A stretch of 64,000 nucleotides of DNA from Nitrosopumilaceae archaeon (GTDB lineage: Archaea > Thermoproteota > Nitrososphaeria > Nitrososphaerales > Nitrosopumilaceae), in assembly GCA_965207375.1 (NCBI GenBank), contig OZ242274.1, forward strand, positions 352,001 to 416,000, read 5' to 3'. A program made the position numbers and the translations under genes. Below are positions 1 to 64,000 of this stretch, in pieces (position 1 is the stretch's first letter; each line of letters opens with the position of its first letter). The notes under the pieces are model-generated. The model was not told the DNA's origin and made no database searches. It worked only from the letters and a program-made list of their open reading frames with translations.

Positions 1-1551
1 TTCTTACTGAAAAATTTGATCAAATGGATAAACAAATTAAAGATCTACAAAAAGACAATCATCTAAAAGATGTAAAAAGTGAACAAGTGATTGCAGAAAA
101 TAAACAGCTAAAAGAAGAAATGGTTCAACTAAAAAAACTCATAGCAAAGCTGCAAAAGAAAAAAACAAGATCCAGTCATGTCAGTAGCTATAACACCAGA
201 GAGTACAAGGGATACCCAAAGATCAAAAAACAAAAGACACAGCCAAAATATACACAGCAAGAATCTGAGACTAACAATCTAACCATAGATCACAAGTTTT
301 GTCCACAATGTGGTAATGCTCTTGCAGATTCATCAAGCAAATACACCAGAAACGGTGAATCAATAATAGACGGCAAATGGTCTAACGTCAATATGACCAT
401 TGTAGGCAGATACTGCAAAAAATGTGCACAAATGCAATATGCAAAACCTGTTGACTTTTTGTCCAATGAAAAATTTAGCATCACTATAATGGCAAGAATT
501 TCTACAATGAGACACCTGACTATATCGTATGGCAAAATACAGAAACTCTTGCAGATGTTTTACGGCAAAAATATGGCAATCTCTACACTAGAAAGACTTG
601 ATGCGCAAGCCTCAAAATGCCTAGAACCGCTCTACTATTCGCTTCTTGATGAGATTACCAAGGCAAAAATCGTAGGAGGTGATGAAACAGGATGGTATCT
701 AAACGGCAAACTATGCTGGGCATGGGTGTTTCATTCGATATACACGGTAGTATATCACATCTCACAATCTAGAAGCAAAATGGTATCTGAGACGTTTCTA
801 AAGGATTTTGAGGGCATACTAATGGGTGACTCTCATCCTGGATGGAGTGTTGCAGACATACTTCAAAAATGCCTGCTACACTATTTCAGGGACATGTACA
901 GAACGCTTGAAAAAAATGACAAAAAAGAATTTCAGAGCTTCTTTGATGAACTATACAAGATACTAAAATCTGCAATAAAGCTTGGCAAAAAACATGACAC
1001 AGTACAGGACATTGCAAAGGGCAGTATAACCAAACTGCAAAAAAGAATCAATGCACTTGCTACAGGAACATATGAGGATGAAGATTGTCTCATATATGTA
1101 AAGCGACTAAAGCGTGAGGGTAACTCTTTGCTGACATTTCTAAAATATGATGGCGTGCCGTACCACAACAACGCAAGCGAGCAGGCAATGCGCATATTTG
1201 CCATAATGCGAAAAGTATTCTACGGTAGTCGCTCAGAGAAAGGCCTCAAAACCACAGAGATACGTCAAAGCATATTTGCCACATGTGAAAGGCGCGATGT
1301 AAATCCGTATCCGTTTGTCAAGGAATATCTGCGTGGCAATATCAAAGAAATCCCCATGCCAAAAGTCACAGTTGCTGCATGATATAATCAAATGTACAGT
1401 GTATAATACACAAAATTTGATGCTGTATGATCATTTCTATAGTCTGGATATGTTCTGTGCCGGTTCATTGTCGTAAACTGCACTAGGGTTTTGCATGCAG
1501 TTTCATGGATCATCTAAAAACCAGAGTAACTTCAGAAGGTCGATCTGTTAC
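1..1551 (+). mobile_element. IS66-family element, right part (left end outside window)
   Basis: IS66 transposase followed by ...GGTCGATCTGTTAC (reverse complement begins GTAA, typical IS66 terminus); HNH-gene codons start immediately after 1551. Confidence 0.8.
24..1382 (+). CDS. IS66-family transposase (frame is open upstream to the window edge, so it may start earlier)
   Basis: Coiled-coil N-terminus, CPQCG...CKKC zinc finger, GDETGW, QKCLLHYFR, HNNASEQAMR and GSRSEKG motifs. Confidence 0.93.
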   Translation: MDKQIKDLQKDNHLKDVKSEQVIAENKQLKEEMVQLKKLIAKLQKKKTRSSHVSSYNTREYKGYPKIKKQKTQPKYTQQESETNNLTIDHKFCPQCGNALADSSSKYTRNGESIIDGKWSNVNMTIVGRYCKKCAQMQYAKPVDFLSNEKFSITIMARISTMRHLTISYGKIQKLLQMFYGKNMAISTLERLDAQASKCLEPLYYSLLDEITKAKIVGGDETGWYLNGKLCWAWVFHSIYTVVYHISQSRSKMVSETFLKDFEGILMGDSHPGWSVADILQKCLLHYFRDMYRTLEKNDKKEFQSFFDELYKILKSAIKLGKKHDTVQDIAKGSITKLQKRINALATGTYEDEDCLIYVKRLKREGNSLLTFLKYDGVPYHNNASEQAMRIFAIMRKVFYGSRSEKGLKTTEIRQSIFATCERRDVNPYPFVKEYLRGNIKEIPMPKVTVAA

Positions 1552-2155
1552 GATTTCTCTTAGAGTACAGTAGCAAGTACGATGATCCTTGTGTAAAATA
1601 TTCAGAGATAGCAAAATATTTTTTCAAATACTATTGGCTACAAGAATGTAAATCAAAGCTACGACAGGGACCACAAAATCAGGCAGTTGGAGTAATAGAA
1701 AAGATAAGAGAGGAATTCAAAAAAGATTCGTATCCTGAAACGTTTGAGGAGATAGAAAAAGAAGAAGAACAAAAAATAAAAAATTGCATTAAAAAAATCA
1801 CCCCCATATGCCGCAAGGACGTAATACACAGATTTCAGGGGAAACGTGAGGAGAGTAAGATATTTTACAAGTATTTTGCCAAAGATTACAAGGACAAGTC
1901 AGGTAACATGGGAACAGATCCCAAGGGTGGTATACTGTTAAACCCAGACGCAATGCGATTCTTCAAAAGAAACTTTGTACCGCTATACAAGTCAGTAATT
2001 CTTGAATGGATACGTTTTCTTGACAAGAAAAATTTTGGTGTGCCGTATATAGTAGACAAAATAGAGGGAAACAATACAGGCCCAAGGGATCAGAAAAGAT
2101 TCCTCAAATATCTTAAACTGTTTGAGGATAGGTGTTTTTACTGTAATGACTCTTT

Positions 2156-3649
2156 GTACTTGTTCACCTATTTTTGAGCATTTTTGGCCCTAAATGTACC
2201 GAACCAGCTCTGCTAGATAATCCTGTCCCAGATTCTTCCAGGTAGTAACACACGTATACAGATTGCCTCTACGCTCCATACTTTTTTCAGATCTGAGACA
2301 TCCACGTATTCTCCTGCACACGACATACTCACGCAGGCTCTGCTCTGCAAGATTGCTTGTAGATGGTATACGAGGGTCTATGACAAACCGGAACATGTCA
2401 GGTATGGCCCGTGACAGTTTTGCTACAAATTTACCCACAATTTCATCATTGGCATACCTTTTGACAAGGTTACGTGTTCTTTTTTCCAATTGTACAGCAT
2501 ATGATTCTCTGTAATCAGGTGGTTTGTCTAGGACATGTTTGCCGTCATGGTATATTTTCTGTAGGCATTGTAGTGTATTTTTTGCAATTTTAGAATCTGG
2601 ATTCTTTTGTGATATTGTTTTGATTTCACGTATTAGGTGCGCGTTACATCTCTGGATGATATATCTGCGGTATGGAGGCCATCCGTCACAGGTAATGATT
2701 ATATCTTGTGAGTCACCTATTATTTCCTTGAGTACGTCTGCTCCTCTGCTGGGATTAATTATATAGAAATTCTCACTTGTAATTGGATTATGAAACGTCC
2801 ACAACCATATAGTCTTTCCATGCAGTCGCTCTGATGTCTCATCTGCTATCAGAATCTCGGCTTCCTGTATCTTTTCTTTTATCTCATTTGCAGGCACAAA
2901 TAACGCATCAGAGACTGTATCTATGATGTTTTGAATACCTCCTTCAGATATTTCGATTCCACGTCTTTTCATGGCCTCCTTGTTCATACGTACCGGCATG
3001 CGATGTATGTGATTATCCATTATCTCCTTTATCACTTCATTTCCAAACTGACCCTTTTTTGGAATGTCAACCTCGGGTGTAATGTCAGTAGCTCCACAGC
3101 AGTTGCAATGATACCCATGAATCTTGTGCTTGCAAGTATGTGGAGGAGGAGTTTTCACAATATCAGTTATTATCCTGATTTTGGTGTCTGTATGGTGTAT
3201 GTCTTGAGAACCACACTTGGTACACGTGTCTAATTTGTGCTCTTTTTCTTCATCTACTTTGACCTTGCGGGCTACACCTGTGCGACCAGGTTGTCCTCCC
3301 TGTTTTTTTCCAGTAGATTTTTTGTTCTCTGCACGTATTTTGCGGTCCTGCTTGCGTGTAATGGAATCCTTAGATGGAGGAGTATTGGAATTGTCATGAT
3401 AGTTGTCACGTTTGGTAAGCTCTTGAATTTTTTTATCTTTTTGTAGTAGGAGGTCATCTTTTTGTAATATGATTTTTTGTAAACTTGATACTAGAGATTC
3501 AAGAAGAAGGACTTTTCGGTGTTCCTTTTTGTATGCACTTTTCCAGTTGATGGTACTCATTATACAACTTGTGAGTCAGAATGATTTAGATCTGATGGTG
3601 ATCAAAATTTGAACAAATGGTGAAATTGTAGACACCACGTGAACAAGTA
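2156..3649 (-). mobile_element. IS66-family element (single ORF); its terminal C is displaced to 5071 by the IS110 insertion
   Basis: TIR GTACTTGTTCAC at 2156-2167 and GTGAACAAGTA (3639-3649) plus C (5071); 8-bp target duplication GACTCTTT at 2148-2155 and 5072-5079. Confidence 0.92.
2190..3560 (-). CDS. IS66-family transposase
   Basis: NSNTPPSKD, GKKQGGQPGRTG, CTKCG...CNCCG, ADETS, QRCNAHLIRE and TSNLAEQSLR motifs. Confidence 0.95.
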   Translation of the reverse strand: MSTINWKSAYKKEHRKVLLLESLVSSLQKIILQKDDLLLQKDKKIQELTKRDNYHDNSNTPPSKDSITRKQDRKIRAENKKSTGKKQGGQPGRTGVARKVKVDEEKEHKLDTCTKCGSQDIHHTDTKIRIITDIVKTPPPHTCKHKIHGYHCNCCGATDITPEVDIPKKGQFGNEVIKEIMDNHIHRMPVRMNKEAMKRRGIEISEGGIQNIIDTVSDALFVPANEIKEKIQEAEILIADETSERLHGKTIWLWTFHNPITSENFYIINPSRGADVLKEIIGDSQDIIITCDGWPPYRRYIIQRCNAHLIREIKTISQKNPDSKIAKNTLQCLQKIYHDGKHVLDKPPDYRESYAVQLEKRTRNLVKRYANDEIVGKFVAKLSRAIPDMFRFVIDPRIPSTSNLAEQSLREYVVCRRIRGCLRSEKSMERRGNLYTCVTTWKNLGQDYLAELVRYI

Positions 3650-3752
3650 TCCATGTGCCATATTATTAAAAATTCCCCACGTTTTTAATCCCGACATGTA
3701 TCCATGTGCCATATTATTAAAAATTCCCCACGTTTTTAATCCCGACATGTAT
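3647..3752. repeat. Exact 51-bp tandem duplication covering the IS110 right end
   Basis: GTATCCATGTGCC...CCCGACAT at 3647-3697 and 3698-3748, followed by GTAT. Confidence 0.95.
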
Positions 3753-3905
3753 GGCATAGCCTAATTCTAATTTCCAAACCGCAAGGGTCCAAAGATAAAG
3801 AAGCGAATACTTATCCATCCGAGTCAATCGCAATGATTACTCATTATCATTCTTCATTCTTTTATCAGGCATACTGCAATTACAAAACGAGGCAACAAAC
3901 TAGGT
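3700..3905 (-). ncRNA. Candidate IS110/IS1111 bridge (seek) RNA
   Basis: Non-coding region 3' of the recombinase; stem/internal loop/stem at 3794-3866 whose loop strands match the element's circle junction; boundaries approximate. Confidence 0.55.
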
Positions 3906-3912
3906 CTGTTCC

Positions 3913-4941
3913 TCATACATGTTCCCGCAACCGGGTATCCTGACTGTAATTTGTAATAAACTCTCTTCTCTCCTTGAGCATTGTGTGAATCATTCGTAAC
4001 ATCTTAGAAGCAGCAGCAACTGTTGCCTTTGATGTTCCTCTCTTTTTTGCAATCCTTATGAAAAATTTTGAAATATCAGAATTTGGTGCACACCTTACAT
4101 GAGACAGGACACTTTCTACTAGAACCCATCTGCATATGTTGCTTCCAGTATGTGTTATGTGTCCATAGTGTACCGTGTTTCCTGATGATCTAACCGATGG
4201 AACCACACCAATATACGAGCACAGCTTGTGTGATTTGACAAATCTTTCAATTCCGTCTATTGTACATGATATCACCAGTGCAGTATATGCTCCAACTCCT
4301 GGAATGCTTTGTAGTAAAGTTGCATCTTCATTTTCCTTTGCTGCCTGACGTATTCTGGCATCAGACTGGAGTATTTTGTCATTGATGAACGTAATTATAT
4401 CCAAATACGCATTTATCCTATAGTCATTTATTGCTCTGACCTGTGCAAGCCAAGGCGTGTAAAATGGTGCACCTGAGGGCTGGATTGATTTTTGTAGTAA
4501 AATTCCATGGACTGAATTTTTCAACCCTGTTCTGTGACGGACCAGAGTATATCGATAGTTTACCAAATCCCTGTTGTCCATGTTTTGTGCTGAGGGCACG
4601 TGGCACGGTATAGTGTATCCTCCTCTGAGTAAATCTGCTAGAATTTTAGCATCTACCTTGTCTGTCTTCTTTTTGGATTCTGCAATGAGTCTATTCATAC
4701 GAGGATTGGACAGTATGACATCTAGGTGTAACTTGTCTCTTATTTGAAAAAATGCAGCCTTCCATACAGATGAGGATTCAATTACTAGTTTTGAATTTGG
4801 ATGTATGTATCCTAGGCAATCCTTGATGTCCTCTGGATTGTTTCGTATCTTCTTGTTGGCCAGTTCATTACCGTCTGCATCCATGATAGATATCTGAATG
4901 GTCTTTTTGTGAACGTCTAGACCGACAAAACAGGGTTCCAT
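3913..4941 (-). CDS. IS110-family DEDD recombinase/transposase (likely start MEPCFVGLD at 4941)
   Basis: GLDVHKK, VIESS and KTDKVDA catalytic D/E/D/D; SIPGVG; YIGVVPSVRSSG serine motif. Confidence 0.95.
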   Translation of the reverse strand: MEPCFVGLDVHKKTIQISIMDADGNELANKKIRNNPEDIKDCLGYIHPNSKLVIESSSVWKAAFFQIRDKLHLDVILSNPRMNRLIAESKKKTDKVDAKILADLLRGGYTIPCHVPSAQNMDNRDLVNYRYTLVRHRTGLKNSVHGILLQKSIQPSGAPFYTPWLAQVRAINDYRINAYLDIITFINDKILQSDARIRQAAKENEDATLLQSIPGVGAYTALVISCTIDGIERFVKSHKLCSYIGVVPSVRSSGNTVHYGHITHTGSNICRWVLVESVLSHVRCAPNSDISKFFIRIAKKRGTSKATVAAASKMLRMIHTMLKERREFITNYSQDTRLREHV

Positions 4942-4990
4942 AGATACCCTCAATTTTACGGTTTTGTGTTTGTTTGCATTGGTGCTTGAG

Positions 4991-5021
4991 CGGGATCTTG
5001 TAGAACGGGATCTTGTAGAAC
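4991..5021. repeat. Exact 15-bp tandem duplication in the IS110 left non-coding end
   Basis: CGGGATCTTGTAGAA x2. Confidence 0.9.
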
Positions 5022-5511
5022 TTGGACTACTGCCATCATCTAATTTCCTTGATCGGGGCACATATGATTACGACTCTTTAAAGTTTGATAGCAAGACTCA
5101 CGTTGATCACGTGATTCCGTTTGATTACATCGGCGATACGAAAATGTGGAATTTGGTTTTGTCCTGTCAAAAATGTAACTGTGAAAAGCTTGGTAACCTG
5201 CCTCCCTGCTACTTTGTCAAAAGACTGACAAATCGCAATAAAAAATTTAAAAAAATAACTAACGAAGAATTAAACAAAAGCAATGACCGGAAAACTAAAA
5301 AGAACATGAAGGACATAAAGGAGATGCTAGACATGGAGGGCAAAGAGAATCTTGACTGGCATTATGCAAATGCAACCAACCATGGATATCCCATATTGAA
5401 TAACTTTCCAAAAAAAATCAAACGAATTATTTAAAAATATTATACAGACTAAATTGGATGTAAAATTTATGATTTTGTTATTTTTTATGCATGCTAATAT
5501 ACAATCACAAA

Positions 5512-5580
5512 TACGGAATATACAGGTTTTCACTGCCAATGCTACGGAATATACAGGTTTTCACTGCCAATGCTACGGAA
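5512..5580. repeat. Exact 31-bp tandem duplication (2.2 copies)
   Basis: TACGGAATATACAGGTTTTCACTGCCAATGC x2 plus TACGGAA. Confidence 0.92.
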
Positions 5581-5847
5581 CTATATTCTGAACAGAATGA
5601 CTAGTTTACACTAGACAAAAATGGGAAATCTTTTAGAATCAAATCATAGAGACAAAAATCCTTTACAAAAAAGTTACCTATGGATGATGCTCAATGATGA
5701 TTGTACAAACTAAGACATGATGACATGTTAGATCTGGGCACGGATTGTCGCTCTTCACGTAAATCAGCTAAACGAAATGTGGACAAAATAGGTCAAAATC
5801 TACCCCAAAATGCAAATAGAATAATAGGGGCGAGGTAAGAATTTGGG

Positions 5848-6702
5848 TCACATTTTTCTTAGCTGATCTGTGGGAACTTTTGATATCAAACCCGCATGTT
5901 TTGCTAAAAGTACCCCGATCAGTATGGCCACTGCAATAATTACTATGGTTCCAGAGGGTGCAGTACTGTAATAGTATGACAAAAGAATTCCGCTTATCAC
6001 AGATACAACTGAAATGCACATTGATATTCCAATTGTCTTTTTAAAGCCCTTTCCAAACATCATTGCAGAAATGTTTGGGATGACGACAAGAGCAGATATC
6101 AACAAAATGCCAACTAGTCTCATTGAGGTCACGACTGTTATAGATGCAAGTATGACAAATGCATAGTTTAACAAGGTGACTGGCAGTCCTGCAAGTTTAG
6201 CTTGCTCTTCATTAAATGTTAGTTGCAGGAACTGTTTTTGCAGTAAAACCAAGGTGATAATAATGCCCGTACTGATTGTAAGAATAATTATCATGTCCTC
6301 GTGACTTATCAGTAAAATACTTCCAAAGAGAAAGCTAAACAGATCGACTGAAAAACCGCCTGATGCGCTAATCAAAATAACACCGATTGACAGTCCAGAG
6401 ACTAAAACCACGGCTACTGCTGCATCTCCAGATATCTTTGTGCTTTGTCTAAGCTTTTGTAATCCTAATCCTCCCAAAATGGAAACAATGAATGCAGTCC
6501 AAAGCGGAAATATCCCTAGAACCAGACCTACCGATATTCCACCAAATGCAACATGTGCAATGCCGTCTCCAAATAATGAATATCTTCGAAGTACAAGAAA
6601 TGTGCCCATAAAAGAACAAATCAGGGCAACCGCAATTCCTGAGATCAGTGCTTTTTGAATGAATCCATAAGAGAGTACTTCAAGAACCATTTGGTAGATC
6701 AC
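5848..6702 (-). CDS. znuB: Zn/Mn ABC transporter permease
   Basis: LVLRRYSLFGDGIAH, FLFGSIL and MRLVGILLISAL motifs; multiple TM helices. Confidence 0.9.
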   Translation of the reverse strand: MIYQMVLEVLSYGFIQKALISGIAVALICSFMGTFLVLRRYSLFGDGIAHVAFGGISVGLVLGIFPLWTAFIVSILGGLGLQKLRQSTKISGDAAVAVVLVSGLSIGVILISASGGFSVDLFSFLFGSILLISHEDMIIILTISTGIIITLVLLQKQFLQLTFNEEQAKLAGLPVTLLNYAFVILASITVVTSMRLVGILLISALVVIPNISAMMFGKGFKKTIGISMCISVVSVISGILLSYYYSTAPSGTIVIIAVAILIGVLLAKHAGLISKVPTDQLRKM

Positions 6703-6710
6703 CTAAAATT

Positions 6711-7520
6711 TCAATGCATGTTATGGTGATGCATATGCATCTGCATCGATGATTCTGTGTATGTTTTTAAAAGTTCCTCATCAGAGAAGAATTTGTCTTT
6801 TTGTCCATGAAAGAACATTTTTTTGTTCATACATGCAACTTTGTTTGCATGTTTTGATATGGCATCAAGGTCATGAGACGACCAAATAATGGTAATTTTG
6901 TTTTCTTTATTTATCTTTTTGATAACATTATAGAATTTTGTTTGTGATTCAACATCTACACTAGTTACAGGTTCATCTAGAATAAGCAACACGGGATCTT
7001 TTACAAGTGATTTTGCAATAAAAACACGTTGTAGTTCTCCTCCGGATAACTCGCCAATTCTTCTGTTTCGCAAAGCTTCGAGTCCTACCGTCCTTAGAGC
7101 CTCAGTTACTTTGTCACTACTGTTTGTAATTTTTTTGTATACCCTATTCCAGCAACAGTCACATTGTTGAATCAGTTTGGTTCCCTTGAGGAGTTTGTTA
7201 TCAGATACTATTCCCATAGACACTATATCATATACGGTGGCAGGGAAATTCGGTTCAAATGTTACTTCTTGAGGCACGTAACCAATTAATGGCAATAGAG
7301 AACGATGCTTTGATCCTTCAAATCCAAATAGTTTGATTTTCCCAGAATACTGCTGTAATCCTAAAATTGCCCTAAACAGTGTGGTTTTACCTGCACCATT
7401 TGGTCCAACAATTCCAAGCAAATCTCCCTCACGCACATCAAAACTGATCTGTTCAACTGCCAGATGATTGTTATAACCTACATTAAGATCTTTTACATCT
7501 AGTACACTGGTCATTGACAT
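6711..7520 (-). CDS. znuC: Zn/Mn ABC transporter ATPase
   Basis: GPNGAGKTT, LSGGELQR, LILDEP and SSHD motifs; His-rich tail. Confidence 0.92.
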   Translation of the reverse strand: MSMTSVLDVKDLNVGYNNHLAVEQISFDVREGDLLGIVGPNGAGKTTLFRAILGLQQYSGKIKLFGFEGSKHRSLLPLIGYVPQEVTFEPNFPATVYDIVSMGIVSDNKLLKGTKLIQQCDCCWNRVYKKITNSSDKVTEALRTVGLEALRNRRIGELSGGELQRVFIAKSLVKDPVLLILDEPVTSVDVESQTKFYNVIKKINKENKITIIWSSHDLDAISKHANKVACMNKKMFFHGQKDKFFSDEELLKTYTESSMQMHMHHHNMH

Positions 7521-8797
7521 TCCAAAGCAATCCTTAGAGCTTTCAAGTTTTGTTCCATTTTATCAATATACGTGATGTTTTGTCCGATTTCATCTTGAGT
7601 CAATGCCTCAAGCGGACTAAACAACAAAACTTGGGCACCTGCCTCATCTGCAATTACCTCGGCAAGTCTAGGATCTACTAGTTCTTCGGCAAATATTACC
7701 TTGATGTCATTATCACGAATAAAGTCTACAAATTCTGCAATCTCTGCAGCCGAGGCCTCAGATTCGGGAGCAATTCCACCTAGAGGCATTATGTGAAGGT
7801 TGTATCTTTGGGCAAGATACGTAAATGCATTATGGAACGGAACAAATGTATCCTTGCTACATGATGATAAAGATGATTCAAAATTTGCATCCAAAGCATC
7901 TAGCTGTGCATTGTATGCTTGAGCATTTTGCTCATAATGTTCCTTATTTTGAGGATCTACTGTGATAAGACCGTCTCTAATGTTGTTTACTTGATGTTTT
8001 GCCAATATTGGATCTAGCCAGATATGCGGGTCAAACTCTAATTCATGATTGTGTCCGTCATGTTCATCTTCATGTCCTTCATCTTCATGTTCATCTTCAT
8101 GTCCTTCATCTTTGGCCTCATCGCCGTGTTCATCTTCCTCCATTCCCAGAATGAAATGATGTATTTCCTCAATTCCTTGCTCAGGGCTAAAATGACCATC
8201 CTCTACCTCATGTAACAGTTCTTCAATACCCTCAATTGTTTGATTGCCATGATCATGACCATCTCCTTCATGTTGATGTAAAATTTCCTCTATTTGTTCA
8301 AGTGTTTGTGATTCATTAATGTGTCCATGTTCATACTCTTCTATTATAGCCTCTAATTCCTCAATGAATTCTTCTGCATGTCCCATCTCTGTTTTAATTA
8401 ACTGAACTGACTCGGATGCTTTGAGAAACAACACATGGTTAAATTCTCCAGATTCTATCAGATTATCAACATAAGACTCTATTCCTAGTCCAGTGTATAC
8501 AAAAACATCTGCATCCTCAAGTGACTGAATCTCTAATGCTCTAGGTTCCCAGTCATGGGCCCCCACTCCAAATGGAAGGTACTGTTCTACGATTGCGTGA
8601 TCTCCGGCGACATTTTTGGTAAACTCATAGTATGGAAAAAAGGATGCAAAAACCTTGATCTTGTCTGTATCATCTATAACCGTCGGCTGTGGCGTGTTTG
8701 TAGGCATTGTACTGTCAAATCCGCCTGCAATAATGATTCCTGCAATAACTGCAACGGCGACGCCGATTCCGATTGATGCAATGACTGAGTTTTTCAT
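7511..8797 (-). CDS. znuA: Zn ABC transporter substrate-binding protein with long His/Glu-rich insert
   Basis: N-terminal TM anchor; AHDWEP, DPHIWLDP and HNAFTYLA motifs. Confidence 0.9.
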   Translation of the reverse strand: MKNSVIASIGIGVAVAVIAGIIIAGGFDSTMPTNTPQPTVIDDTDKIKVFASFFPYYEFTKNVAGDHAIVEQYLPFGVGAHDWEPRALEIQSLEDADVFVYTGLGIESYVDNLIESGEFNHVLFLKASESVQLIKTEMGHAEEFIEELEAIIEEYEHGHINESQTLEQIEEILHQHEGDGHDHGNQTIEGIEELLHEVEDGHFSPEQGIEEIHHFILGMEEDEHGDEAKDEGHEDEHEDEGHEDEHDGHNHELEFDPHIWLDPILAKHQVNNIRDGLITVDPQNKEHYEQNAQAYNAQLDALDANFESSLSSCSKDTFVPFHNAFTYLAQRYNLHIMPLGGIAPESEASAAEIAEFVDFIRDNDIKVIFAEELVDPRLAEVIADEAGAQVLLFSPLEALTQDEIGQNITYIDKMEQNLKALRIALECQ

Positions 8798-8814
8798 ATT
8801 ACCTTCTGCAACAA

Positions 8815-8876
8815 ATTATTAATAACGTAATATAAACTTAATAAAAACTCTCAGAATTTCTAAAATTATTAATAAT
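8815..8876. promoter_or_regulatory. Candidate operator palindromes between the divergent znuA and NikR-like genes
   Basis: TTATTAATAA at 8816-8825 and ATTATTAATAAT at 8865-8876; region is very AT-rich, so a chance match is possible. Confidence 0.4.
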
Positions 8877-8951
8877 AAAAAAGAAATAATTCATTTTAAA
8901 GTTATTAAAAAATAATACTAGGTTTAAATAATAATTAATAATCAGCATATT

Positions 8952-9335
8952 ATGCCTATTGTTTCAATATCATTAAACGGCGATATGCTAAAGGAGCTTG
9001 ACAAGCTGCAAGATTCGATGGGATTTACCGGAAGATCCGAGATTATCCGTGCAGGAATCAGAACGTTCGTACAAGAAGAAAAACAAAAACTAGAATTGAG
9101 TGGAAAGCAAAACGCAGTCCTTATTGTGGTTCATGAAGATGAGTTTGATGATCAGGTCGCACGGATAAAGCACGATTATGAAGATTTGATCAGGACACAT
9201 CTCCACAACAAGATAGATGGGGACAGATGCATGGAGATGTTTTTCCTAGATGGTGATTCTGAAAAAATTCAATCAATAACTAGGGGATTTCTTACCGACA
9301 AAAAGATGGATACGGTAAAGCTTGTTGCCCTGTAG
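8952..9335 (+). CDS. NikR/CopG-family ribbon-helix-helix metalloregulator
   Basis: IVSISL...GRSEIIR RHH domain; C-terminal metal domain KHDYEDLIRTHLHNKIDGDRC. Confidence 0.88.
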   Translation: MPIVSISLNGDMLKELDKLQDSMGFTGRSEIIRAGIRTFVQEEKQKLELSGKQNAVLIVVHEDEFDDQVARIKHDYEDLIRTHLHNKIDGDRCMEMFFLDGDSEKIQSITRGFLTDKKMDTVKLVAL

Positions 9336-9354
9336 GCCTGTTTTGAAATCATTG

Positions 9355-9671
9355 TAATCACATGTGTCACAATCAAAGTTTAGGTGATTCTGATTCAAAG
9401 CGTACTTACCAATCCAAACAAAAAGATTAGGGCAAAATACAATACCGCAAATGATGGATAATGTAGCCTTTGTAGGACTCGATGTTCACAAGAGAACAGT
9501 ATAGGTCTCAATGATGGATACAGATGGAAACGAAATTGTCAATGGTTCTGTTCCAAATACAGAAAAACAGATCTACAATACACTAGAAAAATTCCCAAAG
9601 GCTTGTACAAATCGTAATGGAATCATCATCCGTATGGAAGACCATATATTTTCAGATTTGAAATTCACTAA
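9355..9671 (+). pseudogene. Degenerate IS110 (IS1111-type) left end and truncated recombinase
   Basis: TAATCACATGTGTCACAATCAAAG resembles the left end of 3650-5070; from 9454 reads MDNVAFVGLDVHKRTV*VSMMDTDGNE..., frameshift, then ..IVMESSSVWKTIYFQI*. Confidence 0.85.
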
Positions 9672-9752
9672 AGACCTTATGCATAATCGACATTCTAGAA
9701 ATTTGACAGTATCTAGACACAATTAAAGCAAATGTGGTAATTTACACAGTTT
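9672..9752 (+). mobile_element. Orphan left end of the IS5-family element
   Basis: AGACCTTATGCATAATCGACATTCTAGAAATTTGACAGTATCTAGACACAATTAAAGC... matches the reverse complement of about 39815-39900. Confidence 0.85.
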
Positions 9753-9976
9753 ATAGCAGATCTAACTAATCAATAGTTTTTCTACATATTTTAAAAAAAG
9801 TTGTGACCCGACAATGACACTTGCGATCAAACTAAACATAAAATGCACAAAATATTCAATACAGATTACAACAAGTTAGGTATGGGCATTGATCAATAGA
9901 TTTGACCTTCTAGTTGCACCGAGGCCTAGAAACGACAAGACAGCAACACCAAAAGAATCTAGTCAGCAAAATGAGA

Positions 9977-10051
9977 TGGGCCCGCGGGGATTTGAACCCC
10001 GGATCTTCGCCGTGTAAGGGCGACGTCATAACCGACCTGGACTACGGGCCC
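9977..10051 (-). tRNA. tRNA-Val (TAC)
   Basis: GGGCCCG/CGGGCCC acceptor stem, TCGCC-CT-TAC-AC-GGCGA anticodon arm, GGTTCAAATCC T arm; TTTAAA box about 25 nt upstream. Confidence 0.97.
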
Positions 10052-10135
10052 AGCAAACCACGTTATCAAAATCCATTTAAACTTTGAGAAAGATTTTGCA
10101 AAAATCTACAAATTAGATGTAATTATAATATTATT

Positions 10136-11143
10136 GTGAATCCGCTGTTTTTTTGCAGTCCTATAGGATTAGGTCATGCAACAAGGGATGCAGCAATTGT
10201 AGCGTATAGTAAGGACAGACCAAGATTTGTGACCGGAGGTGCTGCTGTGAATTTTTTCAAAAAGAGCGGTTTTGATGCAATAGATAGATATGAGCCTCCA
10301 AGATTCACGGTACAAAATGGAACGCTGAAAAGGTCTACTAGATGGCTTTGGCAATATTATCAGTACTATAAAGAGTGTAAAAAATCAGCCAAAAACATTA
10401 TAGAAAATAAAAGACCAGACACCATAGTTAGTGACGAGGATTTTGCATCATTGACGATATCACAGGAGAAAAAAATTCCAAATGTTTTGATTACAGACAT
10501 ACTTGAAACAAAATTTACCGGCAGGATGGGTGCGCTGATGGAAAAAAGAATGAACAAATCCATGAAACAAATCATTGCAAAATGTGATGCAGTTATTTTG
10601 CCAGAATATGGAGATGACGTAGGAAACATAAAAAGAGTAGGCCCAATAGTAAGAGGGACCAAATTTTCCAGAGAAGAGCTTAGAGACAGGCTAGGATTTG
10701 ATAGGAAAACCATAGTTATCAGCACAGGAGGAACAGATGCCGGTTCCTTTTTGATTGAAAAATCACTGAGCGCGATACAGAAAATTAAAAATGACTATAA
10801 GGTGATAGTGGTTGTAGGTCCTTTACTTGCCAAACAATACAGCGATGTGGAGAATTTGGGATTTGTAGAAAACCTGCATGAGATAATTTTTGCATCAGAT
10901 TTGACGATATCTCTTGCGGGAAAATCAACCATAGATGAGGCAAATGCATACGGAACACCGGGAATCTTTATCCCCATAAAAAATCATTTTGAACAGCAAG
11001 ACAATGCAAAAGAGCAAGGATACACATACGAAGATATCTTCAAACTAGAGAAACTAATTGTGGAAAAGATTTCAGAACCCAGAAATAAAATAAAATGTGA
11101 CGGGGCACAAAAGGCTTGGAACATAATTAAAAATATCCAATAG
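10136..11143 (+). CDS. Glycosyltransferase (GT-B, family 28/MurG-like)
   Basis: GLGHATR, STGGT, LAGKSTIDEA and PIKNHFEQQDNA motifs. Confidence 0.8.
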   Translation: MNPLFFCSPIGLGHATRDAAIVAYSKDRPRFVTGGAAVNFFKKSGFDAIDRYEPPRFTVQNGTLKRSTRWLWQYYQYYKECKKSAKNIIENKRPDTIVSDEDFASLTISQEKKIPNVLITDILETKFTGRMGALMEKRMNKSMKQIIAKCDAVILPEYGDDVGNIKRVGPIVRGTKFSREELRDRLGFDRKTIVISTGGTDAGSFLIEKSLSAIQKIKNDYKVIVVVGPLLAKQYSDVENLGFVENLHEIIFASDLTISLAGKSTIDEANAYGTPGIFIPIKNHFEQQDNAKEQGYTYEDIFKLEKLIVEKISEPRNKIKCDGAQKAWNIIKNIQ

Positions 11144-11194
11144 ATTTACGCTTAAAAATAACGATTAATAGATGTAAAAATAGATAGGTAAGAA

Positions 11195-12607
11195 ATGGAG
11201 AAATTAGTTGTTGCAAAATTTGGAGGTAGTGCGATAGGACCGTTTGGAGAGTTTATACCAATTATAATTGATCGGATAAACGAGCTCAAAAAAGACGCAA
11301 AGGTAATAGCTGTTTTTTCTGCACCTCTTACAATAATTGATAATAAGAAAAAATCTTTGACAGATGTTGTATTAGAGATTGGCAAAAAGGCGCAGGATGG
11401 CAGCGAGTCTGACCTAGAAGAAATCAAATGTACGTATGAGAAAATTCTCAAAATGGTAGATGACAAACACAAAGAGCGGTGCCAGGCGACTGTGGAAAAA
11501 TTTCTAAACCTGACAAGGCAGGCATTTGAGACTGCAAAAAATAGAGGTGAGTTTGCAGATGAGACAAGATCAAAGGCGTTGGGATTTTCAGGGGAAATCT
11601 TAATGTCAAATGTGATGAATTATATCCTAAAATCAAACGGAATTGCATCTGGCGTGATTGATTTTGATAATTGGCCCATAATTACAGACAGCAACATAGA
11701 ATCGACAAATTTTCTGGCCTCAAAATCACAACAATACCTAGAACACACAGAGAATCTAGTTGCCAGACATCAGGTAGTATGTATGGGTGGCTTTATTGGA
11801 AAAACCATAGACGGAGTCGTAACTACTTATGAACGGGGCGGTTCTGACAGAACTGCTGCAGATATTGGAATTTTATTTCATAAAAAATATGATTCAAGAA
11901 TTAATTTTGAAAAGGACAGTTCTGTAGTTTCAGCCGATCCAAAAATTGTTTCAGAAAATCTTTCAAAAGTAGGCACTCTATCATATAATGAGGCGCGCCT
12001 TGCAGGAATGTTTGGTATGAAGATCTTAGATCCCATAGCAATCAAAGAGATCTTAGAAAACGGAATAGACATGCCGATTCTTGTTACAAACATGAAAAAT
12101 CCAGAAAAAAACACGATGATAAAAAGAAATCCCAAAGACAACAGTCATCCGTTAAAAATAGTCACAGGAAAGAAAAATTGTGCGATAATTAGAATGGAAA
12201 GAGATTCTGCACAAAAATTGCTGTTATCATTAGAGCACGACAAAAGATACAGCGAATATGTAATACTATCCCCGTTTACAAAAGACGGCATTGAATTTAC
12301 CAGAATTTTGTTTCTAGACGGAGACTATGTAAAAAGAAATGAAAAGTATTTGCTAGGATTTGATTCTTTGGCATCAATTACATACAACAGAGGAGTCATT
12401 ACACTAATCGGGGATCAAATGTGGAGGGTACAACAGATTGCATCAAAGGTTAGCTCAAAGATTGGTGATGCAGGATTAAACATCCTAAACATGGATGCGC
12501 AAGAAGAGACATCTAGAATTATTATTGTTATAGAGGATTCAAAAGACAATATCGAGCGGGCCATCAGGTCTGTACATGCAGAAAAATCAAAAATTGCATT
12601 TATTTAA
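11195..12607 (+). CDS. lysC: Aspartate kinase
   Basis: VAKFGGS, RGGSDRTA, SADPKIV and LSYNEA motifs; C-terminal ACT domain. Confidence 0.9.
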   Translation: MEKLVVAKFGGSAIGPFGEFIPIIIDRINELKKDAKVIAVFSAPLTIIDNKKKSLTDVVLEIGKKAQDGSESDLEEIKCTYEKILKMVDDKHKERCQATVEKFLNLTRQAFETAKNRGEFADETRSKALGFSGEILMSNVMNYILKSNGIASGVIDFDNWPIITDSNIESTNFLASKSQQYLEHTENLVARHQVVCMGGFIGKTIDGVVTTYERGGSDRTAADIGILFHKKYDSRINFEKDSSVVSADPKIVSENLSKVGTLSYNEARLAGMFGMKILDPIAIKEILENGIDMPILVTNMKNPEKNTMIKRNPKDNSHPLKIVTGKKNCAIIRMERDSAQKLLLSLEHDKRYSEYVILSPFTKDGIEFTRILFLDGDYVKRNEKYLLGFDSLASITYNRGVITLIGDQMWRVQQIASKVSSKIGDAGLNILNMDAQEETSRIIIVIEDSKDNIERAIRSVHAEKSKIAFI

Positions 12608-13094
12608 ATTGCGTATGGCTCTACAAGTTTGACCCTGTAGCGCCATAGTGGGTTTTTTCTTGGACACGTAGTCTAGAATTAGTCCGGCGTTACCCATAAC
12701 ACGCGATACTATACCTACACAGTTGTGCTATTTAGAGCTGATCTATATAGATCGAGGCTAGGCGTGAGTTTACGTGTTGTCAAGTGCCGTATATTGTCAG
12801 GTTGTCGAATTTATGCAAAATAGGAAATAGGTTCTTGTGCCAGAAATTTGAGGTGTGCGGTATAGCATGGTTTTATCCCATAGTTCTAACAAAAAGTTTG
12901 TTTTAATGCCCCAGATGAAATTATCAAAAATGACATGTTTACTAGGTGTTTTGATTAAAAGTTCTTGAAATTTTGGTATAAACTAGGTCTATACCAAACT
13001 AGTGATCACGCATCGGATATATTTAAAAAATTCAAAAAACCCTAGCTGCACTATACACAATTCTTTAAATTAGTTGGATTTTTTATTCCATGGT

Positions 13095-14009
13095 ATGAAA
13101 GAGTCAGGCAAGATTTGGATGAACGGCAAGCTAGTACCGTTTAAGGATGCCAAAGTACATGTGTTGACTCACGCCTTACATTATTCTACGTCGATATTTG
13201 AGGGAATCAGGTGTTACAATACCGAACAGGGTTCGGCAATTTTTAGGTTGCCCGAACATGTAGACAGGTTATTTGAATCAGCAAAATTATACTCTATGAA
13301 AATGCAGTATTCAAAAAAACAAATATCTGATGCAATTATCAAAACTGTACAAGCAAACAAGCTAAAACAATGTTACATCAGGCCTTTAGCATATTACGGG
13401 TATGGAACCATGGGGCTGACCCCATCTGCAAACAAGGTGGATATTTCAATTTCATGTTGGGAATGGAATATGGGCGAATCAAAGGCAGGAAAGTTTTCTG
13501 GAGCAAAATGCAAGGTTTCAAGTTGGTTAAAAATAGACTCTAGAGCACAGCCAATGAAGGCAAAGGCTGCCTCAAACTATGCCAATGCAGCACTAGCCAG
13601 AATGGAGGCACTAGATGAAGGATATGACGAGTCAATAATGCTAAATTATTACGGAAAAGTAACAGAAGGTAGTGCGGAAAATATTTTCATCGTCAAAAAC
13701 GGTGAAATTTTGACGCCACCAATATCAGCAGGCATTTTAGAGGGAATAACTAGAGACAGCGTAATTCAGATTATAGAAGAAAACGGAGGATATGTAGTAG
13801 AGACAGAACTTGGTAGAGATGACCTGTATGATGCAGAAGAAGTGTTTATGACAGGTACTGCTGCAGAGGTAAAATCTGTAACTCAAATTGACAGAATCAA
13901 AATCGGAAACGGCAAGGTGGGCAAAATTACAAAGGCACTGCAAAAATCATTTATGGATGTAACTTTGGGCAGAAACGAACAGTTTGTTTCCTGGCTAAAA
14001 TACATTTAG
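13095..14009 (+). CDS. ilvE: Branched-chain amino acid aminotransferase
   Basis: IWMNGKLV, HALHYSTSIFEGIR, EGSAENIF, ILEGITR and FMTGTAAE motifs. Confidence 0.95.
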   Translation: MKESGKIWMNGKLVPFKDAKVHVLTHALHYSTSIFEGIRCYNTEQGSAIFRLPEHVDRLFESAKLYSMKMQYSKKQISDAIIKTVQANKLKQCYIRPLAYYGYGTMGLTPSANKVDISISCWEWNMGESKAGKFSGAKCKVSSWLKIDSRAQPMKAKAASNYANAALARMEALDEGYDESIMLNYYGKVTEGSAENIFIVKNGEILTPPISAGILEGITRDSVIQIIEENGGYVVETELGRDDLYDAEEVFMTGTAAEVKSVTQIDRIKIGNGKVGKITKALQKSFMDVTLGRNEQFVSWLKYI

Positions 14010-14013
14010 GGAT

Positions 14014-14187
14014 ATGAATAGTTTGGATTCATGTACAAACGGCAATGCTGCACAAATCTGTTGGTTTTGTCGCAAAGAACGACACCAGGACTGTATGAAG
14101 GAGATGCCTGCCGATGAAAAGTCAGAAGGCCCGCACGATTGTACATTTGATACAAAAATGATAAAGTGTAGATGTAAACATGAATGA
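14014..14187 (+). CDS. Small Cys/His-rich protein, 57 aa (absent from the ORF track)
   Basis: MNSLDSCTNGNAAQICWFCRKERHQDC...HDC...CRCKHE; fills the gap between ilvE and the next gene and overlaps its start. Confidence 0.65.
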   Translation: MNSLDSCTNGNAAQICWFCRKERHQDCMKEMPADEKSEGPHDCTFDTKMIKCRCKHE

Positions 14188-14653
14188 ATTCTCAAGATAC
14201 ATAAGAGATCTGTCAGTATCATTGCACACAACTGCAATACTGTATCTTGGATGCAGCAATCAAGAGGATTTGGCAGAGTTTCCAAGCGACACAAATGTTT
14301 GCGGCATTGCAGACGGTATTGAAAAATTTACCAGAAAATATCCCAGTTTCAAATTCACGCAGGGCAGTGTAGATGCTACCCCATATGCAGATGGTACCTT
14401 TGATTTTGTATTTACACACAAGCTGTTTAGTTGCACAAACAAAGATGTAAAAAATGTGCTAAACGAAATGTATAGAATCTCATCCAAATATATTGTAAAT
14501 TTTGAATTAAAGGAATCAGAAAATAAAGACGTGTCTGATACACTGTACAACAAATGGCTGGAATTTGGAGTAAAAATCATAAGCAATGTACAGATGCACA
14601 AAGACATTGATTCAGAACAGTGCCAATTTACACTGGTTAGAAAAATCAACTAG
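14180..14653 (+). CDS. Class I SAM-methyltransferase-like protein
   Basis: ILYLGCS, GSVDATPYADGTFDFV and LNEMYRIS motifs. Confidence 0.7.
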   Translation: MNEFSRYIRDLSVSLHTTAILYLGCSNQEDLAEFPSDTNVCGIADGIEKFTRKYPSFKFTQGSVDATPYADGTFDFVFTHKLFSCTNKDVKNVLNEMYRISSKYIVNFELKESENKDVSDTLYNKWLEFGVKIISNVQMHKDIDSEQCQFTLVRKIN

Positions 14654-14701
14654 ATTTTAGCATGTGCAGAGTCTCAAAGACACTTTGAAAATGATTTGAG
14701 G

Positions 14702-15955
14702 TTAAAATCTAGTTACTGCAAATATTATTGCAAAGCCTGTTAAAAATACAATTCCTGTATAGCTTAGAATTTGCAGGCCTACAGATGGTTGGAATTTTTT
14801 TTCAAGGTGTTTGTCTCTTACTAGTTTTAGATTAAAGATTGCAATAATGGGAGCAATAACAAAGGATAGGACCGTGGCAAAATCAACTAGCTCCCTTAAA
14901 TTGTTGCCAAACTGAAAAACAACTATCAGAGATCCTGATGCCAAAGATACTAGAAACACAGAATTGAGTGAACGGTTGGTTTTCTGAGCTGATTTTGTAG
15001 AAAACAGTAGAAAGGCAGTACGGTGAAGTGAGCGTGAATATCCATCAAATACTGTCAAAATAGTTCCAAACATGACCGTAAAGGCAGATGCAGAAATTAC
15101 AATATTGCTCCAGTCACCAATAGTAACAGTGTATAGTGTGACTATTTGGTGAGCAAAATCGGCATTGTTGTTTGATAGCCGTTCTCCTGAACCAAAGAAA
15201 ATGTACGAGCCCAATGTGACAAACATTACAGCAAGAATCGCAGTGACAGTGTAAGCTAGTCGAAATTCAAAAAGGGTTTCGCATAGTTTTGGTTTGTATT
15301 TTGACTGTTTTATTCTCTCAATTGTCCACAGGCTATTCCAGCTAGACAGATCCAGTGCAGTGGGCATCCAGCCCATCAAGGCAAGCAGAAACAAGATTCC
15401 AGCGTCATCCCATAGCTCTTTGGGCGCAAAACCTTCAACCGGAATAATTGGTCCGTTCTGCAAGGCAAACAAAAATGCAGATACAGTAGTAATTAACAAG
15501 ACAATTGCTATAACCTTGATGATGCCGTCAAGTGCATTGTATCTGCCTATAATCAAAATGGTTACGCAGATGGCAAATAAAATTATGATGACCCAGTCTT
15601 GTAGGAAATCAATCTGAAATAAATTTGAGAAAAATCCTGTAGTAATAAAGCCTACTGCGCCTGTGACAAAAAACATCGAGGCTAGGGTAATTATAAAATA
15701 CAGCCAAAGTGCACCCCTGCCAAGCTTTTTGTATCCATCAATGATGCTAGTACCGGTGGCATTTGCATATCTAGAACCGTATTCAAAGAAGGGATACTTT
15801 AGGAGGCTGGCTAGAACCACAAATCCTACAAGCAGCATGCCAAATTCTGCACCGGCCCTTGTAGATTGAACTAGATGCGATACACCAATGGCAGTACTTG
15901 CAAACAAAATTCCTGGCCCTGCAATTTTAGAAAAGTTTCCTAGTCGGGAATTCAA
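14702..15955 (-). CDS. NRAMP-like divalent metal transporter
   Basis: GPGILFASTAIGVSHLVQSTRAG and LMGWMP motifs; about 11 TM helices. Confidence 0.8.
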   Translation of the reverse strand: MNSRLGNFSKIAGPGILFASTAIGVSHLVQSTRAGAEFGMLLVGFVVLASLLKYPFFEYGSRYANATGTSIIDGYKKLGRGALWLYFIITLASMFFVTGAVGFITTGFFSNLFQIDFLQDWVIIILFAICVTILIIGRYNALDGIIKVIAIVLLITTVSAFLFALQNGPIIPVEGFAPKELWDDAGILFLLALMGWMPTALDLSSWNSLWTIERIKQSKYKPKLCETLFEFRLAYTVTAILAVMFVTLGSYIFFGSGERLSNNNADFAHQIVTLYTVTIGDWSNIVISASAFTVMFGTILTVFDGYSRSLHRTAFLLFSTKSAQKTNRSLNSVFLVSLASGSLIVVFQFGNNLRELVDFATVLSFVIAPIIAIFNLKLVRDKHLEKKFQPSVGLQILSYTGIVFLTGFAIIFAVTRF

Positions 15956-16092
15956 TCTGAAAATTGCTTTTTATTTAGGGTATAATTCGGTTTATTTTTA
16001 ATGCAAATTTTGCCTTTGCATGTCAGACCGGAATTGGCAAAGAACCCTTGAGTTATTCTATCATGACAGCATACGTTGGTTTTAGAGACTGA

Positions 16093-16737
16093 TCATTTGG
16101 TTATCTCGTATGCTACAAAAAGTGGTCCAATGTATCGTTTTGATACAGTACCGTATCTGCCAAGTAATTTTTCATAGTTTGATTCTCTATGAAAGTAAAT
16201 CTCGGTCTCAACTAGTATTCCAGAAGGCAGCTCATAGCTGCCGCTTATGTGTCCGGCATCAGCTGTATCCACTCGTACAAATGCGCCATGAATAAACTCA
16301 TAGCCCTTATCTGCAAAGGTGACTAGTATCAATCTGCCACCGTCATTTAGTGCAGTATACAAAATATCAATGCATCTGCGTAGATCAGGTGCCATGTGTA
16401 GTACCATAGAACACAGTACGACAGAATATCTGCGATGTATTCGCAGATCTGGAAGCTTGGCACAATACAGGGTCATATTTTGGAATTTGCTGCCGTATTT
16501 TTGTTTAATAAAATCTAAAAACTCTGAAACCCTGTCTACACCTGTATATGATACGTCATGTTTTAGATAGTCTAGGACAGCACCCCAACCGCAGCCAACA
16601 TCTAGTATGTCTGATACTGTTGCAAGTCTTTCTTTGAAATACGGTCCAAGATATTCTTCTCTGAAAGGATCAGTGCCTGATTGACTGTGCCGTATCCACG
16701 TCCTTGCATATTCGGCATCATATGCGGGGCCACTCAC
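16093..16737 (-). CDS. Class I SAM-dependent methyltransferase
   Basis: ILDVGCGWG, YTGVD, SMVLH and LNDGGRL motifs. Confidence 0.85.
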   Translation of the reverse strand: MSGPAYDAEYARTWIRHSQSGTDPFREEYLGPYFKERLATVSDILDVGCGWGAVLDYLKHDVSYTGVDRVSEFLDFIKQKYGSKFQNMTLYCAKLPDLRIHRRYSVVLCSMVLHMAPDLRRCIDILYTALNDGGRLILVTFADKGYEFIHGAFVRVDTADAGHISGSYELPSGILVETEIYFHRESNYEKLLGRYGTVSKRYIGPLFVAYEITK

Positions 16738-17428
16738 GCCATATCAACCACGCAGGACAGGACATTATCATACATTGTTGTATAAGGGGTGATTTTTAGA
16801 TAATAATTGTTCTGTTTGGTTTTATGCTTGCAGGATTGACTTTACAATACCATGCAGTATAATACGAATTTTGGTAACAATGGTGATGTAATATCAAGAT
16901 CTTCTGGGATCTGTTCAGAAAAAGCCTGCATCATGATACATTAACAACTGATAACACACAAAAAACCAGAATTAGGATCTGATGGGTTAACACATATTGG
17001 AAAATATATGAATAAATTAAATGCACCGTATCACATGAGCCCCTGATTCCCCATCTCGGATGGTCCAAGGGATTCGATTAGGTGCAAATTACAAAACACT
17101 AATCTGATATATTAAGTCATTGTTTTTGATAGGGAGGATCCGGCACGTAGTCAAGGGATTTTTCATATGGGAGTTAATGCGGAAGAACCATGAATTTCAA
17201 AAAATAAAATGGTTACCTCAGGCAGAAAAATCAATTAGATCCGAATCCTTACTTCAAATCAGAGTCAAATCCAAAATTGTCATAGTTAGGCAGGTGTATA
17301 CCATAGAGGTGATTCGTAATTAGTCAATTTATCTAAATTTCACGCCTTGCAATACCAAAAAGATCAAAACATCATCAAATTTTACTACAACTCATGATGC
17401 GTGTCCTAATTAAATGTCAAAAATGAAG

Positions 17429-17503
17429 CGGGTCTAGAGGGATTCGAACCCCCGACAGCCGGATTAAGAGTCCGGTGCTCTAGCCTGGCTGAGCCATAGA
17501 CCC
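17429..17503 (-). tRNA. tRNA-Lys (CTT)
   Basis: GGGTCTA/TAGACCC acceptor stem, CCGGA-CT-CTT-AA-TCCGG anticodon arm, GGTTCGAATCC T arm. Confidence 0.97.
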
Positions 17504-17674
17504 AATAAGGTTAGCAAATGCTAAAGTCGTTATTAATCTTGACATAAGTATCTAATTTTTTCCAATCTATTCTGAACCAAATGTTTCCCTTTGTTTTGTT
17601 ATCTTATCACAAAGATGCAATTGATGATAATGCGTACAGTCAAGACATAAAGATGCCAGAGAATGTAATTGATC

Positions 17675-19720
17675 TTAACTGTTTATGTCAGATACTGGAG
17701 AATCATCATATAGGAAAAATGTTGCATAATTTTTTTTATCAAGTACGTTGCGTCCTATGGTTATCCATCTACCTATTGCTTTTTCTTGCTTTGCCTTCTT
17801 GTATCGATGTACTGCTTGCTTGTAAAAATCCTCCATTCCATATCCTCCAATGTATGTAAAGCCAATATCTAATTCTATACTAGATATGTTAGCTTCGGAC
17901 CAGTAATCAGGTTTTGTAGTTTTGTTTACGTATTTGATATTATCAGAAATGTCTTGCCATCCATGGGCAAAATCAAGCAGTGTACCGGTGATCTTTGTGA
18001 ATCCACGTTGATAATATTTTTGCATGTTAAGCAACAGGTCTTGTAGTGTTTCAGGAATCGGCAGTGTAGGTAGGTCGTGGTTTAAGATATAGTAATGCTC
18101 TATAGGATCCATTTTACTAAGCGGTAACAAATAATCCGGGTCATAGTCAGAATTTTCATCAAAGAAAAAATACCCATGTGTCAAATAGTGTCCAAGAAAG
18201 GCAAGCTCATACGGAGATCTGAACGCGTTTTGCCGCTGTACTGTGTTTCTTTGTTCCATATAATGTATAAAGTATATCGGCTGGTTGAGCAAATCCGTTA
18301 TAATATCAAGATCATACAGGTTTACAAACCACGGGCGTATTTTTTTGCCAAAGCAATCAAATGCGGCCACATTTTTGAGGTTGGTAGCCAAAATGTTGGG
18401 CTGATCTGGAGTTACTGCAACAAAAAAGAACTCATAATCAATATCAGGTTGCAGCGTAACTGTACGCCCGTCATCAGCTTCTAGTTTGACCTTTGAACCT
18501 GTAGCATACTCTAGAATCTGCGATACATTGTTCAACGATTTTGATACCTCTGATGCAAACTCTTTGTAAAGATGTTCGCGCAAAGGGCGCAGCTGATACA
18601 ATGAAAGATGTGACTCTACTGTTACAATCACCTTGTTGTCATATATGACACAGGGTCCAGTGTCATTTCTTTTGCCGTCTATTTCATAAGACAAGTTCTC
18701 AAAGATATGTTTTTTGGGAAATACTTTGGATAGTGATTCATATGATTTTTGTAGGATATAATCGGATCTGAGTTGGACAAATTTTTTCCATGTATCTGTA
18801 TTTTGTTTTCGTTCTGATTCTAGCAGGTACTCTAGTGCTTGATCCAGTCGATCTCGTAGTATCTCAGGCTTTGGAAAAAAGAAGGTTTTTTCATCTAGCC
18901 GTATAATGGGCTTGTAAAAAATAATATTATCAGATAACGGTCCTTGAAAATTCTTAAACTGATCTCCAAAGGTGCAGCTAAATGCATCAAGATACGCCAA
19001 AAACACCTTCTTTTCTTGGGAGCTCATCCCGACTGCATACTCTTCTGGATTTATGAACAGTACATCTCTAGAAGCTGCTGCATAAAATGCATAATAACAA
19101 TATTGGTCAATGCAATTTGTTTCATCTACCTCCTCAAAGTATTTGTTTATCCATGATGTCTCTTTGTTCTTTGCAAGTTTCTTGAATTGATTAAATTTGC
19201 CTGTATAGATGCCAGAATTTTGGATTTCAATGACCGTAATGCGTGTAATAAAATCATCAACAAATTTGACGATATCTTTTACACTAAAGCCAAAATGAGA
19301 CATGAAATAATCATCTAGGGGAGAAAATACCTCTAGATGGTATCGAGCCCTTTGTTTGACGTGCAATGGTAATCTGCGTTGGCCTATCTGTTGATATTGA
19401 AAGATATAGTCAGGCGATTCCCTGTCATGTATACGGGGAAACTTGGTGTGCAGATTCAGACAATATTTGGTAAAAAAATCATGCATTTCATCATACAAGG
19501 TATTGAATTCAGCATAGGTGGGCGCGTCTACAGCAAGATTATGATCTGATAAAAACAGTCCCAGAAGGTACTCATCAAGCATGTAGAGGTTTGGAGTGTC
19601 TGCATCCTCAAACTTGTCATCATAAGAATGCCTTGCATAAATCATAAAGTTTGCAACATTTACAGCAGAGACAAATTGAGACATGTGTTCTTTTATCTGT
19701 GAGGGATTCTCATCTAGCAA
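17675..19720 (-). CDS. Large hypothetical protein with a degenerate NERD/PD-(D/E)XK-like region
   Basis: 681-aa ORF; FENLSY...NDTGPCVIYDNKVIVTVES...PWFVNLYDLDIITDLL...YFIHYMEQR pattern. Confidence 0.6.
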   Translation of the reverse strand: MLDENPSQIKEHMSQFVSAVNVANFMIYARHSYDDKFEDADTPNLYMLDEYLLGLFLSDHNLAVDAPTYAEFNTLYDEMHDFFTKYCLNLHTKFPRIHDRESPDYIFQYQQIGQRRLPLHVKQRARYHLEVFSPLDDYFMSHFGFSVKDIVKFVDDFITRITVIEIQNSGIYTGKFNQFKKLAKNKETSWINKYFEEVDETNCIDQYCYYAFYAAASRDVLFINPEEYAVGMSSQEKKVFLAYLDAFSCTFGDQFKNFQGPLSDNIIFYKPIIRLDEKTFFFPKPEILRDRLDQALEYLLESERKQNTDTWKKFVQLRSDYILQKSYESLSKVFPKKHIFENLSYEIDGKRNDTGPCVIYDNKVIVTVESHLSLYQLRPLREHLYKEFASEVSKSLNNVSQILEYATGSKVKLEADDGRTVTLQPDIDYEFFFVAVTPDQPNILATNLKNVAAFDCFGKKIRPWFVNLYDLDIITDLLNQPIYFIHYMEQRNTVQRQNAFRSPYELAFLGHYLTHGYFFFDENSDYDPDYLLPLSKMDPIEHYYILNHDLPTLPIPETLQDLLLNMQKYYQRGFTKITGTLLDFAHGWQDISDNIKYVNKTTKPDYWSEANISSIELDIGFTYIGGYGMEDFYKQAVHRYKKAKQEKAIGRWITIGRNVLDKKNYATFFLYDDSPVSDINS

Positions 19721-19877
19721 TACATCGTATAAAATATGACTAGTATAAACAATTTATCTAGAGAATCATCTACTTTAACCTTGGAGGTAACATTTGACAA
19801 AATTAGGTATGGATATGTTGCAAACTCTGCAATTCATCTTGACAAAAGATTCCAGATATCAAGGTCAGTTGCAAAAG

Positions 19878-20483
19878 CTAGTTTTGAACCTGAACCTTTG
19901 CCTGCTCGTATTTTTCTATAATGGCTGAAAGTACGGTAGATACAGGAATGTCATTCATCTTTTTCTTTTCTGCAAGTAATTTTTGATATGCATCTAGCGT
20001 TATGTATACAGGAATCGAGCCGTTTCCCTCAAGCAGACCTCTTACCTTATACAGGGCAGTTTCCATTCCCTTTTCTGCAGATTTTGCAAACTTTGCCTTG
20101 TCCATAATTGCACCTAATGGCCCAAAGGGCATCTCATAGTGAACTGTCATAGTAACTCTGGTCAGATTATCTCCCAAAGATTTGAATTCATTTATGATTT
20201 GCCATTTTTTAAACGGCCCGTCTATCTGTACTGCACTGATTTTTTCCTCTCTGATAAATTCAGTTGTTTCACAGTCCCACTCTAGTCTTTTGCCGCCAAA
20301 GTCGCTGATAATTCTAAACGTAGTTCCAACGCCCATGCCCTCTTTGATATCCATCGGAATAACAGTCATGCCTACTCCCTTGTCGGCCATCTGATCAGAT
20401 ACGTGTTCTGGTCGTGCAAAATATGTAAAGACCGTATCAACAGGAGTTTTAATATCGATTGATTTGCTTACTACAGTCAACAT
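19878..20483 (-). CDS. SRPBCC/START (polyketide cyclase-like) protein
   Basis: VSKSIDIKTPVDTVF, GVGTTFR, GPFKKW and MPFGPLG motifs; ATG at 20483. Confidence 0.85.
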   Translation of the reverse strand: MLTVVSKSIDIKTPVDTVFTYFARPEHVSDQMADKGVGMTVIPMDIKEGMGVGTTFRIISDFGGKRLEWDCETTEFIREEKISAVQIDGPFKKWQIINEFKSLGDNLTRVTMTVHYEMPFGPLGAIMDKAKFAKSAEKGMETALYKVRGLLEGNGSIPVYITLDAYQKLLAEKKKMNDIPVSTVLSAIIEKYEQAKVQVQN

Positions 20484-20569
20484 TTGTGGTTCTTGCCGGT
20501 GAGGATTTAAAGGTTTTGACAATTTTTGAGAAAATAATTCCGTTGTAATATATTTATCAAGATCGCAAC

Positions 20570-21094
20570 ATGTATGAGTTGGAAAAAATTGCAACAGGTT
20601 CTTTGGTTTTGTTTATTATACTTGCAAGCATTACAGTACCGATGGCTGACGCCCACTCTTTATTTAATTCAGCAGAACAGAGTATAGGAAATCACCGCAT
20701 GCAAATTGCGACCCTGCCAGAATTTCCACAGGTTGGAGAAAAATCACAAATTCTATTTAGATTCACAGACGAGAATTTAAACGAGGTTGACCAATTCACA
20801 ATGGGAATCAGAGTGGAACAAAACGAAAAAAGAATACAAACATTTCAGCCCCAATTGATTGAGGACGGACACTGGGAGATGGACTATGTTTTTGAGAACA
20901 GTGGAAATCATGTTTTCAGAGTGGATGTATATAATTTGGGCAAAAATGGAATTTTAACATATACGTTTAACATGAGTACACAAAGCCCATTTGGATACGT
21001 CTTCTTTTTTGCAATTACTATAGGTGCAGTCATGTTTGCAATAGTTATAGGATACATTTACCTGCCAAAACTAAGGACTAGATTTCAGTCTTAA
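20570..21094 (+). CDS. Membrane-anchored secreted protein (Ig-like, His just after the signal peptide)
   Basis: Signal peptide ending ADA-HS and C-terminal TM helix; next to the oxidase cluster. Confidence 0.7.
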   Translation: MYELEKIATGSLVLFIILASITVPMADAHSLFNSAEQSIGNHRMQIATLPEFPQVGEKSQILFRFTDENLNEVDQFTMGIRVEQNEKRIQTFQPQLIEDGHWEMDYVFENSGNHVFRVDVYNLGKNGILTYTFNMSTQSPFGYVFFFAITIGAVMFAIVIGYIYLPKLRTRFQS

Positions 21095-21521
21095 TTGTCC
21101 GCTTATCGAGCCTAAATGCAAATATTGTTGTCAACAAAACCATTGCAAACAACAGTATTCCAATTCCAAGATGAATTGCGACCAAAACTGCATGCAGTTT
21201 AAGATCAATTACTAGTGCGCCCAATGTAATTTGGGTGACGACTAGTACGGATGCTAGGGTGCTAGTGACTCGGATTTTGACCTCAGAATTCTTTAAAATC
21301 CAGCTTCCAACCGTAGTAGCTAAAACCAGCACTCCAGTAGAGGCTGCAACTACTCTATGAATATACTCTATGAGATACTCTTTGCTTGGAAGTAGTCCGT
21401 CTGGACACAGTGGCCAGTCAGGACAGGTCAGGCCAAGTCCTGCAGCAGAAACATAGCCTCCAACAAACATCAGCGAGTATAAAACGATTAATGTGGATAA
21501 TGCGACATATTTGAGAGCCAA
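21078..21521 (-). CDS. ctaA: Short (4-TM) heme A synthase, COX15/CtaA family
   Basis: AGLGLTCPDWPLC, EYIHR, QITLGA and H motifs. Confidence 0.9.
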   Translation of the reverse strand: MALKYVALSTLIVLYSLMFVGGYVSAAGLGLTCPDWPLCPDGLLPSKEYLIEYIHRVVAASTGVLVLATTVGSWILKNSEVKIRVTSTLASVLVVTQITLGALVIDLKLHAVLVAIHLGIGILLFAMVLLTTIFAFRLDKRTIKTEI

Positions 21522-21523
21522 TA

Positions 21524-22471
21524 TTACTCTACAATAAACGAGCCTACCATGCCCTGTATCGCATGTCCTGGAACAGTACAGATATAATGATACTTTCCTG
21601 GTGCACCTGCAGTAAAGGTAGTACTTGCAGATTCGCCCGGCTTTAACGGATTTGACATTGAGGCAATTTCAGAGCCCCACAATGAGTTGCCAAAATCTGC
21701 CGGATCTGCAGTTATTCCAAATGAGTGAAATGATTTTCCAACATTTGTGGCAGTAAATGTTACCTCATCGCCGGAATTGACCGTAAAGTCAGGATTGTGA
21801 TTTTCTCCCTCTAATGCGTTAAATGCTAGTTTTGTAAGATCGTCTGATTCCACAAAGTCTACTGCAAAGTCATGACTTATGCCTGTTGGTGCTGCAGCCT
21901 CTCCTGAAGGCTCTGCCTCGCCCACAATAATTGTACCTACCATTCCCTGTATCCTGTGTCCTGGTACAGTACAGATGTAATAGTATTGGCCCGCCTCTGT
22001 TGGAACAAATGTTGAAGTGCCGCTTTGGCCTGGCTTTAACGGATTTGACATTGAGGCAATTTCAGAGCCTGAAATAATTCCCTCATAGCCTTGCTCATCT
22101 TGTGTTACACCAAATGAATGAAATGATACTCCATCATTGACTACATCAAATACTAGCTCATCTCCGACATTTGCCTCAAGTGTAGGATTGCTACCGTCCT
22201 CTCCTGGTAACGCATTAAATGCAAGCGTTACAAAGTCAGAGGATTCCACAAATGATAGTGAGACATCAATTGTCTCACCTGTTGCCTGAGCTGGAGCAGA
22301 TACCTGATCATTTGTTGCACCTGTAACGACTGGAGGTAGCTCAGATATCCAGTAATCCCACAGTCCAAAGAAAATTGCGCCGCCAACAATGCAGATTCCA
22401 AGCATGATGGCCATCATTTTGCCTACCCTTGCAGGACTTGTTCTGTAAATTGGTTCGTGGTGTTGGCTCAT
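21524..22471 (-). CDS. Membrane-anchored blue copper protein with two cupredoxin domains
   Basis: Two copies of FHSFG...YICTVPGH..QGM. Confidence 0.9.
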   Translation of the reverse strand: MSQHHEPIYRTSPARVGKMMAIMLGICIVGGAIFFGLWDYWISELPPVVTGATNDQVSAPAQATGETIDVSLSFVESSDFVTLAFNALPGEDGSNPTLEANVGDELVFDVVNDGVSFHSFGVTQDEQGYEGIISGSEIASMSNPLKPGQSGTSTFVPTEAGQYYYICTVPGHRIQGMVGTIIVGEAEPSGEAAAPTGISHDFAVDFVESDDLTKLAFNALEGENHNPDFTVNSGDEVTFTATNVGKSFHSFGITADPADFGNSLWGSEIASMSNPLKPGESASTTFTAGAPGKYHYICTVPGHAIQGMVGSFIVE

Positions 22472-22483
22472 CTTCTTTTTCTC

Positions 22484-24010
22484 CTAGTGATGCGGGTTTT
22501 TGGATTGATACGGATAATAGTATTTTCCTCCTAGTCCGAATGGATCCTCCATGTTGGCAGGCTTTCCCTTGGCAGAACTGTATATCAAGTTTGCAAGGAA
22601 TATTGCCATGCTGATTCCAATTAACATTGCACCTATTGTTGCTATTTGGTTCATTGCAATCCATTCTGGGATTGGCGGATAGTCGTAAATTCTTCTTGGC
22701 ATTCCAAACAGGCCAAGAACGTGTTGAGTGAAAAATACCATAACGGTTCCAATAAATGAGAGAATAAAGTGCACATAGCCGAGTTTTTCTTTGTACATTC
22801 TTCCGGTAACATATGGGAACATGTAATAGACATATCCTATAGAACCAAACGCTATAGTTCCCATTACAAACAGATGAAAGTGTCCAACCACCCAATAGGT
22901 GTCATGTGTTGTAAAGTCCAATGGCATTGCACTGTTAACTACGCCTCCGGCGCCTGCAGAGAAGAACAAGGCAATTCCTCCAACTGCCCACATCATCGGA
23001 GTGGCAAAGCGAATTCTGCCGTTCCACATTGTAGCCAAAAAGTTAAAGACGTGCATTGCAGATGCAGGAACCGCTGCTAGTGTTCCCACCATAAATACGG
23101 TCTTTTCGGTAAATGACATGCCGGTTGCATACATGTGGTGTGCCCATGATGAGAATCCCACAATGGAAAGCAGCACAAATGCAAAGATGCCAGAGCTGTT
23201 GCTGTAAATGGGTTTTCTTGAGAATCTTGGAATGATTTCATACATCATTCCGATTGCAGGAATTACAAGTACGTATACTTCGGGATGGAATGTAAACCAG
23301 AACAGATGGGCATATGCAATTGGATCTCCCCCCATTGCAGGATTGAAGAATCCAGATACACCTAGTCTGTCAGTAAGCAGCATAAGCAGGGCCGCTGCAA
23401 ATGTTGGGATAGCAACAAGAATAATCAAAGATGAGGAAAGAAATGACCATGCAAGTAGCGGGACCTGTCCTAATGACATGTCAGGATGCTTGCATTTCAT
23501 AATAGTTACTACAAAATTAATGGCGCCCAAGACAGAGGATATACCTAAAATCTTTAGTCCAAATATCCACATGTCTGCTGCCGGACCCGGTGCGCTTATA
23601 ATAGAATAGGGAGGAGTAGCATACCACGTAAAGTCTGCAAAGCCCAGCCAAATGAGGGCACCTGCGGGTGGAATCATCCAAAATGCAATTGCATTAAGCT
23701 TTGGATATGCCATATCCTTGTATCTTACCATGATTGGAACAAAATAGTTGCCAACTGCAGAAGCAAACGGTATGATAAACAAAAAGATCAAAGTGGTGCC
23801 GTGAACTGTGAAAATTCGGTTAAAGGTCATTGAATCTGCAATAAATTGTGAACCAGGCAGGAACAGTTCCAACCTAATTGCAAGTGCTAATGAGCCACCT
23901 AAGAACAAAAATGCCAGTGATGAAATCAGATAAAGCAGGCCTACATCAGTGTGGTGAGTTGAAAACATTATTTGCCAAACAGGTCTTGGCTTTTGCAACT
24001 CTAAAACCAT
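22484..24010 (-). CDS. coxA: Heme-copper oxidase subunit I
   Basis: HGTT, FHPEVY, WAHHM and GHFH motifs. Confidence 0.97.
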   Translation of the reverse strand: MVLELQKPRPVWQIMFSTHHTDVGLLYLISSLAFLFLGGSLALAIRLELFLPGSQFIADSMTFNRIFTVHGTTLIFLFIIPFASAVGNYFVPIMVRYKDMAYPKLNAIAFWMIPPAGALIWLGFADFTWYATPPYSIISAPGPAADMWIFGLKILGISSVLGAINFVVTIMKCKHPDMSLGQVPLLAWSFLSSSLIILVAIPTFAAALLMLLTDRLGVSGFFNPAMGGDPIAYAHLFWFTFHPEVYVLVIPAIGMMYEIIPRFSRKPIYSNSSGIFAFVLLSIVGFSSWAHHMYATGMSFTEKTVFMVGTLAAVPASAMHVFNFLATMWNGRIRFATPMMWAVGGIALFFSAGAGGVVNSAMPLDFTTHDTYWVVGHFHLFVMGTIAFGSIGYVYYMFPYVTGRMYKEKLGYVHFILSFIGTVMVFFTQHVLGLFGMPRRIYDYPPIPEWIAMNQIATIGAMLIGISMAIFLANLIYSSAKGKPANMEDPFGLGGKYYYPYQSKNPHH

Positions 24011-24059
24011 TTCAATACTCCTCTAGACTGCAAACTCAAATGTCTGCTTAAAATTGTTA

Positions 24060-24491
24060 TCATGCTACAGGATCCTCCACAATTAATTTTCCACGCATGT
24101 TATAATGAATCAGACCACAGTATTCCCTGCATTGAATATCATGTGTACCTGCCTCGTCTGGAGCAAACCAGACAATATTTGTTCGTCCCGGTACTGCATC
24201 CATCAAAACTACATAGTCATGAATGTTAAACGAATGAATTACATCTGTGGATGTTATCTCAAACTTGTAGGCCTTTCCCGTCTCCACATGAAGCTCACCT
24301 AGCTCCGTTGTGCCGTCTTCGTGTTCAAAGGTCCAGTACCATTGTTGTCCTACAACCTTGATTGTTTTTGCATCTTCTGGTACGTGTTCGACCAGTCTTT
24401 CTGCCTCCCATGCCTCGGCCCCTACCCAGCAAAGAATTGCAATTACTATACCAATGTATACCCATTCAGGCCAATTAGAATGTCCGCCCAT
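24060..24491 (-). CDS. coxB: Heme-copper oxidase subunit II (CuA domain)
   Basis: GQQWYWTF, DVIHSF and CREYCGLIHYNM motifs. Confidence 0.93.
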   Translation of the reverse strand: MGGHSNWPEWVYIGIVIAILCWVGAEAWEAERLVEHVPEDAKTIKVVGQQWYWTFEHEDGTTELGELHVETGKAYKFEITSTDVIHSFNIHDYVVLMDAVPGRTNIVWFAPDEAGTHDIQCREYCGLIHYNMRGKLIVEDPVA

Positions 24492-24493
24492 TT

Positions 24494-24754
24494 CTACCAG
24501 TCCTTACCCTCGTATTCTGTTGGCTTTGCCTTTGGATGAGATTCCCTGAACCTCCAAATCTGCCATACCATTGTACCTGACACTATGGCACCCACAGTAA
24601 AGGCAACTGTCATCATTTTAAAGAATAAATTCCAAATAATTACACGGCGATCAAGATACTCACCTGGCGTATCTCCTGCAGCAAATGCCATTTCTACGGA
24701 TGGCACTATTATCAATACTGTCAACACTAGAAATAATATAACTATGCGCCTCAT
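24494..24754 (-). CDS. Small membrane protein, probable separate N-terminal TM part of oxidase subunit II
   Basis: Signal-like N-terminus; IWNLFF...IWRFRES resembles CoxII helix 1; 2 bp upstream of coxB. Confidence 0.65.
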   Translation of the reverse strand: MRRIVILFLVLTVLIIVPSVEMAFAAGDTPGEYLDRRVIIWNLFFKMMTVAFTVGAIVSGTMVWQIWRFRESHPKAKPTEYEGKDW

Positions 24755-24809
24755 GACGGTTAATTTGTCGTGGCCTAGAAATTCTATTTAAGGGTTTTGA
24801 ACATTTTTG

Positions 24810-25433
24810 CTACCAGGTCTGAGCAAATCTTGATGGATGCATCAGATTAATTGCAGAGCAAGAAATCTGTCCATCTAGTTCTCTGAAAATATTTAGTGAG
24901 GCATTGGCAATAATTAGTTCAAAAAGTATCTTCGGACTAGGATCCATAACTGTCGAAAGCATTGCCTTGATGGGATCCATGTGTGTGACTAGAACAACAT
25001 TTTGGCCGGAATGTTTTTTGACAACATGACTCACGATATCGTCTACTCTTGATTTTACCTGAAAAAAGGTCTCTACACCCCGGTCTGCAATCTCTTGGCT
25101 TCCTTGATAAAATTTCAAAAATACATTGTCATATTTGGAAAAAATATCATCATATGCCATGCCGGTAAAATTTCCCATTTCTAGTTCGACTAGTCGGTCA
25201 TCAACTGTATAGTCTATAGAATTGTGTTTGGCAGCTATTTGTGCAGTCTCTGTTGCCCGCTCAATCGGACTAGAATAAATTGCAGAGACATCAAGATGCT
25301 CTAGGAATTCTGCTGCCTGCTGGGCCTGTTGTTTTCCGGTATCAGTCAGGTGCACCCCAGAGCTTCGCCCCGCAAGGATTCGTTGTGTGTTGTTTGTAGC
25401 TTGGCCGTGGCGTAGGAAGATTATAGATCCCAA
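24810..25433 (-). CDS. Histidine phosphatase (phosphoglycerate mutase family)
   Basis: FLRHGQ, SSPIERA and LVTH motifs; likely TTG start at 25433. Confidence 0.9.
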   Translation of the reverse strand: MGSIIFLRHGQATNNTQRILAGRSSGVHLTDTGKQQAQQAAEFLEHLDVSAIYSSPIERATETAQIAAKHNSIDYTVDDRLVELEMGNFTGMAYDDIFSKYDNVFLKFYQGSQEIADRGVETFFQVKSRVDDIVSHVVKKHSGQNVVLVTHMDPIKAMLSTVMDPSPKILFELIIANASLNIFRELDGQISCSAINLMHPSRFAQTW

Positions 25434-25485
25434 TTTGTTTGTAAAGTCAAATAGAGATAATAATAACATTGTCAGGACATATTCT

Positions 25486-26154
25486 ATGAAGATAGGAATT
25501 ATTGGCGGTACAGGTGGAATGGGAAAGGGATTTTCTCTCAGATGGTGCAAGAACCACGATATTATGATAGGCTCTAGAGAGGCTGCAAGGGCCTCTGCTG
25601 CAGCACAGCAGTACGCAGATTTGGCAAAAGATGCGTTTGGTACAATCGGCGGTACCGTAACAGGCAGCGATAACGCCTCTGTTGCAAAACAAAGTGACGT
25701 ATTGGTTTTGTCAATAGGCTATGAAAACATTGATTCAACATGCTCAGAGTTGTTACCTTTGATTGGCAATGACTGTGTTGTGGTATCTCCAATTGTGCCC
25801 ATGACAAAAACGGATGTAGGTTTTGAATTTATTCCATTAAAGGAGGCAAAGCCATTTTCACATCAGCTTGTAGAAAAATACATGAAAAACAGATCAAAGC
25901 TGGTCTCTGCGTTTCATGTAATTTCTGAAAAAAAGCTTGCAAATCCAGAGTTGACATTAGATTATGACATCTTTGTTTGTGGAGACGCAGAGGCAGTAGA
26001 GACAGTAAACGGACTAGTCAATGAAATCAGTGGTTTGCGTCCTGTTTACTTGGGTCCTGGTTCACTAGCATACATGGCAGAGATTGCAACCCCGTTGCTG
26101 CTAAATGCCATGATAAGAAACAAGATGAAAAATCCAGGTATCAAGCTAGTCTAA
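25486..26154 (+). CDS. npdG: F420-dependent NADP oxidoreductase
   Basis: MKIGIIGGTGGMG, IGSR, VSAFH and DIFVCGD motifs. Confidence 0.85.
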   Translation: MKIGIIGGTGGMGKGFSLRWCKNHDIMIGSREAARASAAAQQYADLAKDAFGTIGGTVTGSDNASVAKQSDVLVLSIGYENIDSTCSELLPLIGNDCVVVSPIVPMTKTDVGFEFIPLKEAKPFSHQLVEKYMKNRSKLVSAFHVISEKKLANPELTLDYDIFVCGDAEAVETVNGLVNEISGLRPVYLGPGSLAYMAEIATPLLLNAMIRNKMKNPGIKLV

Positions 26155-26156
26155 AA

Positions 26157-26387
26157 ATGAGCAGACAGGATAATCGCCGTGGTAGAAATTGGTTTACCGC
26201 CATGGGGGCAATGTTTCTCATTATGGCTACAATTGTATTTGTAAGACAGCTGTTTTTATGGGGCCCTGATTTTGTCTTGGATTTTTTAATTAATGCAGAA
26301 TTTACAAATGAGAAAATCTCTGCTGCAATGATGATTTTTGGCAGCATTATGATAACAAAAGGATTGTTAAAAAATGATAACAGATGA
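26157..26387 (+). CDS. Small two-TM hypothetical protein
   Basis: Tightly packed in an operon; two hydrophobic segments. Confidence 0.7.
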   Translation: MSRQDNRRGRNWFTAMGAMFLIMATIVFVRQLFLWGPDFVLDFLINAEFTNEKISAAMMIFGSIMITKGLLKNDNR

Positions 26388-26772
26388 GTTTGTAAAGAGT
26401 CAAAAGATCTTGCATTTGACAACGATTAATCCAAAAGGAATTCCGCACATAGTTCCGGTTTGGTACCTGTATAGTGCAAAAAAATTCTACATAGGTACAA
26501 ACACTAAAACGGTAAAGGCAAGGAACCTACAGCACAATAACAGGGTGGCATTTTGTATAGATACCGGAATCAATGCGCCTGACATTTATGGAATTACAGG
26601 AGACGGTACTGCAAAATTAATTTTAGAGCAAAAGCAGGTAAGAAAAATTGCAGTAAAGATACTATGCCGATATTTTAAAACAATTGCAGACAGCTCAGCG
26701 CAAGAGCTGCTAGATGATACAGATTGCATCATAGAAATTTTGCCAAACAAGACTGCAAAGTGGCATTATTGA
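26374..26772 (+). CDS. Pyridoxamine 5'-phosphate oxidase-like (F420/FMN split-barrel) protein
   Basis: LTTINPKGIPHIVPVWY and KARNLQHNNRVAFCID motifs. Confidence 0.85.
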   Translation: MITDEFVKSQKILHLTTINPKGIPHIVPVWYLYSAKKFYIGTNTKTVKARNLQHNNRVAFCIDTGINAPDIYGITGDGTAKLILEQKQVRKIAVKILCRYFKTIADSSAQELLDDTDCIIEILPNKTAKWHY

Positions 26773-27941
26773 TGCATAAAGTCTTCAATTTTATCCAAGA
26801 CAGATTCCAAGACTGAGATTTCAGGCAAAAAAACCAGCCGAAAGTGACCGCGTCCATAGGCCTGCCCAAAGCCTGAACCGTGTACTACAAGTACACCTTT
26901 TGATTCTAATAGTTTCAAAACAAATTCCTGATCATCTGCATATGGATTAGTATCAATTTTTGGAAATGCATAAAATGCACCTCGGGGAAGGGGGCATGAT
27001 AATCCTGGAATTTCATTTAATCTCTTGACTACTAGATCGCGTCTTTGTTTTAATTCATTGACAAACCTGCTTATATAGTCCTGTGGTCCGCGCAAGGATT
27101 CCAATGCGGCGTGCTGTACGGGCAGGTTAGTAGCAATACGTACTCTGGCCAATTTTGGCAGATGCTGTTTTAGTGGCTCAAGCTTTTGAGATTGATTAAA
27201 TGCAATATAGCCGATTCGCCAGCCCGTCATCAGGTGTACCTTAGAAAAGCCGTTTAGGACTATTACCGGCGAGTCACTAGATACCTTTCCTATTCCAAAG
27301 AATTTCTCGTCATAAATTATCTGATCATAGATTTCATCACATATTACATACAAGTTGTGTTCGTTGGCAACATCGATTAAATCCTTTAATGCTTTTTCGT
27401 TAAACACGACACCGGTAGGGTTGTTTGGACTGATTAAACAGATTGCAACGGTTTTTGATGTTATTTTTGAGCGAATATCGTCTAGGTCAGGGGTGGAATT
27501 ATCCAAATCCACTCCAAACTCAACTGCAATACCTCCATGCAGGCGAATATAAGATGCATATGGTGGATAATATGGTCCGGGCAGCAACACCTCATCACCG
27601 TCTTCTACAATTGAGGCAATTATCATCTCAAGTGCTTCAGAGACGCCGTTTGTAACTAGTACATCGTTGCCAGAAATTGAGAATCCCTTGTGATTTTCTT
27701 TCTCAGCTATGGCCTGCTGTAGTTCAGGCAGTCCCTCTGACTGGGAATAATAATTATGATTGTTTTTAACGGCATTGATCAGGGCGTTTTTTACATTATC
27801 AGGAGGTTGGAATCCGTATTGAACCGGATCACCGATGTTTAGATAATCCACATGTTTTCCCCGTGCCTCTAATTTTCTAGCAGCTGTTACAATGTCTCTA
27901 ATTGCGTATTCAACGCCTGCAACCTTTTTTGAAATTTTCAA
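26766..27941 (-). CDS. Class I/II PLP aminotransferase (alanine aminotransferase-like)
   Basis: YAIRD, LNIGDP, SPNNPTG, DEIYD and GFSK..MTGWRIG motifs; likely TTG start at 27941. Confidence 0.92.
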   Translation of the reverse strand: MKISKKVAGVEYAIRDIVTAARKLEARGKHVDYLNIGDPVQYGFQPPDNVKNALINAVKNNHNYYSQSEGLPELQQAIAEKENHKGFSISGNDVLVTNGVSEALEMIIASIVEDGDEVLLPGPYYPPYASYIRLHGGIAVEFGVDLDNSTPDLDDIRSKITSKTVAICLISPNNPTGVVFNEKALKDLIDVANEHNLYVICDEIYDQIIYDEKFFGIGKVSSDSPVIVLNGFSKVHLMTGWRIGYIAFNQSQKLEPLKQHLPKLARVRIATNLPVQHAALESLRGPQDYISRFVNELKQRRDLVVKRLNEIPGLSCPLPRGAFYAFPKIDTNPYADDQEFVLKLLESKGVLVVHGSGFGQAYGRGHFRLVFLPEISVLESVLDKIEDFMHQ

Positions 27942-27985
27942 TGTATCTAGACAGATATTTAGGTCTGTTAAATTCCTACTTGTTT

Positions 27986-28060
27986 GGACTCGTTGCACAG
28001 TCTGGATAGTGCAGGCGGCTTCGGACCGCCAGGTCGAGGGATCGAAGCCCTCCGAGCCCT
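27986..28060 (+). tRNA. tRNA-Arg (TCG)
   Basis: GGCGG-CT-TCG-GA-CCGCC anticodon arm, GAGGG-ATCGAAG-CCCTC T arm, acceptor GGACTCG/CGAGCCC with one mismatch. Confidence 0.9.
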
Positions 28061-28091
28061 TTTGCTCAAATTTGTTTTGGCATGAGTATTA

Positions 28092-28583
28092 ATGGCTCAA
28101 ATTATTGCTCAAACTATGAATTTGTCGCTTTTTTGGATTGGCGTACTTTTTACTATATCAGGAATTAGTGCAAGCGCATATTTTTTTGTTGATGCCGAAA
28201 AAACAAGCGAGCCGTTTGCACTAGATACGGCACAGACAAAATCCATCAAAAAGGTTTTGTCAAGCCAGGATATTGGCTTTTTTAAAACGTATACACCTGA
28301 CTTTGAGGGAGGTGCAGTTTTTGTTCAAATAGCGGATCAATATGGAAACATAATTGCAGATAAAAAAATCCAGACAAAAATGGCAATAAATTATTTTGAT
28401 ATTGATAAAAGCGGCACATATACTGTAAAGGCCACAAATTTATCTCAAAATTCAATATACTTTGAGCTTGAGTTTGGCCAGACAAACTCCCAGCAAATTA
28501 TGTATCCGGCAATAGTCATTGTTGCAGGAATGATTCTAGTGATAGTTTCTTCCTATAGGAAACTACAGTACAGCACAGCCTGA
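28092..28583 (+). CDS. Hypothetical membrane protein (TM, beta-rich domain, TM)
   Basis: 163-aa ORF with terminal hydrophobic helices. Confidence 0.7.
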   Translation: MAQIIAQTMNLSLFWIGVLFTISGISASAYFFVDAEKTSEPFALDTAQTKSIKKVLSSQDIGFFKTYTPDFEGGAVFVQIADQYGNIIADKKIQTKMAINYFDIDKSGTYTVKATNLSQNSIYFELEFGQTNSQQIMYPAIVIVAGMILVIVSSYRKLQYSTA

Positions 28584-29162
28584 TGAGAATATCGTGTAAA
28601 TTGGGATGCACATCAATGTTGCACCTAACAGCAGCATCAGATTAAATCCAAGCCATAGGGTGGCAGCAAGAAAGGACACTATGGAAAAAGGCAATAGGTT
28701 TTTTGCAGCGCCGTTTGGAATTTTTTTTAAAATTAAAAATCCTCCTAGTGACGCAAGAACTAGGCCCAATTCCAGTGGCTGATGAGACAGGGACAAAAGG
28801 CCGTCTATGCCAAATATATCATGAGATATAGAATCTGCAAATCCAGATACGATTTGCAATGCGGCACCGATAGCTAGGATTTTCACGCCCAGGCCAAATT
28901 TTTCAAGATCGCTGCTTTTTAAAACAACATATGAGGTCAATCCTGCAATTGCAGACATTGCAACGCCTGCATAAACAACTACGTGCTGTATGGTCCAAAA
29001 CAATTCAGGCTCATTGAGAATGTGTGAAACTGCATCCCAGACTCCTCCTGACAGTACAGTTATCGTGCCAAATACGGACAGCATCGATACTGTAACCATC
29101 AAAGGGTTTGTTTTTGCCGAGATGCTACGGGAGAATTTTTGCCTCATTTGCATTATTTTCAA
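28563..29162 (-). CDS. Polytopic membrane protein with two D-x3-H-x12-H motifs
   Basis: WDAVSHILNEPELFWTIQH and ADSISHDIFGIDGLLSLSH. Confidence 0.8.
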   Translation of the reverse strand: MKIMQMRQKFSRSISAKTNPLMVTVSMLSVFGTITVLSGGVWDAVSHILNEPELFWTIQHVVVYAGVAMSAIAGLTSYVVLKSSDLEKFGLGVKILAIGAALQIVSGFADSISHDIFGIDGLLSLSHQPLELGLVLASLGGFLILKKIPNGAAKNLLPFSIVSFLAATLWLGFNLMLLLGATLMCIPIYTIFSSGCAVL

Positions 29163-29320
29163 ACATTGTAAATTACAAGGTATTTTTCAAAGTAAGGAAT
29201 TGCAACTTTTTACTAGTTGTAAACAAATGATAACCACCTTATGAGGTATGGTGGAGGCAAAAATGTCGTATTCAAAGTGTAAGACTTTGCTATATATTAG
29301 ATGATTTTGAAAACATAGTC

Positions 29321-29563
29321 ATGAGTCCCGGAATAGGCCTGATGAAAAGACGTCTTGAAAAAGAAAAGGATGCAATTGCATTAGCAGTATCAGGCATTAC
29401 AAAAAAATACAATATAAAACCTAAAGAAATTTCAACGCTGGAAACAAGATACCATCAAGACGCAGGAGACTGGTATGTAGCATTAGGATGGGATGAAAAA
29501 AAGGCCATAGTCAAGATGGATTCGGTGCAGGGAACAATCACCGAGGTAAAAGAGATCCAATAG
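29321..29563 (+). CDS. Small hypothetical protein
   Basis: 80-aa ORF with a TATA-like box upstream. Confidence 0.75.
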   Translation: MSPGIGLMKRRLEKEKDAIALAVSGITKKYNIKPKEISTLETRYHQDAGDWYVALGWDEKKAIVKMDSVQGTITEVKEIQ

Positions 29564-29648
29564 GTCAGATAGGTGTTTGAAATTCTGTCACAGTTGGCAG
29601 AATCTTTTATCCATGAGTTTAATTATCAAGGGTTTCAACTAATACCTG

Positions 29649-30296
29649 ATGGGCAAAGCTATTGTCTTGGGAGGCTCTAGGGGGATTGGAAGAGAGATTG
29701 CAGTAGCTATCTCAAAATTAAATTACAATGTAATTGCTGCATCACATTCTGATATCGATACATCAAATATTGAAGATGTTGAAAAGTTTTGCAGGAATAA
29801 TCCCGATACCGATGTTTTAGTGTTAAACACAGGAGGCCCCCCGCCTAAGGAATTTGATGCAGTCAAAAGACAGGATTGGGAAAAATATCACAATCAGCTG
29901 TTTTTGGGATTTGTTACGATACTGCAAAACATCAGGATTAGTGATGATGGATGGATATTTTTGATTAGTTCAAGTGTAATCAAAGAGCCCGATTCAAGAT
30001 TGGTTCTTTCGTGTGCATATAGGGCGGCATTTGTACAGGTCTTTAAGATACTTGGTAAAGATTACGCTAAAAGAAACATCAGTTGCATAAATATCGCCCC
30101 CGGGCCTATCAACACAGATAGGACAAAGGAGCTAATCAAAAACATTAAAGAATACAAGCAGACGCTGCCAATGAAAAGACTAGGTGAACCAAAGGAGATA
30201 GGGGATTTTGTCAAGGCTATAATTCAAAACAACATCAAATATTTGTCAGGAGTCACGATAAATTTTGATGGTGCTAATTCCAGTTATGTATTTTAG
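29649..30296 (+). CDS. Short-chain dehydrogenase/reductase
   Basis: GGSRGIG, LNTGGPP, IAPGPINT and G...FDG motifs. Confidence 0.9.
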   Translation: MGKAIVLGGSRGIGREIAVAISKLNYNVIAASHSDIDTSNIEDVEKFCRNNPDTDVLVLNTGGPPPKEFDAVKRQDWEKYHNQLFLGFVTILQNIRISDDGWIFLISSSVIKEPDSRLVLSCAYRAAFVQVFKILGKDYAKRNISCINIAPGPINTDRTKELIKNIKEYKQTLPMKRLGEPKEIGDFVKAIIQNNIKYLSGVTINFDGANSSYVF

Positions 30297-30395
30297 AGAT
30301 TGTAAAGTTGCCAAAGGCCGGGTACAATCACGTGTAAATTCTTAGGTACAGTTGGTGTTAATCTGCACCCATTGAAAATCCTTTGACTGCAACAT

Positions 30396-30489
30396 CTAAG
30401 CGAAATGTTGCCCAAATCCTTACCCTGTCATTATTGTTCTCTTTGCATTTTGGGATAGATTTTGCCTATTTTGCACACATTTCGTTTAG
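30396..30489. repeat. MITE-like 94-bp element, copy 1
   Basis: 13-bp terminal inverted repeats CTAAGCGAAATGT/ACATTTCGTTTAG (12/13); differs from copy 2 at one position. Confidence 0.85.
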
Positions 30490-30551
30490 CTGATATTTTA
30501 ACAAGACATTAATACATTATTAAGAAATAGTTTACAGAGGGTAAATCAATA

Positions 30552-30788
30552 TTGAAATCTGAGATAAAAATTCTTTGTAATAACCACGAAATCTGCCCAC
30601 AGGTAATGTTGATACTGGGAGATATGGGTTTCACAAACATAAAGGATGTACATGATTCATCTACTTCATTTGATATTTTAGCTAAACATAATTTTAAAGA
30701 TGAAAAAGAAGAAAAGGAGATGATCGAAAGGATCTTTCATGAATGTGAAGGAAAGATTCACCAAGTTACACTTGTTCGAAAAAATTAA
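30552..30788 (+). CDS. Small hypothetical protein between the MITE copies
   Basis: 78-aa AT-rich ORF with a TTG start. Confidence 0.5.
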   Translation: MKSEIKILCNNHEICPQVMLILGDMGFTNIKDVHDSSTSFDILAKHNFKDEKEEKEMIERIFHECEGKIHQVTLVRKN

Positions 30789-31134
30789 ATCATTTTTCAA
30801 ACCCCCAAACACGCGAATTTCAATTATACTAAAGAACAGACGTCTGACTATTGAACAGTGTAAAGATATTCAAAAAATGCTGAAAATAGATGAAGATTTT
30901 ATTATGACAGATACTCAAACAGGATGGACATATTCAAGACATTCACGAAAGATATATGTTGGTGATCCAACAGAATTTAAGAAGAGACTAACAGAATGTG
31001 GTAAAAAATATCCTGACATTGCATTTTTTGCAGATTTTATTTCATTCAAAAATCAATTCTCAAAAATTATTACTAGTGTTCTTATAGCTGTAATTAGTAT
31101 AGTTATCAAATTAATTCTGGATATGTTCTGGTAG
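30739..31134 (+). CDS. Hypothetical protein with a C-terminal TM helix
   Basis: AT-rich ORF; start uncertain. Confidence 0.5.
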   Translation: MNVKERFTKLHLFEKIKSFFKPPNTRISIILKNRRLTIEQCKDIQKMLKIDEDFIMTDTQTGWTYSRHSRKIYVGDPTEFKKRLTECGKKYPDIAFFADFISFKNQFSKIITSVLIAVISIVIKLILDMFW

Positions 31135-31457
31135 ATAACAAATAGGTTGGATTATCTAAGATTTATCTCGAATAGATCTCATCAATTCCTGTGAGTTTTG
31201 CTCAAAATCCACATAATCATGTAACGGTCCATCAAGGGAGGCTGTATCAACATCATATACAACAACAAAAATGGATTCCAATTCTCTTCTACTAGAATCA
31301 TTGCGTTTGATTAGACGACATAGACTATACCACTTGACAATAAGGTTATTGAAAGTAATGTGAACGTCTTCACTAGGTTATGCTCAAAACTATGATGATT
31401 AATCAACATGTATGGATCCCCCGCCAACATCTTTAATGATTCTATCCGTAACTGCAA

Positions 31458-31551
31458 CTAAGCGAAATGTTGCCCAAATCCTTACCCTGTCATTATTGTT
31501 CTCTTTGCATTTTGGGATAGATTTTGCCTATTTTGTACACATTTCGTTTAG
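31458..31551. repeat. MITE-like 94-bp element, copy 2
   Basis: Direct repeat of 30396-30489; preceded by GTAACTGCAA. Confidence 0.85.
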
Positions 31552-31691
31552 CTGTGCAACAAATCCTATACAGTGTACAGTTACATCAGGACATCTTTTG
31601 CTGTGTCATCTAGTTTTTGATATTTTCGTTTTTTTAGAGGCAATAGGGTTTTCTAGATGTCTTTTAAATATAGAATTATTTCTGGTATAGT

Positions 31692-32738
31692 ATGAATACG
31701 GACACGTCACTGCGCACCGTTAGATGGAGCAATAACAAAGTTGTCATGGTTGATCAAACAAAGCTTCCAAACGAGTTGGTATTTGTAGAATATGACAGTT
31801 ATCAACAGGTTGCAGATGCAATACGAACCCTAGTGGTTCGAGGTGCTCCGGCAATTGGAGTTTCTGGTGCCTTTGGCCTAGCATTGGCTGCCCTACAGAG
31901 TACTGCTACAAACAAAGATGAATTAATTTCGGATCTGCAAAAGGCAAAAAAAGTTCTTTATGAGACCCGACCTACTGCTGTAAACCTTGCTTGGGGCCTG
32001 AACCAGATTATGAAGGTGGCAAACTCTGCAGATACCATACAAGATGTAAAAATATCCACAGTAAAGGAGGCAAAAAAAATGGCAGAAGACGACATTGAAA
32101 TTAACAAGTCAATTGGCAAACACGGAGCAGAACTGTTTGAAAACAATGATACCATAATGACTCACTGCAATGCAGGAGCATTGGCAACTGTGGCATATGG
32201 CACAGCGCTTGGAGTGATAAGAGCTACGCGCGAGAGTGGAAAAAATGTCAAGGTAATTGCAACTGAGACAAGACCTGTCCAGCAGGGTTCAAGATTAACA
32301 GCATTTGAATTAAAACAGGATGGTTTTGACACAAGTCTCATTCCTGATACTGCGGTGGGCTATTCTATGGCCAACGGCTTGGTTAATCGAGTTGTGGTTG
32401 GTGCTGACAGGGTTCTACGAACCGGACACGTATTTAACAAAATTGGAACATATCAGGTGGCCACCATGGCAAAACAGCACGACATTCCGTTTTATGTTGC
32501 AGCACCCTTGTCCACATTTGACATGTCAAGTAATCCTCAAGATGTAGTTATCGAGATGCGCAAAGGCTCAGAGGTTACCCAAATAGGTGATAAAAAAACT
32601 GCCCCCGACGACATAACAGTAATCAACCCGGCATTTGATATGACTCCTCCAGAGCTAATTGCAGGAATAATCACAGAAAAAGGCGTGGCCACAGCGCCTT
32701 TTGAGGAAAATATCAAAAAGTTATTCAAAGCTAATTAA
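31692..32738 (+). CDS. mtnA: Methylthioribose-1-phosphate isomerase (eIF2B-like)
   Basis: VRGAPAIG, RPTAVNL, THCNAGALAT, ETRPVQQGSRL and NKIGTY motifs. Confidence 0.92.
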   Translation: MNTDTSLRTVRWSNNKVVMVDQTKLPNELVFVEYDSYQQVADAIRTLVVRGAPAIGVSGAFGLALAALQSTATNKDELISDLQKAKKVLYETRPTAVNLAWGLNQIMKVANSADTIQDVKISTVKEAKKMAEDDIEINKSIGKHGAELFENNDTIMTHCNAGALATVAYGTALGVIRATRESGKNVKVIATETRPVQQGSRLTAFELKQDGFDTSLIPDTAVGYSMANGLVNRVVVGADRVLRTGHVFNKIGTYQVATMAKQHDIPFYVAAPLSTFDMSSNPQDVVIEMRKGSEVTQIGDKKTAPDDITVINPAFDMTPPELIAGIITEKGVATAPFEENIKKLFKAN

Positions 32739-32763
32739 TAAAAAGTTTTTATTGTTTTTATAA

Positions 32764-33417
32764 TTGCCCTACAACGTGAGCACAGTAACTCCAGAGGCAA
32801 TCCAATCTTCTTTAGAACAATGCATGGATCCAGAGGTTCCATTAAACATTGTAGAGATGGGTCTGATTTATGGGATTGACGTCAATACAGCAAATGACGT
32901 CAATATCAAGATGACGATGACGACTCAAGGGTGTCCATTACATGAAACTTTGGTAAAAGATGTGACCAGATATGCAAAAAAGGTTCCAGGCGTAAATTCT
33001 GTAAACGTAGAGATTGTCTGGGATCCTCCTTGGGACATGGAAAAAATGTCTGCAGGTGCTAAAGAAAAGATTAAAAATTTGAGTGCAGACATGAATATAA
33101 CACCTGCACCAATCAACTATGATACTGCAATGCCTCAAGGTGTTGGAAAGCTTGTACAACAACAAGATGGTTCGATGGTTTTAGCTAATGAACACGAACA
33201 GGGATTCATGGTAAATCAAGCCATCATTGATTTTTGGAAATCTTGCAACGGCCAACGCAAAATTACGGATTTGGTAAATATTTTTGCTCAACAAACAGGC
33301 CTACAGCGCAATCAGGTTGAAAGAGAGGTGACGCAGCTTGTTCAACAACTGCGCGAAGGCGGACTGTTAGTAATCCCACAAAAATCAGATGAACCAAATG
33401 TAGATTTTAAGAAATAA
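32764..33417 (+). CDS. DUF59/MIP18 Fe-S assembly domain fused to a PqqD-like domain
   Basis: DPEVPLNIVEMGLIY, MTMTTQGCP and WDPPW; C-terminal FWKSCNGQRKITDLV...LREGGLL. Confidence 0.85.
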   Translation: MPYNVSTVTPEAIQSSLEQCMDPEVPLNIVEMGLIYGIDVNTANDVNIKMTMTTQGCPLHETLVKDVTRYAKKVPGVNSVNVEIVWDPPWDMEKMSAGAKEKIKNLSADMNITPAPINYDTAMPQGVGKLVQQQDGSMVLANEHEQGFMVNQAIIDFWKSCNGQRKITDLVNIFAQQTGLQRNQVEREVTQLVQQLREGGLLVIPQKSDEPNVDFKK

Positions 33418-33457
33418 AGCCGTTTATCTATCCAGATTTTACAAAATTTCTACAGCA

Positions 33458-34318
33458 TCAAGTTTTTTTGCGTTTTAAGATCTTTTCTGCTACACATACT
33501 GCCTGCCTAGTTTGTTCTACATTATGGGTGCGGATGATATCTGCACCGTTTAAAACACATATTGCTTCAGCAGTAACTGATCCAATCACTCGATCGTGTG
33601 GATTTTTGATGTCCAATAGTTTCCCAATAAATGATTTGTTTGAAACAGAAACCAAAAGAGGTTGGTTTTTTAGTTTTTGCAAATTTTGGATGATTTTTAG
33701 ATCTCGCCTGAACCAATCTGAATTAATTTTTGTAAAGAATTTACCGGTTCCAGATTTTCTAAAAAATCCAATGGCCGGATCAAGTATAATATTTTCAGAT
33801 TTTATGCCGGATTTTTTTGCCAATGCGACACTTTGCTTTAGTAGACGTCTAGTTGCAGGTATAGGTTCTCCGCATACAACAGATTTGCTAAATGCGCAAA
33901 GAATTACAGATGGTTGAAATACAGATATGACATTTGTCATTTTTGAGTCATATTTGAGGCCAGAAATATCATTTAAAATGTCAACGCCTAACTCTAATGC
34001 ACATTTTGCCACACCAGCCCTACAGGTATCAACGGAAATTGGAAGGTTTGATACATTTTGAATGACTTTGATGGCAGAGACTATTCGTTCTGATTCGACT
34101 CTTTCAGATACGATAGTTTTAAGATATGGTGCAGTTGACATTGCTCCAACATCAACAATGTCAGCACCTTGCTGTTCCATTTGAAGTACTGCATTTTTGA
34201 TGTTTTGCTTGTCATGTTTGATAGAGTTTTTAAAAAAAGATTCCGGACTTGTGTTTAAAATTCCCATGATTCTTACAGGATTCAAACCCCCTACACGTAC
34301 AGAACCAAGCTTGTTCAC
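33458..34318 (-). CDS. folP: Dihydropteroate synthase
   Basis: IMGILNTSPESF, DVGAMST, SVDT, NDISG, LDPAIGF, SNKSF and RTHNV motifs. Confidence 0.92.
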   Translation of the reverse strand: MNKLGSVRVGGLNPVRIMGILNTSPESFFKNSIKHDKQNIKNAVLQMEQQGADIVDVGAMSTAPYLKTIVSERVESERIVSAIKVIQNVSNLPISVDTCRAGVAKCALELGVDILNDISGLKYDSKMTNVISVFQPSVILCAFSKSVVCGEPIPATRRLLKQSVALAKKSGIKSENIILDPAIGFFRKSGTGKFFTKINSDWFRRDLKIIQNLQKLKNQPLLVSVSNKSFIGKLLDIKNPHDRVIGSVTAEAICVLNGADIIRTHNVEQTRQAVCVAEKILKRKKT

Positions 34319-34343
34319 ATGATTTATGATATACTGATATAAT

Positions 34344-35081
34344 TTGAGTGATATGGCGATTCGAGGCTGGCAACAAAAGTACAAAAAAATACTCAAGAAA
34401 TTTAGATATTTGCAGAGGCGCGATGAGGAATCTGCGCGCCTGCTTGATTCTGTTTTAAGAGACAGCATAAAACCTAGTCATCTAGAGCGACTAATTTTAA
34501 AAAAACCGGTTTTTGTGGTTGGTGCGGGCCCGTCAGTTACAAAATCACTTGCGGTTTTAAAAAAATACAAAAACATAACAAAGATTGCCGCAGACAGCGC
34601 AGTTGTATTTTTGCTAGAAAATAAAATCTATCCAGAGATTGTCGTAACCGATCTAGACGGAGACGAAAAATCCCTGCTAAAGGCTGCAAAAAAAAGCATC
34701 ATGGTAGCACATGCACACGGGGACAATATGGAAAAAATCCACATGGTGAAAAATTTTCCAAAATGCATAGGCACTACACAGTCAAAGCCTGTAGGCAAGA
34801 TCCAAAATTTCGGCGGATTTACAGACGGAGACAGGGCGATATTTTTAGCAAGTCACTTTGGCGCCAAAAAAATAATTTTGCTGGGAATGGATTTTGGACA
34901 AAGGATAGGAAGATATTCTCAAACCAAAAGAGCAGACCGCCTGCTTAAACTAAAAAAGCTCAAAGAGGCCCAAGATCTTACCTCGTGGCTAGCAGAGACT
35001 AATTCAGAGATAGTTTCTACATCTGCAATCAAGGGAGTTGGCAAAATCAGATATGACAATATAGATGACATAATAACCTAG
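34344..35081 (+). CDS. mptE: 6-hydroxymethyl-7,8-dihydropterin pyrophosphokinase (archaeal)
   Basis: VVGAGPS, VTDLDG, HAHGDN and NFGGFTDGDRA motifs. Confidence 0.88.
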   Translation: MSDMAIRGWQQKYKKILKKFRYLQRRDEESARLLDSVLRDSIKPSHLERLILKKPVFVVGAGPSVTKSLAVLKKYKNITKIAADSAVVFLLENKIYPEIVVTDLDGDEKSLLKAAKKSIMVAHAHGDNMEKIHMVKNFPKCIGTTQSKPVGKIQNFGGFTDGDRAIFLASHFGAKKIILLGMDFGQRIGRYSQTKRADRLLKLKKLKEAQDLTSWLAETNSEIVSTSAIKGVGKIRYDNIDDIIT

Positions 35082-35120
35082 AATGCGTTTTAATACTCTA
35101 GCTACATTTGAAAATACTGT

Positions 35121-35675
35121 ATGAATTTCTCAGACGAGCAAATAAAGGATATGATTGAAATCAAAGAGCGCACATTACAAAAAATTGAAAAATATCAAAA
35201 AGAGATTAAGACATTGGAAAAACAGGTAGAAATTTTAGATTCCATAGTTAAACAGTCTAGTTTTACAAAGGCCTCATCACTGCAAAATGAACAAAAATCA
35301 GAATCAGACAGGGACCATACAGGGGAACCCATTCCAATTACTAGAGGAGATCAGGGCCCAGTTATTGCCAATGCCTATATCACGCCTGAACAGGTATCTA
35401 TCATACTTGACGAAACAGTTTCTATTGATGCAAATACGCCTCCGCTTCAGACATTTTTCCTAGACCGGATAATTGGCGAGATGAAGCAAAAAGACGGTAC
35501 AGAGATAGATAAGGGAACCATATCAGGCGAGTCAGTTATTGATTGTATCATAAACAAGAATGGTTCAAGCATTAAAGAGATAATTGTAAGAAATTACCGG
35601 CATAAAGAAAGGGCAGAACAGATCATAAGCACTGCCGGATGGTCACTTAACAGAATGCTTGATAACATAAAGTGA
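35121..35675 (+). CDS. Hypothetical protein with a coiled-coil N-terminus
   Basis: 184-aa ORF 4 bp upstream of guaA. Confidence 0.8.
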   Translation: MNFSDEQIKDMIEIKERTLQKIEKYQKEIKTLEKQVEILDSIVKQSSFTKASSLQNEQKSESDRDHTGEPIPITRGDQGPVIANAYITPEQVSIILDETVSIDANTPPLQTFFLDRIIGEMKQKDGTEIDKGTISGESVIDCIINKNGSSIKEIIVRNYRHKERAEQIISTAGWSLNRMLDNIK

Positions 35676-35679
35676 TACC

Positions 35680-37203
35680 ATGGATAAAATTGTTGTACTA
35701 GATTTTGGTTCGCAGTATAGTCATTTGATTTGCAGGAGAATCAGGGAATTTTCAGTTTATGCAGAGCTTGTTCCCTATAACATTTCGCTAAAAGAGCTAA
35801 ACGCAATGAATCCAAAGGGAGTCATATTTTCTGGAGGTCCATCTAGTGTATACAGCAAGGATGCTCCAATGCCTGAAAACAAAATTTTTGATATGAATTT
35901 GCCGCTGTTAGGAATTTGCTATGGTCATCAGCTAATTGTAAATAATTATGGTGGAAGAGTAAAGCGAGCAAACAGGGAATACGGCTCGTCTCTTCTAACA
36001 ATAGATGACGACTCTGATCTATTAGGAGGAGTTGGAGAATCTGTGAGGGCATGGATGAGTCACGGCGATGAGGCAGAACAAATTCCAGACGGTTTTGAAA
36101 TAATAGGACATACGGCAAGTGCAAAGGCTGCAGCCATTGCAAACCGAGACGCATCAATTTACGGAATACAGTTTCATCCAGAGGTAGTACACACAGAACA
36201 GGGAATTGAAATACTGCGCAATTTTGTGTTAAAGATCTGCAAGGCAGACCAGGATTGGACCATGAAGGGCTTTGTGGATAGCGCAGTTGAGAAAATATCA
36301 AAAATTGATGGAAATGTGCTGTGTGGTGTGAGCGGAGGCATAGATTCTACGGTTGCAGCACTGCTAATTCACAGAGCAATAGGGGACAGGCTCAAGTGTG
36401 TGTTTGTAGATAATGGACTGTTACGCCTAAACGAGGAGCAACAGGTACAAGACATGTTCAAAGATAGTTTTTCGGTAAATTTTACGGCAATAAATGCAAG
36501 GGAGCACTTTTTATCAAAGCTAAAAGGCATCACAGATCCCGAACACAAAAGAAAGATTATCGGAGAGGAGTTTGTTCAAATCTTTACGGATTTTGCAGAA
36601 AAAAACGGTCCGTTTAGGTGGCTTGCCCAAGGAACGCTGTATCCGGATGTAATTGAGAGCGGTGTATCCAAAGGACCTGCAGACGTAATAAAATCACATC
36701 ACAACGTGGGAGGACTTCCAGAATGGTTGAATTTGGAGGTTTTAGAACCGTTACGTGATCTGTACAAAGATGAAGTAAGACAAATTGCAAAAATCCTGCA
36801 AGTATCAGATAAGCTGCTTATGAGACATCCGTTTCCGGGTCCAGGACTAGCAGTCAGAATTATCGGCGAGGTAACTCTAGAAAAGTTGGAGACTTGCAAA
36901 ATTGCAAGTAAAATTGTAGAGGATGAATTACAAAGGGAGGGAGTTTATGACAAGATCTGGCAGGCATATGCTGCAGTAGGTGATGACAAGGCGGTAGGAA
37001 TTGTGGGAGATGAAAGGCGATACGGCAATATAGTAATGGTCAGAGTCGTTGATTCAATTGATGCCATGACTGCAGATTGGACTAGACTCTCACACCAAAT
37101 CCTAGAGCGAATCAGTAACAGAATTACAAATGAAATAGACGATGTCACATGGGTATCTTATGTGATATCAAGCAAGCCGCCTGCAACCATAGAGCCACAG
37201 TGA
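35680..37203 (+). CDS. guaA: GMP synthase (glutamine-hydrolysing)
   Basis: LDFGSQY, GICYG, QFHPEV, SGGIDS, KSHHNVGG and KPPATIE motifs. Confidence 0.97.
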   Translation: MDKIVVLDFGSQYSHLICRRIREFSVYAELVPYNISLKELNAMNPKGVIFSGGPSSVYSKDAPMPENKIFDMNLPLLGICYGHQLIVNNYGGRVKRANREYGSSLLTIDDDSDLLGGVGESVRAWMSHGDEAEQIPDGFEIIGHTASAKAAAIANRDASIYGIQFHPEVVHTEQGIEILRNFVLKICKADQDWTMKGFVDSAVEKISKIDGNVLCGVSGGIDSTVAALLIHRAIGDRLKCVFVDNGLLRLNEEQQVQDMFKDSFSVNFTAINAREHFLSKLKGITDPEHKRKIIGEEFVQIFTDFAEKNGPFRWLAQGTLYPDVIESGVSKGPADVIKSHHNVGGLPEWLNLEVLEPLRDLYKDEVRQIAKILQVSDKLLMRHPFPGPGLAVRIIGEVTLEKLETCKIASKIVEDELQREGVYDKIWQAYAAVGDDKAVGIVGDERRYGNIVMVRVVDSIDAMTADWTRLSHQILERISNRITNEIDDVTWVSYVISSKPPATIEPQ

Positions 37204-37206
37204 AAA

Positions 37207-37308
37207 ATGAGTTTTGGAACAGAGATAAAACATTGTGAAAAATGCGGACAGTTACTAGTCAGAGAAGATACACAGGCACAATGGATTTGTACTAGATGCA
37301 AAAGTTAG
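37207..37308 (+). CDS. 33-aa zinc-ribbon microprotein (absent from the ORF track)
   Basis: MSFGTEIKHCEKCGQLLVREDTQAQWICTRCKS; starts 3 bp after the guaA stop. Confidence 0.65.
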   Translation: MSFGTEIKHCEKCGQLLVREDTQAQWICTRCKS

Positions 37309-37440
37309 GGTAACATATCAACTTTCCAAAATGTTACAGTCATTATACTTTGTGTATCATCACAAAGAATTTCCTTGATAACTATCCACTAGTATAGTAT
37401 CAGAGAATAGTAAAAGCACAATCTCATTCCACACTTCAAA

Positions 37441-37962
37441 TTACACAGAATTTGCAGAAATATTTTTTATTTCAGGATACAATTCTAGTGCACCTATTGC
37501 AATTGTCTGTCCATCCTCGGTAAGATAATATTTATCATCATGAATTGGCATAACATATTCTGCATCTATTAATCGTTGTACAGTACTATCTAGATTCATC
37601 ATAATAGCATATTGAGAGTCTACAGCTTTATTCAAAAATAAATAGACTAAGATCTCTTCTTCATTAGAGATAGTTGGATAATATACTGTTTTAATAATCA
37701 TTTTTTGGATATTTTCTGGAAAGGAAGATAATCCACTTTTTTCCTTCATTGTGATTAACTTGTAACTCTCTGATTCAAATACATCTACTTTATTATCTTT
37801 TAGATATTGTTGAATATTTTGAATGTGAAGAAGAATTTTTTGGACTGTTCTAAAATTCAAATCTGTTTTCTCGGCAAGTCTGTTTTGTGTAAAAGATTCA
37901 CCAGTTTTTAGAATTTCTAGAATTTTTTGGACTGCAGATGGGAAATCGGTACGTGTTTTCAT
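37441..37962 (-). CDS. Winged-helix DNA-binding protein
   Basis: ILEILK..ESFTQNRLAEKTDLNFRTVQK HTH; second wHTH-like end YYLTEDG. Confidence 0.7.
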   Translation of the reverse strand: MKTRTDFPSAVQKILEILKTGESFTQNRLAEKTDLNFRTVQKILLHIQNIQQYLKDNKVDVFESESYKLITMKEKSGLSSFPENIQKMIIKTVYYPTISNEEEILVYLFLNKAVDSQYAIMMNLDSTVQRLIDAEYVMPIHDDKYYLTEDGQTIAIGALELYPEIKNISANSV

Positions 37963-38019
37963 ACTGTATCTATATATGTATATTTATATAATACTTACTG
38001 TATAATTATACAATAGTTT

Positions 38020-38343
38020 ATGCCGTTAGAAAATTATGAGATCTCAATTTTGTTAAAAATGTATGATGAGAAAATTATAGGAAAAAGTGGCTACAAGGCA
38101 ATTCAACAGGTACGTAGCAAAATAAATTGGAATGGAATTACTGTAGCATATAATGTTAAAAAAAGTTTTGAGGCAGTTGCTCGTAAATTAGTAAAGAGAA
38201 TGTTACTTTCAGATGACGGAAAAAGTATGAAAGTGTTGTATCTAGATAAGCTGGGTACATCATTTGTTATAGGATATACAAAACAAAATCCAAATGCAAT
38301 GTCAGAACTTGAAGATAAAATTAAGAATTTACAAAAAAAGTAA
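38020..38343 (+). CDS. Hypothetical protein, possible winged helix
   Basis: 107-aa ORF divergent from 37441-37962. Confidence 0.6.
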   Translation: MPLENYEISILLKMYDEKIIGKSGYKAIQQVRSKINWNGITVAYNVKKSFEAVARKLVKRMLLSDDGKSMKVLYLDKLGTSFVIGYTKQNPNAMSELEDKIKNLQKK

Positions 38344-38386
38344 AAGGTCAGGTGCTCTAAAAATTACTTCACTAGATCTATATACC

Positions 38387-39900
38387 AGACCTTATGCACA
38401 ATCGACATTTTAGAAATTTTTTGACAACATATGAGTAGAAATAATGCAAAGTATACAGTAATTCCCGTAATTGATGTCAAGTTTGTAATGAAATAAGAAT
38501 AAACAATATGACTTTACAGACATACGTGTGCACTCGTACAGTGCTGTAATGCACCCTGTGTTGTGTTATTAGTAATCAAGTGACGGCCGCTTTTTCTTGT
38601 GATCCCATAGTAAAGCAAAGTTTGCAAGACCCGTACACACCATAAACTCTTCTTCAAATTCTTCAATTGTTCCGTTATACGTCCCTGTCATTCTAGCCCA
38701 TTGTTTTATGCGTCCTATGGCGTGTTCTACCTTTATCCTCTTACTGCTGATTTTTTTATTTCTCTTTTTTTGTTGTGGGGTAAGCTCACCTTTTGGAGGT
38801 TTTTTTGTAGGCATCTCCAAGTTAATTCCTGGATAACGTTTTTCCAATCCCTGGTATCCCTTGTCTGCAAGAACCTGGAGTCTGTCTTTTTTGAGAGTGT
38901 TTTCTTTAAACATTCCACGTGACCATCTGCCTAGATCTATGGGATCGTCTGTTATCATCTTCAAATCATGTGTTCCACCCTCAAATGTTTTTCCTGCTTG
39001 TATTATCAAACCATCCTTGTTGGTAATCACGGTAGTATTGTTTGTAAATCGCTTCTTTTTGCCAGAGTATGTGTTTTTTCTTGCATCGCTGTCCTGTGGA
39101 CGTTGCCTTGCTACCTCTGTACCATCAGGTATTATGGTATTATCTGGGATCAGTTTTTTGAGTTCTTTTTTGGTTGTTGTCTTTTTTATCATTTCTTGGA
39201 TTTTGTCTGCAGTTGGAAGTATTTGGTTTAGGATTACATTTGCAAATCTCAAATATCGGGATATGGTGGCCTGATCTATTCCAAACAGTACGCTTAGGGC
39301 ATCCTGTGTCAGATTTGTCCGCTTGTGAAATAGTGCTAGCAACATTGCAGACCTGCGATCCAAAAGACATCGATTTCCAGGATCGGGAATTTCATCTTCT
39401 GCAAACAGTGGTGCGTTTTTATCCTTTTTTGATTTTATGACAAATTTATTGTAATTGTAATTGAATTTAGCCAAGTCATATGATGTCAATTTGTTAAGCT
39501 GTTCTGTATCGTGTGTGATTTCATGGATTATCTCTCTCCTGTGTAGTAACGATGCGTCAGTATCATGCCTGTCTGTACTCGTTACCTGCCATAGAGTGTC
39601 TTCTGTAACTATATGGTTTTGCATCGAGTCTACCGTCTTTTTATATTTGCTGATGGTTTTGTTATTTTGTTTCATGGTTTTTTTGTTTTGTTTAATGGTT
39701 TTGTTTTTTTGTTTGAGTTCTTTTTGCAGCCTACGTATTGTTTGCTGAGATGATTCCATTGTCCGAAACGCAGATCAGGCCGGATCTAAATCTTTGGGAA
39801 AAGTTTTACCAACTAAATTGTATAAATTACCATACATCTGCTTTAATTGTGCCTAGATACTGTCAAAAAATTTCCAAAGTGTTGATTGTGCATAAGGTCT
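38387..39900 (-). mobile_element. IS5-family (DDE_Tnp_4/Harbinger-like) element, complete
   Basis: 40-bp TIRs AGACCTTATGCACAATC...TTTTTTGACA (3 mismatches) at 38387-38426 and 39861-39900; 3-bp target duplication ACC. Confidence 0.93.
38569..39759 (-). CDS. IS5-family transposase
   Basis: LFGIDQATISR HTH; DGTEV, YSGKKK, GGTHD, ADKGYQG and RIKVEHAIGRIK motifs. Confidence 0.95.
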   Translation of the reverse strand: MESSQQTIRRLQKELKQKNKTIKQNKKTMKQNNKTISKYKKTVDSMQNHIVTEDTLWQVTSTDRHDTDASLLHRREIIHEITHDTEQLNKLTSYDLAKFNYNYNKFVIKSKKDKNAPLFAEDEIPDPGNRCLLDRRSAMLLALFHKRTNLTQDALSVLFGIDQATISRYLRFANVILNQILPTADKIQEMIKKTTTKKELKKLIPDNTIIPDGTEVARQRPQDSDARKNTYSGKKKRFTNNTTVITNKDGLIIQAGKTFEGGTHDLKMITDDPIDLGRWSRGMFKENTLKKDRLQVLADKGYQGLEKRYPGINLEMPTKKPPKGELTPQQKKRNKKISSKRIKVEHAIGRIKQWARMTGTYNGTIEEFEEEFMVCTGLANFALLWDHKKKRPSLDY

Positions 39901-40208
39901 ACCTTTAGAAATGAGATTCGTCTACAAATTGAGAATTCTTTTTGATCTTCATAATTTCTTATCAACTTTGTAAATGCAATATCACTCTTCTATAAAGATT
40001 CATGAAAATTATTTTTATTCAAAATGATTGTGGATCATGAAGTTTATTTTTGAACATTTTGTTATGTATTAAATCTAGATCTCATGTACGATTTAAAATA
40101 AAATTTTTGCACTCAAGTATTTTTAAAAATTCGATTGTGCTTCAAGGTACGCGTTGAAATAGCTGACATAAATGCACAAGGCCTGCAAGTCAATATGATA
40201 TTATCATT

Positions 40209-40460
40209 TTAGTTTAGTATTAACAAACTATTCAAGATAATGTCTGGATGTTTGCATTTGATATAGTGACGGAATTTTGCATCTTGTGCATCAAATTTAT
40301 CGGGGAATGCAATTATATCCTTCCAGTCATCTGATCTGTCAATTAGTTTGTCTTCGGGTATTTTATCTGCTTGAATCTTTGCATCTACGTATTCTATTAC
40401 ACTAAATGTAAGAATCGTTGCAACAATTAATGAAGTAATCAATGTTGTTTTTACTTTCAT
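40209..40460 (-). pseudogene. Short signal-peptide ORF, possibly the remnant of a secreted protein
   Basis: MKVKTTLITSLIVATILTFSV signal followed by an early stop, in AT-rich DNA next to the IS. Confidence 0.35.
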
Positions 40461-40653
40461 GTCCTTGCATACCCTACAACTCTTTGTTATATTAAAATTG
40501 ATATTGATTTGCGGTATGCCTTGTTTTATTATAAAGATATAGTAATCACAACAGATAATCACTCATTTGGTATTTTTTCTAGAAAAAGTTTGAGAGATTT
40601 GGCATCTGTAGAATCTATCTTGAAAATTTTTCATACGGGTGCCAACATTTGTT

Positions 40654-42048
40654 TTATTCTACAAAATGGGTTCTGACTAGATTGTCATAATATCTGATTG
40701 ATTTCATGTTTACAAATTCAAGCATTCCGTATCTTGACAATTCACGGCCAAAGCCGCTCTTTTTTACTCCTCCAAATGGAATCCTAGGATCTGATACCAG
40801 TACATTGTTTACAGAAACCATTCCAGCCTCTAGTTTTCTTGTGAATTTTTCTGCCTTGATCAAATCGCTGGTCCACACACTAGCACCTAGGCCAAATTCT
40901 GAATCATTTGCTAATTTGATCGAATCCATATCATCATCTACTACTATAATTGATGCAACAGGGCCAAATGTCTCCTCCGAATATATCCTCATCTCCTTGG
41001 TGATGTTTTTTAGAATTGTTGGTTTGTAAAAATAGCCCTTGTTGCCAACGTGTTGGGCTCCGGTTAAAACTTGAGCACCCTTGCCCTTTGCATCCTCTAC
41101 TTGCTCAGAAATGGTATCCAATCCGGACTTGTTAACTAGAGGTCCAATGTCAGTATCATCAGACATTGGATTTCCTACTCTGAGTTTTTCTGTATTTTTA
41201 ACAAAATTTTCAATAAAACTGTCTGCAATGTCTTTTGCTACAAAAAATCTTTTTGATGCTACACAACTTTGGCCGCAGTTGATAAAGCGGCCCTTTACTG
41301 CACCTTCTGCAGCCTTTATAGGATCTGCATCTGCGCAAACAATGAAAGGATCACTTCCGCCTAGTTCCAAGACACATTTTTTTAATCCGGCTGCTGCCCT
41401 TTGTCCTACCTTGATTCCAACGTTGGTGCTGCCAGTAAATGTAATTGCAGAGACATCAGATTCAAGCAGGTGTTCTGCAACAGAAGAATCACCTACCGCA
41501 GTTTGAAAAACACACTCTGGCAGTCCGGCCTTGGCAAGAAACGATTCAATCTCAATTCCGCATTGCATCGTAGCACTAGCAGGCTTTAGTACTATAGTAT
41601 TTCCTGCCATCAAAGAGGGTGCTGCAAATCGTAATGCTTGCCAGAATGGAAAATTCCAAGGCATGATGCTTCCAATTACGCCTAGAGGCTCAAATGCAAT
41701 TACGCTCTTTCTTGCATCTGTATTTAATGCCTCATCATGAAGAAATGATTTTCCATTGTCTGCATAATATTCAATTGCCCATGCACATTTTTCAATCTCC
41801 CCCTTGGATTCCTTGAGAGGTTTTCCCATCTCAGATGTGGCAATTCTTGCAAGGGAATCGGCATTCTTCCTCAGTTCCTGGGATACAAGATGCAATGCCG
41901 CAGTTCTCTTGTCAAAATCCTTTTGCCACAAGGAAAATGCCTGTTTTGATTTGGAGATTAGGCGGTCAACCTGTGATTTTCCCATAACATCATAATCTGC
42001 AAGTATTTGCTCCGTTGCAGGATTTACAGTGATTACCTTTGATGCCAT
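40654..42048 (-). CDS. NAD(P)-dependent aldehyde dehydrogenase (succinate-semialdehyde dehydrogenase-like)
   Basis: MPWNFP, FTGST, LELGGSDP, GQSC, EETFGP and PFGGVKKSG motifs. Confidence 0.93.
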   Translation of the reverse strand: MASKVITVNPATEQILADYDVMGKSQVDRLISKSKQAFSLWQKDFDKRTAALHLVSQELRKNADSLARIATSEMGKPLKESKGEIEKCAWAIEYYADNGKSFLHDEALNTDARKSVIAFEPLGVIGSIMPWNFPFWQALRFAAPSLMAGNTIVLKPASATMQCGIEIESFLAKAGLPECVFQTAVGDSSVAEHLLESDVSAITFTGSTNVGIKVGQRAAAGLKKCVLELGGSDPFIVCADADPIKAAEGAVKGRFINCGQSCVASKRFFVAKDIADSFIENFVKNTEKLRVGNPMSDDTDIGPLVNKSGLDTISEQVEDAKGKGAQVLTGAQHVGNKGYFYKPTILKNITKEMRIYSEETFGPVASIIVVDDDMDSIKLANDSEFGLGASVWTSDLIKAEKFTRKLEAGMVSVNNVLVSDPRIPFGGVKKSGFGRELSRYGMLEFVNMKSIRYYDNLVRTHFVE

Positions 42049-42074
42049 ACAGGCTTGTGAAATTGTAATTTGTC

Positions 42075-42947
42075 TTATGAATCTATAGAATCATCAAGCA
42101 GACTTGCCCCAAAGACACCTGCAGAATCACCTAGCTTATTTTGTAAAATTGGAGTATCTACAGCATCACTAAAAACTCGTTTGTAGACCTCTTGTTTGCC
42201 TTGATCATACAAAAATTCCACGTTTGAAACTCCGCCGCCCAACACAATTGCATCAGGATCCAAAATGTCAATTACGTTTGCAAGTCCGGCTCCAAAATTA
42301 GCTAAAAATTCTTTTTTCCAAAGATGGTATGTCACAGTGGATGACATTACAATATCCTCAAGGCGCTGCTCTAGTCCGGTGAGTTCATTCCATCTTTTTT
42401 CTAATGCAGGTCCGCTGATATATGTCTCAACACAGCCTTGCCGTCCGCAATAACATGTATTTCCATTTTGATACAGCATGTGATGGCCCCATTCACCTGC
42501 AATGTTGGTGCGTCCACGGTAAACTTTGCCGTCAATTACTATGCCTCCGCCCACACCGGTACCTAAAATCACTCCGAAAACAACGCCATAGCCTTTGGCT
42601 GCACCCATTGTAGCCTCTGCCATTGCAAAACAGTTTGCATCGTTTTCCATCAAGACCTTTTGTCCTAATCTTTTTTCCAAATCCTGTCGCAACGGCCTTC
42701 CAATCAGGCATTGTGTGTTGCTGTTTTTTATCAGACCGGTTTGTGGGGAGATTGCACCAGGTGTACAGATGCCAATGGTACACTCTTCAGATTTTACTTT
42801 AGAAACTAAATCTGCTATAGATTGGACAATTGCGTTGTAATTTTGGCTCGGAGTGGGAACTCGCCTTCTAGAAATGACAGACATGTCATCGTCTAAAACA
42901 ATGACTTCAATCTTGGTTCCGCCAAGGTCAACGCCAATTTTATTCAC
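42075..42947 (-). CDS. ROK-family sugar kinase
   Basis: DLGGTK, ENDAN, LGTGVGGG, GEWGH and CYCGRQGC motifs. Confidence 0.92.
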   Translation of the reverse strand: MNKIGVDLGGTKIEVIVLDDDMSVISRRRVPTPSQNYNAIVQSIADLVSKVKSEECTIGICTPGAISPQTGLIKNSNTQCLIGRPLRQDLEKRLGQKVLMENDANCFAMAEATMGAAKGYGVVFGVILGTGVGGGIVIDGKVYRGRTNIAGEWGHHMLYQNGNTCYCGRQGCVETYISGPALEKRWNELTGLEQRLEDIVMSSTVTYHLWKKEFLANFGAGLANVIDILDPDAIVLGGGVSNVEFLYDQGKQEVYKRVFSDAVDTPILQNKLGDSAGVFGASLLDDSIDS

Positions 42948-42988
42948 AATGAATGTAAAAAGAAGATATGATTAAGTTTTGATTATAC

Positions 42989-44626
42989 CTACATTCCAGG
43001 CATGCCAGGCGGGCCTGCCGAGGGTCCGCCGCCGGGGGCGCCAGATACGGCAATTACGTCATCTATTCTCAGAATCATTGTAGCAGTTTCGGTGGCAGAT
43101 TTGATAATTTGCTCCTTTACCATAACTGGCTCTACAATATTTTGTACCAACATATCTGCAATCTTTGTGTTTTTTGCATCAATTCCGGTCCATTTTCTGC
43201 CTTGACTTTGTTTTGCCCTAAGATTTGCCATGGTATCAATTGGATCCATTCCGGCGTTTTCTGCAATGGTTAATGGAATTGTTTCTAGTGCCTCTGCATA
43301 TTTTTTGATCGCAAGCTGCTCTCTGCCGTTAAAAGTGTCAGCCCATTCTTTGAGTTGAGTTGCAACATATGCTTCTGGAGCTCCACCGCCTGCAACGATT
43401 GCAGGGTTTTCGATTACATCTTTTACTACCATTAATGCATCATGAATTGAACGATCAACTTCATCAACTACTCGTTGTGAGCCTCCTCGAATTAGAACCG
43501 TGACTGATTGTGGGTTTTTGCATCCTTCGATAAATACCCACTTGTCAGATTCTATCTTCTTTTGACAAACTAAATTAGCAAAACCCAAGTCATTTGAGGT
43601 CAGGTCATCAATGTTGGTAGAGACCCTACCGCCGGTTGCTTTTGCCAATTTTGTCATATCACTTTCTTTTACACGTCTTACTGCCAAGATTCCGTTCTTT
43701 GATAGATAGTGCTGTGCGATATCATCAATTCCTTTTTGGCATATTACAACGGTTGCGCCAACATCATGGAGTTTGTCTACCATGGTTTTGAGCATTCTGT
43801 TTTCCTCTTCTAAAAACATCTGCATTTGAGTTGGGTCAGTAATTCTAATTTCTGAGCTCATCTCAGTTTTTTCAATCTCCAATGCAGTGTTTAGTAGCGC
43901 AATGCTTGCCTTTTCAATTTTGGTAGGCATTCCACTGTGAACCACTTCTTTATCAAGAACAATACCCTCAATGAGTTGTGTGTCTTGAATGGAGGCACCT
44001 GATTTTTTTTCTACTTTGAGATTATCTAGATCAACTGCGTATTTGTCGTCTTTTTTGGTTGATATGCTTAAAACTGCATCTACAACTAGTGGGGTCAGTT
44101 TGTCGCTATCTTCAGAAATTAATTTTGATTGCATACTAGTAGTTGAGATTTTGTGCAATGATTCCTTATCATCTGGTTGTATTTTTTTGGATATTTCTGC
44201 AAGAATTTCAAGTGTTTTTTCTGATGCTGCCTGATATCCTTCAATAATCACAGAAGAGTGGACCTCTTTTTTGAGTAATTCACTTGCTTTTGCCAATAAT
44301 GCACCTGCAAATACTACCGATGAAGTGGTGCCGTCTCCTACTTCATTGTCTATGGTTTTTGAGATCTCTACCATCATTTTTGCTGCAGGATGTTGAACAT
44401 CAATTTCTTTTAAAATGGTGGCGCCGTCATTTGTAATTGTTACATCACCTAAAGAGTCAACTAACATCTTGTCTAATCCCCTCGGACCAAGACTTGTTCT
44501 GACTAGTTCTGCCACTAGTTTTGCTGCGGCAATGTTGTTTTCCTGTGCATCCTTTCCTTTTTGCTGGAGTGCACTCTCCTTTAGAACCAAAACAGGTCCG
44601 TTTGGTGTTTGTTGAATTGAAGCCAT
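42989..44626 (-). CDS. ths: Thermosome (group II chaperonin) subunit
   Basis: [18 protein letters not shown] and GDGTT motifs; GM-rich tail. Confidence 0.97.
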
Positions 44627-44849
44627 GTTTCAGCTCAACTGTGCTAATTACCCCTTTTTAACATTACGTAATTTGTGGCACATGGCCTTTGTCGTGCGTA
44701 TCGTACAGTATCATCTGTGTCTGTGCCAGAACCTCCTAGGTGTGATCTGAGGTAATAATTTTGTGTAGGTCATACCTAGAATCAGATGAGCAATCACGGC
44801 AAACCTGTCTTGACAGATATTGCGATCATTTGTCCTAAAGATGTATACA

Positions 44850-46613
44850 TTATATAATCGGTGAAACAAACGATCTTTTCTTGACATCGACAATTCCATT
44901 GCATGTTATACGTATCAAAGGCAATGCAAGAAATGGTAAAAACAGTGGCATCAGATGTGGTTTTTTGAACTTAGAGCCTGCATCAGTAATTGTGTCGCAG
45001 ATTTTTGCAAAGTTTTTGGAAACTGAATCAAAAGAATCAGTCGAAATGATTCCACCAAATTGCAGTGGCAGACTAGCAATTGTTTTGCCCCTACGTACAA
45101 CAGTCATTCCACCCTGCGAATTTATCAGATTGTTTGCAGCAGCTGCCATGTCTTTTTCATCTGAACCAATTACAATTAGATCATTTTCATGAAAACTCCA
45201 TGTTGATGCAAATGCACCAATATCTGCACCAAAGTTTGCAAGAAATCCTACAACGCTTTTGTTTGTTTGTGATGTCCTGTCAAATGCTGCCACCTTGTAG
45301 ATGTCTTTGTCATATGAGCATTCGACGTTTCCATTCTTTGTACAAAGATCTACAGTACCTAGTTTTGTAATAATTTCAGTAAGCATAGTTATTGTATTTG
45401 CAGTTACAGTTTGTTTTTTTGATTTTACTGTAAAGTCCTCTGCTGAGAATTTTTTGAGGTTTACTGTGTTGCGAAGCTTTTTGGAAATTGCATACTGTTT
45501 GATTTTTGCAATAATTTTGCCATCAGATACGACAAGTTTACCTCCGACAAAGACCTTGCTTGGTTTGAACTGTTTCATATTGTCAAAGACCAAAATGTCT
45601 GCAAGTTTTCCCGGTGCAATTCCTCCAAGATCCTTTCCCATGTTGTAATAGTCAAAGCAGTTGCGCGATGCCATGGTAACTGCATCAATTGGATCAACTC
45701 CTAGTTTGATAGACTCTCTTATGCAGTGATCAATGTGGCCGAAATGTTTGATGTCGTGTGGATCAAGACCATCTGAGCAAAACATGAGCCTGTCAGTATA
45801 GGTTCCATGAGACAGTACTCTTGGAATGATTTCTCGAAGGTCCCGTCGTATGGAACCATCTCTTATCATAATCCACATTCCTAGACGCAGTCTGTCTAGA
45901 ACCTGATCAAAGTCAATGGGTTCGTGACATGACAGAATTCCTGATGCAACATATGCGTTGAGTTTTTTCTCAGATGCTCCTGCAGTATGTCCGTTGATGA
46001 TACAGTCAGCCTCAAGCATTGCAGACAGGTCCCTCATTGTTTTAGGATCCCTCATTGTAACTTTGGTCCAGGAAAATACCTCACCTAATCCAAGCACGCC
46101 AGGGTCTTTTACTACAGCCTTTATCTGGGATGTAGTAAGGGATTTTCCATGACTGAACTTTGGATCAACTGGCAAGCCGCCGGGCACTAGATTAAAAATT
46201 CTAATGGGCAAATTGCTACAAGCCTTGAGAAATTCTCTGAATCCGTCATTGCCTGCAATACTTACAATGTCAATCGGATCTGAAAATAACGAGGTAACGC
46301 CGCAGAGCAGTGATTTTTTTGCAAGCTCCGATGGCAAAACAAATTGGTCAATGTGAGTGTGAGGATCTGCAAAACCCGGAGTGACGTACTTTCCTGCCAA
46401 ATCCATCACTATAGTTTTTGAGCCCATAGTGTGGGATGCATCAGGGCCGACATAGCAGATTCTATCTTTTATGATTGCAATCTGAGAGTTGGGTAGCTGC
46501 TCCCGCGTGTAAACTGATAACACACAACAGTTAATCAAAACAAGATCGGCTTTAGAGTCTCCCATAGCGGTAGAATTTAGTGCACGAATTGATGAGGACA
46601 GCTTTGATGTCAC
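44850..46613 (-). CDS. ade: Adenine deaminase
   Basis: PGFADPHTHID, GLGEV, NGH, CHE, FCSDG and IAPGKLAD motifs. Confidence 0.88.
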   Translation of the reverse strand: MTSKLSSSIRALNSTAMGDSKADLVLINCCVLSVYTREQLPNSQIAIIKDRICYVGPDASHTMGSKTIVMDLAGKYVTPGFADPHTHIDQFVLPSELAKKSLLCGVTSLFSDPIDIVSIAGNDGFREFLKACSNLPIRIFNLVPGGLPVDPKFSHGKSLTTSQIKAVVKDPGVLGLGEVFSWTKVTMRDPKTMRDLSAMLEADCIINGHTAGASEKKLNAYVASGILSCHEPIDFDQVLDRLRLGMWIMIRDGSIRRDLREIIPRVLSHGTYTDRLMFCSDGLDPHDIKHFGHIDHCIRESIKLGVDPIDAVTMASRNCFDYYNMGKDLGGIAPGKLADILVFDNMKQFKPSKVFVGGKLVVSDGKIIAKIKQYAISKKLRNTVNLKKFSAEDFTVKSKKQTVTANTITMLTEIITKLGTVDLCTKNGNVECSYDKDIYKVAAFDRTSQTNKSVVGFLANFGADIGAFASTWSFHENDLIVIGSDEKDMAAAANNLINSQGGMTVVRRGKTIASLPLQFGGIISTDSFDSVSKNFAKICDTITDAGSKFKKPHLMPLFLPFLALPLIRITCNGIVDVKKRSFVSPII

Positions 46614-46674
46614 AAAACATTGGGAGAGTTTGAGCCTATTATACTTAAATTACGGCAAACAGGGTCTAATCGAT

Positions 46675-46956
46675 ATGAACATACCCAAGGTAATTCGCAA
46701 GTATTGTCCAAAATGTAAGACCCATACTGACCAAAAGGTCTCAATTTACAAGGCAGGAAAGAGGCGCGGTTCGGCAAGAGGTGAACGCAGACACGCCGAA
46801 AGAAAACACGGGTATGGAGGTCAAAAGTTCCCAAAGCTTGCAAAACCTGCCAAGGTTACAAAGAAGGTTACTCCGATGCTGACATGCTCGGTGTGCAAGA
46901 AAAAATATAATAAACTTGGTATTAGAATTAAAAAGTTCGAGTTGGTGGCCGCATGA
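46675..46956 (+). CDS. rpl44e: 50S ribosomal protein L44e
   Basis: YCPKCKTHT, GYGGQKFP, AKVTKK and CSVC motifs. Confidence 0.96.
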   Translation: MNIPKVIRKYCPKCKTHTDQKVSIYKAGKRRGSARGERRHAERKHGYGGQKFPKLAKPAKVTKKVTPMLTCSVCKKKYNKLGIRIKKFELVAA

Positions 46957-47150
46957 AAAGAACACACGTTTCAATACCAAAGCCAAACAGCAAGTTTAAC
47001 AAGGTTAACTGCAACGAATGTGGCGAACAGCAAGTTGTTTATTCACATGTAACAACTTCAATCACATGCAACTCTTGTGGAAACATAATTGCAGAGGCGA
47101 CAGGGTCCTTGGCAAAACTTAACGGTAAAATCTCAGGCAGTGCCGAGTAA
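46953..47150 (+). CDS. rps27e: 30S ribosomal protein S27e
   Basis: PNSKF.KV.CNECG...CNSCG. Confidence 0.95.
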   Translation: MKRTHVSIPKPNSKFNKVNCNECGEQQVVYSHVTTSITCNSCGNIIAEATGSLAKLNGKISGSAE

Positions 47151-47717
47151 TTTGTAATCCTGTGCAGTATTTAGATTAAAGGCGATTTTTTTGTCATCTA
47201 AGATGATATAGTTTTGCCGTACTGCATCATCGTTTGTAATATTTTTTGCATTAATTAAAGAAATTCCTGTGTATATGCAGTCATGTCCCTGATGGGACAC
47301 CAAAAAATCTGATTTGAATCCCAATGATTCAAAAAATTCCCTAGTTACAACAAAGCTGGTCCAAGTTTTGGAGAGATCATATTTGGCAACCATCTGGCAA
47401 ATTATCGACCCATCCAAATATGGCAAATCCCCTGACACTACCAAAACATGATCGTGTATTTGTTGTAAAATTTGATTCAGATCTTTTGAATATCCCTGGC
47501 CCTTTGTTTGCAAAATTTCAATATTGTTTTCTTTGAGATAGTGATGTGTCTTGGGAGAATTAGGAGATGTAATTGCATGTATCTTTTCAAAACATGCAGA
47601 ATTGTACAATGCGTCAATTACGTGCATTATGACAGGCTTTTTGTAATTTAGCAAAAGTTTTTCGCCTACAGATCTCATTCTAGAGCCCCTGCCTCCGGCC
47701 ATAACTAGTCCAATCAT
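47133..47717 (-). CDS. cobY: Adenosylcobinamide-phosphate guanylyltransferase
   Basis: MAGGRGSRM..EK, SGDLP and NLNT motifs; cob operon context. Confidence 0.85.
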   Translation of the reverse strand: MIGLVMAGGRGSRMRSVGEKLLLNYKKPVIMHVIDALYNSACFEKIHAITSPNSPKTHHYLKENNIEILQTKGQGYSKDLNQILQQIHDHVLVVSGDLPYLDGSIICQMVAKYDLSKTWTSFVVTREFFESLGFKSDFLVSHQGHDCIYTGISLINAKNITNDDAVRQNYIILDDKKIAFNLNTAQDYKLLGTA

Positions 47718-48439
47718 ATCGTGACAAACACCATCAAGGAAGCAAGTCGCGTAAGCTCGTTTGTGGCACCCAAAACATCGCCGGTAATTCCACCAAAACT
47801 GCGCGTAGATAATGCAAGCAAAAACAGAGTCAACGACATAGTTACGCCTAGCATTACTAGACCCGTAGTTTCTCCAATTATAGCCACAGGAATTATCATT
47901 ATTACAAAGGCTGCAGCCAGTCTTTGTCGATCTTTCATAATTTGTACAAATGGTGAGTTTGAGCCAATAGCAGCCGAGTGACCAAGACCTGCCATTAAAA
48001 CCATAGAGAATTTTGCCAAAATTTCACTAATCAAAATTGCACGAAACAGATCAAATCCACTAGTCAGAGATATGACAATTATCAATCCCACAATGTACAG
48101 TACAATTCCAACAATTCCTGCCGAGCCAGTTGATACATCCTTCATAACCTCGAGTTTTTTGGATTTGCTTGCTCTTACCATCAGACCGTCTGCAAAGTCG
48201 GCCAATCCGTCTGCATGATGGATTCCTGTAACTATGGCAAGTGAGGCTACCACTAGCAGACTGACCAATAACGGATCCATAAATTCAGATAATCCTAATC
48301 CAATAGAACCAACTAGTAGTCCAATTACAATTCCAACTACCGGAAATAGATACATGTACTTTGCAGTGTTGTCCAGTGTAGCACCAGATGATGGAAATAT
48401 TGTAAGAAATGAGAAAACAGAGCCTGCCTCTCTAAGCAT
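47714..48439 (-). CDS. cobS: Adenosylcobinamide-GDP ribazoletransferase
   Basis: FLTIFP, GIHHADGLADFADG, MKD and GGITGDVLGA motifs. Confidence 0.93.
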   Translation of the reverse strand: MLREAGSVFSFLTIFPSSGATLDNTAKYMYLFPVVGIVIGLLVGSIGLGLSEFMDPLLVSLLVVASLAIVTGIHHADGLADFADGLMVRASKSKKLEVMKDVSTGSAGIVGIVLYIVGLIIVISLTSGFDLFRAILISEILAKFSMVLMAGLGHSAAIGSNSPFVQIMKDRQRLAAAFVIMIIPVAIIGETTGLVMLGVTMSLTLFLLALSTRSFGGITGDVLGATNELTRLASLMVFVTI

Positions 48440-49391
48440 TAAAGATCCACCCCAGCGTCACGATAATTGGTACTACAATTATAATAAAAAACAGCAACGA
48501 GGTTAGATACATCATTGAAATTGCAGACTGTATGTGTTGTTTGGTCAATTGTATATCGCCGTTTCCCAGTTTGTAGTGATCGATTTTCTCAAACCTTGTT
48601 CCAAGTGCGCCTGCAAGAGCTGCCATAGGATATCCTGCATTTGGACTAGCAGTTTTTCTGCCATCGCGAATCATGACATTATAGGACGCTCTCCAGTCCT
48701 GCGCAAGTATGGCAGCCGAGACAATGAACAATAATCCGGTTAATCTTGAAGGGATAAAATTCAGTACAGTGTCACAAATAGCTGCAAACCAGCCGATATT
48801 TTTGAAAATGTCATTTTTGTATGCAATCATAGAGTCTGCAGTGTTTACGATACGATACACAAATGCACCTGGGATGCCAAATACTGCAAAATAAAAGAGT
48901 GGGCCCGTGATTCCGTCTACCGTATTCTCACTTATGCTTTCAAGCACGCCTGAAATTATGTGATTTTTGTCTAGATCTTTGGCATCACGCTTTACAATCA
49001 TTGAAAGATTTGCTCTTGCCGACTCTAAATTGTTATCTTCAAGGCATGCCAATACTGCAAAGGCGTGGCGTTTCATGCCCCGTATGGCAATTGTGCTTTT
49101 GAGCAGCAACGAGCCCAAAACGATATAGATTGCAAATAGCCAGGGTCCTGCAAGCATTGCAATTGCACCATACAGTACAGCAAGGCACAACAAAACTATA
49201 CCCATAGTAATTGATACGACAAGGAATCCGCCGATTCTTTCTACTGTGGCGTTTTGATGTATCATGACAGGAGTTAGTCTTGCAATTATAGTCCCAATCC
49301 ATGCAGTCGGATGATATTTGTTTTTAGGATCGCCAAATGCAAAATCTAATCCCAATGCAAATACTGCAATTATAACAGACTCTACAATCAT
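48432..49391 (-). CDS. cbiB: Adenosylcobinamide-phosphate synthase
   Basis: FGDP..YHP, ESISENTVDG, YRIVNTADSM and SPNAGYP motifs. Confidence 0.93.
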   Translation of the reverse strand: MIVESVIIAVFALGLDFAFGDPKNKYHPTAWIGTIIARLTPVMIHQNATVERIGGFLVVSITMGIVLLCLAVLYGAIAMLAGPWLFAIYIVLGSLLLKSTIAIRGMKRHAFAVLACLEDNNLESARANLSMIVKRDAKDLDKNHIISGVLESISENTVDGITGPLFYFAVFGIPGAFVYRIVNTADSMIAYKNDIFKNIGWFAAICDTVLNFIPSRLTGLLFIVSAAILAQDWRASYNVMIRDGRKTASPNAGYPMAALAGALGTRFEKIDHYKLGNGDIQLTKQHIQSAISMMYLTSLLFFIIIVVPIIVTLGWIFNA

Positions 49392-50224
49392 TTTATCATC
49401 CTCTCTATTTTTTTAATATCTAAATTCGCTGAAACGATTTTTGCCAAGCAGTCTAGCTCTTTGTCGATTTTTTTGATGTTTTGTTTGGTCCATGCGATTT
49501 TTTTAGGATTCGCATTAAGAGAATCTTCTTCAGGTAGGATAATCTTTGTCATAGGAATGGTTCCTAGAACTGGAATTTTGGTAATCTGCTTTAATTTTTT
49601 AAAGCCCGGCTTTAGCACATCAATATCTCCACGAAACTTGTTGAAAACAAATCCTTTGATTAGATTTTGGTATTTTTTCTCAAGTAATGCCACAGTACCT
49701 GCCAGACTTGCAAAGGAGCCTCCTCGGTCAATGTCTGAAACTAGCAGAACAGATGCGGCTGCAATGTAAGCAATTTGCATGTTTGCAATGTCGTATTGTA
49801 TATTAATCTCTGCAGGGGAGCCTGCACCTTCCAATATTATCAAATCATATTGTTCTTTTAATTTAGACAGGGATTTAGTAGCTGCTCTTATGCCCAGAGT
49901 TCTTGTAAATTTTGCATAATAGTCTTTTGCATGCATTTTCTTGTAACGCTTGCCGTTTAGATAGACCATACTATAGTAATTTCCTAGAGGTTTGAGCATT
50001 ATAGGATTCAAGTCAGGTGTGATGCTACATCTTGCACCTATTGCCTGAATGGCCTGAGCACGAGATATCTCAAAGTCATCTGTACAATAACCAAAATTTG
50101 ACATGTTTTGTGACTTGTATGGTGCAACTTTGTATCCTCGGTCTGAGAATATTCGGCACAATGCTGCAACAAGCGTGGTTTTGCCTGCTCCTGAGGAGGT
50201 TCCCTGAACCATTAGAGATTTCAT
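49388..50224 (-). CDS. cobQ: Cobyric acid synthase, synthetase domain only
   Basis: QGTSSGAGKT, PYKSQNMS, EGAGSPAEIN, DIDRGG, NKFRGD and LPEEDS motifs; 278 aa. Confidence 0.9.
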   Translation of the reverse strand: MKSLMVQGTSSGAGKTTLVAALCRIFSDRGYKVAPYKSQNMSNFGYCTDDFEISRAQAIQAIGARCSITPDLNPIMLKPLGNYYSMVYLNGKRYKKMHAKDYYAKFTRTLGIRAATKSLSKLKEQYDLIILEGAGSPAEINIQYDIANMQIAYIAAASVLLVSDIDRGGSFASLAGTVALLEKKYQNLIKGFVFNKFRGDIDVLKPGFKKLKQITKIPVLGTIPMTKIILPEEDSLNANPKKIAWTKQNIKKIDKELDCLAKIVSANLDIKKIERMIK

Positions 50225-51300
50225 GCAGCTTTCTCCAGTGCACTGATTAGTTTTAGGTTATCCTTGTGAGTCCTCACTGCAATCCGGATATAGTGGTTGT
50301 TTAATCCTTGAAAGTTTTTGCAATCACGAATTAAAATTTTGTGTTTTAGCAGTTTTTTTTGAAGTTTTGTAGAATCCTGTTTTGTTTTGACTAGGATAAA
50401 GTTGGCAACAGAGTCATGACATTCAAATTCTGCAAATTCGTTGATTTTGTTTTTCAAAAAATTAGATTCTTTTTTTATGATGCTTTTAGATTTTTTCAGG
50501 TGGGTTTTGTTTTTAATTGCCAAGAGTCCTGCCTGTTGGGCCAAAGCATTAACACTCCAAGGAATTTTTGTTTTTTGCAGAATTGAAATTATCTGTTGTG
50601 ATGCTGCAGCATATCCTATTCTTATACCTGCTAGCCCAAAAGATTTTGTCAATGATCTAAGAACAAAAAGATTATCGTGTTTTTTTACGAGATTTAAAAT
50701 TGATTGATCAGAATCAGGAACTAGTTCTATAAAGCATTCATCAACAAATACAATGCAGGATTTTTTTCCCGCTGCCTGTATGATTCTTGCCAGTTGTTTT
50801 TTGCAAAGCATGGTTCCGGTTGGATTATTTGGATTGCATACAAAGACACAACCATTTTTTGGAATTTTCCGTATAAACGCCTCCAAGCTCTCGGCTATAT
50901 TCATTGACTGAAAATGTGAAATTTTACAAACAGCCAGCCGTGCTGCAGCCTCATACTCTCCAAAGGTGGGCGCCTGAATCAAAACCCTCTTTTTTGACAA
51001 AAAAGTATTGCAGAAATTATAGATTATCTCGATTGCACCGTTTCCTACAAGCAGATTAGATTCTGCAAGTTTTGTGTATTTTTTGAGGCCGTGCATCAAA
51101 TCAGAAGAATACAAATCAGGATAATTCTCCATTGTGTAAAGTTTTTGCCTCAAAGCAGTCTTGACACTCGATGGCATTCCTGCAGGAGATACATTTGAGC
51201 TAAAGTCAATGGTATCTGGATCACAGTTATGTACAGAGTATGGTCCACCATGGGCAACAGGATTATGAGTTAGAATACTAGGCTTGACTCTTATTTTCAC
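50221..51300 (-). CDS. cobD: Threonine-phosphate decarboxylase (PLP)
   Basis: HGG, DFSSNVSP, GNGA, NPNNPTG and RSLTKSFGLAGIRIGY motifs; cob operon context. Confidence 0.85.
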   Translation of the reverse strand: MKIRVKPSILTHNPVAHGGPYSVHNCDPDTIDFSSNVSPAGMPSSVKTALRQKLYTMENYPDLYSSDLMHGLKKYTKLAESNLLVGNGAIEIIYNFCNTFLSKKRVLIQAPTFGEYEAAARLAVCKISHFQSMNIAESLEAFIRKIPKNGCVFVCNPNNPTGTMLCKKQLARIIQAAGKKSCIVFVDECFIELVPDSDQSILNLVKKHDNLFVLRSLTKSFGLAGIRIGYAAASQQIISILQKTKIPWSVNALAQQAGLLAIKNKTHLKKSKSIIKKESNFLKNKINEFAEFECHDSVANFILVKTKQDSTKLQKKLLKHKILIRDCKNFQGLNNHYIRIAVRTHKDNLKLISALEKAA

Positions 51301-51480
51301 AGTATCAGATAGGAATAGACAATATAGTATCTTTTGGTGAATCGTAAGAGGCTAGGTTCACTGTTTCCTGTATATCTGATTCTAGGCACGGATGACACAA
51401 AGTTGTCACGCCGGAGCTAGTCTCTTGCTTTCTAAATCCTGAAAAACGATTATTAATTGAATCCTAGATTACAGTAAATT

Positions 51481-52557
51481 GTGGAGAAAAAAAGAGTAGC
51501 AATAATAGGCGTAACGGGTTCTGTAGGACAAGAATTTGTGCAATCACTAGAGAATCACCCATGGTTTGAGGTAACTCAGATTGCAGCATCTGAGCGTTCT
51601 GCAGGAAAAAACTATCTAGATGCAATCAGAGATACAGGTGGAATTATCATGTGGAATGTAGGAGGTCAAATCCCAGAATATATCAAATCAATGAACGTCA
51701 GGATAGTTGATGAACTTGACCCATCACAGCTGGACCTAGTATTTTCTGCAGTGGAATCTGTGGCAGCACGTGACATTGAGACCAAAATGGCTGCACATCT
51801 GCCAGTAATTTCAACTAGTTCTGCCTACAGATATGAAGATGACGTTCCAATTTTAATTCCAGGAATTAATGATGAACAGTCTGAATTATTGGAAACTCAA
51901 AAGAAAAACCGCAACTGGAAGGGTTGGGTTGCACCACTGCCTAACTGCACTACTACAGGATTGGCAATTACTCTAAAGCCATTACTTGAAAAATATGGTG
52001 CAAAAAAGGTAATGATGACCTCAATGCAAGCAATTTCAGGAGGAGGAAAGTCAGGAGTATCTGCAATGGGAATTACAGACAATATATTGCCGTTTATTCC
52101 AAAGGAGGAAGGCAAGGTAAAACTAGAAACAAGAAAAATCCTAGGCAAGTTAAAGGATGGCAAGATACAGGATGCAGACATAAGAGTCAGCTGTACATGT
52201 ACCAGAGTACCCGTAATTGACGGACATACCGAATCAGTCTTTGTCGAAACCGAACAGGAAATTGATCCTGCAAAGGCAAAGGAGTTGTACAATAATTACA
52301 ACAAAGAAATCTCAGTTGAGGGTTTGCCTTCTGCTCCAAAAGAATACTATGCGTTTCATGAGGATCCAACTAGGCCTCAACCAAGAATGGAGCGCGAGGT
52401 AGGTGATGGTATGACTACAACAATTGGCAGGGTTGAAAAGGAAGAGTTATTTGATAACGGACTAAAGTACATGTTGTTTTCTCATAACAAAAAGATGGGC
52501 TCTGCAAAGGGTGCAGTTTTGCTAGCAGAGATGCTATACAAAAAAGGCAAAATCTAG
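51481..52557 (+). CDS. asd: Aspartate-semialdehyde dehydrogenase
   Basis: GVTGSVGQ, PNCTT, MQAISGGG, RVPVIDGH, PQPR and HN..G motifs. Confidence 0.93.
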   Translation: MEKKRVAIIGVTGSVGQEFVQSLENHPWFEVTQIAASERSAGKNYLDAIRDTGGIIMWNVGGQIPEYIKSMNVRIVDELDPSQLDLVFSAVESVAARDIETKMAAHLPVISTSSAYRYEDDVPILIPGINDEQSELLETQKKNRNWKGWVAPLPNCTTTGLAITLKPLLEKYGAKKVMMTSMQAISGGGKSGVSAMGITDNILPFIPKEEGKVKLETRKILGKLKDGKIQDADIRVSCTCTRVPVIDGHTESVFVETEQEIDPAKAKELYNNYNKEISVEGLPSAPKEYYAFHEDPTRPQPRMEREVGDGMTTTIGRVEKEELFDNGLKYMLFSHNKKMGSAKGAVLLAEMLYKKGKI

Positions 52558-52790
52558 AGACTCTGGCAAACTCTTGTTTTAGAGTTTTGCAGAATCACCT
52601 CTAAATTCATGTTCAATTGAGATTGTATGAAAATCAGACACGTATAATTTTAAAAAATGCAGGCAGCAAACAGTACAAGACGAATTGTACGGACAATACT
52701 AGATTTTAGCTATATTTTAGTGGATTTTTGTAATTTTTACAATAGTAAACTTATAAGTTCTAAAAATCTATATGGGATCGATAGTTTAGC

Positions 52791-53255
52791 ATGGCAAGAG
52801 TCGACGATCTAGATTTGATGATTTTATCAGAACTTAGCAATGATGCTTCAATTTCTGTTCCGAAACTATCTAAAAAAATCAAGGTAAATTCCTCAGTTGT
52901 ATATTCTAGAATAAAGAGACTAATCAAACGAAAACTAATTGAGCGTTTCACTATTGTCGTAAATGATTTGGAGTTAGGCTATGCTGTAAAGTCACTGACC
53001 GGAGTCAACGTGGACTCGAAAAAGCGTGACAGTATCATTGAGGAATTATTCAGCATAGAAGGTGTTCGCGAAATTGCCGAGGTTACAGGAAGGTTTGATA
53101 TTTTGGTTACAATGTATGCCAAAAGTCTAGATGAGATGCACGGATTGGTGTCTGAAAAAATTGGGAGGATTGATGGAATATTGTCTTCTGAGAGTTTTAT
53201 TGAAATGAAAACCCGTGAAAAGGTAATGCCTTACATGCCCTCAAAGGAGAAATAG
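52791..53255 (+). CDS. Lrp/AsnC-family transcriptional regulator
   Basis: VDDLDLMIL..L, RIKRL and EVTGRFD motifs. Confidence 0.92.
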   Translation: MARVDDLDLMILSELSNDASISVPKLSKKIKVNSSVVYSRIKRLIKRKLIERFTIVVNDLELGYAVKSLTGVNVDSKKRDSIIEELFSIEGVREIAEVTGRFDILVTMYAKSLDEMHGLVSEKIGRIDGILSSESFIEMKTREKVMPYMPSKEK

Positions 53256-53258
53256 ATT

Positions 53259-54191
53259 TTGCAGAAACAAAAAACACAATCACGTGTTTCAGTATACTAT
53301 GAACTAACAAAGCCCAAGATTTGGTATCTTTTGGTATTTACCGCATTTGGGGCCACATTGACTGCCTCCAACATTTACGACATAGAGGTGTCTTTGGCCA
53401 CATGGGCCCTGATGTTGTTTTCTGTGGCTGCAGGTTCTGCTGCTGCAAATACACTGACAAACTATCACGACAGAGACATTGATGCCATAATGGAGAGAAC
53501 CAAAGACCGTCCCCTTCCCTCAAAGAGAATATTTCCAGCTACGAAGGGACGAAACTTTGGATATGTTCTGGCAGCGGCGTCTTTGGTTTTAGCATATAGT
53601 ATTTCATTTACCACCACAGTAGAGCAGGGCCTATGGGCTACTGCCTTTATCGCATTTGGCCTTTTCAACAATATCGTAATCTATTCGTATGTTCTAAAAA
53701 GAAACTCGCGAACCAATATTATTTTAGGTGGTTTATGTGGAGGCTCTCCTCCTTTGATCGGATGGGTGGCAGTAACTGTAACTGATTTGTGGACCATGGG
53801 ACTAGTCATGGCAGGTCTTGTGTTTATCTGGATTCCTCTGCACATTTGGAGTTTAACGATGCACTTTAAGGAGGATTACAACAAGGTAAACGTTCCAATG
53901 CTGACAGCAGTCCAGTCTGAAAAGACCTCAGCTAGGATAGTTGCAGCATCTACTGTGGCAATGGTGCTGTTTAGTATAGTTCCATTCTTTTTGAGCGCAG
54001 ATGACGGCCTGCCAATGACTGGATTGATTTATCTGGCAACAGCAATTGCATCAGGTGCCCTGATGATTGCCTTATCTGCCTGGGTCGTAGCAAAGCCTAC
54101 TGAGAGGGCATCATGGACACTATTCAAATTCTCTAGTCCCTACTTGGCAGTGCTGTTTATTGCATTAATGGTAGATGCAGGCTTTAGATGA
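53259..54191 (+). CDS. ctaB: Heme o synthase (protoheme IX farnesyltransferase)
   Basis: LTKPKI, DRDIDAIMERTKDRPLP, WIPLH and DY..VNVPML motifs. Confidence 0.93.
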   Translation: MQKQKTQSRVSVYYELTKPKIWYLLVFTAFGATLTASNIYDIEVSLATWALMLFSVAAGSAAANTLTNYHDRDIDAIMERTKDRPLPSKRIFPATKGRNFGYVLAAASLVLAYSISFTTTVEQGLWATAFIAFGLFNNIVIYSYVLKRNSRTNIILGGLCGGSPPLIGWVAVTVTDLWTMGLVMAGLVFIWIPLHIWSLTMHFKEDYNKVNVPMLTAVQSEKTSARIVAASTVAMVLFSIVPFFLSADDGLPMTGLIYLATAIASGALMIALSAWVVAKPTERASWTLFKFSSPYLAVLFIALMVDAGFR

Positions 54192-54580
54192 TTGAATCAA
54201 TTTTTGACAAAGTAGCTAGACTGAATCTGGATTTGCGAAGCACTGTAATTTTGATACAGGCAGAAGTAGAGTATCACGTAAATCAAATAATGCTTAAAAA
54301 ATTCAGAACCGATTCATTTGAATCCCAGCGTATGAATTCAAAGATAATTGCACTATACGATACGGGAATAATTGACGGCACCTTGCGACAGGATTTAATC
54401 CAAATTGCCCGAATCAGACACATGTTTGCACATAATTTGACCGTAAAGGAGACCGAATTTGTAGCCATGCTCAAAAAAATCAAGAGAAAAAAAGATTCAG
54501 GTTCTACGCCGCGTGCAAAATTTCTAGCAGCGGTAAAACACAGCTATGAACTAATTAAGGAAAAAAATGCTGGTATGTAA
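54188..54580 (+). CDS. Hypothetical protein, MltR/HEPN-like (IRHMFAH)
   Basis: KIIALYDTGII...IARIRHMFAH contains an R-x4-H motif. Confidence 0.6.
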   Translation: MIESIFDKVARLNLDLRSTVILIQAEVEYHVNQIMLKKFRTDSFESQRMNSKIIALYDTGIIDGTLRQDLIQIARIRHMFAHNLTVKETEFVAMLKKIKRKKDSGSTPRAKFLAAVKHSYELIKEKNAGM

Positions 54581-54581
54581 T

Positions 54582-54878
54582 ATGGGATTTTTCTCAAACT
54601 TCAAAAAGAAAGTAGAGGATGCCAAGAAGGAGAAGATGGCACAGATTAATGGAGGACATCTCAAAAAATTATTGAAAAAATTTGCACAAGAGCGAGATAG
54701 AATAGAGAAAGAGACAGGAAAGAGACCTCAAATTGATGAATACACGCAGATGTATATGCAAAAGGTGCTAAACGTCTGGATTGAACAGGGGTTAAAAATA
54801 GATGAGGAAAAATTCTGGCACGAGGTGGACTATAATCGGCAGTTTGATCATCCCGTACAATACTATGAGCAAAGCTAA
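54582..54878 (+). CDS. Hypothetical protein
   Basis: MGFFSNFKKK start; charged helical ORF. Confidence 0.7.
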   Translation: MGFFSNFKKKVEDAKKEKMAQINGGHLKKLLKKFAQERDRIEKETGKRPQIDEYTQMYMQKVLNVWIEQGLKIDEEKFWHEVDYNRQFDHPVQYYEQS

Positions 54879-55145
54879 AAAAAATCTGTTTGAGGAAAGT
54901 ATTTTTCCTGTAAATTCGAGAATTAGCCCAATGACTGTCGTTGAAATTCAGACTAACATCAAGATCTTCTTTGGTAACAAGTTACAAAAAATCTTGCAGG
55001 CACAATTGACTTTATGCACAATTGACTAATTCGAAATAAAATTTTTGAATTTGAGGCTAAAAAATGAGCATTTTTAATTCAAAATTCAATTATGCATAAG
55101 ATCTAATGTAGAACACAGTCTTGACTATACATACCAAAAGAACTT

Positions 55146-55484
55146 ATGGTCAAAGAGCCATATGAGAAATACTTGACAAAATATCACAAAGCAGTAAGAG
55201 ACAAAATTCCAGAGATCATAAAAGAATCAGGGAAAAGCTGCACCGTAAAGACAATATCAGATGAAGAGTTTTTAGCAGAGCTTGAAAAAAAATTAGGCGA
55301 AGAGTTAAAAGAATATCTCGACAGCAAAGCCACAGAGGAGCTTGTAGATATAATGGAGGTAGTGTATAGGATTGCAGATTTGAGAGGCACAGATACAGAT
55401 TCATTAGAAAAGGCAAGAATTGAAAAAAATAAAATGCGTGGGGCATTTGAAAATAATCTGTTTTTAATAGATGTACAAGACTGA
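55146..55484 (+). CDS. MazG-like/PRA-PH nucleoside triphosphate pyrophosphohydrolase
   Basis: YHKAVRDKIPEII, KLGEELKEY, EELVDIMEV and K..RGAF motifs. Confidence 0.88.
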   Translation: MVKEPYEKYLTKYHKAVRDKIPEIIKESGKSCTVKTISDEEFLAELEKKLGEELKEYLDSKATEELVDIMEVVYRIADLRGTDTDSLEKARIEKNKMRGAFENNLFLIDVQD

Positions 55485-55727
55485 AATGACATCAAGTGAT
55501 TTTATTTAATCACGGTATAGATTACAAAAAGTCAGGCAGTTAATGAGAGATATCAGGAAATGACGACAGTGATTTTTGTAAAACACACATGAAGATGTAA
55601 AACATTATAGAAAGATCATGTAAAATGCAAGAGTTTGAATTTGCATATTGCTGACACAACTAAAAATGTGCCATAGTTTTTCTAATTTGTAAGCTTTACA
55701 GGTGATAGTTTGATCTAACAGTTTACA

Positions 55728-57125
55728 CTATGGCATGTTCTTTGTGTTAAACCCGTATTCCTGGCATACATTATAGTGGTGTTGTATCTCTGTTTCCCAA
55801 CCGCGTTTTGTGTCTATTATCTGCAAGGAATGATCCAATAATCGTATACGATTTCGGTACGTGGTATTTCGCCTGATAAGCTCATGTTGAAATTCTGTCT
55901 GCGCAAGCGAGTTGCTTTTTTTGGAGTTGCATTCTCTGCATGCTAGAACTAGATTCCATGCCTCATCCTCAAATATGTACGACCATGGCAGAAAATGATC
56001 AACATCTATGTATCCTCGTTCTAGTCTGGTACAGCAATAAAAGCAGTGATCGGTGTGGTGCATGTAGGCGTTCATGTATTTTGACAGGCTTGTGCGTTTG
56101 ATTCGCTGATTGTCAATTTTTGCTACCAGTCTAGGCAAGGAGCCGTTTATTCGTTCAAGAAACTTTGACCATTCACAAAGAACCGCCATTGACAATATGG
56201 CATTGTTGTTCCTGAGAAATTCAAATGCTTTGGGCCTCAGGGTTAGAAATTTTTTGTTATCGTCATAATCGTAAAACACATCATTTAGCTCCGAGTATCT
56301 GCCCACCTTTATTTTCTGAAATCTTGGTACGACCAGAGACGTTTTTGATTTTTCATTACCAAAAACTTTTTTGAGTATGTCCTTTTGCACACGTACCTTT
56401 TTGTCTTGACTTGCATGTGTAAAGTCTACAGGTTGGGGGTCGGTAAACACCTTGCGAATTGCAGAGATGACCTTTGGAGTACTTTTTGTCTTAAAGTCCT
56501 GTTTTATTTTGAATCTGCACTCTTGATTCCAATAATATTGGAGAAATTTTTCTGCAAGATAGTCATAAGATACCACAAGTGCCGCCTCATTATCAAAGCG
56601 AGTATCCCTACAGTGTTCAAGCAATGCGCGAGCCAATGCAAACTTGTATGTATTGTCCTTGCGGCCTTGTGTAATAATTGATACAAACGTCTTTTTCAGA
56701 CTGTCATTAAACGACTGATTTGAGGATGGTTTTATTTTGAGGATATCTGTCATTACTGCAGGTTTTTGGACCGGTGTGCCAGGAGACTCGAGTCTAAAGA
56801 TTCCGATTCTCTTTGTGTCCTGCCAGTCTACTATGATTTTTTTTCTTCGCAGCTTTGCAATTTCCTGATCCACTGCATTGTAAAAATCAGCAGATGTTCT
56901 TTGTGGACCCCAATATTTTTTGTTCAGTTTCAGTTCAGATGCCACAAATACTATCAGATCCTGTCTTCTGTGCCAGACAGGCAGGTCATAATACGGCAGT
57001 ACAGGATTGTCTGCAATGTGTCTTTTGATCTGTCCTTCTAATTGAGGTATGGTTTGACCTCGGTTACTTAGGGCAGATAGTATGAATGGTCCGATATATT
57101 TGCGAATATCATTGACAGACATCAC
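55728..57125 (-). CDS. HNH endonuclease with N-terminal accessory domains
   Basis: NTYKFALARALLE and YYW; CFYC...DVDHFLPWS...WNLVLACRECNSKK. Confidence 0.9.
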   Translation of the reverse strand: MMSVNDIRKYIGPFILSALSNRGQTIPQLEGQIKRHIADNPVLPYYDLPVWHRRQDLIVFVASELKLNKKYWGPQRTSADFYNAVDQEIAKLRRKKIIVDWQDTKRIGIFRLESPGTPVQKPAVMTDILKIKPSSNQSFNDSLKKTFVSIITQGRKDNTYKFALARALLEHCRDTRFDNEAALVVSYDYLAEKFLQYYWNQECRFKIKQDFKTKSTPKVISAIRKVFTDPQPVDFTHASQDKKVRVQKDILKKVFGNEKSKTSLVVPRFQKIKVGRYSELNDVFYDYDDNKKFLTLRPKAFEFLRNNNAILSMAVLCEWSKFLERINGSLPRLVAKIDNQRIKRTSLSKYMNAYMHHTDHCFYCCTRLERGYIDVDHFLPWSYIFEDEAWNLVLACRECNSKKSNSLAQTEFQHELIRRNTTYRNRIRLLDHSLQIIDTKRGWETEIQHHYNVCQEYGFNTKNMP

Positions 57126-57271
57126 AATAGGATTAATTGGGATTTATTTTATCTTTGATGTGTCTGGATTCTAAATTATGCCAGATTTGGGTAGTGTATG
57201 TAACAAATTATTTTCTGGTCTTGGAGGCAGTACAGGGAAAATAGTATGAGATGATTTTGATGCATGTATGT

Positions 57272-57589
57272 TTATGATTCAGACAGATGAGAATTTTTTG
57301 CTGTGTTGTTGATTTTATCATTTATTAGCCTGAATAATTTTGCTAGTTTTGATAAAGCCAATTGTATTCTGATTTTATCAATGTCTTCAGTGTTTGTAAA
57401 ACGAAACTTTTGCTTGCGTGTTTGCTTTACGGATTCGCGCAAATCTTCAAGTTCTTGCATGCTCATAGAATCAACACCGTCAAAATATGGAATCAGTTTT
57501 GTATCGATTTTGTGTTCAAGTTTGACATACTCCATATTGCAAAGCTCCCAATATGATACTCCAATGTAGGGGATTTGCTCATCACTCAA
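57272..57589 (-). CDS. Hypothetical protein
   Basis: 105-aa ORF 1 bp downstream of the cupredoxin gene. Confidence 0.65.
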   Translation of the reverse strand: MSDEQIPYIGVSYWELCNMEYVKLEHKIDTKLIPYFDGVDSMSMQELEDLRESVKQTRKQKFRFTNTEDIDKIRIQLALSKLAKLFRLINDKINNTAKNSHLSES

Positions 57590-57590
57590 T

Positions 57591-58070
57591 CTATGATACT
57601 GTAATTGCTCCTGTCATCCAAGGATGTAGTATACAAAAGTAAGGATACACACCTGCGTACTCAAATGTGTGGGAATATACACTTCCTGGCTCGATAATTT
57701 TTGAATCAAATCCATTTGGATACTCAGTTCCTATGACTGAATTGTTCTCTGTAAGATTTCCTGTAGTGACAGTGTGTAGTGTATAATCATTAATCCAGTT
57801 AACCGTATGTCCTACACCAATGCTAACCTCTGTTGGTAGAAAACATTGACTAGTCGTCTCACATCCAGGAACATCTGAAACATTGGCTATGGTGACATTG
57901 ACACTAGTTGAATCTGGTTCATCCATAGTCTGAATTTTTTCCATGTTCAAAGTTGCTGTGTCTTTTGTAAAGTCTAGTATATTTCCTGCCTCGATATCTA
58001 CAAAAATCATAACTAAATTTATGGCTATCAAAAAACCCATTGCAGTAATTATGCCGATAATAAATTTCAT
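57591..58070 (-). CDS. Plastocyanin/azurin-type blue copper protein
   Basis: HTVT...FDS...YPYFCILHPWMTG; N-terminal TM helix. Confidence 0.92.
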   Translation of the reverse strand: MKFIIGIITAMGFLIAINLVMIFVDIEAGNILDFTKDTATLNMEKIQTMDEPDSTSVNVTIANVSDVPGCETTSQCFLPTEVSIGVGHTVNWINDYTLHTVTTGNLTENNSVIGTEYPNGFDSKIIEPGSVYSHTFEYAGVYPYFCILHPWMTGAITVS

Positions 58071-58267
58071 CTGATTTGGAATCTAGCCGTGGGGATTGAT
58101 AAAGCTTTTATTTTAGCGCCATCTCTGCCAATGACAATCACAATTACATCCTGGTCTGCATCTTACTCTTTTGCAGTCAGAGCAAACATTTGATCTCCAA
58201 ACAGGAGCTGTATTCATGATACCAGTATACAGAACTAGGCAATATGTTTAGCTTGAGGTGATGTACA

Positions 58268-60523
58268 TTACATCTTTCCGATCTTGTGCATTTTAGTATC
58301 ACATATAGAACAGGTGCCCCTTACTGCAGGTTTGTCGTTTTTCATTGTGGTAGATTCGGGATTTGCCATTTCCTGTTTGGAGCGACACCGGACACAATAG
58401 CCAATGACAGTCACATCTGATTGTTTATTTTCTAGATCGGCTATTTGTTTTTCTAATTTTTTGATTCTTTGTATTTGTGCTTTTGTTGGAGGATCATCTG
58501 CGTTGGTGTTTCCAATCTTGAACATGTTGGTTCCACAGACGTGACATGTTCCCTTTATTGCACCACGTCCATTTTTCATTGTGGTAGATTCGGGATTTGA
58601 CATGTTTTGTTTTTGTTTGCACTTTACACAGTAAGCAATAACATCAGAGACTTTTTGTTTTTCTTCAAGTTCTGCAATTTTTCTTTCAAGCTCTTTGACT
58701 AGTGCAATTTGTTCAGGGGTGGGTTCCTGTGCATCGATTATCCTCTTTTCAATTGCATTTAGTTTGTCCATTTGTCTGCGTAATTTTTCAATTAATATAG
58801 ATTCCACATCTACATCTGCGATTTCGCCGATCTGCTCTTCTAGCTTTTCTAGTTGTTCAATTTGTTGTTTGGATGTTTGCTCAAACTTTTCAATGATTTT
58901 ATCTGTTGTTTCTGGCTCAGTTTTTGATGCAACTGCTATAGTCTCTAATTCTTTGACTTGATTTGTTAATTCTGAAATCTTTTCATACTGTTTAGCTAAA
59001 TCATCGTCGTGTTTGGTAACAGCAGGCTCGGGTTCTATATCTTGAGGTTGTGATTTTTCAAATGGGATGTCAACTTGGCTGGTTGCAGGTAGTGCAGCGT
59101 GCGGAGATTCAGGCTCGGCCTCGGTAGGTTTTGTTAATACATCCGGCGGTACTAATTGCTCTACAGTATCGTCCTCAATTGTTTCACTCTGTTGGATAAC
59201 TTCTTCTAGCTGCTTTTCTAATTCGTCAAATCTTGCCAATTGTTCGGGAGTTGGGTCTTTATCTTCGTCATCATCATCAAAGTCCATTACATCTCCTTCA
59301 GAGTTTGTAATTTCAGCATCTGTGGCTTTAGGAGGCTGTTGCTGTTCAAACGGCACATCAATTTCTCCTGTTGCAGGCAAAGTTCCATGAGGAGAGGATG
59401 ATGATTTTTCTGTAACTTTGGCAGGTTCTGACTCTGGAGTCACATCATCTACAATTTGTCTAAATTCAGTCTCACTAATTCCAACTGCCTGATACATGGT
59501 ATATTCAGGATAATTTCGATTGAACCATTCTTTGTATTTGGGTTCATTTATGAATCGTTTAACATAATACTGTACATCTTTTGTGGGATCTACAAAGCTC
59601 AAAATTCTAGTTTCTGGTTCAGGCTCTACAGTTTTCTCAAGTTGTGCTTTCTTGGGAGGTGCATCAGCTTTGTCTACAGGCAGTGTGTCTTGAGATTCAG
59701 GCTTTATAGAATCAGCTGGTGCTTCTTTGGGTTGTGATTTTTCAAATAGGATATCAACTTGTCCGGTTGCAGGCAGTGCCGAGTGTGGCGATGTTGTAGA
59801 TTTGGGGGATTTTACAGCTTTGTGTTTTTGCTGCCTAGCCTGTTTTTTGAGGATTTCATCCTGTATAGCCTGCTCCTTTGCAGCTTGTCTTGCAAGATCT
59901 TCTTGCTTTCTTTGTTCTTCTAATCGCTTGAGATAGTCTTTCTCATAAATTTCGAAAAGATCTTGTTTTGATTTTGATTCTGTAACTTTGGCCGGTTCAG
60001 GTGGCGATATATCATCTGGAGGAGCAAGTTCAGGTTGTATGTCTTCAAATGGAATGTTGATTTCTCCGGGAGCAGGTAATGCATCACGAATTAATTTGGG
60101 TACGTCTGGTGCAGGTTCAGGTTCTGGCTCAGGTGTAGGTATTTCAGGTTTTGGGATCTCAATGTTAGTTTTTTTTTCACTTGGTGTTGTGTCACTTATC
60201 GGAGGTTGTTTTTTTTTATTGTAATCAATACTTGAAAGCTCACCCAAATTATCCAAGTTTACGCGGTTCTTGTCGATTCGAAGATACGGGTTTCCATCTA
60301 CAGAATACAGATTTACCTTTTGTCCTAGTGTACAAGAGTCAGATGTCTTGAAAATTGTGACAAAGGTCTTGCCTTTTCTGATATTGTGAGTTATAGTTAG
60401 TTTGTCCATTAATTGTTCTGGACCCATTACACCGTCTAGATCCTCATGTACCTCGACTTCTATGATATGCCGGTTTTGGTTGTATGATACTGCTGAAATT
60501 AAATAATCAGCCCATTTTGTCAT
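58268..60523 (-). CDS. Mosaic protein: DUF3892-like N-terminus, acidic repeat linker, coiled coils, two DUF5679-like zinc ribbons
   Basis: KWADYLISAV.Y...YLRID..DNLGEL; AYCVKCK..KNGR.A.KGTC..CGT.M.KIG x2. Confidence 0.8.
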   Translation of the reverse strand: MTKWADYLISAVSYNQNRHIIEVEVHEDLDGVMGPEQLMDKLTITHNIRKGKTFVTIFKTSDSCTLGQKVNLYSVDGNPYLRIDKNRVNLDNLGELSSIDYNKKKQPPISDTTPSEKKTNIEIPKPEIPTPEPEPEPAPDVPKLIRDALPAPGEINIPFEDIQPELAPPDDISPPEPAKVTESKSKQDLFEIYEKDYLKRLEEQRKQEDLARQAAKEQAIQDEILKKQARQQKHKAVKSPKSTTSPHSALPATGQVDILFEKSQPKEAPADSIKPESQDTLPVDKADAPPKKAQLEKTVEPEPETRILSFVDPTKDVQYYVKRFINEPKYKEWFNRNYPEYTMYQAVGISETEFRQIVDDVTPESEPAKVTEKSSSSPHGTLPATGEIDVPFEQQQPPKATDAEITNSEGDVMDFDDDDEDKDPTPEQLARFDELEKQLEEVIQQSETIEDDTVEQLVPPDVLTKPTEAEPESPHAALPATSQVDIPFEKSQPQDIEPEPAVTKHDDDLAKQYEKISELTNQVKELETIAVASKTEPETTDKIIEKFEQTSKQQIEQLEKLEEQIGEIADVDVESILIEKLRRQMDKLNAIEKRIIDAQEPTPEQIALVKELERKIAELEEKQKVSDVIAYCVKCKQKQNMSNPESTTMKNGRGAIKGTCHVCGTNMFKIGNTNADDPPTKAQIQRIKKLEKQIADLENKQSDVTVIGYCVRCRSKQEMANPESTTMKNDKPAVRGTCSICDTKMHKIGKM

Positions 60524-60824
60524 TTAAAATTTAGGCAATAAAGTAGTAAATAAGCGCTAATGTCCACAGAGAGAATCGGTGAGGAATTTTGCATGATTTT
60601 GTGCATGTAAAGTTCACTCTGATTGGAAAAATTAGAAAATAGAGCAACGAGTTGACCTTGCAAAGTTGCATGTGTAAAAATATCAAAATCTATGAATTGT
60701 ACATCCAATTCATACCACCATGATATTCCAAAAAATCTAACAGTTACAAAGCAGATTTTGCCATAAAGCAGCAGATCCCCGTATAACGCAAAGCTATAAT
60801 TCAGTATCAATCTGTGACAAATTA

Positions 60825-61190
60825 TTGGACATTGAGGTACAGCCATGGAAGAAGCTGGTAATTCACGAGGTCATAGAATACAAGTTTGAGGAATGGGCAA
60901 ACCAGATAGCATTTAATGCAAAATCATCAGGAGGAGGAATTCCAACCATGCAATGGGCAGAAGGAATAGTATTTTCTCCTGCAAACTTTCCCACTACAAA
61001 TGAAGTAATGAAGGAGCAGCTTGCAGGAACCCTGCACTGGTCATCAGTATCATTTGCAATCAAGGAAAAATTTGAAAAGCAAATTGTTCAAGATAATGCA
61101 ACAATCAACCTAATGGATGTAAGTGTAAACCAGATTTTTAAGGATTTAGCTATAAAACTCAAGGCCGAATCAAAATACAAGACACAATAA
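60825..61190 (+). CDS. Hypothetical protein
   Basis: QPWKKLVIHEV...MQWAEGIVF; TTG start. Confidence 0.75.
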   Translation: MDIEVQPWKKLVIHEVIEYKFEEWANQIAFNAKSSGGGIPTMQWAEGIVFSPANFPTTNEVMKEQLAGTLHWSSVSFAIKEKFEKQIVQDNATINLMDVSVNQIFKDLAIKLKAESKYKTQ

Positions 61191-61195
61191 CCAAA

Positions 61196-61687
61196 ATGTC
61201 TCATGAATTTCTCAAAATAATCTATGATGCTCCAATCATGTGGAGGAGAATCAACTCTATTGGAATAATTTTAGATTGCAATACAGAATATGCCTCAAGT
61301 CTAGGTTATGCAAAAAGCGAAGTCATTGGAAAAACAGTTTTTGAACATGTTCCATCAAGTGCAAGGGAATCAATGAATGAATCTCTAAAATCATGGTTTG
61401 AAACAGGAGAGGTTCAAGATAAAAAGCTAATATTCAAAAAACATGATGGTACAGAATTTGAGGTCATATTAGATGCAACTAGTATCTATGACAGTGAAAA
61501 CAATCTACTTGGAAGCAATACGGTAATATTTGCAAAAAACACAGATGAACAAAAAATCAGAGGATTTTTAATAAAAGCAAAAGACATGCTTGATTCAATG
61601 AATTTCTCATATGATACATTTGATGAGAATACAAAAAGAGAATTTGACGGAATGAAAAATATGATAGAAAAACTATTGAAAAAATAA
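61196..61687 (+). CDS. Stand-alone PAS domain protein
   Basis: G.ILDCN..YASSLGYAKSEVIGK and KKHDGTEFEV motifs. Confidence 0.88.
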   Translation: MSHEFLKIIYDAPIMWRRINSIGIILDCNTEYASSLGYAKSEVIGKTVFEHVPSSARESMNESLKSWFETGEVQDKKLIFKKHDGTEFEVILDATSIYDSENNLLGSNTVIFAKNTDEQKIRGFLIKAKDMLDSMNFSYDTFDENTKREFDGMKNMIEKLLKK

Positions 61688-61692
61688 GATTT

Positions 61693-62097
61693 CTATTTTT
61701 GTGGCCACATGGAATTCCAAGTGTCTGCAAACTTTTTCATCATCTCGCCGTAGGCCTTCATTTGTTCAAGACCCCCATCAGATGTTGATTTTTGCCAAGA
61801 CTCTGCAAATTGTTTAAAGCCTGTATCAGGCTTGCTTGTTGCCTGTTGCCAATATTCTTCAAATTCCTTTACTGAGTTTAAACCTGCATCACTCATTGCT
61901 TTTTGCCAATTCTTGCCAAACTGCTTCATTGTTTCCATGTTAGATTCGTTGGAGGCTTTTTCCATGACTGCGTTGAATTTTTGCTGCAGCTCAGAATTGG
62001 CTTTTAGAACCTCATCGAAAATTTTTCTCCAGTTTTCAAGAGAGTTACTATATTCCTTCCATAGTTTGTCCCATTCGTTGATACTTTCATTTGACAT
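61693..62097 (-). CDS. Trp-rich amphipathic helical repeat protein
   Basis: Repeated K.F...WQ...S unit. Confidence 0.75.
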   Translation of the reverse strand: MSNESINEWDKLWKEYSNSLENWRKIFDEVLKANSELQQKFNAVMEKASNESNMETMKQFGKNWQKAMSDAGLNSVKEFEEYWQQATSKPDTGFKQFAESWQKSTSDGGLEQMKAYGEMMKKFADTWNSMWPQK

Positions 62098-62143
62098 GCA
62101 AAATAGATAGAGTCTATTCCAATTAAACTAATCGTGGTTTTTT

Positions 62144-62737
62144 GCATACGGTCACAATCTGAAATATTGAATTTGGATCAGATTTATAATCGACAAAAAT
62201 TAAGATGCAAATCAGGCAACAATGGACAGAAAGTATAACGAATCTTTGCGTTGGTACTTTACTCCTACAGGAGGCGGTACGAAGCATGGTTTAAACCATG
62301 CAGGTCAAGAATCATTCCAGATCTGACAAGGCACTGTATGTGCTATGACCCGATAGGGGAGGCGATGCAATTCGGAAAATACCCTGACATGCATGGAACA
62401 ATTGTCTGTGACGATCACAAACAGGACAGGGCATATGACATACAGAAATGTTTAGCACACATCATGTGTGAGATGCCTTCCTGAGACACAAAAATGCAGA
62501 TGTAAAAAGTGCCTAGATGCGCTATAAACCCTCAAGGTACTATATGCAAATGATGCCAGAACGTGCACTGCACGAGATTGTGGTACACGCAAAATATGAG
62601 ACATAATAAGATCTAAAAAATATGGAAACTTTGGACAATTTGTTTTCATATGTGATGACGTGGAGAAATGTCTGATTCAACTATTTGGAAGAGATGATAA
62701 AATATCTCTAGATGAAAAGATTCAGGTTAACACTTGC
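62144..62737 (+). pseudogene. Degenerate, internally deleted IS66 relic
   Basis: GTIVCDD...DIQKCLAHIMCE and METLDNLFSYVMTWRNV*FNYLEEMIKYL* align to 2190-3560 (ITCDG..IQRCNAHLIRE; MERRGNLYTCVTTWKN..DYLAELVRYI*); ends approximate. Confidence 0.75.
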
Positions 62738-62758
62738 AAAAAATATGAAAAATGACGC

Positions 62759-63178
62759 TTAGATTTTTCTAAGAATGTCTGCCTTTTTGGCTTGAAACTC
62801 TTTGTCGGTAATTATTCCTTTTTTGTGAAGGGCTGCAAGTTTTTCTAAAATCTCTAGACTTTGTTCTGGGGAATATGCCAACTTTTTGGCAGAGCTTACG
62901 CCATGAGACACAGTATCAGATGCCTGCTTTAGAATTTCAGAACCTTTCTCGGTTGCAATTTTTCTAAGAACGTCTGACTGTTGTTTTGCAATCTCGGTTT
63001 GGGCCCTGAGTTTATCAATTACCTTTTTAGAATTTTTGGCATTGAATCTTTTCTGATATTCGTTCATAATAAGAACTGGAAAAGCGGTCCATTCTAGATC
63101 CTGATAGTATCGCTTTATCTGAGAGTCATTCATGTCTTTGAGCATTTTTTTAAAAGATGCCTCAGTTTTTTCTACCAA
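62759..63178 (-). CDS. SHOCT-domain protein
   Basis: C-terminal LEKLAALHKKGIITDKEFQAKKADIL. Confidence 0.85.
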   Translation of the reverse strand: MVEKTEASFKKMLKDMNDSQIKRYYQDLEWTAFPVLIMNEYQKRFNAKNSKKVIDKLRAQTEIAKQQSDVLRKIATEKGSEILKQASDTVSHGVSSAKKLAYSPEQSLEILEKLAALHKKGIITDKEFQAKKADILRKI

Positions 63179-63196
63179 TGATTCTCATAGATCGTA

Positions 63197-64000
63197 CTAG
63201 TATTTGAAATAATCTTTGAGTTTGTATTTGTCTATTTTAGGAATCTTGGCAAGCTCAAATCCTTCTGGTCTCTTGTCAAGTGGACGTGTTGCATCAATGC
63301 CCATTTTTGCGGTTCTAAGCTTTTTCTGGTCACTGGAAGGATCTAGACTGGATCCACGCACATTTTTAATAATAACTAGGTCTTGGTCTGCCTGGAATCT
63401 GGTTGCCATGGCATATTCTACGGCTTTGGCACTGTTTGGATCAATATCATCATCAACTATTGTAACCTGCTTTAGGGAACGATGAGTCTCAAATGCCTTT
63501 TTGATTAGATTTTTGCCGTCATCATGAGATCTCTTTTTGATTTGAACTACAGCGTGCAGCCAGTTACATCCACCGTCAGTCATAGATACAGTCTGTGTCT
63601 GTGGATATGCCTTTTTGATTTCTCCATATAGTTTTGATTCAATTGGCATTCCCATCAAAAGTCGATGCTCGGTGTATCCCGATAAGATATCGTGAAATAT
63701 CGGATCGTTTCTATAGTATAGATTTTCAAGCTCAAATACGGGCTGATCTCTGGGATCATCATATGTCTGAAGCATTTCAACCATCCATTCCTGATGAGTC
63801 CTGTTTCTTAGAATTTTGCCTTCCATTACAATTTCAGCATTCGAAGGCACATTGATTTGAGAGTACGGGGTTTTATACAGAGTAAGCTTGCCTCCAAGCA
63901 AAGAGTTTGCAATGTCTAGCTCGTCTTTTCCCCAGTCATATTGATAGGCTCCAGCAATAGATATTGCAGGGTGAACTCCTACTGTAATTGCAACCCGGAG
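63197..64000 (-). CDS. UbiD-family prFMN decarboxylase, 3' part (frame runs off the window end)
   Basis: VP.NAEIVMEG, IVDDDIDP, SLDPS and KMGIDAT motifs; frame open to 64000. Confidence 0.92.
   Translation of the reverse strand, partial: LRVAITVGVHPAISIAGAYQYDWGKDELDIANSLLGGKLTLYKTPYSQINVPSNAEIVMEGKILRNRTHQEWMVEMLQTYDDPRDQPVFELENLYYRNDPIFHDILSGYTEHRLLMGMPIESKLYGEIKKAYPQTQTVSMTDGGCNWLHAVVQIKKRSHDDGKNLIKKAFETHRSLKQVTIVDDDIDPNSAKAVEYAMATRFQADQDLVIIKNVRGSSLDPSSDQKKLRTAKMGIDATRPLDKRPEGFELAKIPKIDKYKLKDYFKY

Follow-up and report, generated by a model that had tools for sequence, protein, structure and literature searches.

The non-coding DNA downstream of a recombinase gene in the archaeal window analysed here (the whole stretch of 64,000 nucleotides) raises the question of whether this recombinase is accompanied by a guide RNA and, if so, through which bases such an RNA would recognize the ends of the mobile element and its target. 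The first-pass annotation had read a candidate donor-binding loop of a bridge/seek RNA in this region. In our reading, to which we assign a probability of about 0.86, positions 3650–5068 (minus strand) form, in this genome of the Nitrosopumilus family, an IS1111-type IS110 element that combines a DEDD recombinase with a two-loop bridge/seek RNA of ~156 nt (3792–3947). The anatomy of the element, its boundaries, its target and the covariation of the helices and of all four guide strands support this reading, whereas transcription, RNA–protein binding, catalysis and present activity of the window copy are what we infer from analogy.

The recombinase gene (3913–4941, minus strand) encodes 342 aa and runs from an ATG at 4941, in a frame that stays open back to a GTG at 5061, to a TGA at 3913–3915. 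Its product contains the Pfam domains PF01548 (E = 2.6e-23) and PF02371 (E = 1.4e-18), both above their gathering scores, reaches 221.9 bits (cut-off 140) with the NCBIfam model NF033542, 'IS110 family RNA-guided transposase', and aligns to PDB chains of the solved bridge recombinases ISCro4 (9t56, E = 1.6e-9) and IS621 (8wt6, E = 1.1e-7). The motifs GxDxxK, E, KTDxxDA and SG are aligned with those of both proteins. Against ISCro4 (9t56_A), GLDVHK is paired with GIDVSK, VIESS with CMEAT, KTDKVDA with KTDAVDA and RSSGN with YESGS, and the Asp, Glu, Asp and Asp together with the C-terminal Ser-Gly, which we take to be the catalytic residues of a DEDD recombinase, are in register. By its sequence, the protein is a DEDD recombinase and a member of the IS110 family, and the element, which had been called an intact RNA-guided recombinase, appears intact as far as the letters of the DNA can tell.

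The boundaries of the element were set by eight uninterrupted IS66-family ends and eleven left-end copies from the same genome. Compared with the uninterrupted right ends, all of which (8/8) finish in ...GAACAAGTAC, the window copy reads ...GAACAAG-TA-[TCCATGTG...CATATGAT]-TA-CGACTCTTT; the IS110 body therefore spans 3650–5068 (minus strand), with the duplicated TA core on both sides (3648–3649 and 5069–5070). The eleven left-end copies share the same first base, preceded by GTA in 10/11. The target site rebuilt from the eight IS66 ends shows a core of 2 nt only, with neither a long target duplication nor terminal inverted repeats, as in other IS110-family elements. The predicted circle junction, CACATGGA-TA-ATCATATG, follows from these independently derived boundaries, and the TA core is likewise found in 22/26 right junctions of relatives. 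With a right end of 263 nt (3650–3912; 212 nt minus a duplicate), a left end of 127 nt (4942–5068) and the guide RNA in the right end, the element has the layout of the IS1111 group. Its subterminal inverted repeat, read directly from the sequence, consists of a left arm ATGTGCC (5057–5063, minus strand) and a right arm GGCACAT (3653–3659, and again at 3704–3710 in the duplicated copy); its 7 bp lie at the lower limit of the 7–17 bp given for the IS1111 group (PMC11208160), and in many relatives it measures only 5–6 bp (CACAT/ATGTG). The duplicate in the right end is a 51-bp unit in two tandem copies (3648–3698 and 3699–3749, together 3648–3749, minus strand), each ending in GGCACATGGA-TA. Tandem right-end duplications with junctions exactly at the right-end-TA were seen in the window and in two relatives (L042 and L060); if true, they would mark places where the recombinase had acted on pseudo-targets within its own DNA.

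The interrupted IS66-family element (2156–3649, minus strand) carries a transposase at 2190–3560 (PF03050, E = 2e-33) and is flanked by an 8-bp duplication, GACTCTTT (2148–2155 and 5072–5079). The IS110 element is inserted exactly within its terminal inverted repeat, GTACTTGTTCAC, the last base C of which is displaced to 5071, and the target sequence at the IS66 tip reads G-TA-CTTGTTCACG. Sites matching GTACNTGTTC[AC]C number 56 in this genome, and the 12 commonest variants (48 sites) all read GTACTTGTTCAC. In a 73%-identical relative from a Nitrosopumilus MAG, five right junctions were read, TA-TGAGTTCACC in three cases and TA-CGAGTTCACG and TA-CGTGTTCAGC in one case each. No fewer than four of the five fall at one or the other inverted-repeat tip of a single short element, and one locus has both tips occupied.

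A less favourable reading accepts this anatomy and a past insertion into an IS66 end, and holds that the copy is an immobile relic whose RNA gene is conserved only through the recency of its insertion. We regard this as possible, at well under even odds. No second full-length copy occurs in the genome: the 10 left ends besides that of the window copy are truncated fragments, sensitive blastn detected no other right end in the genome, and regex searches found none near the 10 fragments. Together with the 51-bp duplication in the right end, this means that the window copy may be inactive. A search for sequencing runs of this sequence brought up four of DNA and none of RNA. The DNA contigs from these four runs break at 3649 and 5071 (of the loose ends at 5071, one sequence, present in two runs, leads to the flank of the left-end copy at genome position 48530), and they contain no joint, empty site or circle junction; since rare forms escape contigs, this result favours neither side. 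Against a relic stand the open reading frame with its aligned conserved motifs, an RNA whose covariance-model score (97.9 bits) lies in the range of multi-copy relatives, and termini and a subterminal repeat that are intact, the outer copy of the duplicated terminus being complete.

The predicted bridge/seek RNA (3792–3947, minus strand; 156 nt), defined by covariance model R1 and by helix covariation, has its start inside the final codons of the recombinase gene and consists of two modules. R1 matches the 64-kb window once (97.9 bits, E = 1.1e-18) and the genome four times. The four genomic matches all lie directly downstream of reading frames homologous to IS110, one frame being degenerate; 19/151 genomes sampled from the Nitrosopumilus family contain matches. 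Module 1, the target-binding loop (3864–3944, minus strand; helices 1–3 of the covariation analysis), overlaps the stop codon and is built from an outer helix GUCAGG (3939–3944)/CCUGAU (3864–3869), a middle helix UUGC (3927–3930)/GCAG (3874–3877) and an inner hairpin (3888–3915). This is the target loop that the first-pass annotation had been unable to find; it lies directly upstream of the stem-loop that had been flagged. The latter is Module 2, the donor-binding loop (3805–3859, minus strand; helices 4 and 5), with a closing helix GAAUG (3855–3859)/UAUUC (3805–3809) and an inner hairpin (3820–3843), within which the annotated inner stem GAGTAATC/GATTGACTC was confirmed. A search of 3400–5300 on both strands against Rfam 15 (E up to 10) gave two chance-level matches only (MIR396 and sn2903), far below gathering scores and neither on the RNA.

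The structure was evaluated in an alignment of 42 matches, 35 of them distinct, which takes in further copies beyond the 26 homologues used for the guides below. Among the 35 distinct sequences, 18/25 helix pairs show compensatory changes on both sides, and 92.4% of cells are paired, vs 82.5% in shuffles and 35–48% with the partners slid. In helix 2, all four pairs have changed on both sides; helices 4 and 5 are 98.3% and 97.1% paired, with three both-side-changed pairs each. For helix 3, pairing drops to 73.9% in the model-fitted alignment, probably owing to a one-column misalignment.

For the donor loop, two mutually exclusive closing helices can be drawn. The strings reported by the first-pass annotation, GAAG (3852–3855) and CTTC (3799–3802), are in place, and its outer stem, like its inner stem, is recovered in the minimum-energy fold of 3792–3947 (minus strand; z = −2.65, with 4/200 shuffles as stable); the closing helix that covaries is nevertheless GAAUG/UAUUC and not GAAG/CUUC. 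Complementarity of 4–9 bp for GAAG/CUUC exists in 35/35 distinct relatives and its covariation is not significant (2601/20,000 permutations reached the observed value), and we keep this stem as an alternative to the covarying GGAU/AUCC helix. The annotation had also proposed folding the right end and testing for covariation. Helices and guides do covary; the entire right end (268 nt) does not exceed its shuffles in stability (z = +0.92), and the long-range fold obtained for it was discarded as misleading.

Covariation alone cannot separate an RNA from single-stranded DNA of the same strand, and the guides might in principle act as subterminal DNA hairpins that pair with cleavage sites, as in IS200/IS605. 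We consider this very unlikely: the solved complexes of the family to which this recombinase belongs contain RNA, the module lies 81–144 nt inside the element end rather than at the end, and it is co-oriented with the reading frame and overlaps it, and is thus necessarily part of the 3′ end of the mRNA. In addition, G-U pairs, formable only on the recombinase-sense strand, make up 151/863 cells (17.5%).

We analyzed the loop strands of the bridge/seek RNA in 26 homologous elements from related archaea, comparing each guide with its own versus permuted flanks or ends (20,000 permutations); these related sequences are not independent, which inflates the permutation tests. The 26 elements derive from 30 loci, four of which (L056, L058, L059 and L066) had been left out before any count as cut by a contig end, partial or full of stops; R1 later detected the RNA in L058, L059 and L066. 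Left-side counts refer to 23/26 elements, since the pattern gave no left end in L060, L062 and L063. The right-end terminus was picked by hand in 4/26, where the second pattern match was used (L037, L042, L048 and L060); this match was the outer duplication copy in three of them, and in L048 a spurious first match was passed over. Each of the four guide strands follows the flanks or ends of its own element, and for none of them did any of the 20,000 permutations reach the observed score. The RNA thus has the two internal loops of a bridge/seekRNA, with strands that match opposite strands of target and donor around the core and covary with them.

In the target loop, the right-target guide GGGAACAUGUA (3916–3926, minus strand), located in the last codons of the reading frame, complements the top strand TA-CTTGTTCAC, i.e. 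TA plus the IS66 repeat. At the occupied site, 9/11 positions match, with two mismatches (10/13 including two helix bases), and among the 26 relatives the words that this strand shares with its own right flank sum to 149, vs 100.8 ± 4.9 when permuted. The left-target guide UUUUGUAAU (3879–3887, minus strand) has the same sequence as the left-flank G, TA and the first left-end bases. In the window only G-TA-AT matches. The first-pass annotation had stated that TTTTGTA shares little beyond GTA with the target; TTTTGTA is in fact the left-target guide, which needs only GTA because the sequence to the left of the G lies outside the IS66 repeat and is variable. In 23 relatives, the 5 nt before the core equal the own left flank at 80/115 positions, vs 31.2 ± 5.0 permuted. 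Since its sequence is that of the left flank and TA, this 3′ strand of the target loop would pair with the target's bottom strand.

In the donor loop, the left-donor guide AUGGAUA (3812–3818, minus strand) corresponds in sequence to CATGGA, the right end, together with TA. It lies in the 8-nt word ATGGATAA (3811–3818) that had been matched to the circle junction, a match that exceeds chance: guide and right-end word agree at 173/182 positions in 26 relatives, vs 151.1 ± 3.0 permuted (0/20,000), and the variants ATGGATA, ATAGATA, ATGGGTA, ATGGATT and AAGGTAA shift in step with the right end. The right-donor guide AUGAU (3846–3850, minus strand) complements left-end bases 1–5 (ATCAT, 5064–5068), with agreement at 101/115 positions in 23 relatives, vs 85.2 ± 2.7 permuted. 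The longer word ATGATAA (3844–3850), to which a 6/7 match had been ascribed, is present; its five nucleotides AUGAU are conserved, but the two core positions are non-complementary in relatives, and within the clade this guide does not pair with the TA core. Two further candidates were rejected by eye. The donor-loop bases after the core, considered as a right-flank 'handshake', matched at the first two positions in 3/16 elements, and the left-end GCAAACAAACAGATTA motif, considered as a second donor guide, did not change with the right-end variant.

That the stem-loop is an ordinary 3′-UTR or terminator resembling the element ends by chance is extremely improbable: the words are short (5–8 nt), the sequence is A+T-rich and the complete right end shows no unusual stability, but four loop strands shift with their own flanks in 23–26 relatives (0/20,000 permutations), and loop base positions are conserved while the helices show compensatory changes. 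Overall, these results place the donor-binding loop recognized by the first-pass annotation in an IS1111-type bridge/seek RNA, as supported by the Pfam domains, NF033542, the alignment to ISCro4 and IS621 and the covariation between loops and ends.

Judged from IS621 and the IS1111 seekRNA elements, excision would yield a circle carrying the junction described above. The RNA-bound recombinase would then line up this junction with the target, the 5′ strand of the donor loop (AUGAU) pairing with the first left-end bases, and strand exchange at TA would insert the element into an IS66 end, between its GTA and its C. The natural variation of the guides among relatives appears to mimic guide-redirected insertion.

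Two further features accompany the guides. About 30 nt inside the left end, the motif UAGAUGAUGG (5033–5042, minus strand) is a same-orientation copy of the 5′ strand of the donor loop; in 23 relatives, the words shared by motif and donor loop sum to 150, vs 99.7 ± 6.0 permuted (0/20,000 permutations), and the covariation of the motif with the donor loop is tighter than that of the left-end terminus. The motif might serve as a second RNA–DNA pairing site on the bottom strand, or as a leader mimic through which the recombinase would regulate its own mRNA. In the right end, an A/T box TTAATAA (3663–3669, minus strand; second copy at 3714–3720) lies 16–22 nt from the core end and points out of the element. 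Across 26 relatives, A+T amounts to 0.85–1.00 at −22 to −16, with at least 0.96 at six of the seven positions, and to 0.31–0.50 in the flanks. The box is a candidate archaeal TATA box and may act as a promoter; as a TATA/BRE-type box it would drive transcription through the circle junction into the left end and, if true, be the archaeal counterpart of the bacterial junction promoter. We found no description of either feature. That the clade runs a variant of the bridge system, with a second guide-strand copy in the left end and a TATA/BRE-type box acting across the circle junction, is a speculative and rather improbable proposal.

With both loops, four guides, core, target and circle junction, the locus offers a fully decoded natural archaeal bridge/seek RNA, supported by covariation within a clade of ammonia-oxidiser genomes of which some contain ~20 copies. 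In archaea, too, insertion into the tips of a different transposon family appears to be directed by guides, and there it may limit or rewire IS66 elements. The clade also provides dozens of natural guide/target pairs and compact recombinases (~330–345 aa) from mesophilic archaea as candidates for tests. The conceptual gain is small, since the mechanism is already known from the IS621 bridge RNA and the IS1111 seekRNA, and RNA guidance of the family is established to the point of standing in its NCBIfam name.

Among archaeal elements, the closest named relative in the plasmid collection is ISHvo9 of Haloferax volcanii, an IS110-family element with 33% identity. A motif resembling the donor loop can be made out in it by eye (GAAG-9 nt-hairpin-CAUAGGUGAAU), and the final 11 nt of this motif recur ~220 nt downstream of the reading frame; unlike in the window, the loop lies upstream of the reading frame (IS110-type layout). 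R1 gave 4.0 bits (E = 6.5) on ISHvo9, which does not support RNA homology, and E values of 3.6–6.5 only on two distant IS110 loci (ISHvo9 and Allorhizobium). Our literature search brought up no described archaeal or thaumarchaeal bridge RNA, and the supplements of Durrant 2024, with bridge RNA predictions for ISfinder entries, and of Siddiquee 2024 may list archaeal elements; in their available portions, 10.1101/2024.06.21.599552 and PMC13343696 treat archaeal IS110 as proteins only.

The bridge RNA of IS621 (Durrant 2024; Hiraizumi 2024; 8wt6) likewise has a target and a donor internal loop, and in each of the two one strand is identical to left side plus core and the other is complementary to the right side; the recombinases are homologous (E = 1.1e-7). 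In IS621, however, the RNA lies upstream, in the left end, and the core is CT, whereas here the order of the guide strands within each loop is reversed and the core is left unpaired by the right-donor guide. As to the choice of target, a parallel exists in bacteria. IS4321/IS5075, of the IS1111 family, reportedly use one fixed site within the terminal inverted repeats of a different transposon family for their insertion. Those elements target Tn21-family transposons at their 38-bp repeats, the archaeal one the GTAC tip of repeats of the IS66 family and its miniature derivatives.

The elements of the IS1111 group (ISEc11, ISKpn4, ISPa11 and ISPst6) resemble the present one in layout: they share the long non-coding region downstream of the recombinase gene, the short left end, the subterminal inverted repeat, the duplicated 2-nt core and an RNA with short words matching both target strands. 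A downstream seekRNA or bridge RNA of this group is described in the available text of PMC11187229 (Siddiquee et al. 2024) and PMC11208160 (Durrant et al. 2024). In the available part of PMC11187229, the segment complementary to the top strand is 5′ of the one complementary to the bottom strand, and the strand order here agrees with that account. Unlike these elements, the one described here resides in an archaeal host, has a subterminal repeat of only 5–7 bp, starts its target loop within the reading frame and holds the stop codon in it, and carries an archaeal-TATA-type A/T box in the right end and a copy of the donor-loop strand in the left end. Taken together, the element is a clear further example, in an ammonia-oxidiser-type archaeon, of a mechanism known from bacteria.

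The IS110 element adjoins an IS66-family element (transposase at 2190-3560, minus strand; Pfam), and its boundaries could be read from the uninterrupted counterparts of the latter. The same IS66 right end occurs uninterrupted at eight other places in the genome, each time ending with ...GAACAAGTAC and running into unrelated sequence; in the window this end reads ...GAACAAG-TA-TCCATGTG. The opposite side of the IS110 element reads CATATGAT-TA-CGACTCTTT. The C on the TA-CGACTCTTT side originally closed the IS66 repeat, from which it has been displaced; GACTCTTT is the 8-bp target duplication of IS66, with a second copy at 2148-2155. Together, these junctions delimit the IS110 element to 3650-5068 (minus strand), with a duplicated TA on both sides. 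Judged by these sequences, the element entered the terminal repeat of IS66 after its GTA and before its C. Given these boundaries, the predicted circle junction is CACATGGA-TA-ATCATATG, in agreement with the one proposed by the first-pass annotation. Neither the circle nor an empty site was seen in the contigs of DNA runs, which cannot show rare forms.

Both elements are located inside a broken HNH-endonuclease gene (halves at 1908-2155 and 5072-5434, plus strand), which was split by the IS66 insertion; reading across the 8-bp duplication restores ...CFYCNDSLKFDSKTHVDHVIPF.... A second IS66-family transposase gene lies at 3-1382 (plus strand), and the presence of two such genes within 3.6 kb marks the window start as an insertion-sequence cluster. 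The genome carries 11 copies of the IS110 left end, all starting at the same base and preceded by GTA in 10 cases. Ten are fragments, the sole full-length copy and the sole right end being those in the window, and this copy may be dead. Across the genome, 56 sites match GTACNTGTTC[AC]C, and each of the 12 most frequent variants listed, which together account for 48 sites, reads GTACTTGTTCAC.

The recombinase ORF (3913-4941, minus strand, open back to 5061) contains two IS110 Pfam domains and passes the NCBIfam NF033542 cut-off of 140 with 221.9 bits; NCBI names this model 'IS110 family RNA-guided transposase', so RNA guidance is already part of the family's label. Among bridge recombinases with solved structures, it aligns with ISCro4 (E 1.6e-9) and IS621 (E 1.1e-7), and the alignments take in the conserved acidic motifs as well as the Ser-Gly. 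When 401 genomes of the class were searched at the protein level, 47 gave matches at E <= 1e-40. Orientation and ends were read for 26 of 30 loci, four being left out as cut or degenerate. In the window's own genome, all 23 tblastn segments for the recombinase fall on contig C1 (2.16 Mb, 38.2% G+C) and none on C2-C4 (2.14 Mb in total, 36.7-36.9% G+C); at 4.3 Mb, this genome is larger than every relative listed (0.6-3.9 Mb).

Downstream of the ORF end and overlapping it, all 26 elements share two modules, and a covariance model built from them gave 42 matches in 40 sources. Its sole match in the window (97.9 bits) is the predicted bridge/seek RNA at 3792-3947 (minus strand). Genome-wide there are four matches; each immediately follows a reading frame with IS110 homology, one of these frames being degenerate. 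Within the family, 151 genomes were sampled and 19 contain matches, the highest number in a single genome being 21. Among 35 distinct sequences, 92.4% of helix cells are paired versus 82.5% in shuffles, and shifting the partners by 1-3 columns lowers the value to 35-48%. Both sides have changed in 18 of 25 helix pairs, and 151 of 863 helix cells are G-U, which would not be a pair on the opposite strand. Because the alignment was fitted to the model, it is biased towards the structure; in an unfitted MAFFT alignment, 12 of 16 pairs already covary. Unusual stability is seen for the 156-nt RNA (z -2.65) but not for the complete right end.

Module 2, the donor-binding loop (3805-3859, minus strand), can be closed in two mutually exclusive ways. 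Compensatory changes were seen for the closing helix GGAU/AUCC (GAAUG/UAUUC in the window), and the outer stem of GAUGAAG/CUUCAUC type noticed in the first-pass annotation is conserved, its covariation not reaching significance. In module 1, the target-binding loop (3864-3944, minus strand), the TGA stop codon (3913-3915) forms part of the inner hairpin.

Support for guide function comes from comparing each loop strand with the flanks or ends of its own element, those of other elements serving as control (permuted values as mean +/- s.d.). The left-donor guide (module 2, 3' strand) agrees with its own sequence at 173 of 182 positions (permuted 151.1 +/- 3.0; n=26), the right-donor guide (module 2, 5' strand) at 101 of 115 (85.2 +/- 2.7; n=23) and the left-target guide (module 1, 3' strand directly after the inner hairpin) at 80 of 115 (31.2 +/- 5.0; n=23). 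For the right-target guide (module 1, 5' strand directly before the hairpin), the summed longest shared word is 149 (100.8 +/- 4.9; n=26). The covariation of loop bases with junction and target that the donor-loop proposal implied was seen for all four guides, the observed values being attained by none of 20,000 permutations, a significance overstated by the counts since related elements are not independent. What carries the signal is that many relatives have different targets. Striking individual examples are five elements in which the left-target guide is identical to the left flank at 9/9 positions (L040, L046, L052, L054 and L064), and the donor words ATGGATA, ATAGATA, ATGGGTA, ATGGATT and AAGGTAA vary jointly with the right end.

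The guides were assigned by the rule given in the available text of Durrant et al. 2024 (PMC11208160): a left guide corresponds to top strand plus core, a right guide to the core and the right side in reverse complement. In the window element (all minus strand), the left-donor guide AUGGAUA (3812-3818) equals CATGGA-TA, and the right-donor guide AUGAU (3846-3850) is the complement of the left-end ATCAT and, as throughout the clade, does not pair with the core. The right-target guide GGGAACAUGUA (3916-3926), located in the last codons of the recombinase ORF, complements TA-CTTGTTCAC at 9/11 positions, or 10/13 with two helix bases added. The left-target guide UUUUGUAAU (3879-3887) matches G-TA-AT only, as expected from the fact that no base left of the G belongs to the IS66 repeat and these bases vary from site to site; TTTTGTA, in which the first-pass annotation saw little more than GTA in common with the target, is the target guide after all.

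A 73%-identical element is present in six copies in a Nitrosopumilus MAG listed in the same family as the window's genome. The sequences at its five right junctions are TA-CGAGTTCACG, TA-TGAGTTCACC (in three cases) and TA-CGTGTTCAGC. Of these five junctions, at least four represent the two tips, in inverted repeat, of a single short element; at one locus, oppositely oriented copies occupy both tips. The clade therefore aims at GTAC-type transposon tips. In the relative L048, the right flank (TA-ACTGCGG...) is the same as what follows TA in the region of the element's left-target guide, so that L048 appears to have landed in the remnant of a guide-RNA gene of a related kind. L018 (C1:47218-48530, own genome) is a copy both degenerate and chimeric. 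It is similar to the window element in the left end and the N-terminal half (identity 88% for DNA, 68% for aa), and it has the C-terminal half (aa identity 43%) and the donor loop of the paralogue C1:625432-626619.

About 30 nt inside the left end (5033-5042, minus strand), the 9 nt of the donor loop's 5' strand occur a second time, in unchanged orientation. This repeat, whose homologous position is present in L038-L064, covaries with the loop (150 vs 99.7 +/- 6.0; 0/20,000 permutations) and follows it better than the left-end terminus does; in L051, L052, L061 and L064, both covary though differing from the complement of that terminus. All 26 elements also carry an A/T box (consensus TTATAAA) 16-22 nt from the right-end terminus (3663-3669 and 3714-3720 in the window, minus strand), directly preceded by a purine-rich stretch, which looks like a candidate archaeal TATA/BRE pointing outward. 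If so, it would start transcription in the circle a few bases into the left end; in the window, its direction would be towards position 3560, where the IS66 transposase begins.

Tandem duplications with a junction exactly at right-end-TA occur in three elements: 51 bp in the window (3648-3749), 166 bp in L042 (about 2660-2830, the junction within DNA encoding its left-target guide) and 15 bp at the right end of L060. The internal site at the start of the window duplicate, TA-CATGTC, resembles the right-target-guide specification TA-CATGTT. The duplications may be traces of recombinase activity at similar-looking sites within the element's own DNA, replication slippage being the alternative origin.

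At the sequence level, the element is a member of the IS110 family with the IS1111 layout and a predicted bridge/seek RNA, a mechanism already established for IS110/IS1111 (Durrant 2024, PMC11208160; Siddiquee 2024, PMC11187229, as far as available). Within the main-text literature covered, no paper describing an archaeal bridge RNA was found. The parts most worth following are the left-end donor-strand copy and the TATA-type box. In the window, the strand complementary to the top strand lies 5', the order given for IS1111-type elements in the available text of the seekRNA paper (Siddiquee et al. 2024, PMC11187229). The closest named relative is ISHvo9 (L067, Haloferax volcanii pHV4; 33% identity), whose locus did not score significantly with the covariance model. 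By eye, its donor-loop-like motif apparently lies upstream of the ORF (1085-1160), and the motif's 11-nt word CATAGGTGAAT is found again some 220 nt past the ORF (L067:2418-2428), presumably at the right end.
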